Of a DNA stretch of 64,000 bases, positions 1-64,000 are shown piece after piece (position 1 is the stretch's first letter; the number at the start of each line of letters is the position of its first letter). Made by a program: the position numbers and the translations under genes. Source of the stretch: an uncultured Planctomycetota bacterium. Lineage in GTDB: Bacteria > Planctomycetota > PLA2 > JAEUHO01. The notes below the pieces were generated by a model. The model had not been told where the DNA came from, did no database searches, and was given only the letters and a program-made list of their open reading frames with translations. The DNA is taken from NCBI GenBank assembly GCA_963802335.1, contig CAWDIE010000008.1:564601-628600 (forward strand), in the 5' to 3' direction.

Positions 1-3000
1 CGCAGATCAACAAGAAGTTCGGCCACCTCGGTGAGAAGGTCGTGGGGGAGAACCTCCAGGTCATCCGGCGCGGCTTCGACGAGGTCCTCAAGCTCGACCC
101 CGACGAACCTCCAGGACGACGGCCAGGAGGGCATGCAGGTGCCCGTCATGCCGGCGATCCTCGATGGCGCGGGCCAGGATGCGGGCATCGCGAACACAGG
201 CCGGTTCTGGGAACAGGTGTGCCACCTGTACAAGACGGGCGAAGACGGTATCGCCGACCCCTTCGCCGCCATCAGCGCCATGCCCGCGGCCACCAGCTCG
301 ATCCGCGACATGACGGACATGCGCTTCGAGGTGCCGGAGTTCGTGCCCGACAAGTGCACCGGCTGCAGCGCCTGCTGGACGCAGTGCCCCGACAGCGCCA
401 TCCCCGGCGTGGTGAACACGGTCGAGCAGATCCTCGAGACCGCCGTCGATGCCGCCTCCAACGGGCAGACCTTCGACCGCTTCCGTCAGGTCATCAAGCA
501 CCTCGGACGCGAGTCGCGGCGCATCATGCGTTCGTCGCCCTTCACGACGTTCTCCGACGTCCTGAAGACCGCCTACGCGAGTGTGGCGACGAAGCTGGGC
601 CTCGACCCCGAACGCCGCAAGGCCCTGGACAAGGAGTTCCAGGCCATCGCCGGCACGCTCGAGGACTTCCCCCTCGCCAAGACGGCGCCCTTCTTCGACA
701 TGCCCGAGTCGCAGACCAAGGACAGCGGCGGGCTGTTGTCGATCACCGTCAATCCCGAGACGTGCAAGGGCTGCAACGTCTGTGTCAACGTCTGCCCCAC
801 GGGGGCGCTCGTCACCATCAAGCAGACCGACGATGTCGTCGAGGACCTGCGCCGTCGCTGGGCCTTGTGGCACCAGCTGCCGGACACGAACGACGAGTTC
901 GTCAACATCGCGAGCCTCGACGAGGGCATCGGCGTCCTGTCGTCGTTGCTCCTCAAGAAGGACAACTATCTGTCCATGGTGGGCGGCGACGGTGCCTGCA
1001 TGGGGTGCGGCGAGAAGACCGGCATCCACATGATCACCGCCGCCGTGACCGCGTTCGTGCTTCCCAAGGTGCGCGCACTGGTCGAGCGGATCGAGGGGCA
1101 GATCGCGGCGCTGGACGCGAAGGCCCGCGGCCTGCTGGCCGGCGATGCGGACCTGGAGAAGATCGGTGATGCCGGCAACGGTCAAGCCGAAGTGCCGCTC
1201 GACGCGGACAAGAAGCGGGAACTCGAGCGGATCACGAAGATGATTCGCGATCTGAAGGACCTTCACTGGCGATACACCGAGGGGCCGAGCGGCAAGGGCC
1301 GCGCCGCAATGGGCTTCACCAACTCGACGGGCTGCTCGTCGGTGTGGGCCAGCACGTACCCCTACAACCCGTATCCGTTCCCGTGGGTCAACCACCTCTT
1401 CCAGGACGCTCCGTCCATCGCCATCGGCATCTTCGAAGGCCACATGCGCAAGATGGCCGACGGGTTCATCTCGGTGCGCCGGGCGCAGGAGGAGATCGAC
1501 GGCACGTACGATGAGGCGAAGAGCGAGGCGTACTACGCCAAGTTCGACTGGGAGAAGTTCACGGACGACGAGTTCCACCTCTGCCCGCCGGTGATCGCGG
1601 TCGGTGGCGACGGCGCCATGCTCGACATCGGCTTCCAGAACCTGTCGCGCCTGCTGGCGTCCGACAAGCCCGTCCGCGTCGTCGTGCTCGACACCCAGGT
1701 CTACTCCAACACGGGTGGCCAGGCGTCCACCGCGACGTACACGGGGCAGGTGGCCGACATGGCCGCGTTCGGCAAGGCCCACCACGGCAAGGAGGAGATG
1801 CGCAAGGAGCTCTCGCTCCTCGCCATGGCGCACCGCCAAGCCTACGTGCTGCAGTCCTCCCAAGCCCTCCCGAGCCACCTGCTCGGTGGGGTGCTCGAGG
1901 GCCTGCAGGTACGCCGCCCGGCGCTGTTCGTCATCCACTCGCCGTGCCCGCCCGAGCACGGTCTTGCGGACTACAGTTCGATGCGCGCCGCCAAACTGTC
2001 GCTCGAGAGCCGTGCCTTCCCGATCCTCACGTACAACCCCGATCGCGGTAACTCCCTGGCGGAGCACCTGAGCATCGAGGGCAACCCCGCCATCGACGAG
2101 ACCTGGCCGACCTACGAGCTGAAGTACGTCGACGACGACGGGGCCGAGCAGACGATGGAGCTTCCGCTCACCATCGCGGACTGGGCCTGCACCGAGGGGC
2201 GCTTCAAGAAGCACTTCCGCAAGGCCAAGCCCGACGAAGACGTCGTGCCCTACCACGAGTACCTCGCCACCCCGCTCGCCGAGCGCGGCGACGAGATCCC
2301 GTTCATCTACACGCTCGACGCCAAGGGCCGGCTGGTGAAGACGCTCGTGTCCGTGGACATCGTGCGGCTCGGTGACGAGCGCCTCGACTACTGGGGGCGC
2401 CTCAAGCACCTCGCCGGGGTCGAAGCGTCGGCCCCCGTCCACGACGTCGTGGAGGCGGAGCTGGAGGAGGCCTTCGACGAGAAGATCGAGGCCCTCAAGC
2501 GCGAGTACGAGGCCAAGATGGCCGACCTGCGGGCCCACTACCCCGTCCTCGTTGCGCGACGGATGGCGGAAGGGCTGCTGAAGGCCGGCAACGGCACCCA
2601 GACGGTCGCCGAGCTGATCACGCGCGTGCAGTCCATGCCGGATCTGAAGCCCGTGCCCGCGAATGGGGATGCGACGATGACCTTCGGGTCGGCGTCGGCC
2701 ACCGCGCCTGCGAAGGCGTCGGCCCAGCCGGCCGAGGCGACAGCGACGTCGACGGCGCCCACCGCCGTCGCCGAGCAGGAAGAGGAGGATGAGGGGCTCG
2801 CCATGGAGCCCTACATCGAGACCGCTCGCTGCACGACGTGCCACGAGTGCACGAACCTCAACCGGAAGCTCTTCGCCTACAACGAGAAGAAGCAGGCCAT
2901 CATCAAGGATCCGCGGGGCGGCCCGTTCAAGGACCTGGTGCTCGCCGCGGAGAAGTGCCCGGTGAAGATCATCCACCCCGGTACGCCGCTCAACCCCAAG

Positions 3001-3048
3001 GAGAAGAACCTGGAGAAGTGGGTCAAGCGCGCTGAGCCCTTCAACTAG
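1..3048 (+). CDS. nifJ: pyruvate:ferredoxin/flavodoxin oxidoreductase (single-polypeptide PFOR), 3' ~1000 codons. The 5' end lies outside the window. The reading frame changes near nt 95-130. It has an extra C-terminal ferredoxin-like module.
   Basis: Two ferredoxin-type motifs are present (CTGCSACWTQCP, CKGCNVCVNVCP). The TPP-binding region is GGDGAMLDIGFQNLSRL...VLDTQVYSNTGGQ. The PFOR C-terminal region reads WACTEGRFKKHF. nt 3-107 in frame 3 read QINKKFGHLGEKVVGENLQVIRRGFDEV, the end of domain III, while the rest of the gene is in frame 1 (track ORF 31..3048). Confidence 0.9.
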   Translation, partial: RRSTRSSATSVRRSWGRTSRSSGAASTRSSSSTPTNLQDDGQEGMQVPVMPAILDGAGQDAGIANTGRFWEQVCHLYKTGEDGIADPFAAISAMPAATSSIRDMTDMRFEVPEFVPDKCTGCSACWTQCPDSAIPGVVNTVEQILETAVDAASNGQTFDRFRQVIKHLGRESRRIMRSSPFTTFSDVLKTAYASVATKLGLDPERRKALDKEFQAIAGTLEDFPLAKTAPFFDMPESQTKDSGGLLSITVNPETCKGCNVCVNVCPTGALVTIKQTDDVVEDLRRRWALWHQLPDTNDEFVNIASLDEGIGVLSSLLLKKDNYLSMVGGDGACMGCGEKTGIHMITAAVTAFVLPKVRALVERIEGQIAALDAKARGLLAGDADLEKIGDAGNGQAEVPLDADKKRELERITKMIRDLKDLHWRYTEGPSGKGRAAMGFTNSTGCSSVWASTYPYNPYPFPWVNHLFQDAPSIAIGIFEGHMRKMADGFISVRRAQEEIDGTYDEAKSEAYYAKFDWEKFTDDEFHLCPPVIAVGGDGAMLDIGFQNLSRLLASDKPVRVVVLDTQVYSNTGGQASTATYTGQVADMAAFGKAHHGKEEMRKELSLLAMAHRQAYVLQSSQALPSHLLGGVLEGLQVRRPALFVIHSPCPPEHGLADYSSMRAAKLSLESRAFPILTYNPDRGNSLAEHLSIEGNPAIDETWPTYELKYVDDDGAEQTMELPLTIADWACTEGRFKKHFRKAKPDEDVVPYHEYLATPLAERGDEIPFIYTLDAKGRLVKTLVSVDIVRLGDERLDYWGRLKHLAGVEASAPVHDVVEAELEEAFDEKIEALKREYEAKMADLRAHYPVLVARRMAEGLLKAGNGTQTVAELITRVQSMPDLKPVPANGDATMTFGSASATAPAKASAQPAEATATSTAPTAVAEQEEEDEGLAMEPYIETARCTTCHECTNLNRKLFAYNEKKQAIIKDPRGGPFKDLVLAAEKCPVKIIHPGTPLNPKEKNLEKWVKRAEPFN

Positions 3049-3078
3049 CGCGAGACGACTAGCGCGAGGCGAGGCATC

Positions 3079-4407
3079 ATGCCCACGAATCTCCAGTTTC
3101 GTCACGGGGTCCACCCCCCGGAGTCCAAGGAGCTCACGGCGAGCCTTCCGGTCCGCCGGATGGCCTTTCCGTCCGAGATCATCCTTCCCCTGCGTCAGCA
3201 TGCGGGTCGGCCGGCCAAGGCGATCGTCAAGGCGGGCGACCGGGTCGAACGCGGCGACATGGTCGCCGAGGCCGACGGCTGGGTGTCGGTGCCGATCCAC
3301 GCCTCCGCCGCCGGTCGCGTGGCGTCGGTGGGGCTGTGGCCGCACCCCGACGGAAGCACCGATCTGGCCGTGCGAATCCTGGTGGATCCCAACTCGGCCC
3401 AGGCCCCCCGCCCGCGGGTGATCCCTCGGTGGGAGAGCCTGGAGCCGAAAGAGATCGTGCAGGCCATCCAGCACGGCGGCCTGGTCGGACTCGGCGGTGC
3501 GGCATTTCCCACCCACGTCAAGCTCTCGCCCCCGGAGGACAAGCGGCTCGACGCCATCCTGATCAACGGCTGCGAGTGCGAGCCGTATCTGACGACCGAT
3601 CACCGGACGATGGTGGACTTCCCGGAGCGGGTCCACGAGGGCATTCGCATCATGATGCGCGCGCTCGGCGTGGACCGCGCCCTCGTCGGCATCGAGAACA
3701 ACAAGCCGGACGCGATCGCGCGCATGCGTGAGACCGCGCCGACGGACATCGACGTCGAGATCCTACCCCTCACCGTCAAGTACCCGCAGGGTGCGGAGAA
3801 GATGCTCATCAAGGCCCTCCTGGATCGGGAGGTCCCGTCCGGCGGGTTGCCGATGGACGTCGGCGTCATCGTCCAAAACGTGGCCTCGGTCGCGACGATC
3901 GCGGAGATCTTCGAGACGGGGCTGCCGCTCATCGAGCGCATCGTCACCGTCACCGGCCCCGGCGTGAAGAAGCCCGCCAATCTGCTCGTGCCGGTCGGCA
4001 CGCGTATCGGGGATCTCCTGGACGCCTGTGGCGGACTGACGGACGACGCGATCGAGATCGTCAGCGGCGGCCCGATGATGGGCGCCGCGATTGCGAGCCT
4101 CGACGCGCCGGTCATGAAAGGCACCACGGGCATCATCGCCTTGCGCGCAGAGGACGTGAAGGAACAGGAGCAGTACCCGTGCATCCGCTGCGGGCATTGC
4201 TTGGAAGCCTGCCCCGTGTTCCTCAACCCGCAGGTCCTCGGCAAGCTCGCCATGAACGGGCGCGACGAGGAAATGGCCGGGGAGCATCACCTGTGGGACT
4301 GCATGCTCTGCGGCTGCTGCTCCTACGTGTGTCCGTCGAACATCCCCCTGTCACAACTCTTCTCCGCGTCGCGCGCGGCGCTTCGAAGGAAGAAGGCCTC
4401 GGTATGA
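3079..4407 (+). CDS. rnfC: Rnf electron-transport complex subunit C
   Basis: The N-terminus is MPTNLQFRHGVHPP. The nucleotide/FMN-binding stretch is GLVGLGGAAFPTHVKL. Two 4Fe-4S motifs are present (CIRCGHCLEACP, CMLCGCCSYVCP). The start is 30 nt after the PFOR stop, with GAGG upstream. Confidence 0.95.
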   Translation: MPTNLQFRHGVHPPESKELTASLPVRRMAFPSEIILPLRQHAGRPAKAIVKAGDRVERGDMVAEADGWVSVPIHASAAGRVASVGLWPHPDGSTDLAVRILVDPNSAQAPRPRVIPRWESLEPKEIVQAIQHGGLVGLGGAAFPTHVKLSPPEDKRLDAILINGCECEPYLTTDHRTMVDFPERVHEGIRIMMRALGVDRALVGIENNKPDAIARMRETAPTDIDVEILPLTVKYPQGAEKMLIKALLDREVPSGGLPMDVGVIVQNVASVATIAEIFETGLPLIERIVTVTGPGVKKPANLLVPVGTRIGDLLDACGGLTDDAIEIVSGGPMMGAAIASLDAPVMKGTTGIIALRAEDVKEQEQYPCIRCGHCLEACPVFLNPQVLGKLAMNGRDEEMAGEHHLWDCMLCGCCSYVCPSNIPLSQLFSASRAALRRKKASV

Positions 4408-5450
4408 AGCCCCCGCGTTGGCTGATCACCGCGTCCCCGCACGTCGGCTCCCCGGAGAGTACGCCGCGCATCATGTGGTCGGTGGTTGCGAGCCTCGTTC
4501 CCATCTGCGCCGCGGGCGTGTACTTCTTCGGTCCCAGCGCCCTGCTCGTCCTCATGGCGTCGACCGCCGGTTGCGTCGTCACGGAGCGCGTGTTCGGCAA
4601 GCGTGGCACCCTGCTCGACGGTTCCGCCGTGATCACCGGGCTCCTGCTGGGGCTGACGTTGCCGCCGGGGATCCCCCTGTGGATGGCCTTCGTGGGGGGC
4701 GCGTTCGGCCTGGGCTTCGGCAAGCTGATCTTCGGCGGCCTCGGGCAGAACCCCTTCAACCCCGCGCTCTTGGGCCGCGCCTTCCTGCAGGCCGCGTTTC
4801 CCGTCGCACTGAACACGTGGCCGCAGAACGGCTCCGGCATGACCCTGTTCTCCCACTTCCGGCTCGACCGGTTGAGCGAGTGGGCGGCCCTTCGCGGCGA
4901 CAACTTCGCGTTTCCCTTCACCTCGGCCCAGGTCCCGGACGCTTCGACCGCGGCCACCCCGCTCGGTCTCTGGAAGTTCCAGGACACCTCGACCGAGCTC
5001 TCGAATCTCCTGCTCGGCACGACGGGGGGGTGCATCGGCGAGACGGCCGGCATCCTGATCCTGCTCTGCGGCGCGTACCTGGCCGTGCGAAACCACCTGA
5101 ACTGGCGCATCCCGGTCAGCATCTTCGCCTCCGTGATCCTCTTCGCCGGCGTGCTCTACCTCGCCAACGCGGAGCGCTACGCGAGCCCGCTATTCATGCT
5201 CTTCAGCGGCGGCCTGATGCTCGGCGCCGTCTACATGGCGACGGACATGGTCACGTCGCCCGTGACGAATCGGGGCGCCTGGGTATTCGGCATCGGCATC
5301 GGATTCCTCGTCATCGTAATTCGGACGTGGGGTGGGCTGGCCGAGGGTGTCCAGTACGCGATCCTCCTGATGAACGCCCTCGTCCCCTTCATCAACCGGA
5401 TGACCCAGCCGAAGGTCTTCGGCACGCGCCGCGTGCGGGTGACGTCATGA
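4404..5450 (+). CDS. rnfD: Rnf complex subunit D (polytopic membrane, FMN-linked)
   Basis: The start at MKPPRWLITASPHV forms an ATGA overlap with the rnfC stop. The protein has many TM helices. The flavinylation motif is DASTAATPLG. This is the inner part of track ORF 4179..5450. Confidence 0.93.
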   Translation: MKPPRWLITASPHVGSPESTPRIMWSVVASLVPICAAGVYFFGPSALLVLMASTAGCVVTERVFGKRGTLLDGSAVITGLLLGLTLPPGIPLWMAFVGGAFGLGFGKLIFGGLGQNPFNPALLGRAFLQAAFPVALNTWPQNGSGMTLFSHFRLDRLSEWAALRGDNFAFPFTSAQVPDASTAATPLGLWKFQDTSTELSNLLLGTTGGCIGETAGILILLCGAYLAVRNHLNWRIPVSIFASVILFAGVLYLANAERYASPLFMLFSGGLMLGAVYMATDMVTSPVTNRGAWVFGIGIGFLVIVIRTWGGLAEGVQYAILLMNALVPFINRMTQPKVFGTRRVRVTS

Positions 5451-6184
5451 GCACCGCTACCGACACGACGACGCCGGACGCGCCGGCGCCCCAGATCCCC
5501 CGCGCGGACGTGCCGTCGTGGCGCTTGATCGCGACGCTGGCCGTCGCGGGCGCGCTGGCCGCGGTGTTGTTGGCCGTCGTCAGCGACCTGACGAGGGATC
5601 GCATCGCCGCCAACAAGGCCGCGGTCCTGAAGGAGGCCATCGGGGTCGTCTTGCAGGATGCCGACCGGATCGTAAGCCTCCAGGAGCAAGAGGACGGCCT
5701 GCGTCTCGACGAGGAGGTCGTCTACCTCAACGACCGCATCTTCTTCGGCTACGACGAGAGCGGCGCCCCGCTCGGTTTCGCGATGGTGGGGGGGGCGTAC
5801 GGGTACGGCTCCGATCCGATCCGTCTGATCTTCAGCTACGACGCATCCACGCACGAAGTGCTCGGCCTGAAGGTCCTCGAGCACAAGGAGACCCCGGGCA
5901 TCGGAACGAAGATCGAGGACGATGCCGCGTTCGCCGGTCAGTGGTCCAAGCCGGTGGGGGACGACACGCGACGTCGTGCGCCGCGCCTCGTGGCGGCCGA
6001 CGCGTCCCTCGTCCCCGTGCGTAGCGATGCGGCGCCGGCCTCGGATCCGGCCGCCGAGCGGCACGAGGTCGACACCATCAGCGGCGCGACCATCTCGTCG
6101 AAGGCCGTCATCAAGATCGTGAGCGACCGGGTCCGCCAGCTGGGTGACAAGCTGGCGGCCTGGAACCCGGAGGAGGGGCGATGA
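5447..6184 (+). CDS. rnfG: Rnf complex subunit G (FMN-binding)
   Basis: An ATGA overlap with the rnfD stop marks the start. There is one N-terminal TM helix (WRLIATLAVAGALAAVLLAVV). The covalent-FMN motif is DTISGATISSKAV. The protein is longer than usual because of an insertion before the FMN site. Confidence 0.9.
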   Translation: MSTATDTTTPDAPAPQIPRADVPSWRLIATLAVAGALAAVLLAVVSDLTRDRIAANKAAVLKEAIGVVLQDADRIVSLQEQEDGLRLDEEVVYLNDRIFFGYDESGAPLGFAMVGGAYGYGSDPIRLIFSYDASTHEVLGLKVLEHKETPGIGTKIEDDAAFAGQWSKPVGDDTRRRAPRLVAADASLVPVRSDAAPASDPAAERHEVDTISGATISSKAVIKIVSDRVRQLGDKLAAWNPEEGR

Positions 6185-6834
6185 GAGAGACCACGCCCAG
6201 CGCCGACTTCGTTCGCGGCATCTGGCGCGAGAACCCGGTGCTCGTGCAGATGCTGGGCCTCTGCCCCGCGTTGGCGGTGACCAACTCGGCGGTGAACGCC
6301 CTCGCGATGGGGGTCGCGACGTTCTTCGTCCTGATCGGATCGAGCTTCATGGTCTCGAGCCTCAAGCGCTTCATCCCCAGCGAGGTGCGCATCTCGACCT
6401 ACATCCTGATCATCGCGACGTTCGTCACGATCGCCGACCTGGGTCTGGAGGCGTTGGCGCCCGGCGTGCACAAGGCCCTGGGCGCGTTCATCTCCCTCAT
6501 CGTGGTGAACTGCATGATCTTGGGTCGACAAGAAGCGTTCGCCTCCAAGCGGCCCGTCGGTCGCGCCGTGCTCGACGCCATGGGCACGGGCGTCGGGTTC
6601 ATCATCGCGCTGTTCCTGATGGGCGCGTTCCGCGAGATCCTCGGCAACGGCACCTTGTTCGGTGCCCAGCTCTTCGGACCCCACTTCGAGCCCTGGGTCG
6701 TCATGATCCTGCCGCCCGGTGGCTTCCTCATGCTCGGCTTCCTGCTCCTCGGCCTCGGCTGGTGGGAGCAGCGGAAGGCGCGTCGCCAGACGCCGGTGGA
6801 TGCGTCGTCCGAGCCGGTACGGAGGGTGGCATGA
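6181..6834 (+). CDS. rnfE: Rnf complex subunit E
   Basis: The N-terminal region reads NPVLVQMLGLCPALAVTNSAVNALAMG. The protein is polytopic. The start overlaps the rnfG stop (ATGA). Confidence 0.93.
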   Translation: MRETTPSADFVRGIWRENPVLVQMLGLCPALAVTNSAVNALAMGVATFFVLIGSSFMVSSLKRFIPSEVRISTYILIIATFVTIADLGLEALAPGVHKALGAFISLIVVNCMILGRQEAFASKRPVGRAVLDAMGTGVGFIIALFLMGAFREILGNGTLFGAQLFGPHFEPWVVMILPPGGFLMLGFLLLGLGWWEQRKARRQTPVDASSEPVRRVA

Positions 6835-7415
6835 ACGACAACGTCCTCTGGATCCTGCTCTCGGCCATGATCGTCAACAACTTCACGTTGATGATGTTCC
6901 TCGGTCTGTGCCCGTTCATGGGGGTCTCGGCGAAGGTGTCCACGGCGCTCCGCATGGGGCTCGCGAACATCTTCGTCCTGGTGATCACCTCGATCTGCGC
7001 GTGGTTCCTGCATAACTTCGTACTCCCGCACGCGCCGTACCTGCGGCTCATCTCCTACATCGTGGTCATTGCCTCGATGGTGCAGATCACCGAGATGGCC
7101 ATCAAGAAACTGAGCCCGGCGCTGTTTAGGCAGCTCGGCATCTTCCTGCCCTTGATCACGACGAACTGCGCGATCCTCGGCATGGCGCTCTGGCAGACCG
7201 TGAAGTACGACTACAACTTCATCCAGGGCATCTTCTACGCGGTGGGCGCGGGCGCCGGCCTGACGCTGGCCCTCGTGCTCATGGCTTCGATTCGCGAGAA
7301 CACCGAGCTCAGCGACGTCCCGTCGATCGCCAAGGGCACCGCCCTCACGCTCATCATCGCCGCGAGCTTGAGCCTGGCCTTCATGGGCTTCTCCGGTCTC
7401 GGGAGCGCGTCGTGA
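6831..7415 (+). CDS. rnfA: Rnf complex subunit A
   Basis: The N-terminus is MNDNVLWILLSAMIVNNFTLMMFLGLCPFMGVS. The start overlaps the rnfE stop (ATGA). This is the inner part of track ORF 6144..7415. Confidence 0.93.
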   Translation: MNDNVLWILLSAMIVNNFTLMMFLGLCPFMGVSAKVSTALRMGLANIFVLVITSICAWFLHNFVLPHAPYLRLISYIVVIASMVQITEMAIKKLSPALFRQLGIFLPLITTNCAILGMALWQTVKYDYNFIQGIFYAVGAGAGLTLALVLMASIRENTELSDVPSIAKGTALTLIIAASLSLAFMGFSGLGSAS

Positions 7416-7618
7416 GTCCGATCCTGGCCATGCTCCTGCTGGCCGTGCTCTTCACGGCCTTCGCGCTGCTGACGCGTCGCGTCGAGCCGCGTTCCTGCTC
7501 TACCCACGCCTGCCCCGACCCGACCGATTCCGAACGTGCCGGTTCCCAACATGCCGGCGACGCCTGCGCGGGCTGCGAACTCGCAGCCGTGAAGACGGAG
7601 ACGAACGACCATGCGTGA
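7412..7618 (+). CDS. small single-TM Cys-rich protein sitting between rnfA and apbE (possible NqrM-like maturation factor)
   Basis: The GTG start overlaps the rnfA stop (GTGA), and the 3' end overlaps the apbE ATG by 8 nt. The N-terminal TM helix is ILAMLLLAVLFTAFALLT, followed by RR. Four Cys residues follow (SCSTHAC...ACAGC). Confidence 0.55.
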   Translation: MSPILAMLLLAVLFTAFALLTRRVEPRSCSTHACPDPTDSERAGSQHAGDACAGCELAAVKTETNDHA

Positions 7619-8621
7619 TCCCCAAGACACCGTGCGCCCGGCGTGGCGAGCCGACCGTCGGCAGCTGCTGACCCTGGGTCTGGGAACGTTCGTGGTGGCC
7701 TCGCTGCCGCTGGCGCTCCGCCGTCGCCGCGCCTTCGAGGTCGTGCGTCGGCAGGTGCCGGTCATGGGCACCCTGGCGGATCTGACGGTCGTGGCCGAGG
7801 GCCGCCGTCAGGGCCACGCCGCTCTCGACGGGGCCGTCGCCGCCTTGCGGGCGGTGGACCGGACCATGACCGCCTACGCCGCGACCTCGGATGTCGGGCG
7901 GGCGAACGCCACGGCCGCCCGGGAGGCCGTCGTGGTCGACGAGAGCACGGCGACCGTCGTCCGCGAGGCGCTCGGCTGGGCCGAGGCCACGGACGGTCGC
8001 TTTGATCCCTGCCTGGGACGGGCCACGGCCCTGTGGGACGTGAAGCTGAGAAGCACCCCGCCCGCGGCCGCCGCCGTGGACGAGCTCGCCTCCCGAGGCC
8101 TCTGGCGGCGTCTGGACGTCGGCACCCTGAACGGGCGGACGTGCCTGCGCTACGGGGACCGGGATGTTCGTGTCGACCTGGGCGGGATCGCCAAGGGCTT
8201 CGCCGTGGACCAGGCCGCCCTGGCCGTACGCCGGGTCGGGGTCACGAGCGGCCTGCTCAACGTCGGCGGGGATCTGGTCGCCCTGGGGCGCTCGCCCGAC
8301 GGCGACCCGTGGCAGGTCGGGATCCGCTCACCCGAGGACGCGCGGGCGCTCGTGACGACACTCGCGGTCGAGGACGAGGCCATCGCCACTTCCGGGGACT
8401 ACGAGCAGTCGTTCGTGCACGGCGGGAGGCGGTACCACCACCTGCTCGACGGGTCGACGGCGGCCCCCCGCGCCACCCGTGCGCGCAGTCTGACCGTGGC
8501 CGCGCCGACGTGCATGGCCGCGGACGCCGCGGCGACCGCGGCTTTCGGTCTCGAGGCTCGGCCGGCTGGCGACCTCGTGCGGCAGATCGAGCGGGGCGCG
8601 CGCGTCCTCTGCGTCGCCTAG
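7611..8621 (+). CDS. apbE: FAD:protein FMN transferase (ApbE family)
   Basis: The N-terminus is Tat-like (RRQLLTLGLGTFVVASLPLAL). ApbE signatures are MGTLADLTV, FDPCLG, LGGIAKGFAVDQA and ATSGDYEQSF..HHLLD. Confidence 0.9.
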   Translation: MRDPQDTVRPAWRADRRQLLTLGLGTFVVASLPLALRRRRAFEVVRRQVPVMGTLADLTVVAEGRRQGHAALDGAVAALRAVDRTMTAYAATSDVGRANATAAREAVVVDESTATVVREALGWAEATDGRFDPCLGRATALWDVKLRSTPPAAAAVDELASRGLWRRLDVGTLNGRTCLRYGDRDVRVDLGGIAKGFAVDQAALAVRRVGVTSGLLNVGGDLVALGRSPDGDPWQVGIRSPEDARALVTTLAVEDEAIATSGDYEQSFVHGGRRYHHLLDGSTAAPRATRARSLTVAAPTCMAADAAATAAFGLEARPAGDLVRQIERGARVLCVA

Positions 8622-8677
8622 ACACACCCCCTCAAGGTATGATGCGGCCCACCACGTAGGAGCCGAGGGAGACCACG

Positions 8678-9109
8678 ATGAGCCTGACCACGATCGGAAC
8701 CCGGAGCGTCATCGCGGTGGACGCCGCGACGGCCGTCACCGAGGTCGCTCGCAAGATGAAGACCATGAGCCTGGGCTCCGTGGTGGTGCTCCGTGACGAC
8801 CGTCCCATCGGCATCGTGACGGACCGCGATCTGACCGTGCGCGTGCTGGCGACCGACAACCGTCCGGACGAGCTCCATGCGGCGGACGTCATGAGCGCAC
8901 CCCTCACGTGCGTCCACGAGCACGACGAACCGCTCAAGGCCGCGATGCTCATGCGGGAGGCCCAGGTCCGGCGCCTGCCGATCCTCGGTGGCGACGGGCA
9001 ACTCGTCGGCATCATCAGCCTTGACGATCTGATGCATCACTTAAGCCGAACCCAGCACGAGATGTGCGAGGCCATCGCCTCCTTCCCGGTCTCGCACCAC
9101 GGCGGCTGA
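8678..9109 (+). CDS. CBS domain pair protein
   Basis: Two CBS-like repeats are present (VIAVDAATAVTEVARKM...GIVTDRDL and LTCVHEHDEPLKAAMLM...VGIISLDDL). GGAG lies upstream. Confidence 0.85.
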   Translation: MSLTTIGTRSVIAVDAATAVTEVARKMKTMSLGSVVVLRDDRPIGIVTDRDLTVRVLATDNRPDELHAADVMSAPLTCVHEHDEPLKAAMLMREAQVRRLPILGGDGQLVGIISLDDLMHHLSRTQHEMCEAIASFPVSHHGG

Positions 9110-9262
9110 GCCGGCGCCGGACGCGCCTCTCTTCTCGGGTATCTGCTTCGCTCGCGTAGGATGACGACCTGATGGAGCCCTCGCCGCCGTTGGGCTGGAG
9201 GGCCGACTGTCGTTGATGCGTGATGCCGTCGCCGCAGGGACTCGAGCGCCGGGAGGCCATCG

Positions 9263-10678
9263 ATGGTGCATGGGAGAAGGTGGCTGGGAGGAAGCGTCTT
9301 CCTCCTGGCGGTGGCCGCGCTGCTGGTTGGGTGCAGCACGCCACACCGTGAGGACTTCATCGTGCCGGCTCCGCCCACGCCCCTGGCGGCGCGGGCGCCC
9401 GCGTGTCAGCCGATGCCCACGGCCGGGGAGTTGACGCTGCAGGAGGCGGTCGACACCGCGCTGGCGCGCAACCCCGACATCGCCACGGCCGAGGCCAACA
9501 TCCGCGCGTCGGTCGCGACGTTGATGGGGGCGCGCGCCGAGCAGCGGCCCCACATCGGGCTCGACGCCTCGGTCCTCGGCGGGGACGCGCCGTCGATGTA
9601 CCTGATGAAGCGCATCGACGCGCGAACCCTACCGCCCGACACCAACTTCAACGATCCCGGCGCCTTCTGGAACTTCGAGTTGGGCGCGACGCTTCGCTAC
9701 AACGTCTGGGACGGCGGCGTCCGACGGCTGGGCGAGTACGCGGCCGAGGCCGGTGTGCACGCGGAGCGCTCGCGTCTCGAGGCCGTGCAGAACGTGCTGG
9801 CCGGGGGCGTGGTGACGACGTTCCTCAGCGCGAAGGCAGCCGAGGAACTCCTGAACGCCGACGACGCCAGCGTGCGTACGGTCGAGTCCCAGGTGGCGGA
9901 GACCCGAGCGAAGTACGAGATGGGGCAGACCCTCAAGAGCGATCTGCTCTCGCTCGAGGTGCGCCTGGCCAGCGCCAAGGAGCGTCGCATCCGCACCGAC
10001 ATCGCGCGCCGGGTCGCCCTGGCCGGCCTCAAGCGCCTCCTCGCCGTGCCCCAGGAGATCGAGATCCGCCTGGGTGATGCCACGGTGGAGGCGGCGGGTC
10101 TCCCGGAGAACAAGGACCAGGCCCTCGTCGAAGCCTTCCGCCACCGCGCCGAGGTGAAGGCCATCCGCTATCGGGTCCGCCAGGCCAAGATCGAGGTGGA
10201 GCGCGCCCGTCGCTCGGGTGCCCCCAAGGTGGATCTGCAGGCGCGGTGGTACGGCGACGACGACGGCCTCGAGCTCTCCAGCAACTGGTGGGTGCTCGTG
10301 GCCCTCTCGTGGGATCTCTACGACGGCGGCCGGCGCGAGTCGCAGCTGATGTACGCGCGCGCCGTGCTCGATCGCATGAAGGAGGAAGACCGCAAGGCGC
10401 TCCTCGATGTGGCGTTGCAGGTCGAGACCAGCCTGCTCGAGCTCGAGGAGGCGCGGGCCCGACAGGCCGTCGCGACCCAGGCCGTCGGCGCCGCGGACGA
10501 GACGCTCGAGTTGGTCGAGAAGCAGTACCAGGCCGGGACCGCAACCATCACGCGGTTCCTCGAAGCCGAAGAGGCGCGCACCCAGGCGCGCACGCGGAAG
10601 ATCGGCGCGGCGCTCGACGTGAACCGCGCGGTCGTGAACGTGAAGCAGGCGCTGGGACGCCTCGGGCGGGGGCAGTGA
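9263..10678 (+). CDS. TolC-family outer-membrane efflux protein (lipoprotein)
   Basis: The lipobox is LLVGCS. The protein has the duplicated alpha-helical/beta-barrel TolC pattern (LTLQEAVDTALARNPDI..., QYQAGTATITRFLEAEEA). It is the first gene of a three-gene efflux operon. Confidence 0.85.
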   Translation: MVHGRRWLGGSVFLLAVAALLVGCSTPHREDFIVPAPPTPLAARAPACQPMPTAGELTLQEAVDTALARNPDIATAEANIRASVATLMGARAEQRPHIGLDASVLGGDAPSMYLMKRIDARTLPPDTNFNDPGAFWNFELGATLRYNVWDGGVRRLGEYAAEAGVHAERSRLEAVQNVLAGGVVTTFLSAKAAEELLNADDASVRTVESQVAETRAKYEMGQTLKSDLLSLEVRLASAKERRIRTDIARRVALAGLKRLLAVPQEIEIRLGDATVEAAGLPENKDQALVEAFRHRAEVKAIRYRVRQAKIEVERARRSGAPKVDLQARWYGDDDGLELSSNWWVLVALSWDLYDGGRRESQLMYARAVLDRMKEEDRKALLDVALQVETSLLELEEARARQAVATQAVGAADETLELVEKQYQAGTATITRFLEAEEARTQARTRKIGAALDVNRAVVNVKQALGRLGRGQ

Positions 10679-10679
10679 G

Positions 10680-11825
10680 ATGAAGAAGATCCTCGGACTC
10701 GTGGCCTTCCTGGCCCTTCTGGGGCTGGTCCTCGCCTACGTGATGGGCGTCTTCCACGGGGATCTCGTGGAGCCCGGTCAGGCCGAGGCCGCGCCCGGCC
10801 TTCCCGCGCCGACGAAGACGGTCGTGGCCGAGCGGGCCGAGGCCCCGGTCGTCGAGGAAGCGGTCGGCACGGTGGCCTCCGAACGCAAGGTCGCCGTGTC
10901 GGCGCAGGTCCAGGCACGGGTCAAGGAGGTGCATGCCGATGCGGGCGAGAGCGTCGAGGCCGGCAAGCCCTTGATCGTGCTCGACGATCGCGAGCTGGTC
11001 GCGCGGCGTTCCCAAGCCGCCGACGGGCTGCGTCAAGCCGAAGCCGCGAAGGAACGTGCCATCCAGGCGCGGGCACAAGCCGAGGCCGTGCTCGGCCAGG
11101 CTCAGAACCACTTCAAGCGGATCAAGGGCCTCTTCGATGCGAGTGCGGCGACGCCCGACCAACTCGAGCGGGCCGAGTCGGCGCGGCTGCAGGCCACAGC
11201 CGCGGTCGCGGAAGCGGATGCGGCCATCGCCGCCGCCGCGGCCCAGATCGAGCAGGCCCGCGAGGGCGTAACGGGCGCGGATGTCGCGCTGAGCCATGCC
11301 CGCATCGCCGTGCCGATCACGGGGGTCGTCTCCATGAAGGACATCGAGCCCGGGGACTCGGCGTGGCCGGGCAAGACCCTGCTCGAGATCATCGACCCCA
11401 CCGACCTCCGGCTCGAGGCCCAGGTCCGTGAGGGGCTCATCTCGACGATCGTCCGCGGCATGGAGTACGAGGTGGAGATTCCAGCCGCCGGGCGCACGGT
11501 CATGGGCACCGTGGGGGAGATCTGTCCGACGGCCAATCCGCTGAGCCGGACGTTCGGCGTCCGGATCACGTTCGATCCCGTACCTGGCGTGCACCCGGGC
11601 ATGTTCGGGCGCTTGCGCCTTCCGGTAGGGGCGCGCGAGGTCGTCCGCGTGCCGGCGGCGGCCATCGTCCGGGTCGGACAACTGGAGACCGTGCTCGTCA
11701 AGACGGGCGACGTCTGGGCGCGGCGCCTCGTCACGACGGGCCTGAAGTTGGAGGACGGGGCGTACGTCGAGGTCCTCTCCGGGCTCGAAGGTGGCGAAAC
11801 CGTCGGCCTCCCGGAGCGTGAGTGA
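10680..11825 (+). CDS. efflux RND periplasmic adaptor (membrane fusion protein, HlyD family)
   Basis: It has an N-terminal TM helix, a coiled-coil hairpin (AEAAKERAIQARAQAEA...AAAQIEQAREG) and beta-barrel motifs (IAVPITGVV, VPAAAIV). The start is 2 nt after the tolC stop. Confidence 0.85.
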   Translation: MKKILGLVAFLALLGLVLAYVMGVFHGDLVEPGQAEAAPGLPAPTKTVVAERAEAPVVEEAVGTVASERKVAVSAQVQARVKEVHADAGESVEAGKPLIVLDDRELVARRSQAADGLRQAEAAKERAIQARAQAEAVLGQAQNHFKRIKGLFDASAATPDQLERAESARLQATAAVAEADAAIAAAAAQIEQAREGVTGADVALSHARIAVPITGVVSMKDIEPGDSAWPGKTLLEIIDPTDLRLEAQVREGLISTIVRGMEYEVEIPAAGRTVMGTVGEICPTANPLSRTFGVRITFDPVPGVHPGMFGRLRLPVGAREVVRVPAAAIVRVGQLETVLVKTGDVWARRLVTTGLKLEDGAYVEVLSGLEGGETVGLPERE

Positions 11826-14800
11826 TGGCCGCCGAGGAGAAAGAAGGCCTGATCCAGAAGCTGGTCCGCGCTTCGGTCGTCGGCCCGCTCTCGCCCCTGC
11901 TGATCGTGATCTCCGTGGCGGCGGGCATCGTGGCCGTCCTGTTCACGCCGCGCGAGGAGGAGCCGCAGATCGTCGTGCCTATGGCCGACGTGTACGTGCA
12001 GTTCCCGGGCGCGAGCGCCGAGGAGGTCGAGAAGCTCGTGGCCACGCCGCTCGAGAAGCTCCTGTGGCAGATCGACGGGGTCGAACACGTCTACTCGATG
12101 TCGCAGCGCGACCACGCCATCGTGACCGTGCGCTACTTCGTCGGCGAGGACCGGGAGCGCGCTTTGGTGCGCCTCCAGAGCAAGATCGACGCGAACCGGG
12201 ATGCGGTCCCGCCCGGGGTGACCGGCTGGGTCGTGAAACCGGTCGAGATCGACGACGTGCCCATCGTCACCCTGACCTTCTGGTCAGAGGAGGCGGACGA
12301 CGCGGCGCTCCGTCGGGTGGCGGAGGAGATGGCTGCCCGCCTCGCTCCGGTGCCCGACATCTCGCGTTCCGAGATCGTCGGCGGGCGTCCGAGGGAAGTT
12401 CGCGTCGAACTCGACCCGGAAGCCGTCGCGGCGCACGGCCTCTCCCCGCTGGAGATCAGCCAGGCCTTGCGGGGGGCAGACGCATCGCTCCCCGCCGGTT
12501 CATTCGAGCGTGACGATGTCCGTGTGCCCGTGGTGGCGGGGCCCTTCGTCGGTGGTCACGAGGACGTGGCCGAGCTCGTCGTCGGCGCCTACGGGGGCCG
12601 TCCCGTCTACCTGCGTGACGTCGCCCAGGTGATCGACGGCCCGGCGGAGGCCACCAGCTACGTACGTATGGCCTTCGGACGGGCCTCGGCCGATGAGGAC
12701 GTCGAGGTCGGGCAGGGCTTCCCCGCCGTCACCCTGGCCCTGTCCAAGAAGAAGGGCACCAACGCCGTCCTCGTGGCGCACGACGTGGTCGCCGAGCGCA
12801 CAGGAACTCGCGCCGGGCGTGCTGCCCGACGGCGTGAACATGACGGTCACGCGCAACTACGGGCATACCGCCGACGAGAAGGTCAACGAGCTGCTCGGTC
12901 ACCTGATCCTGGCGATCATCACCGTGATCGGCCTCATCACGTACGCGCTGGGCTGGCGAGAAGGCCTGATCGTGGCCGCCGCGGTGCCGATCACCTTCGC
13001 GCTGACGCTCCTCATCAACCAGCTCTTCGGTTACACGATCAACCGGGTCACCCTGTTCGCGCTCGTCCTGGTGCTCGGCATGGTCTGCGACGACCCCATC
13101 GTGGACGTCGAAAACATCCACCGCCATTTCCTGATGCGGAAGCGCAAGCCGCTCGACGCCGTGCTCTTCGCGGTCAACGAGGTGCGGCCCCCGATCATCT
13201 TCGCCACCGTGGCCGTGATCCTCTCCTTCCTGCCCATGCTGTTCATCACGGGGATGATGGGCCCCTACATGCGACCGATGGCGATCAACGTACCGATCGC
13301 GATGGCCATGAGCCTTCTCGTCGCGTTCACCATCACGCCCTGGATGGCCTACTACTTGCTCCGTCCGACCTACGGCAAGGGGGAGGGCCACGCCGATCAA
13401 CACGGCGTCGGGCTCTTCGGCCGGCTCTACCGCGGCACGGTAGGGATCTTCCTCGACTCACGCATCGCCCGGTGGGGGCTGTTCGTCCTGCTCCTGGGCC
13501 TCATGGGCTTTGCGGGCTGGATCGTGATGGCGGGCAAGGTCCCGCTCAAGATGCTCCCCTACGACAACAAGAGCGAGTTCCAGGTGGTGCTCGATCTGCC
13601 CGAAGGCGCCACGTTGGAGCGGACCGACGCCGCGGTCGCCGCGTTCGAGCGCTACTTCACGACGGTCCCCGAGGTAACGAACTACCAGGCGTACGTCGGC
13701 ACCTCGAGTCCCATCGATTTCAACGGCCTGGTACGTCACTACGGCTTGCGGCAGATGCCCTACCACGCGGACCTGAGGATCAACCTGCTGAACAAGTCCC
13801 AGCGTACCCAGCAGAGCCACGACCTGACGCTCCGGCTGCGCCACGACCTGGAGGCCCTGGCGCGGGCGCACGACGCGAAGCTCAAGATCGTGGAAATGCC
13901 GCCCGGCCCGCCCGTCCTGGGGACGCTCGTAGCGGAGGTTCGTGGACCGGTGCAGGCCAGCTACGAGGAGTTGCTCGCGTCCGGTGACGAGCTCGAGCGA
14001 CGCCTGAACGAGATCGACGGCGTCGTCGACACCGACGTGATGGGGGAGGCGGACCGCACGCGCCTGGACTTCGTCCTCGACAAGGAGAAAGCGGCGCTGC
14101 ATGGCGTCGCGACGGCCGACGTCGTGCAGACCTTGCGCCTCGCGCTGACCGGGGACTTCCCGGCGACCGTGCACGAACCCGGCGAGCGCCAACCACTGAA
14201 GCTGCGCCTCGTGCTGAGTCGGATGCGGCGGAGCGGCGCGGAGGAGCTGTCTCGCTTGAAGGTGAAGGGGCGCACCGGCGTTCTCGTGCCGCTCGCCGAG
14301 ATCGGCACGTTCGAGGCGGTGCCCGACGACAAGACGATCATGCACAAGGACCTCGTGCGCACGGTCTTCGTCCTCGGCGACATCGCCGGCGTCCCGCCCG
14401 CGGATGTGGTGCTCGAGATCCAAGACGGACTCGAGAAGGACCCGCTACCGCACCAGATCGTGGCGGACTGGACCGGGGAGGGGGAGTGGAAGATCACGAT
14501 CGACGTCTTCCGTGACCTGGGGATCGCGTTCTTCGGGGCGTTGATCGCGATCTACGCCTTGCTCGTCCTCGAGACCAAGTCGTTCTTCATGCCCTTGGTG
14601 GTGATGGCCTCCATTCCGCTCGGCATGATCGGCATCATGCCCGGGTTCTGGCTCCTCAATTCGGTCATGACGAAGGACATCGGGGGATTCGCGAGCCCCG
14701 TCTGGTTCACCGCCACGGGGATGATCGGCATGATCGCCCTGGCCGGCATCGTGATCCGTAACGCCATCATCCTGATCGACTTCATCCGAAGCCGCGCGAA

Positions 14801-15044
14801 GGAGGGAATGCCCATGCGCGAGGCCGTGCTGGAGAGTGGTGCCGAGCGCCTGAGGCCGATCATCCTGACCGCGTTCACGACGATGATCGGCGCCTGGCCG
14901 ATCACGCTGGATCCGATCTTCAGCGGCCTCGCCTGGAGCCTGATCTTCGGCATCCTCGCGTCGACCTTCTTCACCTTGCTGGTGATCCCGGTCGTCTACT
15001 ACGCCTTCTTCCGTTCGCCCGCGGAGGCGTCGTCGGCATCGTGA
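11822..15044 (+). pseudogene. RND efflux permease (AcrB/CzcA superfamily), reading frame interrupted near nt 12797-12801
   Basis: Track ORF 11822..13987 is RND-like only up to ...GTNAVLVAHDVVAER. Track ORF 12693..15044 becomes RND-like from AQELAPGVLPDGVNMTVTRNYG onward. Joined, the two give ~1074 aa, the normal RND size with 12 TM helices. One surplus base lies at the junction. Confidence 0.85.
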
Positions 15045-15100
15045 CTACGTTTTTCCGAGGCGTGCGCGACCCGTGCGATTCCTGGGCGTAGGCTCTCCGG

Positions 15101-16003
15101 ATGCGTGCCTACCGCCTTCCGCCCGCGGCCTCGGCCGGCTCACGGATCCACGTGGTGGCCCCCGCGTGGGCGATCGACCGGGAGCGGGTCGAGGCCGGGA
15201 TCGAGAGGCTCGAACGCTGCGGCTACGACGTCGTCGTCCCGGAGGCGGCCCATGGGCGCGAGCGCTTCTTCGCGGGGACGGACGCCGCGAGGGCTGCCGC
15301 GCTTCGAGCGGCACTCGATGACGACGCGGCCACGATCGTGTGGGTGGCGCAGGGCGGGTATGGCTCCACCCGACTCCTGCCGCTGCTGGACCCCGCCTGG
15401 GTCGCCGCGCACCCGAAGCTCCTCGTCGGCTTCTCGGACGCCACGGCTCTGCACGCGCTCTGGCACCGAGCCGGGGTCGCGACGATTCACGGCCCGACCC
15501 TCTCGACGCTGATGGACGGGTCCGACGTCGCCATCGCCGAGTTGCTTCGCCTGCTGGCGGGGGAGGTCGGTGACCCCCATGAGGGCGACTACGACACCGG
15601 GCGCACGGTCGAGGGGCCGTTGCTCGGCGGGAACCTGAGCCTGATCGCCGCCATGGTGGGGACCGACGCAATGCCGCCTCTCGCGGGCGCCCTCCTCTTC
15701 CTCGAAGACGTGGACGAACGCACCTATCGCCTGGATCGCTATGCCGAGCAGCTCAAGCAGTCCGGCGCGCTCGACGGCGTGGCGGGCATCGTCCTCGGCC
15801 AGTTCAAGGCGTGCGGCTCGACGCGCGGCGACCGGACGCCGCCGGAGACGATCCTGCGGGAAGCGTTCGCCGCGCGGGGATTGCCCGTGCTCTCCGGCGT
15901 GGCGGTCGGCCACGGCGAGACGACGCGGGCGCTCTGGCTCGGTCGGCAGGCGCGCATCGAACCGGCAGGGCGCGGGCGCGGCGTCCTCTCCCTCGAGGCG
16001 TGA
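15101..16003 (+). CDS. ldcA: LD-carboxypeptidase (peptidase S66, LdcA/MccF family)
   Basis: Family motifs are IHVVAPAWAID, FAGTDAARAAAL, AQGGYGSTRLLPLLD and the nucleophile region GFSDATALH. HGE lies near the C-terminus. Confidence 0.85.
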   Translation: MRAYRLPPAASAGSRIHVVAPAWAIDRERVEAGIERLERCGYDVVVPEAAHGRERFFAGTDAARAAALRAALDDDAATIVWVAQGGYGSTRLLPLLDPAWVAAHPKLLVGFSDATALHALWHRAGVATIHGPTLSTLMDGSDVAIAELLRLLAGEVGDPHEGDYDTGRTVEGPLLGGNLSLIAAMVGTDAMPPLAGALLFLEDVDERTYRLDRYAEQLKQSGALDGVAGIVLGQFKACGSTRGDRTPPETILREAFAARGLPVLSGVAVGHGETTRALWLGRQARIEPAGRGRGVLSLEA

Positions 16004-16033
16004 CGCCGAGGTAGGCTCTCGGTCGGAGGTCCC

Positions 16034-16588
16034 ATGGGCCAGCTCGACGAGTACCCCGCGCTGCGGGCCGCACTTCGGATCCTGCAGATGATCGTGGCCA
16101 TGCTGCTCCTGGGGGTCCTCGTCTTCCTCGGCGTGGCCGCCTACCTGACGCTGAACCGACAGGAGCCGCCGACCGAGCCGCCGATGCTGACGTACATCCT
16201 GATGGGCACGGCACTCGTCGCGATCGTCGCGGTGGCCTACGTGGCGGCCGCCGTCGTGAAGCGGGCGCGGCGCGACCTCGTCGAGGGTCGGCCCGTACGC
16301 ATGCCCGGGGGCGCGGCCGTCGCGGTCCCGGCCGCCATCGCGGCGTCGGGGGACGCGGGGCGGCTCTTCCCCGCGTACCAGACGGCGACGATCCTCCGCG
16401 CCGCTTCGTACGAAGGCGCGGCGTTCCTCTGCCTCGTCGCGGCGATCGTCGAGGGGCACTTGGCCGGGCTGGTCGGCGGCTTGGTCATGGCCGCCCTCCT
16501 GGCGCTGCAGATCCCCACCGCCGCGCGTACCGAGCAGCACCTGGAAGCCGAGCTGGCCGAAATCGCGCGCGGGCGTCAGGCGAGGTAG
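16034..16588 (+). CDS. hypothetical 4-TM membrane protein
   Basis: GGAGG lies 5 nt upstream of the ATG. Four hydrophobic helices are present. No family was recognised. Confidence 0.5.
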   Translation: MGQLDEYPALRAALRILQMIVAMLLLGVLVFLGVAAYLTLNRQEPPTEPPMLTYILMGTALVAIVAVAYVAAAVVKRARRDLVEGRPVRMPGGAAVAVPAAIAASGDAGRLFPAYQTATILRAASYEGAAFLCLVAAIVEGHLAGLVGGLVMAALLALQIPTAARTEQHLEAELAEIARGRQAR

Positions 16589-17109
16589 CGTTCCGCCAGG
16601 ACGTCCATGTGGTGCAGCGCATGGCCGGCGAGGATCGTCGCGAGCGCCCGGACACTGAAGGAGACGTCGCTCGCCACGCCACGGCGATCGTGCACGGGCG
16701 CTTCGAGGCTCGCAAAGAGCACGACGTTCGAGCGCCTGAGGTGTTCGAACTCGGTCAAGAGGCTTCCGAGAGGGCGCGCATCGAAGGCCGCGCCCTGGAT
16801 CAACACGTCCTGGTCCATGCCGGGGAGCGGCGTCGTGTCGCCCCGCGCGAACCGCATCGCGCGCGTTGCGAATACGCGCTCGGTGTCGACGACGTGCCCC
16901 ATCACCTCGGCCACGCTCCACTTGCCCTCGGCATAGCGACGGCCGGCCGTGGCCGCGGGGGCGGCACGCAGCCGGGCCAGGATGCCGGCATCGTCCTCGA
17001 GTGGCGAGGTCAACACGTCGATCAGGTCGCCCGCGGGCACGCGCGCCACATAGCCCGCGTAGTAGGCGCCAAACTCGTCGGGGCCCGGTCGCTGGGTCCA
17101 GAGGCTCAT
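16576..17109 (-). CDS. DinB-family (DinB_2) metal-dependent protein
   Basis: The inner ATG of track ORF 16576..17286 gives MSLWTQRPGPDEFGAYYAGYV. The His triad context is WSVAEVMGHVVDTERVF...LAGHALHHMDVL. The upstream part of the track ORF overlaps uvrC out of frame. Confidence 0.75.
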   Translation of the reverse strand: MSLWTQRPGPDEFGAYYAGYVARVPAGDLIDVLTSPLEDDAGILARLRAAPAATAGRRYAEGKWSVAEVMGHVVDTERVFATRAMRFARGDTTPLPGMDQDVLIQGAAFDARPLGSLLTEFEHLRRSNVVLFASLEAPVHDRRGVASDVSFSVRALATILAGHALHHMDVLAERYLA

Positions 17110-17122
17110 GACAATCCTCCCG

Positions 17123-18979
17123 TCAAGACAGTCGCTCGCGAATCTCCCGGGCGCGCCGCTCCCCGATGCCGGGCATCGCGGCCAGGTCCTCGAACGACGC
17201 CCGCTTGATCCCGGCCACCGACCCGAAGCGCTCCAACAGCTGACGCCGGCGCTTCGCGCCGATGCCGGGCACGTCGTCCAGCACACCCTTGACGAGTGCC
17301 TGGGAGCGACGCTGGCGCTGGTAGCGGCCGGCGAAGCGGTGCGCCTCGTCCCGCGCGCGGACGAGGATCCTCAGGGCCGCGTCCGTTTCGTCGAGGATCA
17401 GCGGCTCTTCGAGGTCGGGACGGATGATGCGCTCGTCCTCCTTGCCCGCCTCCCGGCGGGCCTTGGCGAGACCGATCATCGGGACGTCGGCGTGTCCGAG
17501 GGCCTGGACGGCGCGGCGGGCGGCTTCGAGCTGCCCGCGCCCGCCGTCGATCAGGACGAGGTCCGGGAGGTCGCCGAGGCCGCGGCCGCGGGCGAAGCGA
17601 CGTCCGATGATCTCGTCCATGCCGCCGTAGTCGTCCCCGCCCGCGGCGTCGCGCACGGCGAAATGCCGGTAGGCAGAGGTCTCCGGGACGCCGCCGATGA
17701 GAACGCTCATCCCCGCGACGGGTTCCGAACCCCCCAGGTGCGAGAGATCGAACGCCTCGATGCGTTCCGGTGGGGCTGCCAGCTCGAGCAACTCGGCGAT
17801 GCGGCGAAGGGCGCTCTGGGCTTCCCGCGCGCGCACGCCGTGCTCTTCGAGGGCTTCCGCCGCGTGTCGCGCGGCCATGGTGACCAGGTCGCGGTCGCCC
17901 CCGCGCTGGGGCTTGCGGATCTTCGTCTGCCGCCCGGCGATAGCCCGGAGCACGCCCTCCAGGCCCTCCGCATCGACGGGTTCTTCCTCGACGAGGATCT
18001 CCGGCGGCACGATCTTGCCCTTGGCATACGCCTGGGCGAGGAAGGCCGTGATCACGTCCCGGCGGCCGAGGCTCGTGCGCTGGGGGAGCGCGCGGGTCGC
18101 GACGACGTGTCCGTCCCGCACGTAGACGAGGCCGATCACGGCGGTGCCGCCCGCCGCGGCGACGGCGATCACGTCGCGGTCCCTGCCGTCCGCCCGCACG
18201 GTCTCACGGCGCTCGATGACGCCTTCCAGTGCCTGCAGGCGATCGCGCAGCCGCGCGGCCCGTTCGAAGTCCAAGGCCGCAGACGCGTCGAGCATGCCGT
18301 GGCGTAGGCGGTCGAGCGTCCCGTCGTCCCGACCGCGCAGGAGGGCGAGGGCGTCGTCGAGCAGCTGCCCGTAGGCTTCGGGGGTGATCGCGTCGATGCA
18401 CGGTGCCGCGCACCGACCGATCTGGTGGTAGAGGCATGCCCGCGTGCGCTCAGCCAACTCGCGATCGGAGCACGTTCGCAGCGGGTAGAGCGTCCGGAGA
18501 AAGCGAAGCGTGCCTCGCACGGCCTTGGCGCTCGCGAACGGTCCGATGTAGGTCGCGCCGTCTTTCTTCACGCGGCGGACCAGGCGAAGGCGGGGGAACG
18601 GGTGCTTGCGATCCACCCGGACGAGCAGATAGCTCTTGTCGTCCTTGAGCCTCAGGTTGTAGGGGGGACGCTCTTTCTTGATGAGGGTGTTCTCGAGCAG
18701 GAGCGCCGCCTCCGGCGTATCCGTCGTGATCACGTCCACGTCGGCGGCCCGCCGCATCAGGAGATGAACGAGCGGGCGGTCATCGCCTCGACCGAGGTAG
18801 CTCCGAAGGCGCTGTCGCAGGTTGGTGGCCTTGCCCACATAGAGGACGCGCTCGGCGTCGTCCTTCCAGAGATAGACCCCGGGCCCGGTCGGCACACGAG
18901 CAATGCGGGTCTTCGAGCGCGTCCATGCCGCTGCATGGTAGGCCGCAACCAGCCGTACCGAGTCAGACACGATCTTCAC
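17123..18979 (-). CDS. uvrC: excinuclease ABC subunit C
   Basis: The GIY-YIG domain reads GVYLWKDDAERVLYVGKATNLRQRLRSY. A UvrBC-interaction region and a C-terminal (HhH)2 motif (VPGIGAKRRRQLLERFGS...PGIGERRAREI) are present. Confidence 0.95.
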   Translation of the reverse strand: MKIVSDSVRLVAAYHAAAWTRSKTRIARVPTGPGVYLWKDDAERVLYVGKATNLRQRLRSYLGRGDDRPLVHLLMRRAADVDVITTDTPEAALLLENTLIKKERPPYNLRLKDDKSYLLVRVDRKHPFPRLRLVRRVKKDGATYIGPFASAKAVRGTLRFLRTLYPLRTCSDRELAERTRACLYHQIGRCAAPCIDAITPEAYGQLLDDALALLRGRDDGTLDRLRHGMLDASAALDFERAARLRDRLQALEGVIERRETVRADGRDRDVIAVAAAGGTAVIGLVYVRDGHVVATRALPQRTSLGRRDVITAFLAQAYAKGKIVPPEILVEEEPVDAEGLEGVLRAIAGRQTKIRKPQRGGDRDLVTMAARHAAEALEEHGVRAREAQSALRRIAELLELAAPPERIEAFDLSHLGGSEPVAGMSVLIGGVPETSAYRHFAVRDAAGGDDYGGMDEIIGRRFARGRGLGDLPDLVLIDGGRGQLEAARRAVQALGHADVPMIGLAKARREAGKEDERIIRPDLEEPLILDETDAALRILVRARDEAHRFAGRYQRQRRSQALVKGVLDDVPGIGAKRRRQLLERFGSVAGIKRASFEDLAAMPGIGERRAREIRERLS

Positions 18980-19077
18980 CGTTGCCAGCCGTCCCGGCTA
19001 CGCCCCGCGGCAAGACGGCCGCCGGGGAAGCGGCCCGCGACGCTCGCCCGCCGAACCGCGGCTTCCCGGATGCGCAC

Positions 19078-19095
19078 GCGCCGGATATCCGGCGC
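19078..19095. repeat. perfect 18-bp palindrome GCGCCGGATATCCGGCGC in the uvrC/TVP38 intergenic region
   Basis: Read directly; the sequence is self-complementary over all 18 positions. Its function is unknown (operator or hairpin). Confidence 0.9.
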
Positions 19096-19452
19096 TTCTT
19101 CCCACAAGGCCGCGGGACGGGCACGTCACGCACCCCGGGAGGCTGCCCCGTCGGCGCGACGCCGGCGACCAGCTGGCTCCGTCCCGATCCCGGCATCGGT
19201 GCTCCTGGGAAGATGATGCGTACCGGGCAGTCACCCGACGGGTCGTCCGGGTACGCCCCGTCGCTGCCGCAGGCCACTGCGCAGGACGTCAGGCGCAGGT
19301 TGCATCCCGCCCGCGGCTGCAGCATCCTTGCCATCCCCTCGCGGAGTCCTCTGTGGTCCTCAAGCGCCCGGCTCTCATCCCGGCTCTCATCCCAGTGACC
19401 TGGGCCGGCGTGGCCTCGGCCGCCGCGCACGAGCCGCCGGTCGCCGCGTTTC

Positions 19453-20205
19453 ATGCGTGAGCCCCCCTTGCGATTCTCCTTGCTCCTTCGCCTGGCTGCC
19501 GCGGTCCTGATCGTGGTCGGGATCGCGGTCCTGGGGCCGGCTGCCGCAGCACACCTCCACAGCTTCGAGCGCTGGATCCTCGATCTGGGGCTCTGGGGCG
19601 TGCTCGCCTACGTCGGCGTCTTCCTCGTCCTGACCGCCGTATTCGTCCCCGACACGCTGCTCGCGCTCGTGGCCGGCGCGGTGTACGGCGTGGGCTGGGG
19701 CGTCCTGATCGTGTCCATCGCCGGGATCCTCGCGGCGGCCCTCCAGTACGCGCTCGCACGGACCTTCCTGCGCGACCGGGTCGACCGCGTCGTCAGCACG
19801 CGTCCGCGGCTCGCCGGCATCCAGCGAGCCGCCCGTCACGACCAGGTTCGTCTGCAGTGGCTGCTCAGGCTGACGCCGTTCAACCCGACGACCGTGAGTT
19901 ACCTGCTCGGCGCGACGGGGGTCCGTTTCCCCACCTATCTCCTCGCGTGCCTGGGGCTCGTCCCCGCGTTCGTCGTGGAGGTGTACGTGGGGTACGCCGG
20001 CCGCGACCTCACGTCGGCCGCACAGCGGCAGGAGGCGGTAGGGTCCTGGCACGACGTGTGGATGATCGTCGGTCTCGTAGCCGCCCTTCTCGTACTCGCC
20101 GTCTTGGCCCGCGCGGCGCAGCGTGCGGTACGGGAGGCCGTGGCGGCGTGTCGAGGTCCGACCCAACAGGGCCACCCCACGCTCGGCGAAACAGGGACGC
20201 GTTGA
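19453..20205 (+). CDS. TVP38/TMEM64 (DedA-related, SNARE-associated) membrane protein
   Basis: The protein is polytopic, with FVPDTLLALVAGAVYG and a LLRLTPFNPTTVSYLLG-type re-entrant motif. Confidence 0.75.
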   Translation: MREPPLRFSLLLRLAAAVLIVVGIAVLGPAAAAHLHSFERWILDLGLWGVLAYVGVFLVLTAVFVPDTLLALVAGAVYGVGWGVLIVSIAGILAAALQYALARTFLRDRVDRVVSTRPRLAGIQRAARHDQVRLQWLLRLTPFNPTTVSYLLGATGVRFPTYLLACLGLVPAFVVEVYVGYAGRDLTSAAQRQEAVGSWHDVWMIVGLVAALLVLAVLARAAQRAVREAVAACRGPTQQGHPTLGETGTR

Positions 20206-20294
20206 GGTCCCGAGACGCCCGGGGACGTTGCGCCCCAGGCGCCCTGGGATCGGTTGGTTCACCGCCACCCGTTCGAGTCGTGCTCGCCCTCTCC

Positions 20295-21056
20295 TCAGGG
20301 GTTGCGGAAGAGGTAGATCGCCCAGCCCAGCGTGTCGCGGCCCCAGCGCAGGTACGCCTCACGGAACGCATTCTGGATCCTGACGATCTCCGCGGCATCC
20401 GGATCGTCCGCGTGCGCACGCGCAAAGTCCGACGCCGCGTACGACTGCAAGCCCTCGTAGCGGTCCCAGTCGTCTTGGCTGCTCACCTGCGCATAGAGGA
20501 AGGTCAGCCCCTCCTCCTCGCCGATCGTCACGTTGCCCTCGTGGGTGCTGAACTCGTCTCTCTTGACGCCGGACGCCTCCAGGTACGCCTCACAAGGCTC
20601 CTGGATCCAGTAGGGCTCGCCGGCGACCACGAGACCCCCCGGCCTGCAGAAGCCCCTGAGCGCACGCAGGGTCCCACGATGCCCCTGCCAGATCCACGAA
20701 GCCCCCAGACACATGACGATGTCGAATGTCTCTCCGTCCTCGGGCTGGTAGTCCGCTCCGCCCATTTCCAGGATGCGAAGATCCGCATCGGGTACGCGCG
20801 CCTCGCGTTTTGCTTCGGCGGCCGCCGCAAATTGGGGGGAGAGATCGATGCCTACGCCGCTCACGCCGTAGCGCTCGACGAGACGTACGAGCAGCTCGGC
20901 CTTGCCGCATGCGATGTCCAGCACGCGATGACCCGGCCGCGGCTCCAGCAGTGCGCAAAGCTCGTCGGCCTTCGTCGCGCTCGTGGCGTTGAGGAACACG
21001 TGGCGCCGATGCGTCACGTCGTAGAACTTCCACATGTCCACCGTCCAGTCGCTCAT
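20295..21056 (-). CDS. class I SAM-dependent methyltransferase
   Basis: The inner ATG of track ORF 20295..21395 gives [16 protein letters not shown] motif I is [12 protein letters not shown], and FDIVMCLG and LRPGGLVV follow. Confidence 0.85.
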
Positions 21057-21273
21057 CGCAGACCCCTCCCGGGACAAGGGCAGAGGATCCATGCTGGGGT
21101 CGGTCAGCGCAAGGTCCGCCGCGCTACCGCGGAGCGTACGGGGCGCACCGCGTTTCGCATCGGCTGACGTGGCCCGGGGTGCGGCCATGGCGTGGGAAGA
21201 TGGCGGACGGGTGCCTGGCACCGTATTCGAGGGAGTGTTCAAGGGGGCGCCGCTCGCCCGTAGAGTGGGCGGG

Positions 21274-24200
21274 ATGCGCCTCTGCCTTCTCTGTCTGCTG
21301 ACCACCCTCCTCCTCGGGTGCGCCGCCGAGTCCGACTCCCCGCCCCGGCTCGAGCTCACCCCCGCCGAGCAGGCGTGGGTGGATGCCCATCCCAAGATCC
21401 GCGTGGGAGCGGAGATGGACTGGGCGCCCTTCGACTTCGTGATCCACGGGGAGGCGACGGGCTTCTCGAACGACTACGCCCGGCTGCTCGCGAGCCGGTT
21501 GGGGATCGAGCTGGAATTCGTCCACGGCCTCACGTGGGCCGAACTGCTCGACGGCGTACGCGAGCGTGAGATCGACCTGCTGCCGGCGGTCTGGAAGACC
21601 CGGGAGCGGGAGTCCTACCTCACCTTCACGCAGCCGTACCACCAGAGTCCCACGGTGTTGGTCGTGCGCCGGGGCGTGCGCGGTCTACGCACGTACGATG
21701 ACCTGCGCGGCCGCCGCCTTGCCGTGGTCAAGGGCTACGTCGTGGCCTCCCTCATCCCCGAGAGCCACCCGGAGATCGAGCTCGTGGAGGTCTCGTCGCC
21801 CATCGACGCGCTGCTGGCCGTCGAGCAGGGGACGGCCGACGCCTACTCCGATGAGCTGGCCGTCGTCAACTACGCCTGCCGCACGCAGCTGATTCGTGGC
21901 GTCGAGGCCGTGGGTCAGGTCGGAACCGGCAACGCATCGAAGGGTGCGCCGCTGCACCTCGCGGCACGGAGCGACTGGCCCGAGCTGGCCCGGCTGCTCG
22001 ACAAGGCGATGGACGCCGTGAGCTCGGCCGAGCACGCCGCGCTCGTCGACCGGTGGTTCGCGGCGCCGCCGGAACCCGATACCGACCCCTCGTGGAGCTA
22101 TCCGGCGGTGGCCGGGGTCGTCGGCGCCGTGCTCCTGTTCGTCCTGCTCGTCCTATGGGGCATGGCGCGCCTCGGCCGGAGCCACCTCCTGCGGGGGCAG
22201 TCGGTGCTCGCGGGGAAGGCCGCCAAGCTCGGTTTGATGGGCGGGTTCTTGACGATCGTGATCGTGGGCGCGTGGTTCAGCCTCGTTCGGCTCGAGACCA
22301 TGGCTCGCGCCGACCGTGCCGAGTTGCTTCGGTCCGCCGTGGGGTCCACCCGCGAGTCGCTGAGCGTGTGGTTCGCCGCCAAGAGCGACCAGGTGGAACT
22401 GCTGGTGCGGGATCCGGCGGTCCGAGCGCTCACGGAACGGCTTCTCGAGGTGCCGCGCGATCGAGGGTCACTCCTGGCATCGGCCCCCCTGGCCGATCTT
22501 CGAGCGCACCTCGAGAACGACGCCGTGGTCGAGGGCAGCAAGGGCTTCGCGATCATCGCTCCCGATCTCGTCCGGATTGCGTCGCGGCAAGACCCCGGCC
22601 TCGGTGACCGGGCGGCGATCGCGGACGACCGCCCGCTTCTGCTCCGCAAGGCGTTCGACGGGGCGACGGTGTTCATCCCTCCGCTTCGTCCGGGCCCCGC
22701 GATGAACATCTTCGTCGCCACCCCGGTTCGCGATGCATCCGGTGAGGTGCTCGCCATCTTCGCCTTGCTCCTCGACCCGTACGCCGACTTCACGCGCCTT
22801 TGTCAGGCGGTGAGGCCGGGGCAGACCGGCGAGACGTATGCGGTCGACCTGGAGGGCCGCATGCTCTCGGCGAGCCGCTTCGAGGAGGACCTGCGTCTCC
22901 TTGGCCTGCTCCAGGCGGACCAGAGCAGCGTGCTGAGTCTCCGCGTCGCCGATCCCGGCGGCGATCTCCATACGGCGTATCGCCCGTCTCTCTCCCCCGA
23001 TGAACAGCCTTTGACCCGGAGCGCCGCGGCTGTCCTCGAGCGTGCCTCGGGCTACGACGCCTCCGGCTATCGCGACTACCGCGGCCAGACGGTGCTGGGG
23101 GCTTGGGCGTGGGATCAGAGCCTCGGCGTGGGCCTCATCACCGAAATGGACGAGCGAGAAGCCCTGGCCACGTTCCGGGCGAGTCGAGCGATCGTGCTGG
23201 GTGTCCTCGCCATCACGGTGCTGCTGTCGGTTCTGCTGACTGGATTCACCCTCTGGAGCGGCGAGCGCACCAGCCGCACGCTGGAGCAGGCGCGCGACGA
23301 CTGGGAGCGCGTGGCGGCGGAACGTACGTCCGACCTTCGCGCGAGCGAGGAACAGTTCCGCACCATGGTCGGGAACATCCCCGGCGTGGTCTACCGTTGC
23401 CTTCCGCACCATCCGTGGACGATGCTGAGCATCAGTGACGAGATCGAGGTGCTGACCGGATACCCCGCTGCGGACTTCCTCGGCACGAGCCCCAAGCGCA
23501 CGTTCGGCGGTCTCATGCATCCCGACGACGTCGAACCGATCGCGCGCAATACGAAAGAGGCGCTGGATAACCGCCACTCCTACACCAACGAGTACCGGAT
23601 CTACAATGCCGCGGGGGAGCTCCACTGGGTCCTGGCGCGCGGCCAGGCGATCTACGACGACCAGGGGCGGCCCACCTTCCTGGATGGTGCGGTCTTCGAC
23701 GTGACCGAGATCCAGCGCGCGAAGCAGGATCTGGCCGAGGCCGAGGAGCGCGGCCGAATGCTGCTGGAGTCGGCGGGGGAGGGGATCTTCGGCGTGGACG
23801 CCGAGGGACGGGTGACGTTCATGAACCCCGTGGCCGAGAAGATGCTCGGCCGCGCGCCCCAGGAGCTGGTCGGCGCCTTGGGCCACGCGAGCATCCACCA
23901 CTCCTACCCCGACGGCACCGCCTACCCCCAGGACCGCTGTCCGATGCACAGGGCCTACACGAAGGGCGAGCGGGCCGACGTGGACAACGAGGTATTGTGG
24001 CGCAAGGACGGAACGAGCTTCCCCGTGCGCTACAAGAGCACGCCCATCGTGCAGGGTGGGGCGCTCGTCGGCGCCGTGATCACCTTCAGCGACGTCACGG
24101 AGCAGAAGGCCGCCGAGCAGCGACTCCGGAAGCTCTCCCTGGCGGTCGAACAGAGCTCCAGCACGATCGTCATCACGGACCGGAGCGGGACCATCGAGTA

Positions 24201-27147
24201 CGTCAATCCGACGTTCTGCGAGGTCACGGGCTACAGCCTCGAAGAAGCCATCGGCGCCAACCCGCGTGTGTTGAAGTCGGGCGAGCACGACGACGCGTTC
24301 TATCGGGGGCTGTGGCAGACCGTCTCGTCCGGCCAGGCCTGGCACGGCGAGATGTGCAACCGGAAGAAGAACGGCGAGCTGTACTGGGAACAGGTGTCGA
24401 TCGCTCCGATCCGCGATGAGACGGGCGAGATCACCCACTTCGTGGCCGTCAAGGACGACATCACGGAGCGCCAGGCGGCCGCCGAGGAACTCCGCAGGGT
24501 TTCCTTCCTCTCCGACATGGCGCTCGAGATGACCCGCTCCGGCTACTGGCACGTTGACTACCGAGACCCGGACTACTACTACCAATCCGAGCGCGCCGCT
24601 CGGATTGCCGGTGAGGAGATCAAGCCCGACGGCCGCTACCACCTCCAGGACGAGTGGTTCTCCCGTCTCATCGAGGCCGACCCCGAGACCGCGAAGCTCG
24701 CGGCCGAACGCTATCAGGGAGCAATCGACGGGACGTATCCGACCTACGACGCGACCTACGCCTACAAGCGACCTGCCGATGGGCGCATCGTCTGGCTGCA
24801 CGCGTCCGGATCGCTCGTTCGCGACGAAGACGGGAAGGCGCTCCTCATGTACGGCGTCTACCAGGACATCACCGAACTCAAACAGATGCAGGCAGACCTC
24901 GTCCGTGCCAAGGAGGCGGCGGAGGAGGCCACACGGGCCAAGTCCAACTTCCTGGCGAACATGAGCCACGAGATCCGAACTCCGATGAACGCCATCATCG
25001 GTCTCTCGCACCTGGCGCTCAAGACCCCGCTCGATCGCAAGCAGAGGGACTATGTCTCCAAGGTCCACAACGCCGGCACGTCGCTCCTGGGGATCATCAA
25101 TGACATCCTCGACTTCTCGAAGATCGAGGCCGGGAAGCTAAGCCTCGAGGAGATCCCCTTCCGGCTCGACGAGGTGATCACGAGTGTCTCGACCCTGACG
25201 GCGGAGAGGGCGCACGACAAGGGCCTCGAACTGCTCGTCCACGTGGCGTCCGACGTGCCTACTCAACTGCGCGGCGACCCTCTTCGGCTCGGTCAGATCC
25301 TGACCAACCTGGTCAGCAACGCGGTCAAGTTCACGGAGAAGGGCGAAATCCACGTCCGGGTGGGGCTCTTGGAGACGACGGGAGACAAGGTGCAACTGCA
25401 GTTCTCCGTGCGTGACACGGGCATGGGCATGACGCGCGAGCAAGCGGCCAAGCTCTTCCAGGCCTTCACCCAGGCGGACATGTCCACGACCCGCAAGCAT
25501 GGAGGCACGGGGCTCGGCCTCACGATCTCCCGGCGCCTGGCCGAGATGATGGGCGGGCGCATCGGGGTCGAGAGCGAGTCCGGGGTCGGCAGCACGTTCT
25601 CGTTCACCGCTTGGCTCGGGGTGGGGCCCGCGGCCCGGCACGCGCAGAGGCTTCCGGAACGACTGCCCCAGCTGAGCGTGCTGGTCGTGGACGACAACGC
25701 CGCCGCGCGAGAGGTGTTGGGCGACGCACTGGAGCAAGTGGTCTCGCACGTCGACATGGCAGCCTCCGGCGAGGAAGCCCTCGAGTCCGTCAAGCAGCAC
25801 GACGGATCGGCTCCCTACGATCTGGTGTTCATGGACTGGCGCATGCAGGGCATGGACGGCCTGGAGGCCACGCGGTTGATCCAAGAGGACCCATCGATCC
25901 GGCGGCGGCCGGCGGTCGTGATGGTGACGGCGTTCGGCCGGGAAGAGGTGCGAGACGAGGCCGAGAAGTTGGGCATCGAGGGGTTCCTGGTGAAGCCGGT
26001 GACGCGTTCGATGCTCGTCGACACGTTGGTCTCGCTCTTCGCGCCGGAAGCCGAGGAGGCGGCCGAGGCCACGGCGGATGAGGATCCGCAGCGGCTCGCA
26101 GGGGTGCGCGTGCTGCTTGCCGAAGACAACGAGATCAACCAACAGATCGCCGTCGAGTTGCTCGAGGGCGTTGGAGCCTCCATGACGGTCGTGGGCAACG
26201 GCCGCCTGGCGGTCGAGGCGCTCCATGCGGCTCCGACCGGCTTCGATCTGGTCCTCATGGACCTGCAGATGCCCGAGATGGACGGCCATCAGGCGACGGC
26301 GAGGATTCGGGAGGACGCACGCTTCCGCACGCTCCCCATCCTCGCCATGACCGCACACGCGACGAACGAGGAGCGCCAGCGGTGCCTCGACGACGGCATG
26401 AACGATCACATCGCCAAGCCCATCGATCCCCGCGTCCTCTTCGATACGGTCGCGCGGCACTGCGGGCCCCGCGAGGGCTCGTCGCCCGCGGCTTCGCCGG
26501 GAACGGCGCGCGAGGCATCGGTCGTCGACCTCGGGCGGGTCGAGTCCGTCGAGGGGCTGGATGTCGGTGACGGCCTGGGCCGCGTGGCCGGCAATCGCAA
26601 GCTCTACCTGAAGCTCTTGCGCATGTTCGTAGAGGAACAGGGACCCGCCGCGACGCGTATCGCCGACGCGGTTGCCCGCAACGACGCGGCCACGGCGGAG
26701 CGGTTGGCCCACACCGTGAAGGGTGTGGCCGGCAACCTGGGGGCCGCCTCCCTGCAGGCCGCGGCGGGGGCGCTCGAGAGCGCCCTCGCGAGCGGAGCCG
26801 GCGCGGATGAGCGGGCATCGGTGCTCGAGGCGCTCACGACGAAACTGAATGCGTTGGTCGCGGACCTGCGAGCCGCGTTGCCCGCGGTCGAGGTGGAGGC
26901 ACCGCCGGCGGCGGACGCGCCGCCGCCCGAGCCGACCCACGTCCGGCGGAGCGTCAACGAGATGCGAGGTCACTTGGGCAACTTCGACGCCGCTGCGGGC
27001 GACCTGCTCGATGCCGAAGGAGATGTCTTCCGGTTCGTCTTCGATGCCGAGGGATACGCCGCGTTCGCGGGGCACGTGAGCGCGTACGCGTTCGACGAGG
27101 CCTTGACCTTGCTCGATCGCGCGGCGAAGGAGAAGGGCCTGCTCTAA
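21274..27147 (+). CDS. hybrid sensor histidine kinase: lipoprotein-type signal, periplasmic solute-binding (SBP_bac_3-like) domain, TM helices, Cache-like domain, four PAS/PAC modules, HisKA-HATPase, two receivers, HPt
   Basis: The start at [16 protein letters not shown] is the inner ATG of the track ORF. The H-box SHEIRTPMN has its His codon at 24967-24969. The G2 box is [21 protein letters not shown]1 (VLVVDDN...[11 protein letters not shown]) has its Asp at 25834-25836. REC2 ([11 protein letters not shown]...[11 protein letters not shown]) has its Asp at 26260-26262. HPt ([13 protein letters not shown]) has its His at 26710-26712. Confidence 0.92.
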
Positions 27148-27334
27148 CTCGATTCAAGGCGGCCGTTCGTCCTCTGGCCACGGGTCCGGCAGAGCCCGGT
27201 TGTCTGTGGGCAGGGCGCATGGGCCTCGGTGCGAGAGCCGGGAACCGCGCCGGCTATCCGGCAATCGGGAGGCAGCGGGACCCTATGCCGGACGTCCGGA
27301 CGGTCACGGCGAGGGCGAACGGCCCTCCTCGCTG

Positions 27335-28567
27335 TCAGCGCACGCTCGGACTACGGGCAGACGCAGCCCCCGCCGCGCGGATCCTCGCCCGTGACGGCTT
27401 CGGGGCCGCGATGAAACGAACCAGGTCGCGTCCCTGGGCGTCCGTGACGACCCACACATGGCCCACGAGTGTCGTTCGTTCGGCGTTCGAGCGTGCCGGC
27501 ACCGTGCCGTACGACCGACGCTCGCCCTCGTGGCCGATCCAGAAGAGCTCGACCACGCCGTCGGTCTCGTTCAGGAACAGCACGCGCGTTTCCAGTAGTG
27601 ACGTGGGGGAGCGGGCCGGGTGGCCCTGCGCCGGAAGCGCTTCGAGGTCTTCGCGACCTTCCCCTGTGCGCTTTGCCTCCTCGTACCGGCGGTACCAGTC
27701 ATCCAGGCCCGCGGGCCAGGCGAAGCGCGGGGCCTTCGAGGGGTCATGGCCCGCGAGATGTCCGCGCTCCGAGCGCACACTGGGCTTCGTGTAGCGCCAC
27801 GTGAACCGTCCCAGGCTGTCGCCGATCAGTTGGGCTAGCCTCGGATCGTAGGCCACGAGCTCGGCGCGGGTGTCGACATGGTTGTGGATCGCATCGGGCG
27901 GCCGGTTCGTATCGAACCAGCACTGCACGCCCTCCGCCCAGTACTCCTCCTTGTTCTGCGCGGCATAGAGTCCCTTCCAGAGACCTTGCTTCATCGCCGC
28001 GTCGTAGGCGAGAGCGAGTCTCTTCTCGAAGTCCTCATCGATCGTGCGCAGACCCATCAGGTCGATAGCGTGCGCGAATTCGTGCACGAGGATGCTCTCA
28101 GTCGCATAGGGATCGCCGGGGAAGCCGAGCAGATTTTCCTCGGCGCACGAAATGCACGGCCGCTCCACGGAGGGGCCGAGGCCTCGGGCACGCCGGTCCC
28201 ACCACTTGCCCGGCTCGAGTGTCTTGTGCTCGGGAACGTCGGTGGTCATCTCTCCGTGCGCCATCACGCAGCACCGCACCTTGGCTTTCACGAGCGCAGC
28301 GAGGACGTCGCGGCGCGCAGCGAGCATGTGGTCGATGATCCAGGCTGCTTCGAGTAGGGCGTGATCCGAGACCTTGTTCGAGCCGAGAATCGGAAATCCG
28401 TGGAGGTCCAGGTGCTTCTCGTAGAAGCGATCCAGCTTCCAGGCATTGCGGAGCTTCGTCGGCACGGGACCGATGCGCTGTACGACGTCTTCGGCCCGCG
28501 CCGCGCCGCATGGCAGGAGGGCCAGGATGCCCAGAAGGACGTAGGCGTGATGCGTCCGCAATCTCAT
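27335..28567 (-). CDS. secreted zinc metallopeptidase-like protein (HExxH) with a C-terminal VHL beta-domain-like module
   Basis: The inner ATG gives the signal peptide MRLRTHHAYVLLGILALLPCGAARA. HEFAH lies at ~28067-28090, and EYWAEG is a possible third ligand region. The C-terminal stretch VLFLNETDGVVELFWIGHEGERRSYGTVPARSNAERTTLVGHVWVVTDAQG parallels the human pVHL beta-domain core. Confidence 0.75.
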   Translation of the reverse strand: MRLRTHHAYVLLGILALLPCGAARAEDVVQRIGPVPTKLRNAWKLDRFYEKHLDLHGFPILGSNKVSDHALLEAAWIIDHMLAARRDVLAALVKAKVRCCVMAHGEMTTDVPEHKTLEPGKWWDRRARGLGPSVERPCISCAEENLLGFPGDPYATESILVHEFAHAIDLMGLRTIDEDFEKRLALAYDAAMKQGLWKGLYAAQNKEEYWAEGVQCWFDTNRPPDAIHNHVDTRAELVAYDPRLAQLIGDSLGRFTWRYTKPSVRSERGHLAGHDPSKAPRFAWPAGLDDWYRRYEEAKRTGEGREDLEALPAQGHPARSPTSLLETRVLFLNETDGVVELFWIGHEGERRSYGTVPARSNAERTTLVGHVWVVTDAQGRDLVRFIAAPKPSRARIRAAGAASARSPSVR

Positions 28568-28858
28568 CCCTCCCCGAGCCACGGAGCCACGAGTCATTCC
28601 GTCGGCGCGAACGAGAGATCGTAGTGGTGGGTCGCGGGGAAGCGTGGGGGCTTTGAGCCGCCTCCACATCCCCGGGTTCTCCCAGGACAGGTTCCTGGTC
28701 GGCGTCGCGCGCAGGGCGCGCCGAGCCAACCGGAATCCCGCGACGGAAGACCTGCTACCGGAAGCGCGGGTCGTACGCTACGCGCCCACCCGCCTGCTCG
28801 ATCAGCCGGTCCGACGTGTTGGCGAAATCGTGCCTGGCACCGTAACGCCGTTAGGGAG

Positions 28859-29524
28859 TTACCGAGCGGCGGTCGCCGCCTGGCCGGTGTGCGCCGCCCA
28901 GTCCTTGAGGAATGCGTCGAGGCCGGTGTCCGTCAGGTTGTGGCGCACCATGCCGTCCAGCACCTTCGGCGGAATCGTGCAGATGTCCGCGCCGATCAGG
29001 CCCGCTTCGCGGACGTGCTCGACGTTGCGGATGCTCGCGACGAGCACTTCCGTGTTGTAGGTGTAGTTGTTGAAGGTCTGGACGATGTCCTCGATCAGCT
29101 CCATGCCTCGCACGCCCTGATCGTCGAGGCGACCGATGAAGGGGCTGACCATCGTCGCGCCGGCCTTCGCGGCCAGCAGGGCCTGCGTCACCGAGAAGCA
29201 GAGCGTCACGTTCGTCTTGATGCCCTCGGCAGAGAGACGCGTCGTGGCCTTCAGGCCCTCGGGAATGAGCGGCACCTTGATCACTACGTTCGGGTGAATC
29301 CGCGCGAGCGGCTCGGCTTCGGCGACCATCCCGTCCGCGTCGAGCGCCGTGACCTCGGCCGAGACGGGGCCGTCCACGATGCTGCAGATCTCGTCCACGA
29401 CCTCCTCGAAGACGCGCCCCGACTTCTTGATCAGGGACGGGTTCGTCGTGACGCCGTCCACCACGCCCCAGGCGGCGTAGGTCCGGATGGCGTCCACATC
29501 GGCGGTGTCGAGGAAGATCTTCAT
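28859..29524 (-). CDS. tal: transaldolase / fructose-6-phosphate aldolase (short type 3B)
   Basis: Family signatures are [22 protein letters not shown], the Schiff-base Lys context IKVP and [10 protein letters not shown]. This is the inner ATG of track ORF 28859..29578. Confidence 0.92.
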
Positions 29525-29623
29525 GGTCGGGCTCCCGAGGTCGGAAGAGCCTACCGCGGGCGGCCGACGCCCCGGCATGGGCGCGGGGGCCCGGGCGGAG
29601 AAGGTCCCGGACGGGTGGGGCGG

Positions 29624-30583
29624 TCAACCCCGGGGGTGGTGCTTGCGGTGCACGCCCTTCAACCGCTCCTGCTCCACGTGGGTGTAGATCTGCGTCGTCT
29701 GGACACTCGCGTGTCCGAGCAGCTCCTGGACCACGCGGAGATCCGCTCCGCCCTCGAGGAGATGCGTCGCGAACGAGTGCCTCAGGACGTGGGGACTGAG
29801 GTGCTCGGCCAGCCCCGCTGCGACCGCGCGCTCGCGCAGGAGCCGGAACACGCGATGCCGGTCGAGGGCGCGGCCCGTCCGTGAGAGGAAGAGGCGGGTC
29901 GACCCGTGGCGGTCAAGCGGAGGGCGACCTCGCGTGAGCCAGGCCGCGATCGCGTCGGCCGCCGGCGTTCCCAGCGGGACCCAGCGCTCCTTGCGCCCCT
30001 TGCCGAAGCAGCGGACGACGCGGCGGTCGGCCTGGAGGTCCTCGAGGGACCAACCGCACGCCTCCTCCACGCGCGCCCCCGTGGCGTAGAGGGCCTCGAG
30101 GAGGGCCCGGTCCCTCAGTGCCAAGGGCGCGTCGCCGCGAATCGACGCCAGCAGACGGTCCACGGTCGTCCGTCCCAGCACGTGGGGGAGCCCATCCGGT
30201 CGCCGCGTGGGCAGGAGCCCCGCGCTGGGGTCGGCGGCGAGCAGACCGAGACCCACCGCGAAGCGCAGGAAGCCCCGCATGCCCGCCAGGCGTCGCGCCG
30301 TCGAAGCCGGCGCCGCGCCGTCCCGACGCGAGGCGGCGAGCCAGGCCACGAGGTCGTCCTTCGTCAAGGCGCCGAGTCCGGTGGCCTCGTGGCGCAGGTC
30401 GAGCCCCCGGTGCTCGAAGAAGGAGGCGACATCGCGCCGGTAGGCCAGGATCGTGTGCGGGGAGAGACCGCGCTCCACCCGCAGATGGTCCAGCCACGCT
30501 TGGACGGCCTGGGCGACGGTGCGGGGGAGACCGAGACTCACCTCCCCTTCAGCGGCCCGCCACCCGAGGGACTTGAGGCACAT
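29624..30583 (-). CDS. xerD: site-specific tyrosine recombinase XerD/XerC
   Basis: The N-terminal SAM-like domain reads WLDHLRVERGLSPHTILAYRRDV. Catalytic residues are ATGARVEE...HVLRHSFATHLLEGGADLRVVQELLGHASVQTTQIYTHV. An inner start was chosen because the upstream part of the track ORF overlaps the divergent dksA-like gene. Confidence 0.88.
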   Translation of the reverse strand: MCLKSLGWRAAEGEVSLGLPRTVAQAVQAWLDHLRVERGLSPHTILAYRRDVASFFEHRGLDLRHEATGLGALTKDDLVAWLAASRRDGAAPASTARRLAGMRGFLRFAVGLGLLAADPSAGLLPTRRPDGLPHVLGRTTVDRLLASIRGDAPLALRDRALLEALYATGARVEEACGWSLEDLQADRRVVRCFGKGRKERWVPLGTPAADAIAAWLTRGRPPLDRHGSTRLFLSRTGRALDRHRVFRLLRERAVAAGLAEHLSPHVLRHSFATHLLEGGADLRVVQELLGHASVQTTQIYTHVEQERLKGVHRKHHPRG

Positions 30584-30689
30584 TCCCGCGGCTTCTCGCA
30601 CCCCGAGGCGCCCCGGGGGCCGAATTGACCCCTCCTCCACCTGCCGGTATCCTCCCGCGCCATTCGAGCCGGGGGAGGTTGCCCAGCCC

Positions 30690-31181
30690 ATGCCGACGCG
30701 CAAGCAGGACAGCGACGCCGCCAAGCCGCCGCGCCGCAAGCGCCGCCGCCGCTTCCCCAAGGGGGGCCCCACCAAGGCGGAGCTGAAGAAGCACCGCGAG
30801 GCCCTCCTGGAACTGAGGCGGGGTTTGCTTCGGAGCAGCGAGAAACTGGCGGACGAAGCACTCAAGGGCAGCGGGCAGGACTACTCCTACGACGACTGGG
30901 CCGACCACGGCAGCGACAACTTCGAGCAGTCGTTCTCCCTGTCCTTGCTCGAGGGAGAGGCCGAGATCTTCCGGGCCGTTCAGGCGGCCCTGGAGAAGAT
31001 CGACGGCCAGGGCGAGTTACCGTTCGGGCTCTGTGAGAAGTGCGCGGACGAGGCGCCCGACGAGGGTTCGGACGAGCGCTGCGGGACCTGCCCCTGGATC
31101 GCCAAGGGCCGGCTGGTCGCCGTCCCCTACGCGCGCCTCTGCGTCCAGCAGCAGGAGCTCGAGGAACAGAGGGGGTCGTGA
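30690..31181 (+). CDS. DksA/TraR-family C4 zinc-finger protein with a basic N-terminal extension
   Basis: GGGGGAGG lies upstream of the ATG. A coiled-coil is present (ELKKHREALLELRRGLL). The acidic tip motif is DWADHGSDNFEQ. The zinc finger is CEKC...CGTC. Confidence 0.75.
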   Translation: MPTRKQDSDAAKPPRRKRRRRFPKGGPTKAELKKHREALLELRRGLLRSSEKLADEALKGSGQDYSYDDWADHGSDNFEQSFSLSLLEGEAEIFRAVQAALEKIDGQGELPFGLCEKCADEAPDEGSDERCGTCPWIAKGRLVAVPYARLCVQQQELEEQRGS

Positions 31182-31735
31182 CCACCTCCGATGCCTCGCC
31201 TCGCTCGCTCGTCTCGCTGAAGACCCTCTCCCTGGGTCTGATCCTCGTGGGCGTCGTCGCCGATCTCTGGACCAAGGCGGTCATGGAGCGACGACTCGAC
31301 ATGGACCCCAAGCCCGGTGGGGGCCCCTTTGGGCGCGAGGAGGTCATCCCCGGCTTCCTGGCCTGGGAGGGGACCTACAACGAGGGGGTCACGTTCGGCC
31401 TCTTCGGGGGGCAGACGAACGGCATCATGCTGTTCACGGCGATCGCCACGATCGCCCTGGTCATCTGGCTCATCGCCACCCGGCGCCGGAGCCTGCTTCT
31501 CCACGTCGGCCTCGGCATGGTTCTCGCCGGGGCCATCGGCAACCTCTACGACCGTCTCCAGTGGCAGAAGGTACGCGACTTCATCCTCGTGTACGTGGGC
31601 GACTTCAAGTGGCCCAACTTCAACGTCGCCGACAGTCTGATCGTGGTGGGCGTGATCGTCATCCTGGTCGAAGAACTCTTCGTCCGGCCAAAGGACGCGC
31701 CCGAGGCTCGCGAGGGTACAACCGGGGCGCCATGA
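31178..31735 (+). CDS. lspA: lipoprotein signal peptidase II
   Basis: The GTG start overlaps the upstream stop (GTGA). Family motifs are VVADLWTKAV, YNEGVTFGLF, GNLYDR and WPNFNVADS. Confidence 0.88.
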   Translation: MTTSDASPRSLVSLKTLSLGLILVGVVADLWTKAVMERRLDMDPKPGGGPFGREEVIPGFLAWEGTYNEGVTFGLFGGQTNGIMLFTAIATIALVIWLIATRRRSLLLHVGLGMVLAGAIGNLYDRLQWQKVRDFILVYVGDFKWPNFNVADSLIVVGVIVILVEELFVRPKDAPEAREGTTGAP

Positions 31736-32682
31736 GCCCCCCCGACGCCCCGACCCCGCCCACGGTCGCTACGCCCGACTTGTCGCTGACCATCCGCGAT
31801 CTACGTCTCGCCAACCCCGTGGGGACGGCATCGGGTACGTACGGCAAGGGGCTCGAGTTCAGGGCGTTCTACGACGTCGCGCGCCTGGGCTTCATCGTCG
31901 TGAAGACGATCACGAAGGAGCCGCGCGAGGGCAATCCGAGCCCCCGCCTCGCCGAGACACGGGGCGGGCTGCTCAACTCGATCGGGCTGCCGAATCCAGG
32001 GATCGAGGCCTACATCGCCGAGACGCTCCCGCTGCTTCGCACGTTGGGTGCGCCGCTCGTGATCAACATCGCGGGGCACGACGTTCCCGAGTTCGCCGAG
32101 CTCGCGGCACGCCTGGAGCGTGAAGACGGGATCGATGCCCTCGAGCTGAACATGTCCTGTCCGAATGTCAGCGGGGGCATGGACTACTCCACGTCGCCGG
32201 ATGCCGCCCGCGAGGTCCTCGAGCGCGTGCGAGACGTGACGGACAGGCCGCTCATCGCCAAGCTCTCTCCGAACGTGACCGATCCCCGAGCCATCGCGGA
32301 GGCCGCGGCGGCGGGCGGGGCCGACGCGATCAGCGCCATCAACACCCTGCTCGGCATGGCCGTCGATTGGCGCCGGCAGAAGCCCGTCCTCGGACGGGGT
32401 GTCGGCGGTCTGTCGGGGCCCTGCATCAAGCCGGTGGCTCTCCGCATCGTGCGGCAGATCGCCAGCGTGGTGGACGTGCCGGTCATCGGGATCGGTGGCA
32501 TCGAGACGGCGGACGACGCCATGGAGTTCTTCGTGGCCGGCGCCAGCGCGATCCAGGTGGGCACGGCGAACTACTACAATCCGCGAGCCGGTGTGGAGAT
32601 CCTCGAGGGGCTGCCGGAGCGCCTCGAGGAGCTGGGAGCCGGGAGCCTCGGCGAGATCGTAGGCTCGATCCGGATGCCGTAG
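31732..32682 (+). CDS. pyrD: dihydroorotate dehydrogenase, class 1 catalytic subunit
   Basis: The start overlaps the lspA stop (ATGA). Family motifs are NPVGTASGTYG, LLNSIGLPNPG, the catalytic Cys in ELNMSCPNV, and GIGGI. Confidence 0.9.
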   Translation: MSPPDAPTPPTVATPDLSLTIRDLRLANPVGTASGTYGKGLEFRAFYDVARLGFIVVKTITKEPREGNPSPRLAETRGGLLNSIGLPNPGIEAYIAETLPLLRTLGAPLVINIAGHDVPEFAELAARLEREDGIDALELNMSCPNVSGGMDYSTSPDAAREVLERVRDVTDRPLIAKLSPNVTDPRAIAEAAAAGGADAISAINTLLGMAVDWRRQKPVLGRGVGGLSGPCIKPVALRIVRQIASVVDVPVIGIGGIETADDAMEFFVAGASAIQVGTANYYNPRAGVEILEGLPERLEELGAGSLGEIVGSIRMP

Positions 32683-32821
32683 CCTGGTTCATGCGTGAAG
32701 CAGGCATCGGCGGCGTGGGGCTCCAGAGCCCGAAAAGCAGGGAGCTGAAGCTTCGCATCTCCCCCGCGTGGCAAGGCCAGCGGCGCCTGCTACGCTCGCC
32801 CGTTCTGGCCTGGGAATCCTC

Positions 32822-35419
<2,598 letters not shown>

Positions 35420-36814
35420 CCTGACCTCCACGGTCTCCCGCTCCGTCCGCCCGTCGGACGAGGTGGTAGGGCCGCCGCTCGGGCCCCTGCCGTGGCGGGT
35501 CGCGCACTGGGGGGTCGATGCCATCTACGGCGCCCTCACCCTGGCGCTCACGCCGTACGCGCTCACGCGCGTCCTCGTCGATCACAAGACCCGCGCGCGG
35601 TGGCGTGCCTACGCGCAGGACCTCCCGGAGCGTTTCAGCGGGCGGCGGAAACGGAAAGGGACGGCCCCGTGTGTGTGGGTGCACGGCGTGTCCGTCGGTG
35701 AGGTCAAGGCCGTAGCCCGACTCGTCGAGGCCATGGAAGACGAGGTCGCGGGCCTCGAGACCGTGATCACCGTGAGCACGGACACGGCTCGTCGCGTCGC
35801 TCAAGCGCGCTACGAAGGACGGCGCATCGACTTCTATCCCCCCGACTTCTCCTGGATCGTGGACAACGCGCTCGACGCCATCCGCCCGGATCTCGTCGTG
35901 CTCGCCGAGAGCGAGTTCTGGCCGAACTTCCTCCTCGCGTGTCGGGAGCGCGCCATCCCCGTCGTGCTGGTCAACGGGAAGATCAGCGAGCGATCCAGCG
36001 GACGCTTCGGCGGCGTCGGCGGGCCCGCGCGGCTGATCCTCGGCGCGCTCGAGGAGATCTGCGTGCAGATCGAGCTCTACGCGGAGCGCTTCCGTGGGGT
36101 CGGGCTGGACCCGGCGCGGATCCACGTGACGGGCAACATGAAGTTCGACAACATCCCGATGCCCATCGAGGATCCGCGTCAGCGCGCGTTCGATGCCGTC
36201 GTGGGGCATGACGGCAGCATGCCGCTCGTCGTCGCCGGGAGTACGCATCCGGGCGAGGAGCGGGCCCTGGCGCGCATCCGCCAGCGCCTCGCCGCCGCCG
36301 GGCAGCCGTTTCGGCTGCTCGTCGCGCCCCGCCACCCGGCGCGTGGCGACGTCGTCGAAGCGGAACTCAAGCGGGAAGGTCTCTCCGTCGTGCGCCGAAG
36401 CCGCGTGGCGCAAGGCCAACCGGCAAATGGAGCCGACGTGGTCCTGCTGGACACGGTCGGTGAGCTCGAGATGGCCTACGCCCTCGCCGACATCGTCTTC
36501 GTCGGCGGCACGCTCGTTCCGCACGGCGGGCAGAACATGATGGAGCCGGCCAGCCTCGGCCGGCCGGTCGTGGTCGGTCCTTCGCTCTTCAACTTCCGCG
36601 GCGAGGTCGACCTGCTGCGCCACGCGGACGGCCTCGAGATCGTGGACGACGAGGCCGGCGTCGAGGCCACCTTGTCCCGATGGTTCCGCGATCCGCAAGC
36701 CGCCGCCGCGGTGGGGCGGCGGGCGTTCGAGGCCATTCGCGCCAGCAAGGGCGCCACGGACAAGACCATGGAGGTGCTGCGGCCGTTGCTCGGGCGCATC
36801 GCCACGGCCCGCTC

Positions 36815-39456
36815 TCAGGGCTGAGCCCGCACCTTCACCTCCCGGGTCTCGCCGGCCGCGACGGTGGCCGTGGCGAACCCCTGGTGCCCGTCGGGACGCA
36901 CGGCACGCACGTCCACGGCGCCGACTGGGAGATCCGGCAGGTGCGCCCGGCCACCCTCGTCGGTGCGCCGCGCGCCCGGGTGCTCGAGCAAGGGGCGCCC
37001 GGCCTGGCGCACGAGTACCCGCGCGCCTCGCACCGGCCGACCGGCCTCGTCCACCACCCGCACGTCGAGTCCACCCGCCGGATCGAGCACCAAGTCCACC
37101 TCCCGCCTCTCGCCGCTTCCCAGCACGACGTCGACCGCCGCGGGCGCGCCGCCCGCTCCCGCGGCCTCGAGGCGGAGGGCGCCCGGCGGCAGCCCCGCCA
37201 GTCGGTAGTGACCGTCCGCGTCCGTGGTCACCACCCGGGCGCGCGCCACGGCGTCGAGCTTCGCACGCACGCGCCCGCCCCCGACCGCCTCGCCCTGGGC
37301 CGTTCGGACGCGACCCTGGACCGTGGCGGTCGCCTCGAGGGGAATGGTCACGTCGTAGACCGAGCCCGAGCGCGTGGCGAGGGGGGCGGGCGGCTGGCCG
37401 CCGACGCCCTCGGGGGTGGTCACGCGGAGGAGCCAGGTACCGTCCGGGACGCCCGTGAGCGCGACCTGACCGCCGGGTGCGCGCCGTCGCGTGCGGACCT
37501 GCTGACCCCGGCCCCGCTGGGCGGGAGTTCGCTCGATCGTCACGAAGCCGGTATAGGGGCGCTCGTCACGCATCAAGCGGATCCGGATCGTCGCGCCTTC
37601 GTCCATCGTCACGTCCTGGACGACGTCGGCCTCCTCGACGTCCACGATCGCGGTCGCGTCGACGTGACCGGGGTGGAAGGCCATCAGGCGGAAGCGGCCG
37701 GAGGGGACGTCGGCGAAGCCGTAGGCGCCCTCACTGTCCGCGTTCGTGCTGCGCGCGCGAGACGTGCCGTCCACCGGCACGAGCCGGACCGTGGCACCCG
37801 CAAGCGCGTCCTTGCCTCGTCCCTCCACGCGTCCGGTGATCCGCGCCCCCGCACCGAGCACGAGCGTCCCCATGTTCACGTCGGCGTCGCCCACGTCGAT
37901 CACCCCCGGGTGCTCGACCGTGACGCTCCCGTGCACGAGGGCGGGGCGATAGCGTCCGCTCGGCACGCCGACGATGCGGGCCCATCCGTCCTCGTCCGTG
38001 GTCGCCGTGAGGGCGTCGCGCCATGTCGTCGTCATGGCCAGCAGGCGGCTGGTGTCCGGTCCCGGGCGCCGGCGATCGGCGATACTCCGCCAGTCGGGAA
38101 TCAGGCGTACGGAAGCGCCGGTGACGGCCGAGCCCGCGGCGTCCACGACGCGAGCGTCGACCGCCTGCCCGCTTTCGAGGACCAGCCGGATCGGATCAGG
38201 GCCAGCGACGCCCGGCGCCAGAGCATGGGCCGCGCGCCCCGTGCCGGCCTCGGCGATGAGCGTGATCCGTCGCCCGGGCGCGGGAGGGGGGGGAGAGGCA
38301 GCCGGAACGCGCCTTTCTCGTCCGTGGTGGTCGCGTCGGGCACGCGTCCGGCGATGCCGTCGTCGGTCCAGCCGACCCGGGCACCGGCGACGCCCTGCCC
38401 GTTTCCGTCCACGACCACGCCGCGCCAGTCTTCGAATAGCTCGAGGTGCACGTCCACCTCGAGGTCCTCCCCGGCGGCACCGAGCTCGACCGGCACGAGG
38501 GCGGGTTGGTAGCCCGGGGCGCGCACGGCCACGTGGGCCCGCGCGCCCGGTGCGGCGGCGGGCACGGGGCCGAAGCGTCCTTCGCTGTCCGTGGGGCCGG
38601 CGACCTCGGCGTGGCCGGGACGGGCCACGTGGACCTCGGCCCCCACGATCGGGAGTTCGGTGCCGACGTCGAGAACCCGGCCGCCGACCCGTGGGTAGGT
38701 CTCGATCGCCAGCTCGATCCGCGTCGTCGTGCCCGGCCGAATGAGTGCGTCCGGGTATGTGCCTCCCGCCGCGCCGCCCTGCGAGGCGGCCACGACGTAG
38801 ACCGCGCCCGGGGGCAGGGAAGAGAAAACGGCGACGCCCTGCTCGTCGGTCGTCGTCTCGTGGATGGCGCGCCGGGCGCCCACCCGCACGCTCACCGCTG
38901 GTTGCGGCGCGCCGTCCATCCGTACGACGCGGACCTCGAGGCCGCCCGCGGGCGGCAGCACCAGCTCCACGTAGGATCCCCGTCCGCTCGCTACGCGGGC
39001 GACGGTCGCATGGCCCTCAGCCGCGGCGGTGACGCGAAGCCAGCCGCGCTCCAGGCCATCGACGGCGAAGCGCCCGTCGGCGTCGGTCGTGGTGCGGCCG
39101 AGGGCGATCCCCAGCGCGGTTGCGTCGCCTCGCTGCGCTCGAAGCGGGAGGCTCTCGATCGCCACGGTGGCATCCGCGATGGCCCGACCCTGCTCGTCCA
39201 GGACGCGACCCGTCAGGGGCCCTTCCACGGGTGGGGGCCCACGCCGCGTCTGCCCGGTGTCGGGAGCCGCGGCGGTCCGTAGGTCGGCGGCGGGCGCCGC
39301 GGGTGTGTCGGCCGTGCGCGCTGCTACCGGCGCTCGATCCGGACGGCCTCGCTCGACCGCGGGCACCTCCGCCGTCGGCGGCAGGCTCGACAGCACGAGC
39401 AGCGCGACGGCCCCCAGCGCGAGCAGGAGCAGGAGAGCGAGGACGGGGGGGCGCAT
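36815..39456 (-). pseudogene. exported protein of ~9 tandem carboxypeptidase-regulatory-like (CarboxypepD_reg) beta-sandwich domains, reading frame broken in a G8 run (38286-38293)
   Basis: The signal sequence is MRPPVLALLLLLALGAVALLV. A repeated unit recurs (G-R-V-x-D-x-x-G-x-P-x-x-G-A-x-V ... T-D-x-x-G-x-F/Y ... P-x-G). Track ORFs 38101..39456 and 36815..38146 are the two halves. The frame of the second half stays open and repeat-like upstream to the G run (...PPPPAPGRRITLIAEAGTGRAAHALAPGV...). Confidence 0.7.
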
Positions 39457-39491
39457 GCGCGTTGGGGGTCCGGGCTTGCAGGCCCTGCCGT

Positions 39492-39893
39492 CTAGTAGAC
39501 CTCGAAGTACACGTCGTCGGCCGCGCCCACGAAGATCTCGAACCAGGTGACGAGATCGAAGGGTTCACCGGCGATCGAGGTGTCCGCCTCCGCGTCGTAG
39601 AGGTTCTCGCCGAACGTGCCCACGAACTGGGTGCGCCCCGGCGGCAGGGACGTCGGCAGGAGGTTGGCCGTGAAGTCGCCGTCCACGGGCGCGAGGAAGA
39701 AGGTGTCGACCCACTCGACGGGGACGAGGTCCGGCGTCAGGTTGCTGACGAACACGTTGCCCCAATAGGTGTCGACGATGACCTCGTTGTAGTCGCAGCT
39801 GCTGCAGCCACACCCCGGCACGGCCACCAGGGCCGCGACGAGGGCGAGGATCAAGAGGGCCGTGCGGCCCGGCGAGGCGTTACGTGCGGTCAT
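39492..39893 (-). CDS. small lipoprotein, function unknown
   Basis: The inner ATG gives MTARNASPGRTALLILALVAALVAVPGCGCSSC (lipobox VPGC). GGAG-like sequence lies upstream. It sits 35 nt upstream of, and on the same strand as, the CarboxypepD_reg gene. Confidence 0.55.
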   Translation of the reverse strand: MTARNASPGRTALLILALVAALVAVPGCGCSSCDYNEVIVDTYWGNVFVSNLTPDLVPVEWVDTFFLAPVDGDFTANLLPTSLPPGRTQFVGTFGENLYDAEADTSIAGEPFDLVTWFEIFVGAADDVYFEVY

Positions 39894-40349
39894 GGGAGGG
39901 CTCTCCGGTGGACGGACGCTTGCGCGGGGAGTTCCGGGCCATCCTAGGCGCCCGGCCATCCCCAGGGGGGGGCGGAAAAGGGTCCCGCGGGCCCCGTCCG
40001 ACGTCATCCTCGTCACGAGACGGGGATGTCCGGCACGTCGGGTGGGGGGCGCCGCGGTCCCAAAGGTGGGGGGGCGAAGCCGGAGGCGGTCGCATCGACG
40101 CCACGGCTTCCATCACGCCACGCCGGCCGCCCGGACGCCGTCGCGGGTCGCGCGGCCACCGCCTCGGGCGAGGCAGAAGGCGACGACCCCTCGCAAGGCG
40201 GCGATCATCCGGCATTGGTATCGTTGCATGGCAGAATCTCGGTGGAACGGGGGACGTTGAGCAACTCCCGGACCCAACCCGCGGGTTTGGCGCATCTCCC
40301 TGTCCTGCCCTGCACTTACGATTGACGCGACCTCACGGAGTCCTCAGGT

Positions 40350-41516
<1,167 letters not shown>

Positions 41517-41568
41517 GCGCCGGGCCGGCGCGCGCCAGCTTGGCCAGCGCCTGGCAGCTTGGCAGCTT

Positions 41569-41628
41569 GCCAGCGCGTTCCTGGGCGTTCCAGCGCCTGC
41601 CAGCGCGTTCCTGGGCGTTCCAGCGCGT
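41569..41628. repeat. tandem direct repeat, 30-nt period, two copies (28/28 identical core GCCAGCGCGTTCCTGGGCGTTCCAGCGC) plus a degenerate third copy
   Basis: The core occupies 41569-41596 and 41599-41626 and was read directly. It is embedded in CCAGC/TTGG-rich low-complexity sequence from ~41531 to ~41650. Confidence 0.9.
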
Positions 41629-41804
41629 TGCTGGGCGAGCTTGGGCGTGGCCACGGGCGGTGCGAAGTGGCAACTTCGCTTCCACTTCGTGCCTCGGTCC
41701 CGCGGGTGTCCTGGAGGGCAGGAAGCGGCGACGATGCCTCGCGCTTGCCTCCCAGCCGCCAGGGATGGGGGCGCGCGCCCGACGGCGTCGTTTCGACGGG
41801 GAAT

Positions 41805-41825
41805 CGGCACGCGGATTGATATAGT
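41805..41825 (+). promoter_or_regulatory. candidate promoter in an AT-rich island upstream of the pilin-like gene (sigma-54-like CGGCAC-N5-TTGAT overlapping a TATAGT -10-like hexamer)
   Basis: The sequence is cggcacgcggattgatatagt, 61-81 nt upstream of ATG 41886. It matches TGGCAC-N5-TTGCW at GGCAC and TTG but lacks the conserved -12 GC. TATAGT is at 41820-41825. Confidence 0.2.
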
Positions 41826-41885
41826 GCCTGCTCCATAGGTAACGATCGATCGTCGGTACGGCCGGCGAAGCCGAGGAGCGCGTCC

Positions 41886-42542
41886 ATGAAGCGTCGGGAA
41901 GCCGGTTTCTCCTTCATCGAGGTCCTTGTCGTGATGGGGATCATCGTCGTCCTCATGGGCATGGTCGCGGTGGTGGTTCCGCGGGTCCGTGAGCAGAGCA
42001 AGCAGACCCAGAGCACGAACAACGTCAAGAATCTCGTGACGCTGCTCATCGACCGCAGCATCCGCAAGAGCTGGCCGCGGTACGACGGGAAGAACTTCCA
42101 CCTGTCGCTGCTCGCCACGGGTTCGATCGAGTCCAGCAACGCGGACAACCTCGCCGTGTTCTTCTCGCCGGGCGACACCCTCTACACCCTCGACTTCGCC
42201 ACACCCGAGCGCTTCAAGGACGTGACGACCCAGGCTCTGAAGGCCGGCACGGACTTCCACGACCTGACGTCCTATGCCGGTCGCCGAAACTCCGGTGCCG
42301 ACCGCGAGTACATCATCACGCCCCACAAGGAGCAGATCGTCGTCCCGATCGTGAGCGATGACGATGACGGCCCCGTCCACCACCCCGACGGGATGGTGAT
42401 CGGCTACACGAACGGGAGCGTGAAGTTCAAGACCTGGATGGACGACCTCGGCATGTCGGCGCCGGAGGATCCGGACGAACCCGAGCCGTTCCTCGGTGAC
42501 GAGGCCACGGTGGAAGAACTCCGGGGGCTGAGCAGCGAGTAG
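41886..42542 (+). CDS. prepilin-type N-terminal cleavage/methylation domain protein (type IV pilin / T2SS pseudopilin-like)
   Basis: The prepilin leader and hydrophobic helix read MKRREAGFSFIEVLVVMGIIVVLMGMVAVVV, with G-F at the cleavage site and E+5. The C-terminal HHPDGMVIGYTNGSVKF resembles the H-x9-DG motif of pilin-like DUF1559 proteins. GAGGAG lies upstream. Confidence 0.8.
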   Translation: MKRREAGFSFIEVLVVMGIIVVLMGMVAVVVPRVREQSKQTQSTNNVKNLVTLLIDRSIRKSWPRYDGKNFHLSLLATGSIESSNADNLAVFFSPGDTLYTLDFATPERFKDVTTQALKAGTDFHDLTSYAGRRNSGADREYIITPHKEQIVVPIVSDDDDGPVHHPDGMVIGYTNGSVKFKTWMDDLGMSAPEDPDEPEPFLGDEATVEELRGLSSE

Positions 42543-42729
42543 TCGAGGTCGGAGCCCACGAGTCCGACCGGGGGACCCGGTGGCTCGGCGACCGGGGTGG
42601 CCGGTGGCCGGGGAGCGTAGAATCCTCCCGGAAAGGCAGCAGGTCGGCTCCAAGTTCTTGCCACTGGCGGGGTAGGGGCGTTATGGTCCCGGTCCTGGGA
42701 GGCCAGACGCCCCGGAGGGATTCGCGTCC

Positions 42730-43542
42730 ATGAAGCACATCGCGCTGAGCGCCGTACTCGTCGTCCTCGTCCTCGCCGCCCTGGCTCCGGCCCAGGCGGA
42801 GGAGGGCAAGACCCAAGGGTCTCGCTGGATGCTCGACCTCGAGCACGGCTCCCTGGAGATCATCCCGGTCCGTTCCGTGACCGGGCAGGACGTCACGTAC
42901 CACTACATCACGCTGAAGGTCACCAACCCGACCCAGCATGCCCGGAGCTGGTACCCGCGGGTTTCGGCCATCACCGACACGGGGAAGGTCCGCAGGGCCC
43001 TCAACTACGCCGATGCCCTCGAGGCCATCCGCGAAGCCGAGGACAACCCCGACCTGGTGCCGATCGGCAGCACCATGGGGAAGATCCAGCCCGGCCAGAC
43101 GCTCGACACGGTCGCCATCTTCGGGCCCCTCGATCCCCTCTACGACCAGGTGCGCGTCCAGGTCATCGGCCTCGCCGAGCCCATCGCCATCTACAAGGTC
43201 GAGCGTTTCGACGTGCCCGTCGAGGTCGATGGGGTCGTCTACACCCAGACCGACGCGGAGTCGATGCAGGCCGATACCGTCAAGGAAGGCATCGTCATCC
43301 AGGACGTCGCCTACCTCGGGCGGAACAAGGCGGTCCAGGACGAGCTCAAGAAGGAGCTCGGCGGTGCGGAGCCGCCCGAGGCCCGGATCGAGTACTGGGA
43401 GGTCAAGGAACGTCGCGCGTACGAGATGGTCTACGAGCGACTCGGCGACGAGTTCCGGGCGGATGACGATCTGATCACGCACGAGGCCGAGTACTGGACG
43501 ATCGTCGGCGACGTGAGGCTCGAGCGTCAGATCAAGATGTAG
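42730..43542 (+). CDS. secreted protein of unknown function
   Basis: GGAGGGA lies upstream. The signal peptide is MKHIALSAVLVVLVLAALAPAQA|EE. Codon usage looks normal for the window. No family was recognised. Confidence 0.6.
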   Translation: MKHIALSAVLVVLVLAALAPAQAEEGKTQGSRWMLDLEHGSLEIIPVRSVTGQDVTYHYITLKVTNPTQHARSWYPRVSAITDTGKVRRALNYADALEAIREAEDNPDLVPIGSTMGKIQPGQTLDTVAIFGPLDPLYDQVRVQVIGLAEPIAIYKVERFDVPVEVDGVVYTQTDAESMQADTVKEGIVIQDVAYLGRNKAVQDELKKELGGAEPPEARIEYWEVKERRAYEMVYERLGDEFRADDDLITHEAEYWTIVGDVRLERQIKM

Positions 43543-43660
43543 CCCGGCCACGAGCCATGACGGCTCCGTCGTCCCACCGCGGGCGACGGAGCCGTTTTCG
43601 TAGACGCCCGGGGGTTGTCGGAGCCCGGCTCTAGCATCCCGACCCTGGAGATCTGCGTTC

Positions 43661-46600
43661 ATGGTGCGTCGGCCGAGCTTCGTCCATACCCACGTCCACA
43701 GCGACTACAGCCTTCTGGACGGTGCGGCCAAGATCAAGGACCTCGTGGCGTCCGCCGTCCGGTACGAGCAGCCGGCCCTGGCCCTCACCGATCACGGCAA
43801 CCTCTGCGGCGCGATCGAGTTCTACAAGGCCTGCCGCAAGCAGGGCGTCAAGCCGCTCGTCGGCCTCGAAGCCTACCTGGCCCCTCACTCGCGCCGCGAC
43901 CGCGAGCGCAACCCGGTGGCTGCCTTTCACCTGATCCTCCTGGCGCAGAACGAGACCGGCTACCGCAACCTCATCAAGCTCTCGTCCCGGGCCTTCACCG
44001 AAGGGTTCTACTACGTCCCCCGCATCGACAAGGAGTTGCTCGCGGCTCACAGCGAGGGGCTGATCGCGCAGTCGGCCTGCTTGTCGGGCGAGCCCTCCTA
44101 CTACGCGCGCCACGACGATCTCAAGCGGGCTACGCACGCAGCCCGCGAGATGAAGGAGATCCTCGGCGACCGCTACTACCTCGAGCTCCAGCGCAACGGT
44201 TGCGAGGGGCAGGCCAAGGTCAACGAGACGCTGATCAAGATCGGCCGCGCGGAGGGGATACCCCTCGTCGCCACGAACGACATCCACTACGTCGCCGAGG
44301 ACGACGCCCAAGCCCACGAGGTGCACATGTGCATCGGCATGGGCAAGATGCTCAAGGATCAGAACCGTCTGAAGCAGGAGAGCCTGCTCTGCTTCCGCGC
44401 CTCCGATCCCATGTACGCGCTCTTCTCCGACGTCGAAGAGGCCGCCTACAACACGCACGAGATCGCTTCGCGCTGCGATCTCGAGCTCGACCTCGACACG
44501 ATGCACCTCCCGGCCTACCAGGCGCCCGGCGGCGAAGACAATGTGACGTTCTTCCGTCGCCTCTGTCGAGAGGGCTGCGAGCGTCTCTACGGCGCGCCGC
44601 TCTCGGACGCCGTGGAAGACCGGCTCCGCATGGAGCAGGGTGTCATCGAGCAGATGGGGTTCGTGCCCTACTTCCTCATCACGTGGGACTTCGTGAACTA
44701 CGCCAAGAAGGAGGGCATCCCGGTCGGCCCCGGGCGGGGGAGCGCGGCGGGGTCCATCGTGGCCTACGCCTTGGGCATCACCACCGTGGATCCGCTCAAG
44801 TACGACCTCATCTTCGAGCGCTTCCTCAACCCGTCCCGCATCTCGATGCCGGACATCGATATCGACTTCTGCAAGGACGGGCGCGAGCAGGTCATCCGCT
44901 ACGTGCAGGACAAGTACGGGGGACCGGACCGCGTCAGCCAGATCATCACATTCGGCCGCATGGCGGCACGGGCCGTGATTCGAGACGTCGGGCGCGTGCT
45001 GGACGTCCCCCTGCGAGACGTGGATGCGCTGGCCAAGAAGGTGCCCAGCGGACCCAAGGCCACGCTCGAGCACGCCTTGGCGTCGGATCCGGACCTGAAG
45101 AAGGAGGTCGACGGGAACGACGAGTACCGGCGCTTGATCGACATCGCGCTCAAGCTCGAGGGCATGAACCGCAACGCCAGCAAGCATGCCGCCGGCGTCG
45201 TGATCGCCGACGCCCCGCTGGAGAACTACGTACCGCTGTACAAGGTCGGCAAGGATCTGACGACGCAGTTCAGCATGGACATCCTCGAGCAGATCGGGCT
45301 GCTCAAGATGGACTTCCTCGGCCTGCGGACGCTCACCATCATCGCGAAGACCCTCGAGAACATCCGGCGGAGCGGCGTCGAGGTCCCGGACATCGACGAC
45401 CTGCCGCCCGACGACATCGAGACCTTCCAGATGCTCTGTGCCGGTGAGGCCCTCGGCGTGTTCCAACTCGAGTCCTCGGGGATGCGTGACCTGCTGCGTC
45501 GCATTCGGCCCGAGACCTTCGATGACCTGACGGCCATCGTGGCGCTCTATCGACCGGGACCGATGGGCTCCGGCATGATGGACATGTACATCGAGCGCAA
45601 GGACGGACGGGAGCCGATCAGCTACCCGCATCCGAGCCTCGAGCCCATCCTCAAGGAGACGCGAGGCGTCGTCGTCTACCAGGAACAGGTGATGCGGATC
45701 ACCAACGTCCTGGCGGGCTTCGAACTCTCCGAAGCGGATAGCCTGCGCAAGGCCATGGGCAAGAAGAAGCCCGAGCTTCTGGCGACGTTCCAGCAGAAGT
45801 TCGTTGACGGGTGCGAGACGAAAGGCGTGCCGCGGGAGCGCGCCGAGGAGATCTGGGCGCAGCTCGAGCACTTCGCCGGGTACGGCTTCAACAAGAGCCA
45901 CTCGGTCGCCTACGCCGTGGTCACCTACCAGACGGCGTTCCTGAAGCGTCACTTCCCGCGCGAGTTCATGGCGGCGCTGCTCACGTGCGAGATGATGGAC
46001 ATGGACAAGGTGACGGAGTACGTCGACGAAGCCCGCCGCATGGGCATTGCCGTACTCCCGCCCGACGTCTCGTTGTCCGAACAGGACTTCACGGTCGAGG
46101 GCGAGAACATCCGCTACGGGCTCTCTGCCGTGAAAGGGGTCGGCCGCGCGGCCGCGGATGCGATCGTGGCGGGACGAGAGGGGTCGCCATACGGAAACGT
46201 CTTCGATCTGTGCGAGCGGGTCGATCACAAGGCGGTGAATCGAGCCGCGCTCGAGGCCCTCGTGAAGGCGGGCGCGTTCGACGCGACGGGGGCACGTCGC
46301 TCCCAGGTCGAGGCGGTCCTGGAGCGGGCGACCAAGCTGGGCGCCACGGTGTCGGCCGACCGCTCGGCGGGGCAACTGGGCCTCTTCGGCGGCGCCTCGC
46401 CCGAGGCCGACGACGAGCCCGACTACCCCGTGATCGCCGAGTGGCCGGATGCGCAGCGGATGGCCTGGGAACGCGAGGCCATCGGCTTCTACGCCACGGA
46501 CCACCCCCTCGCACGCCACGAGCGTCTGCTCCGACGCCTGGCGTCCACGACGACGACCGGGCTCAAGGACATTACGGACGATCGTGCCCAGGTGCGCCTC

Positions 46601-47101
46601 GGTGGGATGATTCGTGCGCCGCGCACGTCGATCGTGAAGAGCGGCCGCAACGAGGGACGCCGCATGGCGTTCTTTCAACTGGAGGACTTCTCCGGGTCGG
46701 TCGAGTGCGTCGTGTTCTCCCGCGCCTACGCCGAGCTGGAGCATCTGGTGACGGACGATCGTGTCGTCCTGCTGGAAGGCAAGGTCGACACCACGCGCGA
46801 GACGCCCTCCGTCCAGGTCGATCGGATCGTGCCGGTCGAGGACGCGCCCCGGGACATGGCGCGGGGGGTGCTCGTGCGCCTCCGTCAGGCGGATGGTCCC
46901 GTCCTGGACCGCCTGCAGACCGAGATCCAGAGCGCGCCGGGTGCGCTGCCGCTCGTGCTGGAGTTCCTCGCGGACGACGAGACGCTGGCGCGCGTGAAGG
47001 CGGGCCCCGCCTGGAGCGTCGCGGCCGACGACGCCCTCCTGGAGCGGCTCGCCGGCGTGCCCGACGTGGACACGGCCGAGTATCTGGCCCGGGCGCCCTG
47101 A
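43661..47101 (+). CDS. dnaE: DNA polymerase III alpha subunit
   Basis: The PHP domain reads FVHTHVHSDYSLLDGA. Also present are the palm motif PDIDIDF, the HhH region and a C-terminal OB fold. The ORF is 1146 aa and uninterrupted. Confidence 0.97.
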   Translation: MVRRPSFVHTHVHSDYSLLDGAAKIKDLVASAVRYEQPALALTDHGNLCGAIEFYKACRKQGVKPLVGLEAYLAPHSRRDRERNPVAAFHLILLAQNETGYRNLIKLSSRAFTEGFYYVPRIDKELLAAHSEGLIAQSACLSGEPSYYARHDDLKRATHAAREMKEILGDRYYLELQRNGCEGQAKVNETLIKIGRAEGIPLVATNDIHYVAEDDAQAHEVHMCIGMGKMLKDQNRLKQESLLCFRASDPMYALFSDVEEAAYNTHEIASRCDLELDLDTMHLPAYQAPGGEDNVTFFRRLCREGCERLYGAPLSDAVEDRLRMEQGVIEQMGFVPYFLITWDFVNYAKKEGIPVGPGRGSAAGSIVAYALGITTVDPLKYDLIFERFLNPSRISMPDIDIDFCKDGREQVIRYVQDKYGGPDRVSQIITFGRMAARAVIRDVGRVLDVPLRDVDALAKKVPSGPKATLEHALASDPDLKKEVDGNDEYRRLIDIALKLEGMNRNASKHAAGVVIADAPLENYVPLYKVGKDLTTQFSMDILEQIGLLKMDFLGLRTLTIIAKTLENIRRSGVEVPDIDDLPPDDIETFQMLCAGEALGVFQLESSGMRDLLRRIRPETFDDLTAIVALYRPGPMGSGMMDMYIERKDGREPISYPHPSLEPILKETRGVVVYQEQVMRITNVLAGFELSEADSLRKAMGKKKPELLATFQQKFVDGCETKGVPRERAEEIWAQLEHFAGYGFNKSHSVAYAVVTYQTAFLKRHFPREFMAALLTCEMMDMDKVTEYVDEARRMGIAVLPPDVSLSEQDFTVEGENIRYGLSAVKGVGRAAADAIVAGREGSPYGNVFDLCERVDHKAVNRAALEALVKAGAFDATGARRSQVEAVLERATKLGATVSADRSAGQLGLFGGASPEADDEPDYPVIAEWPDAQRMAWEREAIGFYATDHPLARHERLLRRLASTTTTGLKDITDDRAQVRLGGMIRAPRTSIVKSGRNEGRRMAFFQLEDFSGSVECVVFSRAYAELEHLVTDDRVVLLEGKVDTTRETPSVQVDRIVPVEDAPRDMARGVLVRLRQADGPVLDRLQTEIQSAPGALPLVLEFLADDETLARVKAGPAWSVAADDALLERLAGVPDVDTAEYLARAP

Positions 47102-47176
47102 GCCCCTGCGGGGCATCGGTGGGGGGGACTCCGGCCACTTGACAGGCCGGTGACGCCGACACGGGAAGGTGCGCGC

Positions 47177-48060
47177 ATGGACCACCCCGTCATCCGCGCC
47201 GCCCTCCTCGTTGCCGTGGCCGTGCTCGCGAGCGCTTGCTCTTCCGGCCCCAAGCCCGCGCCCGCGGAGCCGTCCACGGCGGCCGCCCCGCCGGCCGCGC
47301 CCGTGACCGCGCGCGTCGCGGACGACCGCCTGGTCAGGGGGGGCAGCTCACGGCCCAAGATCGCCGGATTTTCGATCAGGCCTGGGCCCTCTTCGTCGCG
47401 CGGGACCCTCGCTGGACGGTGGCGCGGGACCAGTGGCTGGCGCGAGGCGGAGCCGCCCCCTACGTGCTGTCGGAGAACCTCTTCCGGTACTTCTGGAGCG
47501 CCTCCAAGTACAACAAGCGCGCCGAGATCTCGCGGGTGGCGTACGAGGCCAAGGCCGTGGGCGAGCCCGCGGTCGCCTACTTCACGAAGCCGCTCGTGAC
47601 GGACCTCTGGCCGCTGCCCGAGCCGGTGACCGTGCAGGTGTTCAACCCCGACAACCCACGTGAGCCGATCGAGAAGACGTTCCAGCACTTCGACATCGAC
47701 GATCTCACCCGGCAACACGCCACGTTCGTCCTCGCGGCCATCGGACCGCCCGCCGTCCCGACACTGACCTCACCCGCCGTCCTCCGCTCGTCCGTCGCCT
47801 CCGCGCCCCGCTATGCCGCGTACGCGCTCGGTGCGATCGGAACGCCCCCGGCGATCGATCAGCTCGGCACGCTGCTGCGAACCCGGTCCGATTGGCAGGA
47901 CCGGGCCGCGGCGGCGAAGGGACTGGGCTTCGCGCTGCGCAAGGATCCGTCCAACGCGAAGGTCCGTGCCTTCCTCGAGGGGGCCCGAGGCGACCCGGAC
48001 CGCTTCGTGCGCGAGAAGGTGGACGAGGGCCTGGCCGGGCGCACGACCATCGACCTGTAG
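47177..48060 (+). pseudogene. HEAT/PBS-lyase-repeat lipoprotein, reading frame broken in a G7 run (47337-47343)
   Basis: GGGAAGG plus ATG 47177 gives MDHPVIRAALLVAVAVLASACSSG (lipobox). That frame turns to nonsense after ...ARVADDRLVRG. Track ORF 47236..48060 is meaningful only from GQLTAQDRRIFDQAWALF onward, with HEAT-like repeats (AAYALGAIGTPPAIDQLGTLLRTRSDWQDRAAAAKGLG). Confidence 0.65.
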
Positions 48061-48299
48061 CCTGGATGACTCATGAACCTTGGCGTAGTCGCGCGGTCCT
48101 GGGCACTTGGAGCCGAGATTCCGCGTTGCTCCTCCTCGGCGATGCGCAGCGGCATCGAGTCGTCGTCGCGCCTTGACCTTCGGCTCCAGGAGCACCCAGG
48201 ACACCCCGTCGCTCGAGCGAGGGCCGCATGCAGGGCCGCCGAACCCCACTCGTTTGCGCCTTCCGCGATGGACGGCGCGCGCTTCATGAATCATCCAGG
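48061..48299. repeat. 239-bp intergenic segment bounded by 17-bp terminal inverted repeats (16/17 match)
   Basis: The left arm is CCTGGATGACTCATGAA (48061-48077). The right arm is TTCATGAATCATCCAGG (48283-48299). The arms are AT-rich relative to their surroundings. The segment starts immediately after the stop of the HEAT gene. Confidence 0.85.
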
Positions 48300-48383
48300 C
48301 CAGTCCCCGGACGGCGGCAGGCGTCACGCCGCATGGAGGAGGCGACCGGCCGTCGAGTACCCTGCGCGTTCCAAGGAGGGACC

Positions 48384-48887
48384 ATGGCGGTCTGGAAAGT
48401 CCAAAGGCTCGGTCAGGTGTCCTCGGTGACGGGCGAGGCGTTTCCCCCGGACACGCCGGTGGTCACGGCGCTCTACGGCGAGGAAGAAGAGCAGGGCGAG
48501 GACAAGGTCCGAGGCAGTGGCTTCGTGCGGCGCGACTTCCTGGTCGACGAGGCGACGGACGAGCGGCTCGAAGGCGCCTTCTGCATCTGGCGGACCCGTA
48601 CCGCGCCCCCCAAGAAGGACGCCGACCGTCGCCTGGATCTGGACATGGCGCGTCAGTTCCTGGAACGCCTGCTGGCGGAAGGGGACGAGAAGCGGGCCGG
48701 CGTCTGTCTCGCCCTGGCCCTGCTCCTCGTGCGCAAGCGCCGGCTCGCCCTCGTCGAGCAACGCGATGACGTGTTGGTCGCCCGGTGGCCGCGGCAGACC
48801 GAGACGTTCCTCGTCCCCGCCCCGCAGCTGACCGAAGCCGATGCGGAGGCCCTCGAGCAGGAACTCCAGCGGTTGTTCGAGCTATAG
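48384..48887 (+). CDS. conserved-looking hypothetical protein (168 aa)
   Basis: AAGGAGGG lies 4 nt upstream of ATG 48384 (the inner start of track ORF 48228..48887). Composition is balanced. No family was recognised. Confidence 0.6.
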   Translation: MAVWKVQRLGQVSSVTGEAFPPDTPVVTALYGEEEEQGEDKVRGSGFVRRDFLVDEATDERLEGAFCIWRTRTAPPKKDADRRLDLDMARQFLERLLAEGDEKRAGVCLALALLLVRKRRLALVEQRDDVLVARWPRQTETFLVPAPQLTEADAEALEQELQRLFEL

Positions 48888-48967
48888 CCCCGCCAGCCCC
48901 GCTTGCCCGTCCGGGCCCCTCGGCGGCCAGCACCCGGAGGGGGGGCGCCTCCTCGTATGATCGAGGC

Positions 48968-50578
48968 GTGTCGCACCAAGTACTCTCTCGCAAGTACCGG
49001 CCCCAGTCCTTCGACCAGCTCGTGGGTCAAGAGCACGTCGGCCGGATCCTGACCAACGCCATCCAGTCGGGGCGCGTGGGCCACGCCTACCTCTTCGTGG
49101 GGCCGCGTGGCGTCGGGAAGACCACCACCGCACGCATCTTCGCGAAAGCCCTGAATTGCCAGGGCGCGACGAGCGAACACGGAACCTCCGAGCCGTGCGG
49201 AACGTGTGCGTCTTGCGTGGACATCACCGCCGGGGTGGACCTCGACGTCGTCGAGATGGATGCGGCGTCGAACAACGCCGTGGACGACGTGCGGCGGCTC
49301 CGGGAGCAAGTGGGGTACGCGACCGTTCGTTCGCGGCATCGCATCTGGATCGTGGACGAGGTCCACATGCTGTCGGGGCCGGCATTCAACGCATTCCTCA
49401 AGACGCTGGAGGAACCGCCCGACGGCGTGAAGTTCATCTTCTGCACGACCGAGGAACACAAGCTGCCGGACACCTTCCGCAGCCGTTGCCAGCGCGTCGA
49501 ATTCCGCCCCATCGAGATCGTCGCCATGGCGGACAGGCTTCGGGCGCTGGCGGAGCGAGAGGGTGTGGGCGTCGAGGATGGCCTCTGCGAGGACATCGCC
49601 GCGGCGGCGCTCGGCGGGCTGCGCGATGCCGAGAGTCTCCTCGAGCAGCTGATCGCCGCCTCACCCGAGGGCACGCTCGCGCGCGCCGACCTGGACCATC
49701 TCGCGGGGCGCGCTCCGCGCCTCAGCCTCGCCGCCTTGCTCGACGCCGTCGAACAAGGGGAGGCGGGGGCCGCGCTGGACGCGGTGGACCTCTGCCTGGA
49801 GGCCGGAGCGAAACCGGGTGTCCTCCTCGAGCAGTGGATGGACCAGTTGCGGCAGCGACTCCTCGACGCCGCCCGCGCCCCCCGTGAGGAGGACGAAGGG
49901 CGTGGTGTCGTCGGGAACGCCCGGGCGCTCGACGTGTTGCTCGAAAAGCGCATGCACCTTCGCTCGGGCGCGGACGGCACGCTCGTCTGCCAGGTGGCCG
50001 CCGTGGAATTGGCTCGCCTTCCGGACGCGCGCGATCTCGATCGCCTCATCGCCGCCTTGACCGAAGGCGGGCCGGATGCCAAGGCTCCGCGCAGCCATCG
50101 TCCTGGACCCGGGGCGGGGGCCGCGGCAGGACCCGCCAAGGGGGCGCCGGCCCCGTCCGTGGGGAGCAACGAAGAGGAGGCGCCCGCGCCACCAACCGCA
50201 GACGCCATCCGCGCGCGCTGGGCCGACGTCGTGCGAGCCGCGACCCCGCTGGACGCCCGGCTCGCCGAGGCGCTCGACCGCGGACGTCCGGGGGAGCTTC
50301 GGGATGGGCGCCTCGAGGTGCACGTGGCTCGTCACGAGCGCCTGGCCCAGTCCGCGCTTGGACGGCGCGAGGCCATCCTCCTCTTCCGCAAGGTCACCCA
50401 AGCGCTCTTCTCCGTGCCGCTGGCCCCGTTGGTGGTCATCGACGAGACGATCCCCGCGCCGGCACGCGACACGTCGGCTCCCCACGAGCATCCCGTCGTT
50501 CGCATGGTCGCCGAGAAGACCAGCGGGCGCCTCCTGAACGTCGAGAAGCCGCCGCCTCCGGCGCCGGCGGGGAGTTGA
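48968..50578 (+). CDS. dnaX: DNA polymerase III subunits gamma/tau
   Basis: The GTG start gives VSHQVLSRKYRPQSFDQLVGQEHV. Walker A is GPRGVGKTTTARI. The zinc module is CGTCASC, and DEVHML and SRCQ follow. Confidence 0.93.
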   Translation: MSHQVLSRKYRPQSFDQLVGQEHVGRILTNAIQSGRVGHAYLFVGPRGVGKTTTARIFAKALNCQGATSEHGTSEPCGTCASCVDITAGVDLDVVEMDAASNNAVDDVRRLREQVGYATVRSRHRIWIVDEVHMLSGPAFNAFLKTLEEPPDGVKFIFCTTEEHKLPDTFRSRCQRVEFRPIEIVAMADRLRALAEREGVGVEDGLCEDIAAAALGGLRDAESLLEQLIAASPEGTLARADLDHLAGRAPRLSLAALLDAVEQGEAGAALDAVDLCLEAGAKPGVLLEQWMDQLRQRLLDAARAPREEDEGRGVVGNARALDVLLEKRMHLRSGADGTLVCQVAAVELARLPDARDLDRLIAALTEGGPDAKAPRSHRPGPGAGAAAGPAKGAPAPSVGSNEEEAPAPPTADAIRARWADVVRAATPLDARLAEALDRGRPGELRDGRLEVHVARHERLAQSALGRREAILLFRKVTQALFSVPLAPLVVIDETIPAPARDTSAPHEHPVVRMVAEKTSGRLLNVEKPPPPAPAGS

Positions 50579-50583
50579 CGAGC

Positions 50584-51204
50584 ATGGTCACGCCGCCGAG
50601 CCTGGATCGTCTCGTCGAGGCGCTGGAGCGACTCCCCGGCATCGGGCGACGCAGCGCGGAGAGGATCGCCCACCATCTGCTGCGCGTCCGAGCGGACGAG
50701 GCCATCGCGCTCGCCGACGCCATCCGTGATGCGCGTGAACGCATTCATCCGTGCTCGCGTTGTCGGGCCCCGTCCGAGCAGGACCCGTGTCGGATCTGTC
50801 GTGACGATCAACGGGACGCCTCGCTCCTCATGGTCGTGGAGACGGCTCGGGACCTGGCCGCGGTGGAGCAGGGGGGGGGCTACCGTGGCCTGTACTTCGT
50901 CCTCGGCGGTCGCCTCAGTCCGCTCGAAGGCGTCACCGCCTCCGACCTCGATCTCGAAGCGCTCGAGCGGCGCGTCGTCGAGGGTCACGTTAAAGAGGTC
51001 TGCCTCGCCACGAATCCGGATCTCGAGGGGGACGGTACGGCGCTCGCGGTTACGCGGGCCCTGGCGGGGAGCGGCGTCGACGTGACGCGTCTGGCCCGGG
51101 GGCTGCCGGCCGGCGGGCAGATCGAGTACCAGCATGCCTCCGTGTTGGCGGAGGCATTCGAGGGGCGCACGCGCGTTCAGACGAAGCGCGAGAAGGAAGC
51201 GTAG
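50584..51204 (+). CDS. recR: recombination protein RecR
   Basis: The HhH motif is LPGIGRRSAERIAHHLL. The C4 zinc finger is CSRC...CRIC. The Toprim region is LLMVVETARDLAAVE and NPDLEGDGTA. An alternative TTG start at 50575 overlaps the dnaX stop. Confidence 0.93.
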   Translation: MVTPPSLDRLVEALERLPGIGRRSAERIAHHLLRVRADEAIALADAIRDARERIHPCSRCRAPSEQDPCRICRDDQRDASLLMVVETARDLAAVEQGGGYRGLYFVLGGRLSPLEGVTASDLDLEALERRVVEGHVKEVCLATNPDLEGDGTALAVTRALAGSGVDVTRLARGLPAGGQIEYQHASVLAEAFEGRTRVQTKREKEA

Positions 51205-51511
51205 CGCAGCCGCGTGGCGCGGCCAGGACGACTGCTCGGTCGTTCCGCGAGCCACGCTGCGTGCGCTTCGTTCGTCGTGCCGTGTACGTCGCGAGACAGT
51301 CACGCGCCCGGCACGTGCGGTGCCCGCGCGCGGCGGTGTCATCGACCTGCGTGACTCGATCTGCGTGGTCGGAGCGAGCGCGCGACGCGAGCATGCACAT
51401 GCTACCGCGAAGCCGAGCCGCGGGTGCGACCGACCTGCGTCCCCTTCGGTCGCCCAGGGATCGAGACCGGCTTTGCCGGGTGGCGTGGTGGGGAGGTAGA
51501 CTAGGCGCACG

Positions 51512-52951
51512 ATGCGCTTGGAAGTGGGTCTCAATCTTCGTCTCTCCCAGCAACTGCGGTTGGCGCCGCAGATCATCCAGTCCATCGAGATCCTGCAGCT
51601 GCCGGCCATGGATCTGCGGGAACTGATCGAGAACGAGCTGCAAGAGAACGAAGCCCTGGAAGTTCTCGAGCCGGTTGCCGAGGTCGTTCCGGAACCCGAG
51701 CGCGAGCTTCGCGACGAGGACTCCTCGTTCGAGGACGACGCCGAGCGCATCCTGGACCGGCTCGACGCCCTGACGGATGCCGAGCGCGGTGCCGGGGGCT
51801 ACGCGAGCCGCGGCGCCGCCGAAGAGGCGGCGGACCGCAAGCTCGAGGCGATGCAGAACACGCCCGCGGCCGACTCCGGTCTGCCCGAGCACCTCATGAT
51901 CCAGTTGGAGGAAGCCGAGACCACCCCCGAGGTGCGTCGTGCGGCCGAGGCCATCATCTACAACCTCGACGATGGCGGCTACCTGCCCTGCACGCTTCAG
52001 GAGGCCATCGACGGGATGGACGTGCCCGTGAGTACGGAGGACGCCGAGACCGCGCTCGGCCTGATCCAAACGTTCGATCCCTACGGGGTGGGCGCACGCG
52101 ACTTGCGCGAGTGCCTGCTGCTGCAGATTCGCAACGGCGAGAGCGACGCCACGGCGAAGCGCACGCTCATTCGCGAGCACCTCGACGACGTCACGCGCAA
52201 CAAGCTACCGAAGGTGGCCAAGGCGATGGACATGGGCGTTCAGGACGTGTACGAGCTGCTCCAGGGCCTCTCGCACCTGAGTACGCGCCCCGGCGCCGCG
52301 TACTCGTCGAATCCGATTCGCTACATCTCTCCCGACGTGGTCGTGGATTGGGAAGACGGCGACTACGTCGTCCGGCTCGTCAACGACAATCTCCCCCGCA
52401 TCGGCTTGAGTCCCCGTATCCGGTCGATGCTGAAGGAGTCACGCGGCGACGCGAAGGTACGCGAGTACCTCAAGAAGAAGATCGACTCCGCGAAGTGGCT
52501 CATCGAGGCCATCGCACAGCGCAAGAGCACCTTGGAGCGCGTCGCGAAGGAGATCGTCAAGCGGCAGCGGGACTACCTCGACTTCGGCGTGAGCCACCTG
52601 CATCCGCTCAAGATGCAGGAGGTGGCCGACGCGCTGGGGATCCACGTGTCCACCGTCAGCCGCGCCATCAGCGACAAACACGCGCAGACCCCCCAGGGCA
52701 TCGTGCCGCTCAAGTTCTTCTTCACGGGCGGAACGGAGAGCGAGGACGGAAGCGTCGAGTCGAGGCAGAGCGTCAAGGAGCGTGTCCGGCACATCATCGA
52801 GGGCGAGGACAAGGGCAAGCCGTTCTCGGACGACGAGGTGGCCGAACGCCTCAACAAGGAGTTCGGCTTGTCGATCGCGAGGCGCACCGTGACCAAGTAC
52901 CGCAAGGCGCTGGGCATCCCGTCGTCGCGGCAGCGCCGTGTGTGGTCGTAG
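51512..52951 (+). CDS. rpoN: RNA polymerase sigma-54 factor
   Basis: Region I reads LRLSQQLRLAPQIIQSIEILQLPAMDLRELI. An acidic region II follows. The HTH is EVADALGIHVSTVSRA and the RpoN box is ARRTVTKYRKALGIPSS. Confidence 0.96.
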   Translation: MRLEVGLNLRLSQQLRLAPQIIQSIEILQLPAMDLRELIENELQENEALEVLEPVAEVVPEPERELRDEDSSFEDDAERILDRLDALTDAERGAGGYASRGAAEEAADRKLEAMQNTPAADSGLPEHLMIQLEEAETTPEVRRAAEAIIYNLDDGGYLPCTLQEAIDGMDVPVSTEDAETALGLIQTFDPYGVGARDLRECLLLQIRNGESDATAKRTLIREHLDDVTRNKLPKVAKAMDMGVQDVYELLQGLSHLSTRPGAAYSSNPIRYISPDVVVDWEDGDYVVRLVNDNLPRIGLSPRIRSMLKESRGDAKVREYLKKKIDSAKWLIEAIAQRKSTLERVAKEIVKRQRDYLDFGVSHLHPLKMQEVADALGIHVSTVSRAISDKHAQTPQGIVPLKFFFTGGTESEDGSVESRQSVKERVRHIIEGEDKGKPFSDDEVAERLNKEFGLSIARRTVTKYRKALGIPSSRQRRVWS

Positions 52952-53010
52952 GACCGTTTCCATGGGGTAAGGAGGAGCATGCGCCGCCGAGGGATCGTAG
53001 GAACGACGCT

Positions 53011-53865
53011 TTGAACACGGGGGACGGGGCCAAGGTCCGTACCTTGCGTCTGGATCTCGAGTTCGATGGCGAGGCGTTCTTCGGTTGGCAGCGGCAGGCG
53101 CGCGGGCGCACCGTCCAGGAGGTCGTGGAGACGGCGCTGAGCACCCTGCTCAGAGAGCCCGTGCGGGTCGTCGGGGCGGGCCGCACGGATGCCGGGGCCC
53201 ACGCCCGGCACATGGTGGCGTCCACCCGGGTCCGCTCCGACGCGCCCCTCGGGCGCATCGTGCGCGGGTTGATGGGGCTTCTGCCGGAGGACGTCGCCGT
53301 CCTCGACCTGCGGGAGGTGGATCCGGCGTTCCACGCGCGGCGAGACGCCCGCTGGAAGTGGTATCGCTACTCCGTTCTTCGGCGGCGCGGCGGGCGTCCG
53401 CTGCTGAGGCGAACGACCTGGGCCTGGTGGGGACCCCTCGATTCCGGGGCCCTGGATGCCATGGCCGGGCGGCTCCGCGGACGACACGATTTCGCCTCGT
53501 TCGAGAATCGCGGGTCCCCACGGCGCTCCACCGTGCGTACCCTGAAGGCCGTGCGCTGGACACGGGAAGAGGAGCTGCTCCATCTCGACATCGTGGGAGA
53601 CGGCTTTCTGTACAAGATGGTCCGCACGCTCGTCGGCACGATGGTCCAGGTGGCGCGCGCGCCGCTGGACCACGACGCTGCGAATCGACTGGAGACCATT
53701 CTCGACGCGCGCGACCGAACGGCGGCCGGACCGGCCGCCCCCGCCCATGGGCTCTGTCTCAGGGCCGTGGGATTCGACGTGGGCGACGCTGAACGTCGCC
53801 TACCACCGTTCCTGCTCCGGGATCTTGAAACCGCCCGGAGCAACACCTCTGGAGGACGCTCTTGA
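53011..53865 (+). CDS. truA: tRNA pseudouridine(38-40) synthase TruA
   Basis: LRLDLEFDGEAFFGWQRQ is present, and the catalytic Asp lies in GAGRTDAGAHA. The start is uncertain. TTG 53011 and TTG 53044 (giving MRLDLEFDG) are both in frame. There is no in-frame ATG or GTG. Confidence 0.88.
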   Translation: MNTGDGAKVRTLRLDLEFDGEAFFGWQRQARGRTVQEVVETALSTLLREPVRVVGAGRTDAGAHARHMVASTRVRSDAPLGRIVRGLMGLLPEDVAVLDLREVDPAFHARRDARWKWYRYSVLRRRGGRPLLRRTTWAWWGPLDSGALDAMAGRLRGRHDFASFENRGSPRRSTVRTLKAVRWTREEELLHLDIVGDGFLYKMVRTLVGTMVQVARAPLDHDAANRLETILDARDRTAAGPAAPAHGLCLRAVGFDVGDAERRLPPFLLRDLETARSNTSGGRS

Positions 53866-54263
53866 AGATCGTCATCACGGGCCGCAACGTCGGCGTGACC
53901 GACAGCATGAAGGCGTATGCGAAGGACAAGGTCGAGAAACTGCAGAAGTACTACGACCGGGCCACCATGGCGCACGTCACGATGGACGTCGAACACGACA
54001 CGCACTGTGTCGAGATGGTGTTCGACGTGCCGCGAGGCGTGCGACTCGTCGGCAAGGCCGAGGCCCCGGACATGTACGCTGCCTGTGACCTGGCGGAGCA
54101 GAAGCTCGCCGGGCAGCTCCGCCGCTACAAGCAGCGGCTCACCGATCACCATCGCGGCGAGCGGCCGGTACCGGCCGAGGAAGCGGCCGCCCCTGCCGCC
54201 CCCCAGGAGCGCGCCGAAACGTACGAAGACGTCATCGACCGAATGCGGCGAGGGGAAGGCTGA
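53862..54263 (+). CDS. hpf: ribosome hibernation promoting factor (sigma-54 modulation protein family)
   Basis: The sequence reads MKIVITGRNVGVTDSMKAYAKDKVEKLQKYY...DMYAACDLAEQKLAGQLRRYK. The TTG start overlaps the truA stop (TTGA) and has GGAGGA upstream. Confidence 0.9.
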   Translation: MKIVITGRNVGVTDSMKAYAKDKVEKLQKYYDRATMAHVTMDVEHDTHCVEMVFDVPRGVRLVGKAEAPDMYAACDLAEQKLAGQLRRYKQRLTDHHRGERPVPAEEAAAPAAPQERAETYEDVIDRMRRGEG

Positions 54264-54360
54264 CCTGTACCATCGTTTCCGCTCCGAGGCGCCGTCGCGG
54301 CCCTGTTCGCGGCGGCGTCCGGGCGATACGATCTGACCGAGACCGACCACGAGGATCGCG

Positions 54361-54861
54361 ATGCCAGTCACGAAAGTCATCGACCACGTCCGTGAGGACC
54401 ACTGCCTGCCGGCGCTGCAGGGGGAAACCCGGGAGGAGGTCATCGAGGAACTCGCCGAGCTCTTCGTTTCCTCGGGTGCCCTTTCGACGGATGAGCGGGA
54501 CGCGATCGTCGAGAGTGTGCGCGAGCGGGAGGCCGCTGCCACGACCGGGGTGGGGAACGGCATCGCGTTGCCCCATCCGAAGAGCGTCCAGGACGTAGCG
54601 TTCCTCGACTCCGTCCTGATCGCCGTTGGTATCGCACCGACGGGCGTCGACTTCCGCGCCACGGACGGCGAGCCGGTCTACATCGTTTTCCTCGTGGCGT
54701 CGCCCGACAACCTGGCCTACCTCGAGGTGGCCAAGCGCATCGCCGCGCTCGCCAAGGGGGGGGCGCACCAAGACAAGTGGCGTCGCTTGATCCGCCGCTG
54801 CAAGACGCCCGCCTCGATGCGGGAGGCGCTCCAGGACGCCTGGGAGGAGCTGGCACCTTGA
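54361..54861 (+). CDS. ptsN: PTS IIA-like nitrogen-regulatory protein PtsN (EIIA-Ntr)
   Basis: The phosphorylatable His context is TGVGNGIALPHPKS. The PTS_EIIA_2 fold pattern is present. The gene lies downstream of rpoN and hpf. Confidence 0.88.
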   Translation: MPVTKVIDHVREDHCLPALQGETREEVIEELAELFVSSGALSTDERDAIVESVREREAAATTGVGNGIALPHPKSVQDVAFLDSVLIAVGIAPTGVDFRATDGEPVYIVFLVASPDNLAYLEVAKRIAALAKGGAHQDKWRRLIRRCKTPASMREALQDAWEELAP

Positions 54862-55184
54862 CGAACGCTCCTCTCAGCGAAAACGGGGCCTGCCGCGCGC
54901 GCGTGGAGGTCCTCTACGAGCGTGGGCTGCACGCCCGCCCGGCGATGCTCCTGGCCCAGCGGGCCCAGCAATTCCAGTCCGACATCGCGATCGTCCTGGT
55001 CAAGACCCCGGTGGCTACCTCGACGCCCCTGGGTACGCGGGCCGACGCGAAGAACATCATGGACTTGATGTTCCTCGCCGCGCCCTGCGGCACGGAGCTG
55101 GAGGTCGAGGCGCAGGGTCCGGACGCCGAGGCGGCGGTCGAAGCGCTCAAGACCCTGTTCGAGGAGCGGTTCGGCATCGCCTGA
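54858..55184 (+). CDS. npr: HPr-family phosphocarrier (NPr-like)
   Basis: The active-site His is in RGLHARPA. The ADAKNIMDLMFLAA..GTELEVEAQGPDAEAAVEAL pattern is present. The TTG start overlaps the ptsN stop (TTGA). This is the inner part of track ORF 54777..55184. Confidence 0.8.
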   Translation: MTNAPLSENGACRARVEVLYERGLHARPAMLLAQRAQQFQSDIAIVLVKTPVATSTPLGTRADAKNIMDLMFLAAPCGTELEVEAQGPDAEAAVEALKTLFEERFGIA

Positions 55185-55267
55185 GGCCGAGGCGCGGCGC
55201 CGGGCGTCCCCCGTGGGCCCCCGGCAAACAGAGCGCCCGTGGGGGGGACGCGGTAGCTTGCGCGCCC

Positions 55268-57004
55268 GTGATCTCCTCCGCACCCATGATCCAGTTGACC
55301 GGCATCCCCGTCGCGGGCGGCTCGCGCGTGGGTCGGATCGTCATCGTGGAGGAAGCGCCGGGGTATGCGATCCCCCTGAAGGCCCGGGGCGTTCCCGCCG
55401 TGGAACGGGCTCGCCTGGCCAGCGCGGTCGAGGTGGCGCACGCCGGGCTGGAACGCAACCGTGCCGCGCTCGGCGGGGACGCCAGCGTCGGTGAGATCTT
55501 CCGCGTTCACGGGGAGATGCTCGACGCCATCCGCCCGATCATCGAGGAAGCCATTCAGGACGGCGCCAGCGCCGAGCAGGCCGTCGCGCGGGTGCTCCAC
55601 CGCCAGGCGGAGCGCATCGCGGCGACGGACAACGAGATGCTGGCCCAGCGGGGCCGCGACGTCCGCGACCTCGAGCGGCGCCTGCTGCGGGCGCTGTCGG
55701 GGCTGGAGGCCTCGACGCCGACCGCCTCGGAAGGCGATGGGCCCACCGTCGTCGTGGCCCGGGACCTGTCTCCCTCGGACACCGCCGCGCTGGACGGCCA
55801 GGACGTAGCGGCCATTGCAATCGAGTTGGGTGGCAGCACGAGTCACACCGCCGTGATCGCCAAGTCCCTCGGCATCCCATGCGTCGTCGGCGTCGAGGGC
55901 TTGATGGCCCACGCGCAGCCCGGCGAGTCGATCTGGGTCGACGGCACGCAGGGGCTGGTGGTCCTGAATCCCGACCCGGACACCGTCGCGCGCGCGCGCG
56001 GCATCGGAGAGCGGTACGAACGCCTCGAGGAGATCCTGCTTCGCGAGAGCCACCTCCCCGCCGAGACCCTGGACGGGCATCGCGTCCATCTCTACGCCAA
56101 CGTGGAGTACCCGATGGACGTGGAGGCCGGGCGGGAGCGAGGTTCGGAGGGCGTCGGGCTCTACCGCACCGAGTTCCTCTACGACCTCGTCCACGGACTC
56201 CCGGACGAAGAAGAGCATCTGCAGGCCTACCGCGAGACCTTGGCGAGTGTGGACGGCGGGCGCCTCACCATCCGGACCTTCGACTTCGGAAGCGACAAGA
56301 TGACGCCCGGACAGGCCAGCGCCGAGGCGAACCCTGCCATGGGCCTCCGGTCGCTGCGTTGGTGTTTCGCGCACCCCGACGTCTTCCTCGTCCAGCTCCG
56401 GGCACTCCTGCGGGTGGCGGCGGAGGGCGACGTCCGGATTCTGCTCCCCATGGTCGGCAGCGTCAGTGAGATTCGCCGCGCCAAGGCCATGTTGCGTCAG
56501 GCCGCGCGCGAGCTGGCGGCCGAGGGCGTGCCGCACAGGGCCGACCCGCCGATCGGGATCATGATCGAGATTCCCGCGGCTGCGGTCATCGCGGATGTGC
56601 TCGCTCGGGAGGTCGACTTCTTCTCCATCGGCACCAACGACCTGATCCAGTACGACCTCGCCGTGGACCGCGTGAACCCACGGGTCGCTCCGCTGTTTCG
56701 GGCGTCGCACCCCAGCGTGCTTCGCCTCATCGACGGGACGATCCGTGCCGCCGCGGACGCCGGTATCACGGTGACCATGTGTGGGGAGATGGGGGGGCAC
56801 TCCATCTACACGGGCTTGCTTCTCGGCATGGGCATCCGCGAGTTCAGCCTGACCCCGGGCTACCTTCCGCGTGTCCGGCGCCTCCTCCGTGGGCTGACCC
56901 TGCGCCGGGCGCGCTCCGTCGCCGCCCAGTGCCTGCGTCTGGGCACCGCGCAGGAGGTCGAGGACTTCCTGCACGCCCGCATCACACCCGTGGGGATGGG
57001 GTAA
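55268..57004 (+). CDS. ptsI: phosphoenolpyruvate-protein phosphotransferase (PTS Enzyme I, no GAF domain)
   Basis: The phospho-His region is GGSTSHTAVIAKSLGIPCVVG. Also present are GLYRTEFL, SIGTNDLIQY and CGEMGG. The start is GTG 55268 or ATG 55286. Confidence 0.9.
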   Translation: MISSAPMIQLTGIPVAGGSRVGRIVIVEEAPGYAIPLKARGVPAVERARLASAVEVAHAGLERNRAALGGDASVGEIFRVHGEMLDAIRPIIEEAIQDGASAEQAVARVLHRQAERIAATDNEMLAQRGRDVRDLERRLLRALSGLEASTPTASEGDGPTVVVARDLSPSDTAALDGQDVAAIAIELGGSTSHTAVIAKSLGIPCVVGVEGLMAHAQPGESIWVDGTQGLVVLNPDPDTVARARGIGERYERLEEILLRESHLPAETLDGHRVHLYANVEYPMDVEAGRERGSEGVGLYRTEFLYDLVHGLPDEEEHLQAYRETLASVDGGRLTIRTFDFGSDKMTPGQASAEANPAMGLRSLRWCFAHPDVFLVQLRALLRVAAEGDVRILLPMVGSVSEIRRAKAMLRQAARELAAEGVPHRADPPIGIMIEIPAAAVIADVLAREVDFFSIGTNDLIQYDLAVDRVNPRVAPLFRASHPSVLRLIDGTIRAAADAGITVTMCGEMGGHSIYTGLLLGMGIREFSLTPGYLPRVRRLLRGLTLRRARSVAAQCLRLGTAQEVEDFLHARITPVGMG

Positions 57005-57313
57005 CGCCCGCCTAACGAGGTCCGGGTGGGGGACGAGGGGCGCGGGGTGAACGCGGTCACGAGGTGGGGACCGTGGTGCGGCGGTGACCTCATGCGGACA
57101 CGAGGCGACCTTGCCCCCGCCCAACGCGGCCCCTGCGGCGGCCGTCCCGGGGGCGCGCGCCAGGGCCTTCCCGCGGTCCCGCGTGGCCATAATCCGCCGC
57201 GGGATGTCCAGATTGCCCAACGTCCGCGTCCTTACGGACTCAAGGTCACGGGGCGGCCGGGCCGAAAGGGGGGCCGGCTCGAGGCCCGCAGCGGGTCTCC
57301 TTGGGAGACGGGC

Positions 57314-58345
57314 ATGCTCTTCCGAAAGATCCGAAGTCTGATCGGACTAGACGTCGGTACACGAGCGGTGAAGGCCGTGGAACTCACGTGGAACGCGGGT
57401 CCGGTCATCACCGGGTTCGGTTACGCGGAGCTTCCCAGCCCCGACGCGGTACCCGAAACGGTCCTCAGGGTGCTGCGTGAGAACGACTTCCATTCCCGGA
57501 GGGTGGTCACCTCGGTGAGCGGCAAGGCCGTCATCGTGCGTTACTTGACCATGTACCGGATGGGGGCGGACGATCTCCGCAACGCGATCCGCTTCGAAGC
57601 GGACAAGTACATCCCGTTCGATGTCGACGAGGTCGTGCTCGACTGCCAGCCCTTCGAGGCAGACGGGGTCGGGGACTTGGCGCCGAACGAGATGCGCGTC
57701 CTGCTGGTCGCCTGCAAGCGAGCCGTCATCGACGAGCAGCTTCGCCTCCTCGCTTCGGCCGGCCTGCATCCGGAGATCGTCGACGTCGACGTGTTCGCGC
57801 TCGGCAATGCGTTCGAGACGGCCGTGCAGCGCGGTCCCGAGGGAGGGAACCGCGTGTCCGCGCTCGTGGACGTCGGTGCATCCAAGACCTGCGTGAACCT
57901 CGTGCGTGCCGGCACCTCGCTGTTCACGCGTGAGATCCATGCCGGCGGCGACGCGTTCACGACGGCGATTGCGAACCGCCTCGGTCTGAAGCAGAGTGAA
58001 GCCGAGAGCTTGAAGCAGCGACCCGGCCAGGAGGTCGAGCGAGTGCGGGCGGCCGTCACCCCGGCCGTCGACGACCTCGCGGCGGAGATCCGACTCTCCT
58101 TCGAGTACTTCGAAAACCAGTTCGACCTGGGCATCGACGAGGTGCTGCTGTCGGGCGGCGGTGGCCGCCTCGTGGGCCTCAGCGACGACCTGGGGCGCAT
58201 CTTCGATCGACCGACGATGACCTGGGACGCGACCGGCGACATGCCGATCGCGGCAGGCACCGTGGATGTGGACGCACTGCGGGAACACGTGAGCGAGCTA
58301 TCCGTGGCGATCGGACTCGCGTCCCGCGTGCGGAGGAGCGCCTGA
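57314..58345 (+). CDS. pilM: type IV pilus assembly protein PilM (actin-like ATPase fold)
   Basis: The sequence reads IGLDVGTRAVKAVEL...FEADKYIPFDVDEVVLD...VDVGASKTCVNLV...LLSGGGGRL. This is the inner ATG of track ORF 57026..58345. Confidence 0.9.
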   Translation: MLFRKIRSLIGLDVGTRAVKAVELTWNAGPVITGFGYAELPSPDAVPETVLRVLRENDFHSRRVVTSVSGKAVIVRYLTMYRMGADDLRNAIRFEADKYIPFDVDEVVLDCQPFEADGVGDLAPNEMRVLLVACKRAVIDEQLRLLASAGLHPEIVDVDVFALGNAFETAVQRGPEGGNRVSALVDVGASKTCVNLVRAGTSLFTREIHAGGDAFTTAIANRLGLKQSEAESLKQRPGQEVERVRAAVTPAVDDLAAEIRLSFEYFENQFDLGIDEVLLSGGGGRLVGLSDDLGRIFDRPTMTWDATGDMPIAAGTVDVDALREHVSELSVAIGLASRVRRSA

Positions 58346-58348
58346 GCC

Positions 58349-59089
58349 ATGATCCAGATCAACCTGCTCCCCCCGGAATACCGGCCGCGGACGGGCACCC
58401 CGATCGCGCGCTTCGTTGCGATTCTCGCGGGTGTCGTCCTCGTCGCCAGTGCATCGGGCGCGTATGCGTACACGCACTTCATCGAGCTTGCCAACGTCAA
58501 GGAATTGCGCGACGTCAAGCTCGAAGAGGTTCGCGGCAAGGAGGCGCAGCGCGATCGCTCGCTCGCCCTCCAGAAGGAAATCGATCTCTACGAGAAGCGG
58601 CGGAGCGCGATCCAGACGATCAACCGCTCCCGCACCCTGTGGTCGCGCAAGCTGGATCAGTTCTTCGACATCGCGACCAGCCAGAGTTCTGAGGATCCGT
58701 ACCAGGTCTGGCTGGAGAACATCGAGGTTCCCCCGCAGAGCGCGCCCGTGGCGAATCGTCGCCGCAAGAACGCGCCCCAGTCCGGCGGCGCCTTCCGATT
58801 CGACGGCTACCTGGCCATGGATGAGTCCACGGATGCACCGGCCCTCTCGAGCACGTTCTTCCGGGCGCTGACCGGCGATCCGGACGTCACGGGCGAGATG
58901 ACGGACTTCTACCGGGACTTCATGCAGATCAACAACCCCAACATCGCCGTCGTCAGCCACGGCGCCCGTAGGGACGAGGAACAGCTCCTCCCCCCGGTCG
59001 TCGGGCAGTTCCACTACGAGCTGATACTGAAGCCGCCGCAGGACGAGAAGAAGTCCGCGGCAGCCAAGTCGGCCCGGCGTAGCAAGTAG
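58349..59089 (+). CDS. pilN: PilN-like fimbrial assembly protein
   Basis: The N-terminus MIQINLLPPEYR is the PilM-binding motif. It is followed by a single TM helix and a coiled-coil. The start is 3 nt after the pilM stop. Confidence 0.8.
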   Translation: MIQINLLPPEYRPRTGTPIARFVAILAGVVLVASASGAYAYTHFIELANVKELRDVKLEEVRGKEAQRDRSLALQKEIDLYEKRRSAIQTINRSRTLWSRKLDQFFDIATSQSSEDPYQVWLENIEVPPQSAPVANRRRKNAPQSGGAFRFDGYLAMDESTDAPALSSTFFRALTGDPDVTGEMTDFYRDFMQINNPNIAVVSHGARRDEEQLLPPVVGQFHYELILKPPQDEKKSAAAKSARRSK

Positions 59090-59099
59090 GGAGGCACTC

Positions 59100-60614
59100 G
59101 TGTCCAAGCTTTCCGAGCGCCAGCGTCTGATCCTCACGATCGCGGTGGGGGTTCTCCTCACGGGTGGTCTCGTCGCGCTGATCCTCAAGGATCGAGGCGA
59201 GATCAAGACCGTTCGCGACGAGATCGCCTCCCTGGATCAGCGCATCCGGGCGGCCGACGTCGAGATCAAGAAGACCCGCGACCGCGAGAACCGGGTCCTC
59301 GTCTTCCGCGCCGTCGAGAATCGCGAACTCGCGGTCCTCCCGACGCGGCAGAAGATCGCGAGCTTCCACCGCAACCTCAGTACGTTCCTCGCGTCGGCGG
59401 GGCTCCGCTTCCAGGAGCTCCCCGAGAGCGAGCCGAAGGACAGCGGGTTGGCCAAGGGCATCTTCGTCACACGAAGTGCGCTGTCCTTCCAGGGAGACTC
59501 GGCTTCCACGCTCCGCTTCGTGAACATGATGGAGAACGACCCGCGCCTCGTGGCGATCAAGGGGCTCACGCTCGACGCGGGTCAGAAGAACAAGGACGAT
59601 CCGACCCAGCCGGTGATCCATGACGGTCAGGTCCACATTGAGACCTACTTCTACAACCCCGGTGCCGTCACCATGGCGCGGATGCACATCCCCAGCGCGG
59701 AGGCGCGTCTGCAGGAGCCGGAGATCAAGGCCGCAATCGCCGCCTTCCAGCCCGAGCGTCCGGACAGCTACACCCTGCGTCCTTCGGCGAGTCGCCGCGA
59801 TCCCCTCGTGGATCCGCGCGTCGCCGCGCCCAAGGTGGATGAGGAAGAGCTGAAGCGCACGTTCGAGCAGCAGGAAACGATCGTGCTCGAAATCGAGGCC
59901 CAGCTCAACGACATCAACGAGCGGGTCGAGCAGGAGAAGGCCCTCGGCAATGCGGGCGACGTGTTCCGCCAGGACCGCGTCCAGGCCGAGGTGGACGTGC
60001 TCCTCAACGAGGTCAATGCGTACCTGGCCCAAATCGACCAGAACAAGTCCATCACGCTTCCCGAGCTCGCCAAGCGACTCGAGCGCGTGCGCGAAGCGAC
60101 ATCGGACCTCAACGGCCGGCGTCCCCCCCGCATCCTGACGGTACCGCGGCATGCCGCCGAGCGTACCTACGAGACCGTCGAGTCCGCCTTCGTGCGCGGT
60201 GACTACACGGAGGTCTCGAACCTCGTGGCCCAGTGGTCCAAGTTCATCGAGGGCAAGGCCGTCGATGCCGACGCCGTGGAGCTCTCGCAGGCCATCGTGC
60301 AGCTTCGTCCGCGCGCAAAGCGGCTGGCCGAGTTCCAGAGCATCCCGCTCCGGGTCACGGGCACGATCGTTCACCCCATGGACCCGGGCCGGAGCGTCGC
60401 TCTCGTCAACGGCCGCCCGTTGCACGTCGGGGAGCGTCTGTCCGATCGCGGCGACGTGCTCGTGACTGAGATCACGCGCGAAGCGGTCATCTTCGAATAC
60501 AAGGGCGAGGCGATTCGTGTTCGCCGTCGTCGGGGCGGACCGGACGACAAGCCCCGCGTCGGCGCGGTGGACGTGATCGAACCGGCGGGGACCCCTGCGA
60601 CGTTGGGGGGGTGA
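59100..60614 (+). CDS. PilO-like protein fused to a long helical spacer and a PilP-like C-terminal beta domain
   Basis: The start is GTG with GGGAGG upstream. A TM helix (LILTIAVGVLLTGGLVALIL) and coiled-coil are followed by a ferredoxin-like PilO core (...LSFQGDSASTLRFVNMMENDPRLVAIKGLTL). The C-terminus IPLRVTGTIVHPMDPGRSVALVNGRPLHVGERLSDRGDVLVTEITREAVIFEYKGEAIRV looks like PilP. Confidence 0.65.
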   Translation: MSKLSERQRLILTIAVGVLLTGGLVALILKDRGEIKTVRDEIASLDQRIRAADVEIKKTRDRENRVLVFRAVENRELAVLPTRQKIASFHRNLSTFLASAGLRFQELPESEPKDSGLAKGIFVTRSALSFQGDSASTLRFVNMMENDPRLVAIKGLTLDAGQKNKDDPTQPVIHDGQVHIETYFYNPGAVTMARMHIPSAEARLQEPEIKAAIAAFQPERPDSYTLRPSASRRDPLVDPRVAAPKVDEEELKRTFEQQETIVLEIEAQLNDINERVEQEKALGNAGDVFRQDRVQAEVDVLLNEVNAYLAQIDQNKSITLPELAKRLERVREATSDLNGRRPPRILTVPRHAAERTYETVESAFVRGDYTEVSNLVAQWSKFIEGKAVDADAVELSQAIVQLRPRAKRLAEFQSIPLRVTGTIVHPMDPGRSVALVNGRPLHVGERLSDRGDVLVTEITREAVIFEYKGEAIRVRRRRGGPDDKPRVGAVDVIEPAGTPATLGG

Positions 60615-60639
60615 CCCCCGGGACCTCGTGAATGAACTG

Positions 60640-60678
60640 GACGCCCGGTCGCGCCTCGCGGCCGGGCGTCTCTCTTGG
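60640..60678 (+). terminator. candidate intrinsic terminator after the pilO/P gene
   Basis: The stem GACGCCCGG (60640-60648) pairs with CCGGGCGTC (60662-60670), with an inner CGCG/CGCG pairing. It is followed by TCTCTCTT. Confidence 0.4.
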
Positions 60679-60940
60679 GCTCTTGGAGATTGCGATGCGA
60701 GTGCAGCAAGACGGCAGACGGACGCGTACTGTCATCGGTTTGTCGCGTGCACGCACGCGCATTGTCTCCGATGGGTCACGACGAACTGGCTCGCGGCTGA
60801 TTTCAGCTTGCGAGAGGTTCAGGACCGAGGCCTTGCCCTTGGTCTTGGGGGTGCCTTGGGCTTTACTTCAGCCGGAGGATGACCGACAGGTAGGCAAGAG
60901 GAGGCAGGTGGGAATCCTGCCCTCAAAGCGGGAGGAGCCG

Positions 60941-62881
60941 ATGACACGGCAGGTTCATCGGGTGTCCATGTTCAGCGTTGCTGTGCTGGGCCTGGCAGTG
61001 TTGCTAGTGGCGGGTGGTCCGTCGTTCGCGGGAGAGAGTGCTGATCCGGATAGCTACCGGTCGTACGACATAGGGGACGGTCTCGTCACCCTGGACGTAC
61101 AGGATGCCGTCCTCGGTCAAGTCGTGGCCGAACGCATCCAGCCGCGCACGCGCGTCAACATCATCGTGTCGCCGGAGGCGGCCGAGCAGCGCGTTTCGCT
61201 ACGCGTCGTAGACCTTCACTGGGTGCAGGCTCTCGACGCCATGGTCGAGAGGATCGGTGGCGTGATGGTGCGGAAGGCGAACAACCTTCTGCGCATCGAG
61301 CGGCCGCAGCCGGTGTCGTTCACGTTCACCGACGAGGACGTGCGAAACGTGATCATCACGATTTCGGAGTACTCGTCCGCGAACGTCATCATTTCGCCGG
61401 CGGTCGACGGGACCGTGACGCTCAGTCTCAACGAGACGCCCTGGCGCGCCGCGTTGGAGCAGGTCGTCCGCACCGTGGGCTACGCGCTCGTCGAAGAAGA
61501 CTACGGGATCCTACGGGTCGTCCCCCTGACGGAGCTGGAGCTGGAGACGGGGTACTACCGCTTCCGCTACATGCGTCCGCCGCCGCCCTACAAGGGCATC
61601 GTGACGAACCAGGGTGGTTCCTCGTCGGGCGGTGAGTCCGGGGGTGGGGCGTCTGCCGACATCGTGCAGAGCAACGTCTACGTCCCCTCGGACGACCCCG
61701 CGGAGATCGAGGCGAACTTCCCGATCATCGAAGCGCTGCGCTCGGTCGTGGCGCCCGAGAACGGGACCGTCCGCTACATCGCTTCGCAGAACGCATTGAT
61801 CTACACGGGCACCCGCCCGAAGATCGATCAGCTGCGCGAGATGCTGCAGGAGCTCGACGTCGAGCCGCCGCAGGTCTTCATCGACATGAATTTCATCATC
61901 ACCTCGAACGAGGACGCGCTCGACGTCGGCCTCAAGGGTGGTGAGAACGGCATGCAGGTGGGCTACAGCGGCGCGGACATCGTCCACATGCTGCCCTTCA
62001 ACGCGGGCGGCGGCACGGGCGACCTGGCCGAGGCGATCACCGGGACCGCGTTCCCGTCGCCGTCGGGCAGTGCGTTCAACTACGGCACGCTGACGACTTC
62101 GCAGACCAGCTTGCTCTTCGGGTTCCTGCAGCGCGACATCACCTCGCGCGTGGTGCAGGCGCCGAAGCTGCTCGCCCTCGACAACCAGGAAGCGACGATC
62201 TTCATCGGTGAGTCCGTGCGCTACGCACGGTCGACGGCCGCCACCAACCAGAACGGTGGACTGGCGTTCGCCATCGAAGAGGACCCGAACAGCCCGGTCA
62301 ACGTGGGCTTCCAGCTGCTCGTCATCCCGAACGTGATTCGGGGTGAGGGCAAGATCATGATGACCGTGATTCCGCAGCGCCGGGCGCTCAACGGTACGAC
62401 GAGCCCGGTACCCGGTTTCGACCGGTTCGAGGTTTCGGGTCAGTCCATCGACTTGCCGCGCGTCCAGTCCGCGACCCTGAAGACGGCCATGATCCTCTGT
62501 GATGGGGAGACGGCGGTCATCGGCGGCCTGCTCGAAGACACCGATCGCGACAGCGTGGACAACGTCCCCCTCTTCGGCGATCTGCCCCTCGTGGGCATGC
62601 TCTTCCAGGGCAAGTCGTCGCGGAAGGTGAAGGAGCACCTGCTCATCACCATCACGCCGCGCATCCTCAAGGGCTGCGACCCGGCGAACTGCCGGATCGC
62701 CGAGGAGCTGGCCGGGCGCCCGGAACGCGTGCAGGCCGAGTGGAACGACCTGTACGGCCACGCCGTGCAGAACTTCCCGCTCGAGCCTTGCCAGCCCCGG
62801 TACACGCCTTGCGCTCCCGCGGCCACCCCGCGGGCGGCTCCCGAGCCGAGCGCGCCCATGGTCGTCGCGCCGACCCGCTGA
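60941..62881 (+). CDS. pilQ: type IV pilus secretin PilQ
   Basis: GGGAGGAG plus ATG 60941 gives a signal peptide (MTRQVHRVSMFSVAVLGLAVLLVAGGPSFAGE). Two N-terminal STN/N0-like modules are present. The secretin core reads LLALDNQEATIFIGESV...GETAVIGGLLED...VPLFGDLPLVGMLF...ITITPRIL. Confidence 0.9.
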   Translation: MTRQVHRVSMFSVAVLGLAVLLVAGGPSFAGESADPDSYRSYDIGDGLVTLDVQDAVLGQVVAERIQPRTRVNIIVSPEAAEQRVSLRVVDLHWVQALDAMVERIGGVMVRKANNLLRIERPQPVSFTFTDEDVRNVIITISEYSSANVIISPAVDGTVTLSLNETPWRAALEQVVRTVGYALVEEDYGILRVVPLTELELETGYYRFRYMRPPPPYKGIVTNQGGSSSGGESGGGASADIVQSNVYVPSDDPAEIEANFPIIEALRSVVAPENGTVRYIASQNALIYTGTRPKIDQLREMLQELDVEPPQVFIDMNFIITSNEDALDVGLKGGENGMQVGYSGADIVHMLPFNAGGGTGDLAEAITGTAFPSPSGSAFNYGTLTTSQTSLLFGFLQRDITSRVVQAPKLLALDNQEATIFIGESVRYARSTAATNQNGGLAFAIEEDPNSPVNVGFQLLVIPNVIRGEGKIMMTVIPQRRALNGTTSPVPGFDRFEVSGQSIDLPRVQSATLKTAMILCDGETAVIGGLLEDTDRDSVDNVPLFGDLPLVGMLFQGKSSRKVKEHLLITITPRILKGCDPANCRIAEELAGRPERVQAEWNDLYGHAVQNFPLEPCQPRYTPCAPAATPRAAPEPSAPMVVAPTR

Positions 62882-62913
62882 CCCGCGACTTCCTTCGCTC
62901 AACCCACCCGACG

Positions 62914-62968
62914 CCCGGGGGGGCGACCCGCTTCTCGCGGGGACACCCCCCCGGGCTCCTTTCGTTCG
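62914..62968 (+). terminator. candidate intrinsic terminator after pilQ
   Basis: A 10-bp stem pairs CCCGGGGGGG (62914-62923) with CCCCCCCGGG (62946-62955), with an inner CCCGC/GCGGG pairing. It is followed by CTCCTTTCGTTCG. Confidence 0.45.
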
Positions 62969-62998
62969 TGGAGCCTTGAGTGGTAGCCTCCCCCCACG

Positions 62999-64000
62999 AT
63001 GACGGATCCCGACATCTCGTCGAGCGACGGGGATAGCACGGAGGGAGGCGCGCAGCCGGACGGTGCGCCGCCTCGCCGCCGACGCCGCTCGCGGCGCCGG
63101 ACGGATGCGTCACGCAAGGAGGGGACCGCCGAACGTCCCGCCGGTTCAGCCAAGGAGGCAGGTGCGGACGCCGTGGATACCCAGCCCGATGCCAGCGGCA
63201 GCCCGAAGCGGGCGGCCACGACGAAGAAGAAGGCCGTGACGAAGAAGGCCGTGACGAAAAAGGCCGCGAAGAGGAAGGCCGCGACCAAGAAGGCGGTCCC
63301 GAAGAAGAAGACGGCGGCCAAGGCCGTGTCCAAGGCAAAGGTCGCCGCCAAGGCCAAGGCCAAGGCCACGCCGAAGAAGAAGGCAGCCACGAAGAAGGCC
63401 GCCACGAAGAAGGCGGCCAAGAAGAAGGCGGCCCCGAAGAAGAAGTCCGCGCCGAAGAAGAAGGTGGCCGCCAAGAAGAAGCCTGCGCCGAAGAAGAAGG
63501 TGGTCGCGAAGAAGAAGCCCTCTCCGAGCGGCGGCGGGGCAGCTGCGGTCAAGAAGAAGCCGGCCACGGGCGGTGACGACGGGGCCCCGCCTGCCCACAA
63601 GACGCCGGTCCGGCGCAAGCGCCGCCGCAAGACGGCGGCGTCGCAAGCGGCCGTCCGAGGCGGGCCCGCCGCGCCCGCCGCGGTCGACGCCGCCCGCGGC
63701 GAGGAACGGGTCGGGGAGGAGAAGGGGGCCCTGCCGAGCGCCCGGCCCAAGCGTCGAACCCGGCGCGTTCGTCGTCCCGTCGGCGACGTCGACCGGCGAG
63801 ACGAGCGCTCCAGCGAGGGTGCGACGCGCGAGGAGGTGGACACCCCCGCGCCCGGCAAGGGAGAGGGCGAGCGGTCGAGTTCATCCCGGCGTCGCTCGCG
63901 CCGCCGCCGGGGGCGCGGCCGCGGACGCGGCGACGAGGCCGGCCGCCGCAGCGCCCCGCGGGAGGACCCCGCGGAGCCCGACGAAGGCGTCGCCCTGAAG
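62999..64000 (+). CDS. Lys/Ala-rich (histone H1/AlgP-like) then Arg/Gly-rich basic protein, 3' end outside the window; not in the supplied ORF track
   Basis: ATG 62999 opens 334 codons without a stop to the window edge: MTDPDISSSDGDSTEGG..., then KKAVTKKAVTKKAAKRKAATKKAVPKKK...KKKPAPKKKVVAKKKP..., then RRRSRRRRGRGRGRGDE. The codon pattern (AAG/GCC) is typical of coding sequence. The Phe/Ala-rich minus-strand ORF 62899..63858 is its antisense shadow. Confidence 0.7.
   Translation, partial: MTDPDISSSDGDSTEGGAQPDGAPPRRRRRSRRRTDASRKEGTAERPAGSAKEAGADAVDTQPDASGSPKRAATTKKKAVTKKAVTKKAAKRKAATKKAVPKKKTAAKAVSKAKVAAKAKAKATPKKKAATKKAATKKAAKKKAAPKKKSAPKKKVAAKKKPAPKKKVVAKKKPSPSGGGAAAVKKKPATGGDDGAPPAHKTPVRRKRRRKTAASQAAVRGGPAAPAAVDAARGEERVGEEKGALPSARPKRRTRRVRRPVGDVDRRDERSSEGATREEVDTPAPGKGEGERSSSSRRRSRRRRGRGRGRGDEAGRRSAPREDPAEPDEGVALK

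Follow-up and report, generated by a model that had tools for sequence, protein, structure and literature searches.

A PFOR-like oxidoreductase encoded within an rnf operon ends in a ferredoxin domain on a flexible tether

PFOR and Rnf are textbook enzymes that are thought to be linked by a diffusible pool of ferredoxin. The protein described here, which we call PFOR~Fd, is best compared with the homodimeric single-chain PFORs of D. africanus (1B0P, 7PLM) and M. thermoacetica (6CIN) and with NifJ (TIGR02176). Domains I, II, III, V and VI, the ThDP motif, the residues T31, E64, R114 and N996, and three [4Fe-4S] clusters are common to both. PFOR~Fd is, however, ~500 residues longer, and the additional length comprises an insert in domain V, a helical insert before domain VI, a C-terminal stalk, a tether and a fused ferredoxin with a fourth cluster. 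It also differs in being encoded inside an rnf operon, and in scoring 402 bits against TIGR02176, which has a cut-off of 911. A review of November 2026 recognizes PFOR domains I–VII only, with no ferredoxin-tailed form (PMC13768988). Domain VII of D. africanus PFOR, a short cofactor-free extension bearing a protective disulfide, is not matched by the tail of PFOR~Fd, which has four cluster ligands.

The tail shares its fold, its CxxCxxC...CP ligation and the size of its core with D. africanus ferredoxin I (1FXR, 1DAX, 1DFD) and with the mono-cluster ferredoxins of P. furiosus, T. maritima and B. thermoproteolyticus; its identity to ferredoxin I is 30%. In contrast to these free proteins, it is fused, it is basic (pI ~8.4; theirs are acidic) and it has a conserved helical C-terminal extension of 21 residues. 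Fusion of a PFOR, at its C-terminus, to an electron-accepting module is already known from PNO (pyruvate:NADP+ oxidoreductase) of Euglena and Cryptosporidium. The module of PNO is an NADPH-cytochrome P450 reductase-like flavoprotein, whereas PFOR~Fd lacks a flavodoxin, FAD or NAD domain; no PNO-type flavodoxin/FAD/NADPH reductase module was found among the Pfam domains of the ORF. Swinging-arm carriers are known from the lipoyl domains of 2-oxoacid dehydrogenase E2, which are held on Ala/Pro-rich linkers. Like these, the tail is a small carrier on a disordered Ala/Pro-rich tether of a 2-oxoacid-oxidising machine, with tandem carriers in some members, but it would move single electrons on an Fe-S cluster rather than acyl groups on lipoate; the likeness is functional and there is no homology. 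RnfB and NqrF have flexibly tethered ferredoxin-like domains that shuttle one electron at a time within Rnf/Nqr (PMC12174285). Those domains are part of the input subunit of the pump, whereas here the tethered domain is part of the donor enzyme. A literature search on PFOR, Rnf, fused or tethered ferredoxins and the carrier taxa, with subscription journals and ~1.7 million PMC articles outside its scope, found no description of the architecture.

The window (the whole stretch of 64,000 nucleotides analysed, from an uncultured Planctomycetota bacterium) opens inside the PFOR-like gene (Table 1), the N-terminal half of which begins ~2 kb further left, at G000:C8 ~562605. Members of the tail-bearing clade are ~1680 aa long, and the C-terminal half in the window corresponds to a product of 969 aa with its stop codon (TAG) at 3046-3048. 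In this assembly the gene is not one uninterrupted ORF: the two halves are offset by one surplus base or two missing ones, whilst the relatives are intact and read ...LDPxNL... without interruption in a single ORF of ~1680 aa. The break near the C4 run is probably an assembly error; given the break, the gene could also be a pseudogene in this genome.

Table 1. Positions of the features within the window
Feature	Position	Strand	Basis or detail
N-terminal half of PFOR-like gene (domains I, II, III), frame 3; only its end lies in the window	1..101	+	POR_N, PFOR_II and POR Pfam domains
Frame break in PFOR-like gene, at or beside a C4 run	98..107	+	Frame 3 upstream, frame 1 downstream
C-terminal half of PFOR-like gene, frame 1 (domain V, ThDP domain VI, stalk, linker, ferredoxin tail)	103..3048	+	
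Domain V, two [4Fe-4S] motifs: CTGCSACWTQCP (355-390) and CKGCNVCVNVCP (763-798)	355..798	+	Fer4 Pfam, alignment with 1B0P/6CIN
ThDP/Mg binding motif GGDG...DTQVYSNTGGQ, domain VI	1603..1710	+	Alignment, TPP_enzyme_C match
Helical stalk after the PFOR core, including one helix of ~50 residues	2353..2631	+	AF2 secondary structure
Disordered Ala/Pro/Thr-rich linker ending in the acidic run EEEDEG	2653..2793	+	AF2 pLDDT
Single-cluster [4Fe-4S] ferredoxin domain (EPYI...IIHPG)	2806..2982	+	Fer4_13, invariant Cys, AF2, fold match to 1FXR
C-terminal extension, 21 residues, family-specific, TPLNPKEKNLEKWVKRAEPFN	2983..3045	+	Column conservation, helix in tail model
rnfC	3079..4407	+	TIGR01945, 515 bits (cut-off 246)
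rnfD, rnfG, rnfE (6181-6834) and rnfA; limits of rnfD, rnfG and rnfA approximate	4410..7415	+	Pfam NQR2_RnfD_RnfE, FMN_bind, Rnf-Nqr (twice)
apbE, flavin transferase	7611..8621	+	Pfam ApbE, E 4e-68

By Pfam and by alignment with 1B0P and 6CIN, domains I, II, III, V and VI, the ThDP motif and three sets of [4Fe-4S] cysteines are all present. The N-terminal half aligns with residues 3-606 of D. africanus PFOR and retains T31, E64 and R114. Downstream, the cysteines of cluster A, both domain V motifs (separated by an insert of ~120 residues) and GDG...SNTGGQ with N996 align with 1B0P and 6CIN, the domain VI motif lying over GGDGWAYDIG...DTEVYSNTGGQ of the D. africanus and M. thermoacetica enzymes. 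By these motifs the core has kept the ThDP site along with each of the three canonical [4Fe-4S] clusters. In the alignment to known PFORs I123 is replaced by Val, and the retention of T31, R114 and N996 is no more than suggestive of pyruvate as the substrate and of its CoA-dependent oxidative decarboxylation. Against the PFOR/NifJ equivalog TIGR02176, the 402 bits given above were scored by an intact relative, P0004, and the C-terminal half in the window scored 139. The distant branch in Bacteroidota and Gammaproteobacteria retains the same core motifs. An apparent loss of Fe-S clusters in that branch proved false and came from regular expressions that were too strict; the alignment shows every cysteine, in the forms C.GCSE, TGCT and CxxCxxCxxxC-D.

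The first-pass annotation had read the end of this gene as the usual PFOR C-terminal region followed, after a low-complexity linker, by an additional ferredoxin module of the single-cluster type, and the profile search, AF2 and the fold match agree with it. The window contains the C-terminal region (WACTEGRFKKHF, DYWGRLKHLAGV, then a helical stretch), next a linker that is acidic and rich in Ala, Thr and Pro, and finally the module EPYIETARCTTCHECTNLN...CPVKIIHPG. In the AF2 model of the 969-aa product, the stalk is formed by helices at residues 739-759, 765-816 and 823-831 (pLDDT 60-76), and residues 839-885 of the linker are disordered (pLDDT <50). Across the family the linker is 47-69 aa long and rich in Ala (30%), Pro (14%) and Glu (11%), with a column conservation of 0.43. 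A Foldseek search with the 969-aa model returned matches to the PFOR core only, and the tail is confidently folded within this model too.

Window positions 2806-3045 encode a single-cluster [4Fe-4S] ferredoxin domain. The tail scored 33.8 bits against Fer4_13 (PF13370) in the Pfam profile search (gathering cut-off 24.5, E 5e-8), and its Cys codons at 2830-2832, 2839-2841, 2848-2850 and 2956-2958, with Pro after the last, give the C-x2-C-x2-C...CP spacing that had been proposed; all four cysteines are invariant among 57-63 aligned homologues. When the 86-residue tail was modelled alone, AF2 predicted a ferredoxin fold with a pLDDT of 92.4. With this predicted model rather than a solved structure as the query, the top Foldseek match was D. 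africanus ferredoxin I (1FXR; TM 0.85, rmsd 1.4 A, 60 columns) and the next were other mono-cluster ferredoxins. Ferredoxin I was also the sole significant match in a PDB sequence search with the tail (E 2e-4). Judged by profile and by model, the match of the tail to ferredoxin is beyond chance. The tail is more conserved than the core (column conservation 0.83 versus 0.74), and the C-terminal extension, which forms a short helix (residues 75-82) in the tail model and is absent from the 64-aa ferredoxin I, is the best-conserved part of the protein (0.89).

The gene order at the locus is korA-korB-X-rnfB-PFOR~Fd-rnfCDGEA-apbE. The PFOR-like stop codon and the ATG of rnfC at 3079 are separated by 30 nt, as first noted, and this is the single rnfC in the genome. 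We found rnfB directly upstream of the PFOR-like gene, outside the window (G000:C8:~561754-562608; TIGR01944 83.9 bits, cut-off 68.7), which rules out the rnfB-less operon that the first-pass annotation had envisaged. All six subunits of the Rnf complex (RnfABCDGE) are therefore encoded at the locus, together with apbE, a customary companion of Rnf/Nqr. A 616-aa ORF that suggested an RnfB with an N-terminal extension was rejected as a run-on of three parts: gene X (~230 aa), an Arg/Pro-rich out-of-frame stretch and a normal RnfB of 284 aa starting MDLTAII. The KorAB encoded here lacks a ferredoxin domain. Cytochrome oxidase genes are present in this genome.

The same arrangement recurs widely. 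Amongst 100 unique loci in a first set, rnfC lies directly downstream of the tail-bearing gene at 65 of the 66 with enough downstream DNA, at a median gap of 29 nt measured between BLAST hits, and rnfB lies directly upstream at 72/81. Among the 77 loci of another set, drawn from other phyla, nearly all have rnfCDGEA after PFOR~Fd. In relatives the position of rnfB is either directly upstream of PFOR~Fd or ~1.2 kb downstream of rnfA. Where 5.5 kb of upstream DNA was available, korAB was in the cluster at 49 of 64 loci; at the Bacteroidota loci it comes after rnfB. The tail is a family-wide feature of the ~1680-aa clade, which spans at least several hundred species. Carriers belong to Gemmatimonadota, Planctomycetota, Acidobacteriota, Myxococcota, Gammaproteobacteria (Woeseiaceae, a methanotroph), Bacteroidota and others, and many are aerobes, including the aerobic Bacteroidota and the methanotroph. 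Cultured strains with the system include Methylotuvimicrobium sp. KM1, Flagellimonas lutimaris KCTC 22173, Algoriphagus kandeliae XY-J91, Cecembia rubra DSM 28057 and Aquiflexum gelatinilyticum. In Planctomycetota itself the system is patchy (13/301 genomes) and is no phylum trait. The association of the tail with rnf that had been suspected is borne out by both sets: rather than occurring in PFORs whatever their rnf context, the tail is confined to one long-form clade in rnf operons. Only one lineage is cleanly tail-less (1575 aa, 4-5 MAGs); neither rnf nor korAB occurs within 10 kb of its gene, and a midpoint-rooted tree suggests that this lineage lost the tail. Some distant relatives (P0123, P0124) have two tandem tails, and representative relatives without the YPITP and SNTGGQ motifs still have one.

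We consider it somewhat probable that the tethered ferredoxin carries electrons between the 2-oxoacid oxidoreductase and Rnf. The last ~80 residues of the ~1680-aa PFOR-like 2-oxoacid:ferredoxin oxidoreductase form a single-[4Fe-4S] ferredoxin domain borne on a helical stalk and a disordered tether of ~50 residues. With three canonical [4Fe-4S] clusters predicted in the core and one in the tail, each monomer would thus carry four, the fourth being mobile. We infer that the ferredoxin moves to and fro on its tether, from the distal cluster of the oxidoreductase to the side of Rnf at which ferredoxin is accepted. That side is most likely RnfB, the ferredoxin-accepting input module of the complex (PMC12174285). 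With no free pool of ferredoxin in between, oxidation of a 2-oxoacid (probably pyruvate) would then be wired to the reduction of NAD+ and the translocation of ions; in the reverse direction, NADH and the ion gradient would drive reductive carboxylation.

The classical ferredoxin partners of Rnf and PFOR are acidic, whereas the tail is basic (median pI 8.4), which speaks against the shuttle. Docking at RnfB is also at odds with the gene order, in which rnfC is the invariant neighbour and the position of rnfB varies; RnfC or the whole Rnf complex could therefore be the docking site. In addition, KorAB may be the real electron donor or a further one. A bolder version of the proposal, which we advance tentatively and regard as the less probable, is that PFOR~Fd is a stoichiometric physical part of membrane Rnf and so amounts to its seventh subunit, perhaps joined there by KorAB and protein X; the tethered ferredoxin would then be the internal swinging arm of a hard-wired ion-translocating 2-oxoacid:NAD+ oxidoreductase. 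If so, this would be a respiratory-type supercomplex that saves the ~180 mV lost by pyruvate dehydrogenase, or, in aerobes, the membrane potential could be spent on the synthesis of pyruvate or 2-oxoglutarate from CO2.

Alternatively, the ferredoxin domain might be docked permanently beside the distal cluster as a static fourth cluster, lengthening the internal wire to a point at which free ferredoxin or RnfB docks, with the linker a mere connector. The conservation of the tail and of its last 21 residues, above that of the core, would fit a fixed protein–protein interface, and the tail is confidently folded in the 969-aa model. However, a disordered tether of 47-69 residues and a long helical stalk far exceed what a fixed neighbour needs, the length and sequence of the linker drift freely, and the tandem duplication in relatives suits mobile carriers better than a fixed wire. 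We regard a static cluster as unlikely.

Electrons could also pass from the tail to RnfC or another partner such as KorAB instead of RnfB, for instance in a non-pumping 2-oxoacid:NAD+ route through the Fe-S/FMN module of RnfC, or by collection from KorAB. The near-constant position of rnfC directly downstream, the mobility of rnfB, the recurrence of the ferredoxin-less korAB in the cluster and the tails of relatives without YPITP and SNTGGQ would all accord with this. Yet electrons given straight to RnfC would not pass through the ion pump, which would leave no reason to retain all six rnf genes, ferredoxin enters described Rnf complexes at RnfB (PMC12174285), and the enzyme in the window has every catalytic motif, making a KorAB donor unneeded. 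Such a route seems quite improbable to us.

It had further been suggested that the module is translated separately, which would (also) yield a free 81-residue ferredoxin. The ATG at 2803-2805 is indeed in frame with the PFOR-like ORF and sits at the module boundary, and 42 of 57 homologues have Met at this position, more than have any other residue. The preceding purine run, given as GGAGGAGGA, reads GAGGAGGA (2782-2789) and stops 13 nt short of the ATG, with GAGGGG following at 2791-2796; this Shine-Dalgarno-like run encodes the conserved acidic run EEED, and the remaining homologues have Leu (11), Ile (2) or Val (2) at the Met position. Nearly all of the 150 best among 1094 representative hits have the module at the C-terminus of a longer protein or of a fragment, and many are short fragments. 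The lone free-standing homologue, P0237 (82 aa), was rejected as a contig-end artefact: on its truncated 950-bp contig, where rnfC lies downstream of the module, the frame is open through the linker to the contig start. Among these hits the tail is not a separate small polypeptide as D. africanus ferredoxin I is, and independent translation is very unlikely. Just as hard to credit is a protective or regulatory domain that carries no electrons, like the O2-protecting C-terminal domain VII of D. africanus PFOR (PMC13768988), since the tail, despite the many aerobic carriers (aerobic Bacteroidota and a methanotroph among them) and the cytochrome oxidase genes here, has all the parts of a ferredoxin, its four cluster ligands being invariant, and matches ferredoxin I and no PFOR chain, and its loss coincides exactly with loss of the rnf context.

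A tethered ferredoxin between the oxidoreductase and Rnf departs from the view of a shared pool: the donor has its own ferredoxin and its gene sits among those of the pump. Many carriers live aerobically, a way of life in which PFOR and Rnf have no clear role. PFOR~Fd provides a natural blueprint for passing low-potential electrons from enzyme to enzyme with no free carrier and, as cultured carriers exist, the idea is directly testable. If the coupling is direct, it would represent a new energy-conserving route of pyruvate or 2-oxoacid oxidation, or a CO2-fixing carboxylation driven by the membrane potential, and would account for the role of Rnf in these bacteria, which abound in sediments, soils and the sea.

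Beyond the last motifs of the PFOR core (WACTEGRFKKHF and DYWGRLKHLAGV), the frame-1 ORF continues through a helical stretch (the stalk) and an Ala/Thr/Pro-rich segment terminating in EEEDEG (the linker), and its last element is EPYIETARCTTCHECTNLN...EKCPVKIIHPGTPLNPKEKNLEKWVKRAEPFN (the tail, ~80 residues). The window sequence bears out the first-pass annotation here, from the motifs through the linker and module to the short gap before rnfC (see the table). That annotation had also likened the module to small single-cluster ferredoxins. Among models of that type, Fer4_13 (Pfam) matched residues 940-992 of the translated frame (E 5e-8; 33.8 bits versus a gathering score of 24.5). In the PDB the tail had just one significant sequence match, Desulfovibrio africanus ferredoxin I (E 2e-4), a 64-residue protein with a single [4Fe-4S] cluster. 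In an AlphaFold2 model of the tail alone, made with 63 homologues, the last 86 residues had a mean pLDDT of 92.4. The top Foldseek match was again ferredoxin I (1FXR; TM 0.85 on target, rmsd 1.4 Å, 30% identity), followed by the mono-cluster ferredoxins of Bacillus thermoproteolyticus, Pyrococcus furiosus, Thermotoga maritima and D. gigas. The model shows the tail as a folded mono-cluster ferredoxin, and its four Cys are invariant in all alignments made. C-terminal to the ferredoxin core is a 21-residue extension, including a short helix, that has no counterpart in ferredoxin I and is more conserved than any other part of the protein (column conservation 0.89). The tail is basic across the family (median pI 8.4, net charge +2), which is unusual among bacterial ferredoxins; the acidic run of the linker directly precedes it.

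Coordinates of the features discussed (window numbering unless a contig of this genome, G000:C, or a surveyed locus, L, is named; L002 is the region upstream of the window)
Feature	Position	Detail
Frame break in PFOR-like gene	98-107 (G000:C8:564698-564707)	At or next to a C4 run; frame 3 upstream, frame 1 downstream
Purine run	2782-2789	GAGGAGGA
Ferredoxin tail	2806-3045	
End of frame-1 PFOR-like ORF	3048	rnfC ATG at 3079; 30-nt gap
Gene X	L002 4158-5150 (G000:C8:560758-561750)	~230 aa, MPFDEAEQRIFETLERPLGAF...; between korB and rnfB
Split COX1 match	G000:C5:276979-278305	
rnfC exception	L064 15243-21543	
FNR/NqrF-like module	L089 19594-20454	
Extra ORF	L126, L138, L141 ~8000-9100	~345 aa; between korB and rnfB
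Second rnfDGEA set	L134 3-2818	

AlphaFold2 modelled the 969-residue C-terminal product with pLDDT values of 29-37 at residues 839-885, and with the stalk helices and tail on either side folded. In 57 homologues the linker length ranges from 47 to 69 residues; its composition includes 30% Ala, 14% Pro and 11% Glu, and its conservation of 0.43 compares with 0.74 (core) and 0.83 (tail). Low pLDDT, variable length, Ala/Pro/Glu-rich composition and low conservation together show the linker, as modelled, to be a disordered, flexible tether on a helical stalk and not a domain.

An alternative is that the module is made separately, by internal initiation at an in-frame ATG (2803) that lies 13 nt downstream of the end of an SD-like purine run. 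We regard this as very improbable. Of the 57 homologues, 42 have M at the module boundary but the other 15 have L (11), I (2) or V (2), and the SD-like purines are explained as Glu codons of an acidic patch conserved as protein (the final 14 linker residues include a median of 5 acidic ones). A free-standing 82-aa ferredoxin was ruled out: the sole such match lies on a 950-bp contig, where it forms the 3' end of a long ORF and is followed by rnfC.

The tethered ferredoxin is attached to a core whose domains I-III (POR_N, PFOR_II and POR) are encoded upstream of the window start, in another frame. All relatives are single ORFs of ~1680 aa that read straight through the site of the break (...LDPxNL...), which is probably an assembly indel or error. 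The protein joined from both frames could be aligned with the D. africanus and Moorella PFORs. It keeps T31, E64 and R114, the ThDP/Mg motif GDG...DTxVYSNTGGQ including N996, the four Cys of the proximal cluster and both CxxCxxCxxxC motifs of domain V; because these are kept, the core looks catalytically competent. The tail is predicted to carry a fourth cluster, beyond those of the core. Profile scores set the enzyme apart from canonical NifJ: P0004, an intact relative, reached 402 bits versus a TIGR02176 cut-off of 911, and an NCBIfam profile search found no model covering the family.

The operon had been taken to lack rnfB, which proved incorrect. A normal RnfB of 284 aa (TIGR01944; 83.9 bits versus a cut-off of 68.7) is encoded directly upstream of the PFOR-like gene, where a 616-codon ORF comprises gene X, out-of-frame filler and RnfB; in this assembly the gene X ORF runs into rnfB via an Arg/Pro-rich stretch. 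Gene X is conserved but had no Pfam or NCBIfam match; it recurs in Gemmatimonadota-type clusters, where the first of two 'rnfB' BLAST pieces corresponds to it. A two-subunit KorAB-type oxidoreductase is encoded further upstream, and the cluster order is korA-korB-X-rnfB-PFOR~Fd-rnfC-D-G-E-A-apbE, where PFOR~Fd denotes the PFOR-like gene with its fused ferredoxin. The rnfC gene is the only one in the genome. One 2-oxoacid dehydrogenase E2 is also encoded, as are haem-copper oxidases, from which we infer that the source organism can respire oxygen. A match to COX1 (haem-copper oxidase subunit I) falls in two adjoining pieces in different frames and may mark another frame break of this assembly.

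When the last 256 residues served as the query, 1499 protein clusters matched, with the tail in all of the best 120. HMMER, run exhaustively with the 82-residue tail, gave 1094 representative proteins; among the 150 listed, nearly all had the module C-terminally. Two scans of species-representative genomes confirmed at least 541 and at least 576 loci; the system has a patchy distribution in the phylum to which the window belongs (13/301 genomes). We surveyed 100 unique loci, mainly from Gemmatimonadota but also from Planctomycetota, Acidobacteriota, Rokubacteria and Deltaproteobacteria, and the tail was present in 83. Where a tail-bearing locus had at least 1.5 kb downstream, rnfC was adjacent in 65 of 66; in the sole exception (L064), the two are separated by an insertion of ~6.8 kb that holds unrelated genes, namely a MacB/FtsX permease, an amidohydrolase and two unknowns. 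The rnfB gene adjoins upstream in 72/81 loci. In a second set of 77 loci, from Woeseiaceae and other Gammaproteobacteria, Bacteroidota, Myxococcota, Calditrichota and Planctomycetota, PFOR~Fd is followed by rnfCDGEA almost throughout, and rnfB, where it is not upstream, lies ~1.2 kb downstream of rnfA. This set includes the isolates Methylotuvimicrobium sp. KM1, Flagellimonas lutimaris, Hyunsoonleella aestuarii, Aquiflexum, Algoriphagus kandeliae and Cecembia rubra. Placement in rnf operons is near-obligate across phyla.

Some loci have additional features. In a PVC-group MAG (L089), rnfB was not found upstream of PFOR~Fd, and a FAD_binding_6 plus NAD_binding_1 gene follows rnfA. The extra ORF of some Myxococcota/delta-proteobacterial MAGs (L126, L138, L141) resembles the PFOR C-terminal half. 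A Calditrichales MAG (L134) has a second rnfDGEA set ~4 kb upstream of its rnfB-PFOR~Fd-rnfCDGEA cluster.

One long-form lineage of 1575-aa proteins, from 4-5 delta-proteobacterial and Spirochaetales-labelled MAGs (L065, L091-L094), ends right after the stalk, with neither linker nor tail. No rnf or korAB gene was found within 10 kb; the neighbours encode an ScfR-type short-chain acyl-CoA regulator, an enoyl-CoA hydratase and a methylisocitrate-lyase-like protein (PEP-mutase/isocitrate-lyase family). In a midpoint-rooted tree the lineage is sister to the Gemmatimonadota-type clade, inside the tail-bearing family, consistent with secondary loss of the tail; this loss goes together with loss of the rnf context. 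Two distant relatives (P0123 and P0124; 1565 and 1585 aa) have two tandem ferredoxin tails, each with its own low-complexity linker, an arrangement similar to that of E2 swinging arms with several lipoyl domains. Some tail-bearing representative proteins of 1188-1647 aa (P0146, P0156, P0157, P0204, P0210, P0223, P0224, P0234, P0256 and P0271) are missing the YPITP and SNTGGQ motifs and look like catalytically degenerate PFOR-like proteins. Since these relatives keep the tail, it may also serve other donors.

The PFOR-like core is apparently active. The tethered ferredoxin would swing back and forth, with the distal cluster of domain V at one end and the ferredoxin-input side of Rnf at the other; in described complexes this side is RnfB (PMC12174285). 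Such a module would need no soluble ferredoxin to link the oxidation of 2-oxoacids with NAD+ reduction and ion export, in this direction or in reverse. Open points for this mechanism are that the invariant neighbour is rnfC, not rnfB; that KorAB of the same cluster has no ferredoxin domain; and that the tail is basic.

A review of PFOR diversity (Nov 2026) describes domains I-VII and one-, two-, four- and five-subunit forms; in it, the ferredoxins are partners in free form, and Rnf figures solely as an oxidiser of ferredoxin further downstream (PMC13768988). A review of Rnf and Nqr places tethered Fe-S domains within RnfB and NqrF only (PMC12174285). Our full-text literature search found neither a published PFOR with a fused ferredoxin nor a PFOR gene inside rnf operons, and thus no description of this variant; database names of the relatives are generic ("2-oxoacid:acceptor oxidoreductase family protein", "4Fe-4S binding protein", "ferredoxin"). 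The original observation of a ferredoxin tail is confirmed, and its interpretation stands in part, without the rnfB-less operon and separate translation. PFOR~Fd is also found beyond this genome, in whose assembly the gene looks frame-broken: it is a real, widespread PFOR variant with a tethered ferredoxin, embedded in Rnf operons.

Follow-up and report, generated by a model that had tools for sequence, protein, structure and literature searches.

A conserved rnf operon encoding a PFOR-like protein with a tethered ferredoxin domain, with rnfB probably just outside the sequenced window of a planctomycetote

The window analyzed here, a stretch of 64 kb from an uncultured Planctomycetota bacterium, very probably contains the 3' two-thirds of a conserved operon with the order rnfB-PFOR::Fd-rnfC-D-G-E-A-X-apbE(-CBS). 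This operon would encode a complete six-subunit Rnf complex together with an inserted PFOR-like protein, whose tethered ferredoxin would link PFOR to RnfB. As the initial annotation of this DNA had recognized, the gene arrangement links Rnf to a PFOR-like enzyme that bears a ferredoxin-type tail of its own; this layout is conserved across several phyla, in over 90 loci. The same annotation described the operon as lacking rnfB. Judging from related loci, this description is almost certainly a window-edge artefact, and rnfB lies just beyond the left edge of the window, ahead of PFOR. The features that stand out are the PFOR-ferredoxin fusion between rnfB and rnfC, which occurs in many phyla, and a small Cys-rich gene, X, after rnfA in most relatives. 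No account of PFOR inside rnf operons was found in a literature search.

The PFOR-like gene, rnfC-D-G-E-A, X and apbE follow one another on the same strand:

1..3048, + strand: PFOR-like gene, 3' part (Pfam, PDB matches, full-length relatives)
3079..4407, + strand: rnfC, 442 aa, NAD(H)/FMN-binding subunit with two [4Fe-4S] motifs (TIGR01945, Pfam)
4404..5450, + strand: rnfD, 348 aa, flavinylation motif DASTAATPLG at nt 4938-4967 (TIGR01946, PF03116)
5447..6184, + strand: rnfG, 245 aa, flavinylation motif DTISGATIS at nt 6071-6097 (PF04205; TIGR01947 below cut-off)
6181..6834, + strand: rnfE, 217 aa, Cys28 and Cys111 (TIGR01948, PF02508)
6831..7415, + strand: rnfA, 194 aa, Cys27 and Cys113 (TIGR01943, PF02508)
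7412..7618, + strand: X, 68 aa, one N-terminal TM helix and four Cys (close homologues P0002-P0004)
7611..8621, + strand: apbE, 336 aa, FAD:protein FMN transferase (PF02424, partial match to NF007774)
8678..9109, + strand: CBS-pair protein, 143 aa (PF00571; same place in the related locus L162)

Translational coupling had been proposed for every junction. From rnfC to apbE the genes do overlap, with ATGA at 4404, 5447, 6181 and 6831, GTGA at 7412, and 8 nt at 7611, but a gap of 30 nt lies between PFOR and rnfC. The CBS-pair gene is a conserved neighbor with which the transcription unit may end; a consensus scan alone marks a terminator-like hairpin at 9113-9127. The window starts approximately 2.1 kb into the PFOR gene, so that nothing 5' of this point in the operon can be seen.

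Profile searches identify the membrane complex as Rnf. RnfC scores 515 bits against the TIGR01945 cut-off of 246, and its Pfam domains (RnfC_N, Complex1_51K, SLBB, and Fer4) comprise an NADH/FMN-binding domain and two [4Fe-4S] motifs, CIRCGHCLEACP and CMLCGCCSYVCP. Cut-offs were also exceeded by RnfD (TIGR01946, 314 vs 207 bits; PF03116 match), RnfE (TIGR01948, 234 vs 213 bits), and RnfA (TIGR01943, 229.5 vs 229.3 bits), the latter two with PF02508 matches. RnfG matches FMN_bind (PF04205, E 1e-14) and has TIGR01947 as its top model, yet its 83 bits fall below the 102-bit cut-off. RnfE and RnfA each have two Cys available for the intramembrane [2Fe-2S] cluster. The covalent-FMN motifs of RnfD and RnfG are intact, as had been reported, and the presence of apbE agrees with them. 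ApbE has a full-length domain (PF02424, E 4e-68, profile positions 1-260 of 266) and is predicted to flavinylate both subunits.

Canonical Rnf operons, such as rnfCDGEAB of Acetobacterium and Clostridium, rnfBCDGEA, or rnfABCDGE/rsx of E. coli, have C, D, G, E, and A in common with this locus, which scores as Rnf and not as Nqr. The likeness extends to both flavinylation motifs and the paired Cys of RnfA and RnfE, and relatives of the window locus also have a polyferredoxin RnfB with a TM helix. The present operon differs in that apbE and the small Cys-rich X are included. In the relatives, moreover, a PFOR-like gene of approximately 5 kb separates rnfB from rnfC, and rnfB is preceded by a conserved hypothetical gene and by korA/korB-like genes, the latter a short way upstream in 72 of 82 loci.

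Na+-NQR (nqrABCDEF-apbE-nqrM in Vibrio) shares a homologous membrane core and, as here, has apbE and a small one-helix, four-Cys protein beside its structural genes. An Nqr identity was nevertheless ruled out by the NCBIfam scores and the domain content of RnfC. The nqrA-E models reached 28-171 bits against cut-offs of 144-850, and subunit C carries FMN/NADH (Complex1_51K) and Fe-S domains, unlike NqrA. An NqrF-like ORF, the input module of Na+-NQR, was not found in the operon. X precedes apbE, whereas nqrM follows it.

The window holds the 3' 60% or so of the PFOR-like gene, and full-length relatives have 1650-1690 aa. This part encodes the end of domain III, a two-[4Fe-4S] domain, a TPP-binding domain, a coiled-coil segment, an Ala/Pro/Glu-rich linker, and a ferredoxin I-type domain (nt ~2818-2976). 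Pfam detects Fer4 families, TPP_enzyme_C, and Fer4_13 in the window part, and POR_N, PFOR_II, POR, Fer4, TPP_enzyme_C, and Fer4_13 in full-length relatives, which have the domain order I-II-III-V-VI. The top PDB matches of the core, 6CIN and 1B0P, are both PFORs. These homodimeric enzymes of Desulfovibrio africanus and Moorella thermoacetica show the same order of POR_N, PFOR_II, POR gamma, two-[4Fe-4S], and TPP domains. The protein described here differs from them in being approximately 450 residues longer, with an insertion of approximately 130 aa between the Fe-S motifs (nt 355-390 and 763-798) and a C-terminal coiled coil and linker that lead to the fused ferredoxin. It reaches 390 bits, far under the TIGR02176 equivalog cut-off of 911; it is thus best classed as a putative divergent OFOR, with pyruvate as a possible substrate.

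The ferredoxin-like nature of the tail was confirmed by a Fer4_13 match (E 5e-8) and a CxxCxxC motif at nt 2830-2850. Its nearest solved structure is D. africanus ferredoxin I (1DAX, 64 aa), the partner that accepts PFOR electrons in that organism. The tail is a single-cluster ferredoxin I-type domain on a long flexible linker, and most likely acts as an electron shuttle between PFOR and RnfB. Fusion of PFOR to an electron acceptor has a precedent in the pyruvate:NADP+ oxidoreductase of Euglena and Cryptosporidium, where a flavoprotein reductase fused to PFOR reduces NADP+ directly. The principle of a covalently attached acceptor is the same; here, however, a small ferredoxin fills that role and presumably passes its electrons on to a membrane complex distinct from the fusion protein.

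An apparent 1-nt frameshift shifts the PFOR gene from frame 3 to frame 1 at nt ~100-110. It is also present in the deposited assembly, where the source ORF (P0125) has only 969 aa. A genuine frameshift could leave the source strain without an active enzyme; PFOR would then be a pseudogene, Rnf would use free ferredoxin, and the tail would be irrelevant. This explanation is unlikely, as a frame change likewise splits an RND pump gene at ~12.83-12.90 kb, and a second broken long gene in the same window points to indel errors in the assembly. Furthermore, the PFOR ORF after the shift is intact over 969 codons and 74% identical to that of L162, and none of the tightly coupled rnf genes is disrupted.

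The absence of rnfB from the 64 kb was verified by two methods. CxxCxxCxxxCP motifs, searched in all frames, occur only within PFOR and RnfC, and tblastn with a validated RnfB matched only the Fe-S motifs of these two proteins (best E 0.002). Absence from the operon is a different matter, because its 5' part lies outside the window and is where relatives carry rnfB. When relatives were profiled for tailed PFOR and rnfB, a canonical rnfB was located directly upstream of the tailed PFOR on the same strand in 43/43 genome loci, and in 93/93 genome and metagenome loci together, counting loci with enough upstream sequence. An E. coli RsxB sequence served as the first probe, for locating candidates only; the counts use as query the RnfB of locus L001, validated by NCBIfam. 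This 283-aa protein exceeds the TIGR01944 cut-off and combines a TM helix with a PF04060-type Fe-S domain and polyferredoxin domains. Its relatives, among the matches listed, carry PF04060 and are called RnfB by their sources. Measured back from the position that corresponds to window nt 133, rnfB starts 2914-3169 nt away (median 2990). In the source genome it is expected approximately 2.0-2.9 kb before the first nucleotide of the window. By strong inference from relatives whose identity reaches 75-86% at most, a canonical rnfB exists in the source genome.

It is very improbable that the Rnf of the source genome truly works without RnfB, with the PFOR tail feeding RnfA/E or RnfC directly. Such an arrangement would agree with the lack of rnfB in the window and with a tethered ferredoxin domain encoded directly upstream of rnfC, and the source sequence was read up to the left edge of the window. 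That edge, however, falls inside PFOR, and rnfB precedes the same PFOR in all 93 loci, including L162 with its window synteny. The tail also has neither a TM helix nor the PF04060 domain, which places the proximal cluster of RnfB at RnfA/E. The proposal that the tail replaces RnfB or docks in its place is not supported by this comparison: tail and RnfB coexist in the relatives, and the tail is therefore not a substitute. An RnfB-less complex, of which the literature search found no account, would have been a new electron entry into Rnf. That route falls away, since the subunit that seems to be missing almost certainly lies just outside the window.

L162 is the closest relative retrieved. Identities to the window proteins range from 52 to 86%, with PFOR at 74%, RnfC at 75%, RnfA at 86%, and RnfG and ApbE lowest. 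Its gene order is korA-korB-hyp-rnfB-PFOR-rnfCDGEA-X-apbE-CBS-MFP-RND (efflux pump); rnfB overlaps the PFOR start by 4 nt, and the downstream genes match those to the right of the window operon (CBS protein, 70% identity). The genome-contig scan contained no relative above 71% RnfC identity, and the metagenome scan none above 68% PFOR identity. Host lineages of the arrangement include Gemmatimonadota, Rokubacteria, Planctomycetota, Myxococcota, Acidobacteriota, and several Gammaproteobacteria. One locus (L080) has the order rnfBCDGEA without PFOR, which looks ancestral.

In the preferred reading, with rnfB present, the operon would encode a six-subunit Rnf ferredoxin:NAD+ oxidoreductase ion pump, and the long PFOR-like 2-oxoacid:ferredoxin oxidoreductase would be encoded between rnfB and rnfC. 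The single-[4Fe-4S] ferredoxin domain, tethered by the coiled coil and a flexible linker of approximately 60 aa, would ferry electrons between the clusters of PFOR and the polyferredoxin RnfB, with which it may make contact. From RnfB, electrons would pass to the RnfA/E [2Fe-2S] cluster, the FMN on RnfG, the FMN on RnfD, RnfC, and finally NAD+, coupled to Na+ or H+ export. The FMNs would be attached by ApbE, and X, as a small Cys-rich membrane protein, may aid metal-centre assembly.

The chain may also run in the opposite direction. NADH and the ion gradient would then reduce the tethered ferredoxin, and PFOR and the KorAB-like enzyme would serve as pyruvate and 2-oxoglutarate synthases in reductive carboxylation. 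The reversibility of both Rnf and PFOR (PMC12174285) fits this alternative. So do the korA/korB-like genes upstream of rnfB, and the fact that many host lineages, such as Gemmatimonadota, Rokubacteria, and Woeseiaceae, are not classical fermenters. Reverse operation is a serious possibility, though we hold it to be the less probable one. No further reductive-TCA marker gene was seen in the window, and the nearest solved relative of the tail takes electrons from PFOR in D. africanus. The chain is reversible, and the oxidative, energy-conserving direction is mildly favored.

The X protein has a single N-terminal TM helix, after which come four Cys (CxxxxCP...CxxC). Under a strict automated rule, 72/98 loci have an X-like small ORF after rnfA; by inspection, approximately 90/102 do. 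Weak matches to PF12669 (FeoB-associated Cys-rich membrane protein) were obtained for 17 of 36 X-family members (best E 2.3e-4), and the window's own X had none. To our knowledge, an assembly factor for the membrane iron-sulfur centre of such complexes is known so far only for Na+-NQR, namely NqrM, whose architecture was reportedly described by Kostyrko et al. in 2016. Homology of X to NqrM was rejected, as no PF04400 match appeared in the 36 family members at E values up to 10. The likeness is one of architecture only, a single TM helix and conserved Cys; NqrM has one helix and four Cys (PMC12174285). No NqrM-like factor for Rnf was found described in the literature search. X may help metal-centre assembly, and could hint at a so far unrecognized factor for building the iron-sulfur centre in the membrane part of Rnf.

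Taken further, and only tentatively, the system could be a hard-wired 2-oxoacid:NAD+ oxidoreductase ion pump that keeps RnfB. The PFOR-tethered ferredoxin would replace the diffusible one, PFOR and Rnf might form a physical supercomplex specified by a single operon, and X would be an Rnf factor analogous to NqrM that builds the RnfA/E [2Fe-2S] cluster. Lineages with this arrangement are mostly not classical anaerobes, and in them a conserved operon design ties a PFOR-like enzyme to Rnf via a covalently tethered ferredoxin. If PFOR and Rnf act as one unit, 2-oxoacid oxidation would lead by a compact route to NADH and an ion gradient, or the route would run backward for reductive carboxylation, in a pathway closed to other ferredoxin users.

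The Rnf core subunit set in the window is complete, with intact cofactor motifs, an apbE gene within the operon and tight translational coupling. Genes were called in this DNA (65-74% G+C) by combining an ORF listing with Pfam and NCBIfam.

Genes of the operon and its right-hand CBS neighbour in the window (from ORF listing, Pfam and NCBIfam)
window start to 3048, + strand, PFOR-like ORF, entering from the left edge and without a start in the window
3079-4407, + strand, rnfC
4404-5450, + strand, rnfD
5447-6184, + strand, rnfG
6181-6834, + strand, rnfE
6831-7415, + strand, rnfA
7412-7618, + strand, X (68 aa)
7611-8621, + strand, apbE
8678-9109, + strand, CBS-pair gene

The junctions reported in the initial annotation were all recovered: neighbouring genes overlap through ATGA at 4404, 5447, 6181 and 6831, through GTGA at 7412 and by 8 nt at 7611, whereas 30 nt lie between PFOR and rnfC. 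Both flavinylation motifs are likewise intact, as had been noted, at nt 4938-4967 in RnfD (DASTAATPLG) and nt 6071-6097 in RnfG (DTISGATIS). RnfE (Cys28 and Cys111) and RnfA (Cys27 and Cys113) each have the pair of cysteines required for the intramembrane [2Fe-2S] centre. A 56-nt spacer separates apbE from the CBS-pair gene (window region 8678-9137), whose position is kept in L162, the closest relative retrieved. Downstream of it, a terminator-like hairpin at 9113-9127 followed by a T-rich run may show where the transcription unit really ends, and TolC-like, HlyD-like and AcrB-like genes lie beyond the CBS gene.

The operon core belongs to the Rnf family. An Nqr identity was rejected: none of the nqr models comes near its cut-off, Fe-S and FMN domains are present in RnfC, and NqrF is absent. 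The partial "NQR/RNF-like" systems (PMC8238504), in which RnfD is fused to an NqrF-type NAD-binding domain, differ from the operon in the window.

It had been proposed that rnfB is missing both from this operon and from the whole 64 kb. For the 64 kb this is correct, as CxxCxxCxxxCP motifs occur in six frames only in PFOR and RnfC, and tblastn of the 64 kb with validated RnfB returned only the Fe-S motifs of these two proteins (best E 0.002). For the operon the claim very probably does not hold. Only about the last 970 codons of PFOR are in the window, and full-length relatives have 1650-1690 aa; the window thus starts approximately 2.1 kb inside the gene and shows nothing of the DNA that precedes PFOR. 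A search with RnfC, using one genome per species, yielded 80 loci (50-71% identity), mostly from Gemmatimonadota but also from Rokubacteria, Planctomycetota, Myxococcota/"Deltaproteobacteria", Acidobacteriota and others, including the gammaproteobacterial Woeseiaceae, Lysobacterales and Wenzhouxiangellaceae. Sixty-five of the 80 share the window's arrangement, with a PFOR tail immediately before rnfC. Forty-three of these 65 have more than 6.2 kb of upstream sequence, and all 43 carry an RnfB-like gene that starts 5.8-6.16 kb upstream of rnfC, immediately before PFOR. In the closest of the species-representative genomes (locus L001), this gene (4163-5014) encodes a 283-aa protein that begins with a TM helix and contains the NCGGCGFPGCRAFAEA motif as well as several motifs of ferredoxin type. 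Its TIGR01944 (rnfB) score exceeds the cut-off, and PRK07118 RnfB models match it too; its database relatives contain PF04060 and bear the source-given name RnfB. With 80 JGI metagenome loci added, which were found with the window PFOR fragment, and with L001 RnfB as query, rnfB was present directly before PFOR on the same strand in 93/93 loci whose sequence reaches 3.5 kb or more to the left of the position corresponding to window nt 133 (start 2914-3169 nt before that position, median 2990).

These relatives argue strongly that the missing rnfB is an artefact of the window edge and, with L162 and the other relatives as a ruler, that the source rnfB is to be expected some 2.0-2.9 kb before the first nucleotide of the window. 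A source genome truly without rnfB would agree with the empty 64 kb; set against an unbroken series of relatives, we regard it as very improbable.

Gene order varies at a few loci. L080 has a plain rnfBCDGEA operon without PFOR, which looks like the ancestral order, PFOR having been inserted later. In a Gemmatimonadales locus (L033, 360-10001), a block of approximately 9.6 kb with long unannotated ORFs on both strands parts the PFOR tail from rnfC, so the linkage is breakable. Two Gemmatimonadaceae loci have apbE between rnfG and rnfE (L017 3798-4688, L021 13177-14067) and, in the place of X after rnfA, another Cys-rich ORF of ~112-118 aa (MKTQ.AYCSACDKDV...).

A protein search with the window PFOR fragment returned the source's own ORF (P0125, 969 aa, 100% identical, on an 891,341-nt contig) and P0127 (1683 aa, 74% identical), which is encoded on the 690,790-nt ENA/NCBI contig L162. 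The order in L162 is korA-like (635 aa), korB-like (319 aa), hypothetical (341 aa), rnfB (283 aa, PF04060), PFOR (1683 aa), rnfC, rnfD, rnfG, rnfE, rnfA, an uncalled gap that contains an X-like ORF, apbE, CBS, a membrane-fusion protein and an RND pump. Its rnfB and the start of its PFOR gene share 4 nt, and its right-hand synteny is that of the window, with identities of 75% for RnfC, 76% for RnfD, 53% for RnfG, 76% for RnfE, 86% for RnfA, 54% for ApbE and 70% for CBS. In 72/82 loci, rnfB is directly preceded by korA/korB-like genes for a 2-oxoacid:ferredoxin oxidoreductase and by a gene for a ~335-341-aa protein that matches no Pfam family (L162 5268-9146; L001 720-4158, left of the window's equivalent), so that the conserved module extends beyond the rnf genes.

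Full-length relatives of the PFOR-like protein contain POR_N, PFOR_II, POR (gamma), two Fer4 motifs with an insertion of ~130 aa between them, TPP_enzyme_C and, at the C-terminus, Fer4_13 (Pfam). The best solved relatives of the core are the homodimeric PFORs 6CIN, 7PLM and 1B0P, and the protein scores 390 bits on TIGR02176 (cut-off 911). By its sequence it is a divergent 2-oxoacid:ferredoxin oxidoreductase with pyruvate as putative substrate. The ferredoxin-like tail described initially is real: the C-terminus matches Fer4_13 (E 5e-8) and, in translation, is preceded by a segment resembling a coiled coil and by about 60 residues rich in Ala, Pro and Glu. Its sole solved relative is the single-[4Fe-4S] ferredoxin I of Desulfovibrio africanus (1DAX, E 4e-4). 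In D. africanus this ferredoxin serves as acceptor for PFOR. The further suggestion that the tail replaces RnfB finds no support, since tail and RnfB occur together at every relative locus; the tail also has neither a TM helix nor a PF04060 domain. The simplest reading is that it would serve as a tethered ferredoxin linking PFOR to the polyferredoxin RnfB as an electron shuttle. In the more distant loci L064-L078 (RnfC ~50-54% identical), the tail is absent from the OFOR-like protein encoded between rnfB and rnfC, and a ferredoxin I-type domain ends another large protein (about 825-1416 aa; that of L064 without other Pfam domain) just before rnfB. The ferredoxin module thus stays by rnfB while its carrier varies.

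Carriers of the ferredoxin domain in the distant loci
L064, 1899-4376
L070, 2763-5285
L072, 2315-4813
L074, 2-4252
L077, 1808-4465
L078, 1560-4205

Gene X encodes one TM helix followed by CxxxxCP...CxxC, and has three close homologues. Small ORFs of this type, with one TM helix and 3-5 Cys, are often missed by gene finders (examples: window 7412-7618, L001 14094-14246, L162 ~19355-19509); a strict automated rule finds them after rnfA in 72/98 loci, and inspection in about 90/102. The family alignment (A1) has two invariant Cys and a third that is almost invariant. PF12669 (FeoB-associated Cys-rich membrane protein) matches 17/36 members weakly (best E 2.3e-4). Homology to NqrM was rejected at the level of sequence, as 0/36 members match PF04400 even at E up to 10, and X therefore resembles NqrM in architecture and operon context only. 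X is possibly an Rnf assembly factor or small subunit, and we hypothesize that it helps to assemble the iron-sulfur centre of RnfA/E.

Two long genes in the window are frame-broken. The first ~100 nt encode, in frame 3, the end of PFOR domain III (QINKKFGHLGEKVV...RRGFDEV) and the remainder of the gene is in frame 1, with an apparent 1-nt frameshift at nt ~100-110 (window 90-140; frame 3 ...RRGFDEVLKLDPDE, frame 1 LQDDGQEGMQVPVMPAILDG). The frameshift is also in the deposited public assembly, because P0125 has only 969 aa; in L162 the frame is continuous at the same place. The AcrB-type RND pump gene (11822-15041) is split near 12.83-12.90 kb, with ACR_tran profile positions 14-274 in one frame and 337-1020 in another. 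Such breaks could mark pseudogenes, but two of them in conserved long genes within 64 kb suggest assembly indel errors instead of decay.

Electrons would pass from a 2-oxoacid through the PFOR clusters and the tethered ferredoxin to RnfB, then via the RnfA/E [2Fe-2S] cluster to FMN on RnfG and FMN on RnfD, and finally through RnfC to NAD+, with ion export. The opposite flow, from the NAD(H) side back to the 2-oxoacid enzyme, is also conceivable. Both PFOR and Rnf are reversible (PMC12174285). We lean slightly towards the oxidative direction, a choice on which sequence alone is indecisive.

A literature search of a limited library found no description of a PFOR gene within an rnf operon, of a comparable PFOR-ferredoxin fusion or of an Rnf factor resembling NqrM, which is weak evidence of novelty. 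The rnf genes show conserved linkage to the PFOR::ferredoxin fusion, and those of relatives also to rnfB and korAB-like genes. The operon in the window is a conserved variant of a known Rnf system and, once the missing rnfB falls away, its conserved PFOR::ferredoxin-Rnf design is of modest interest.
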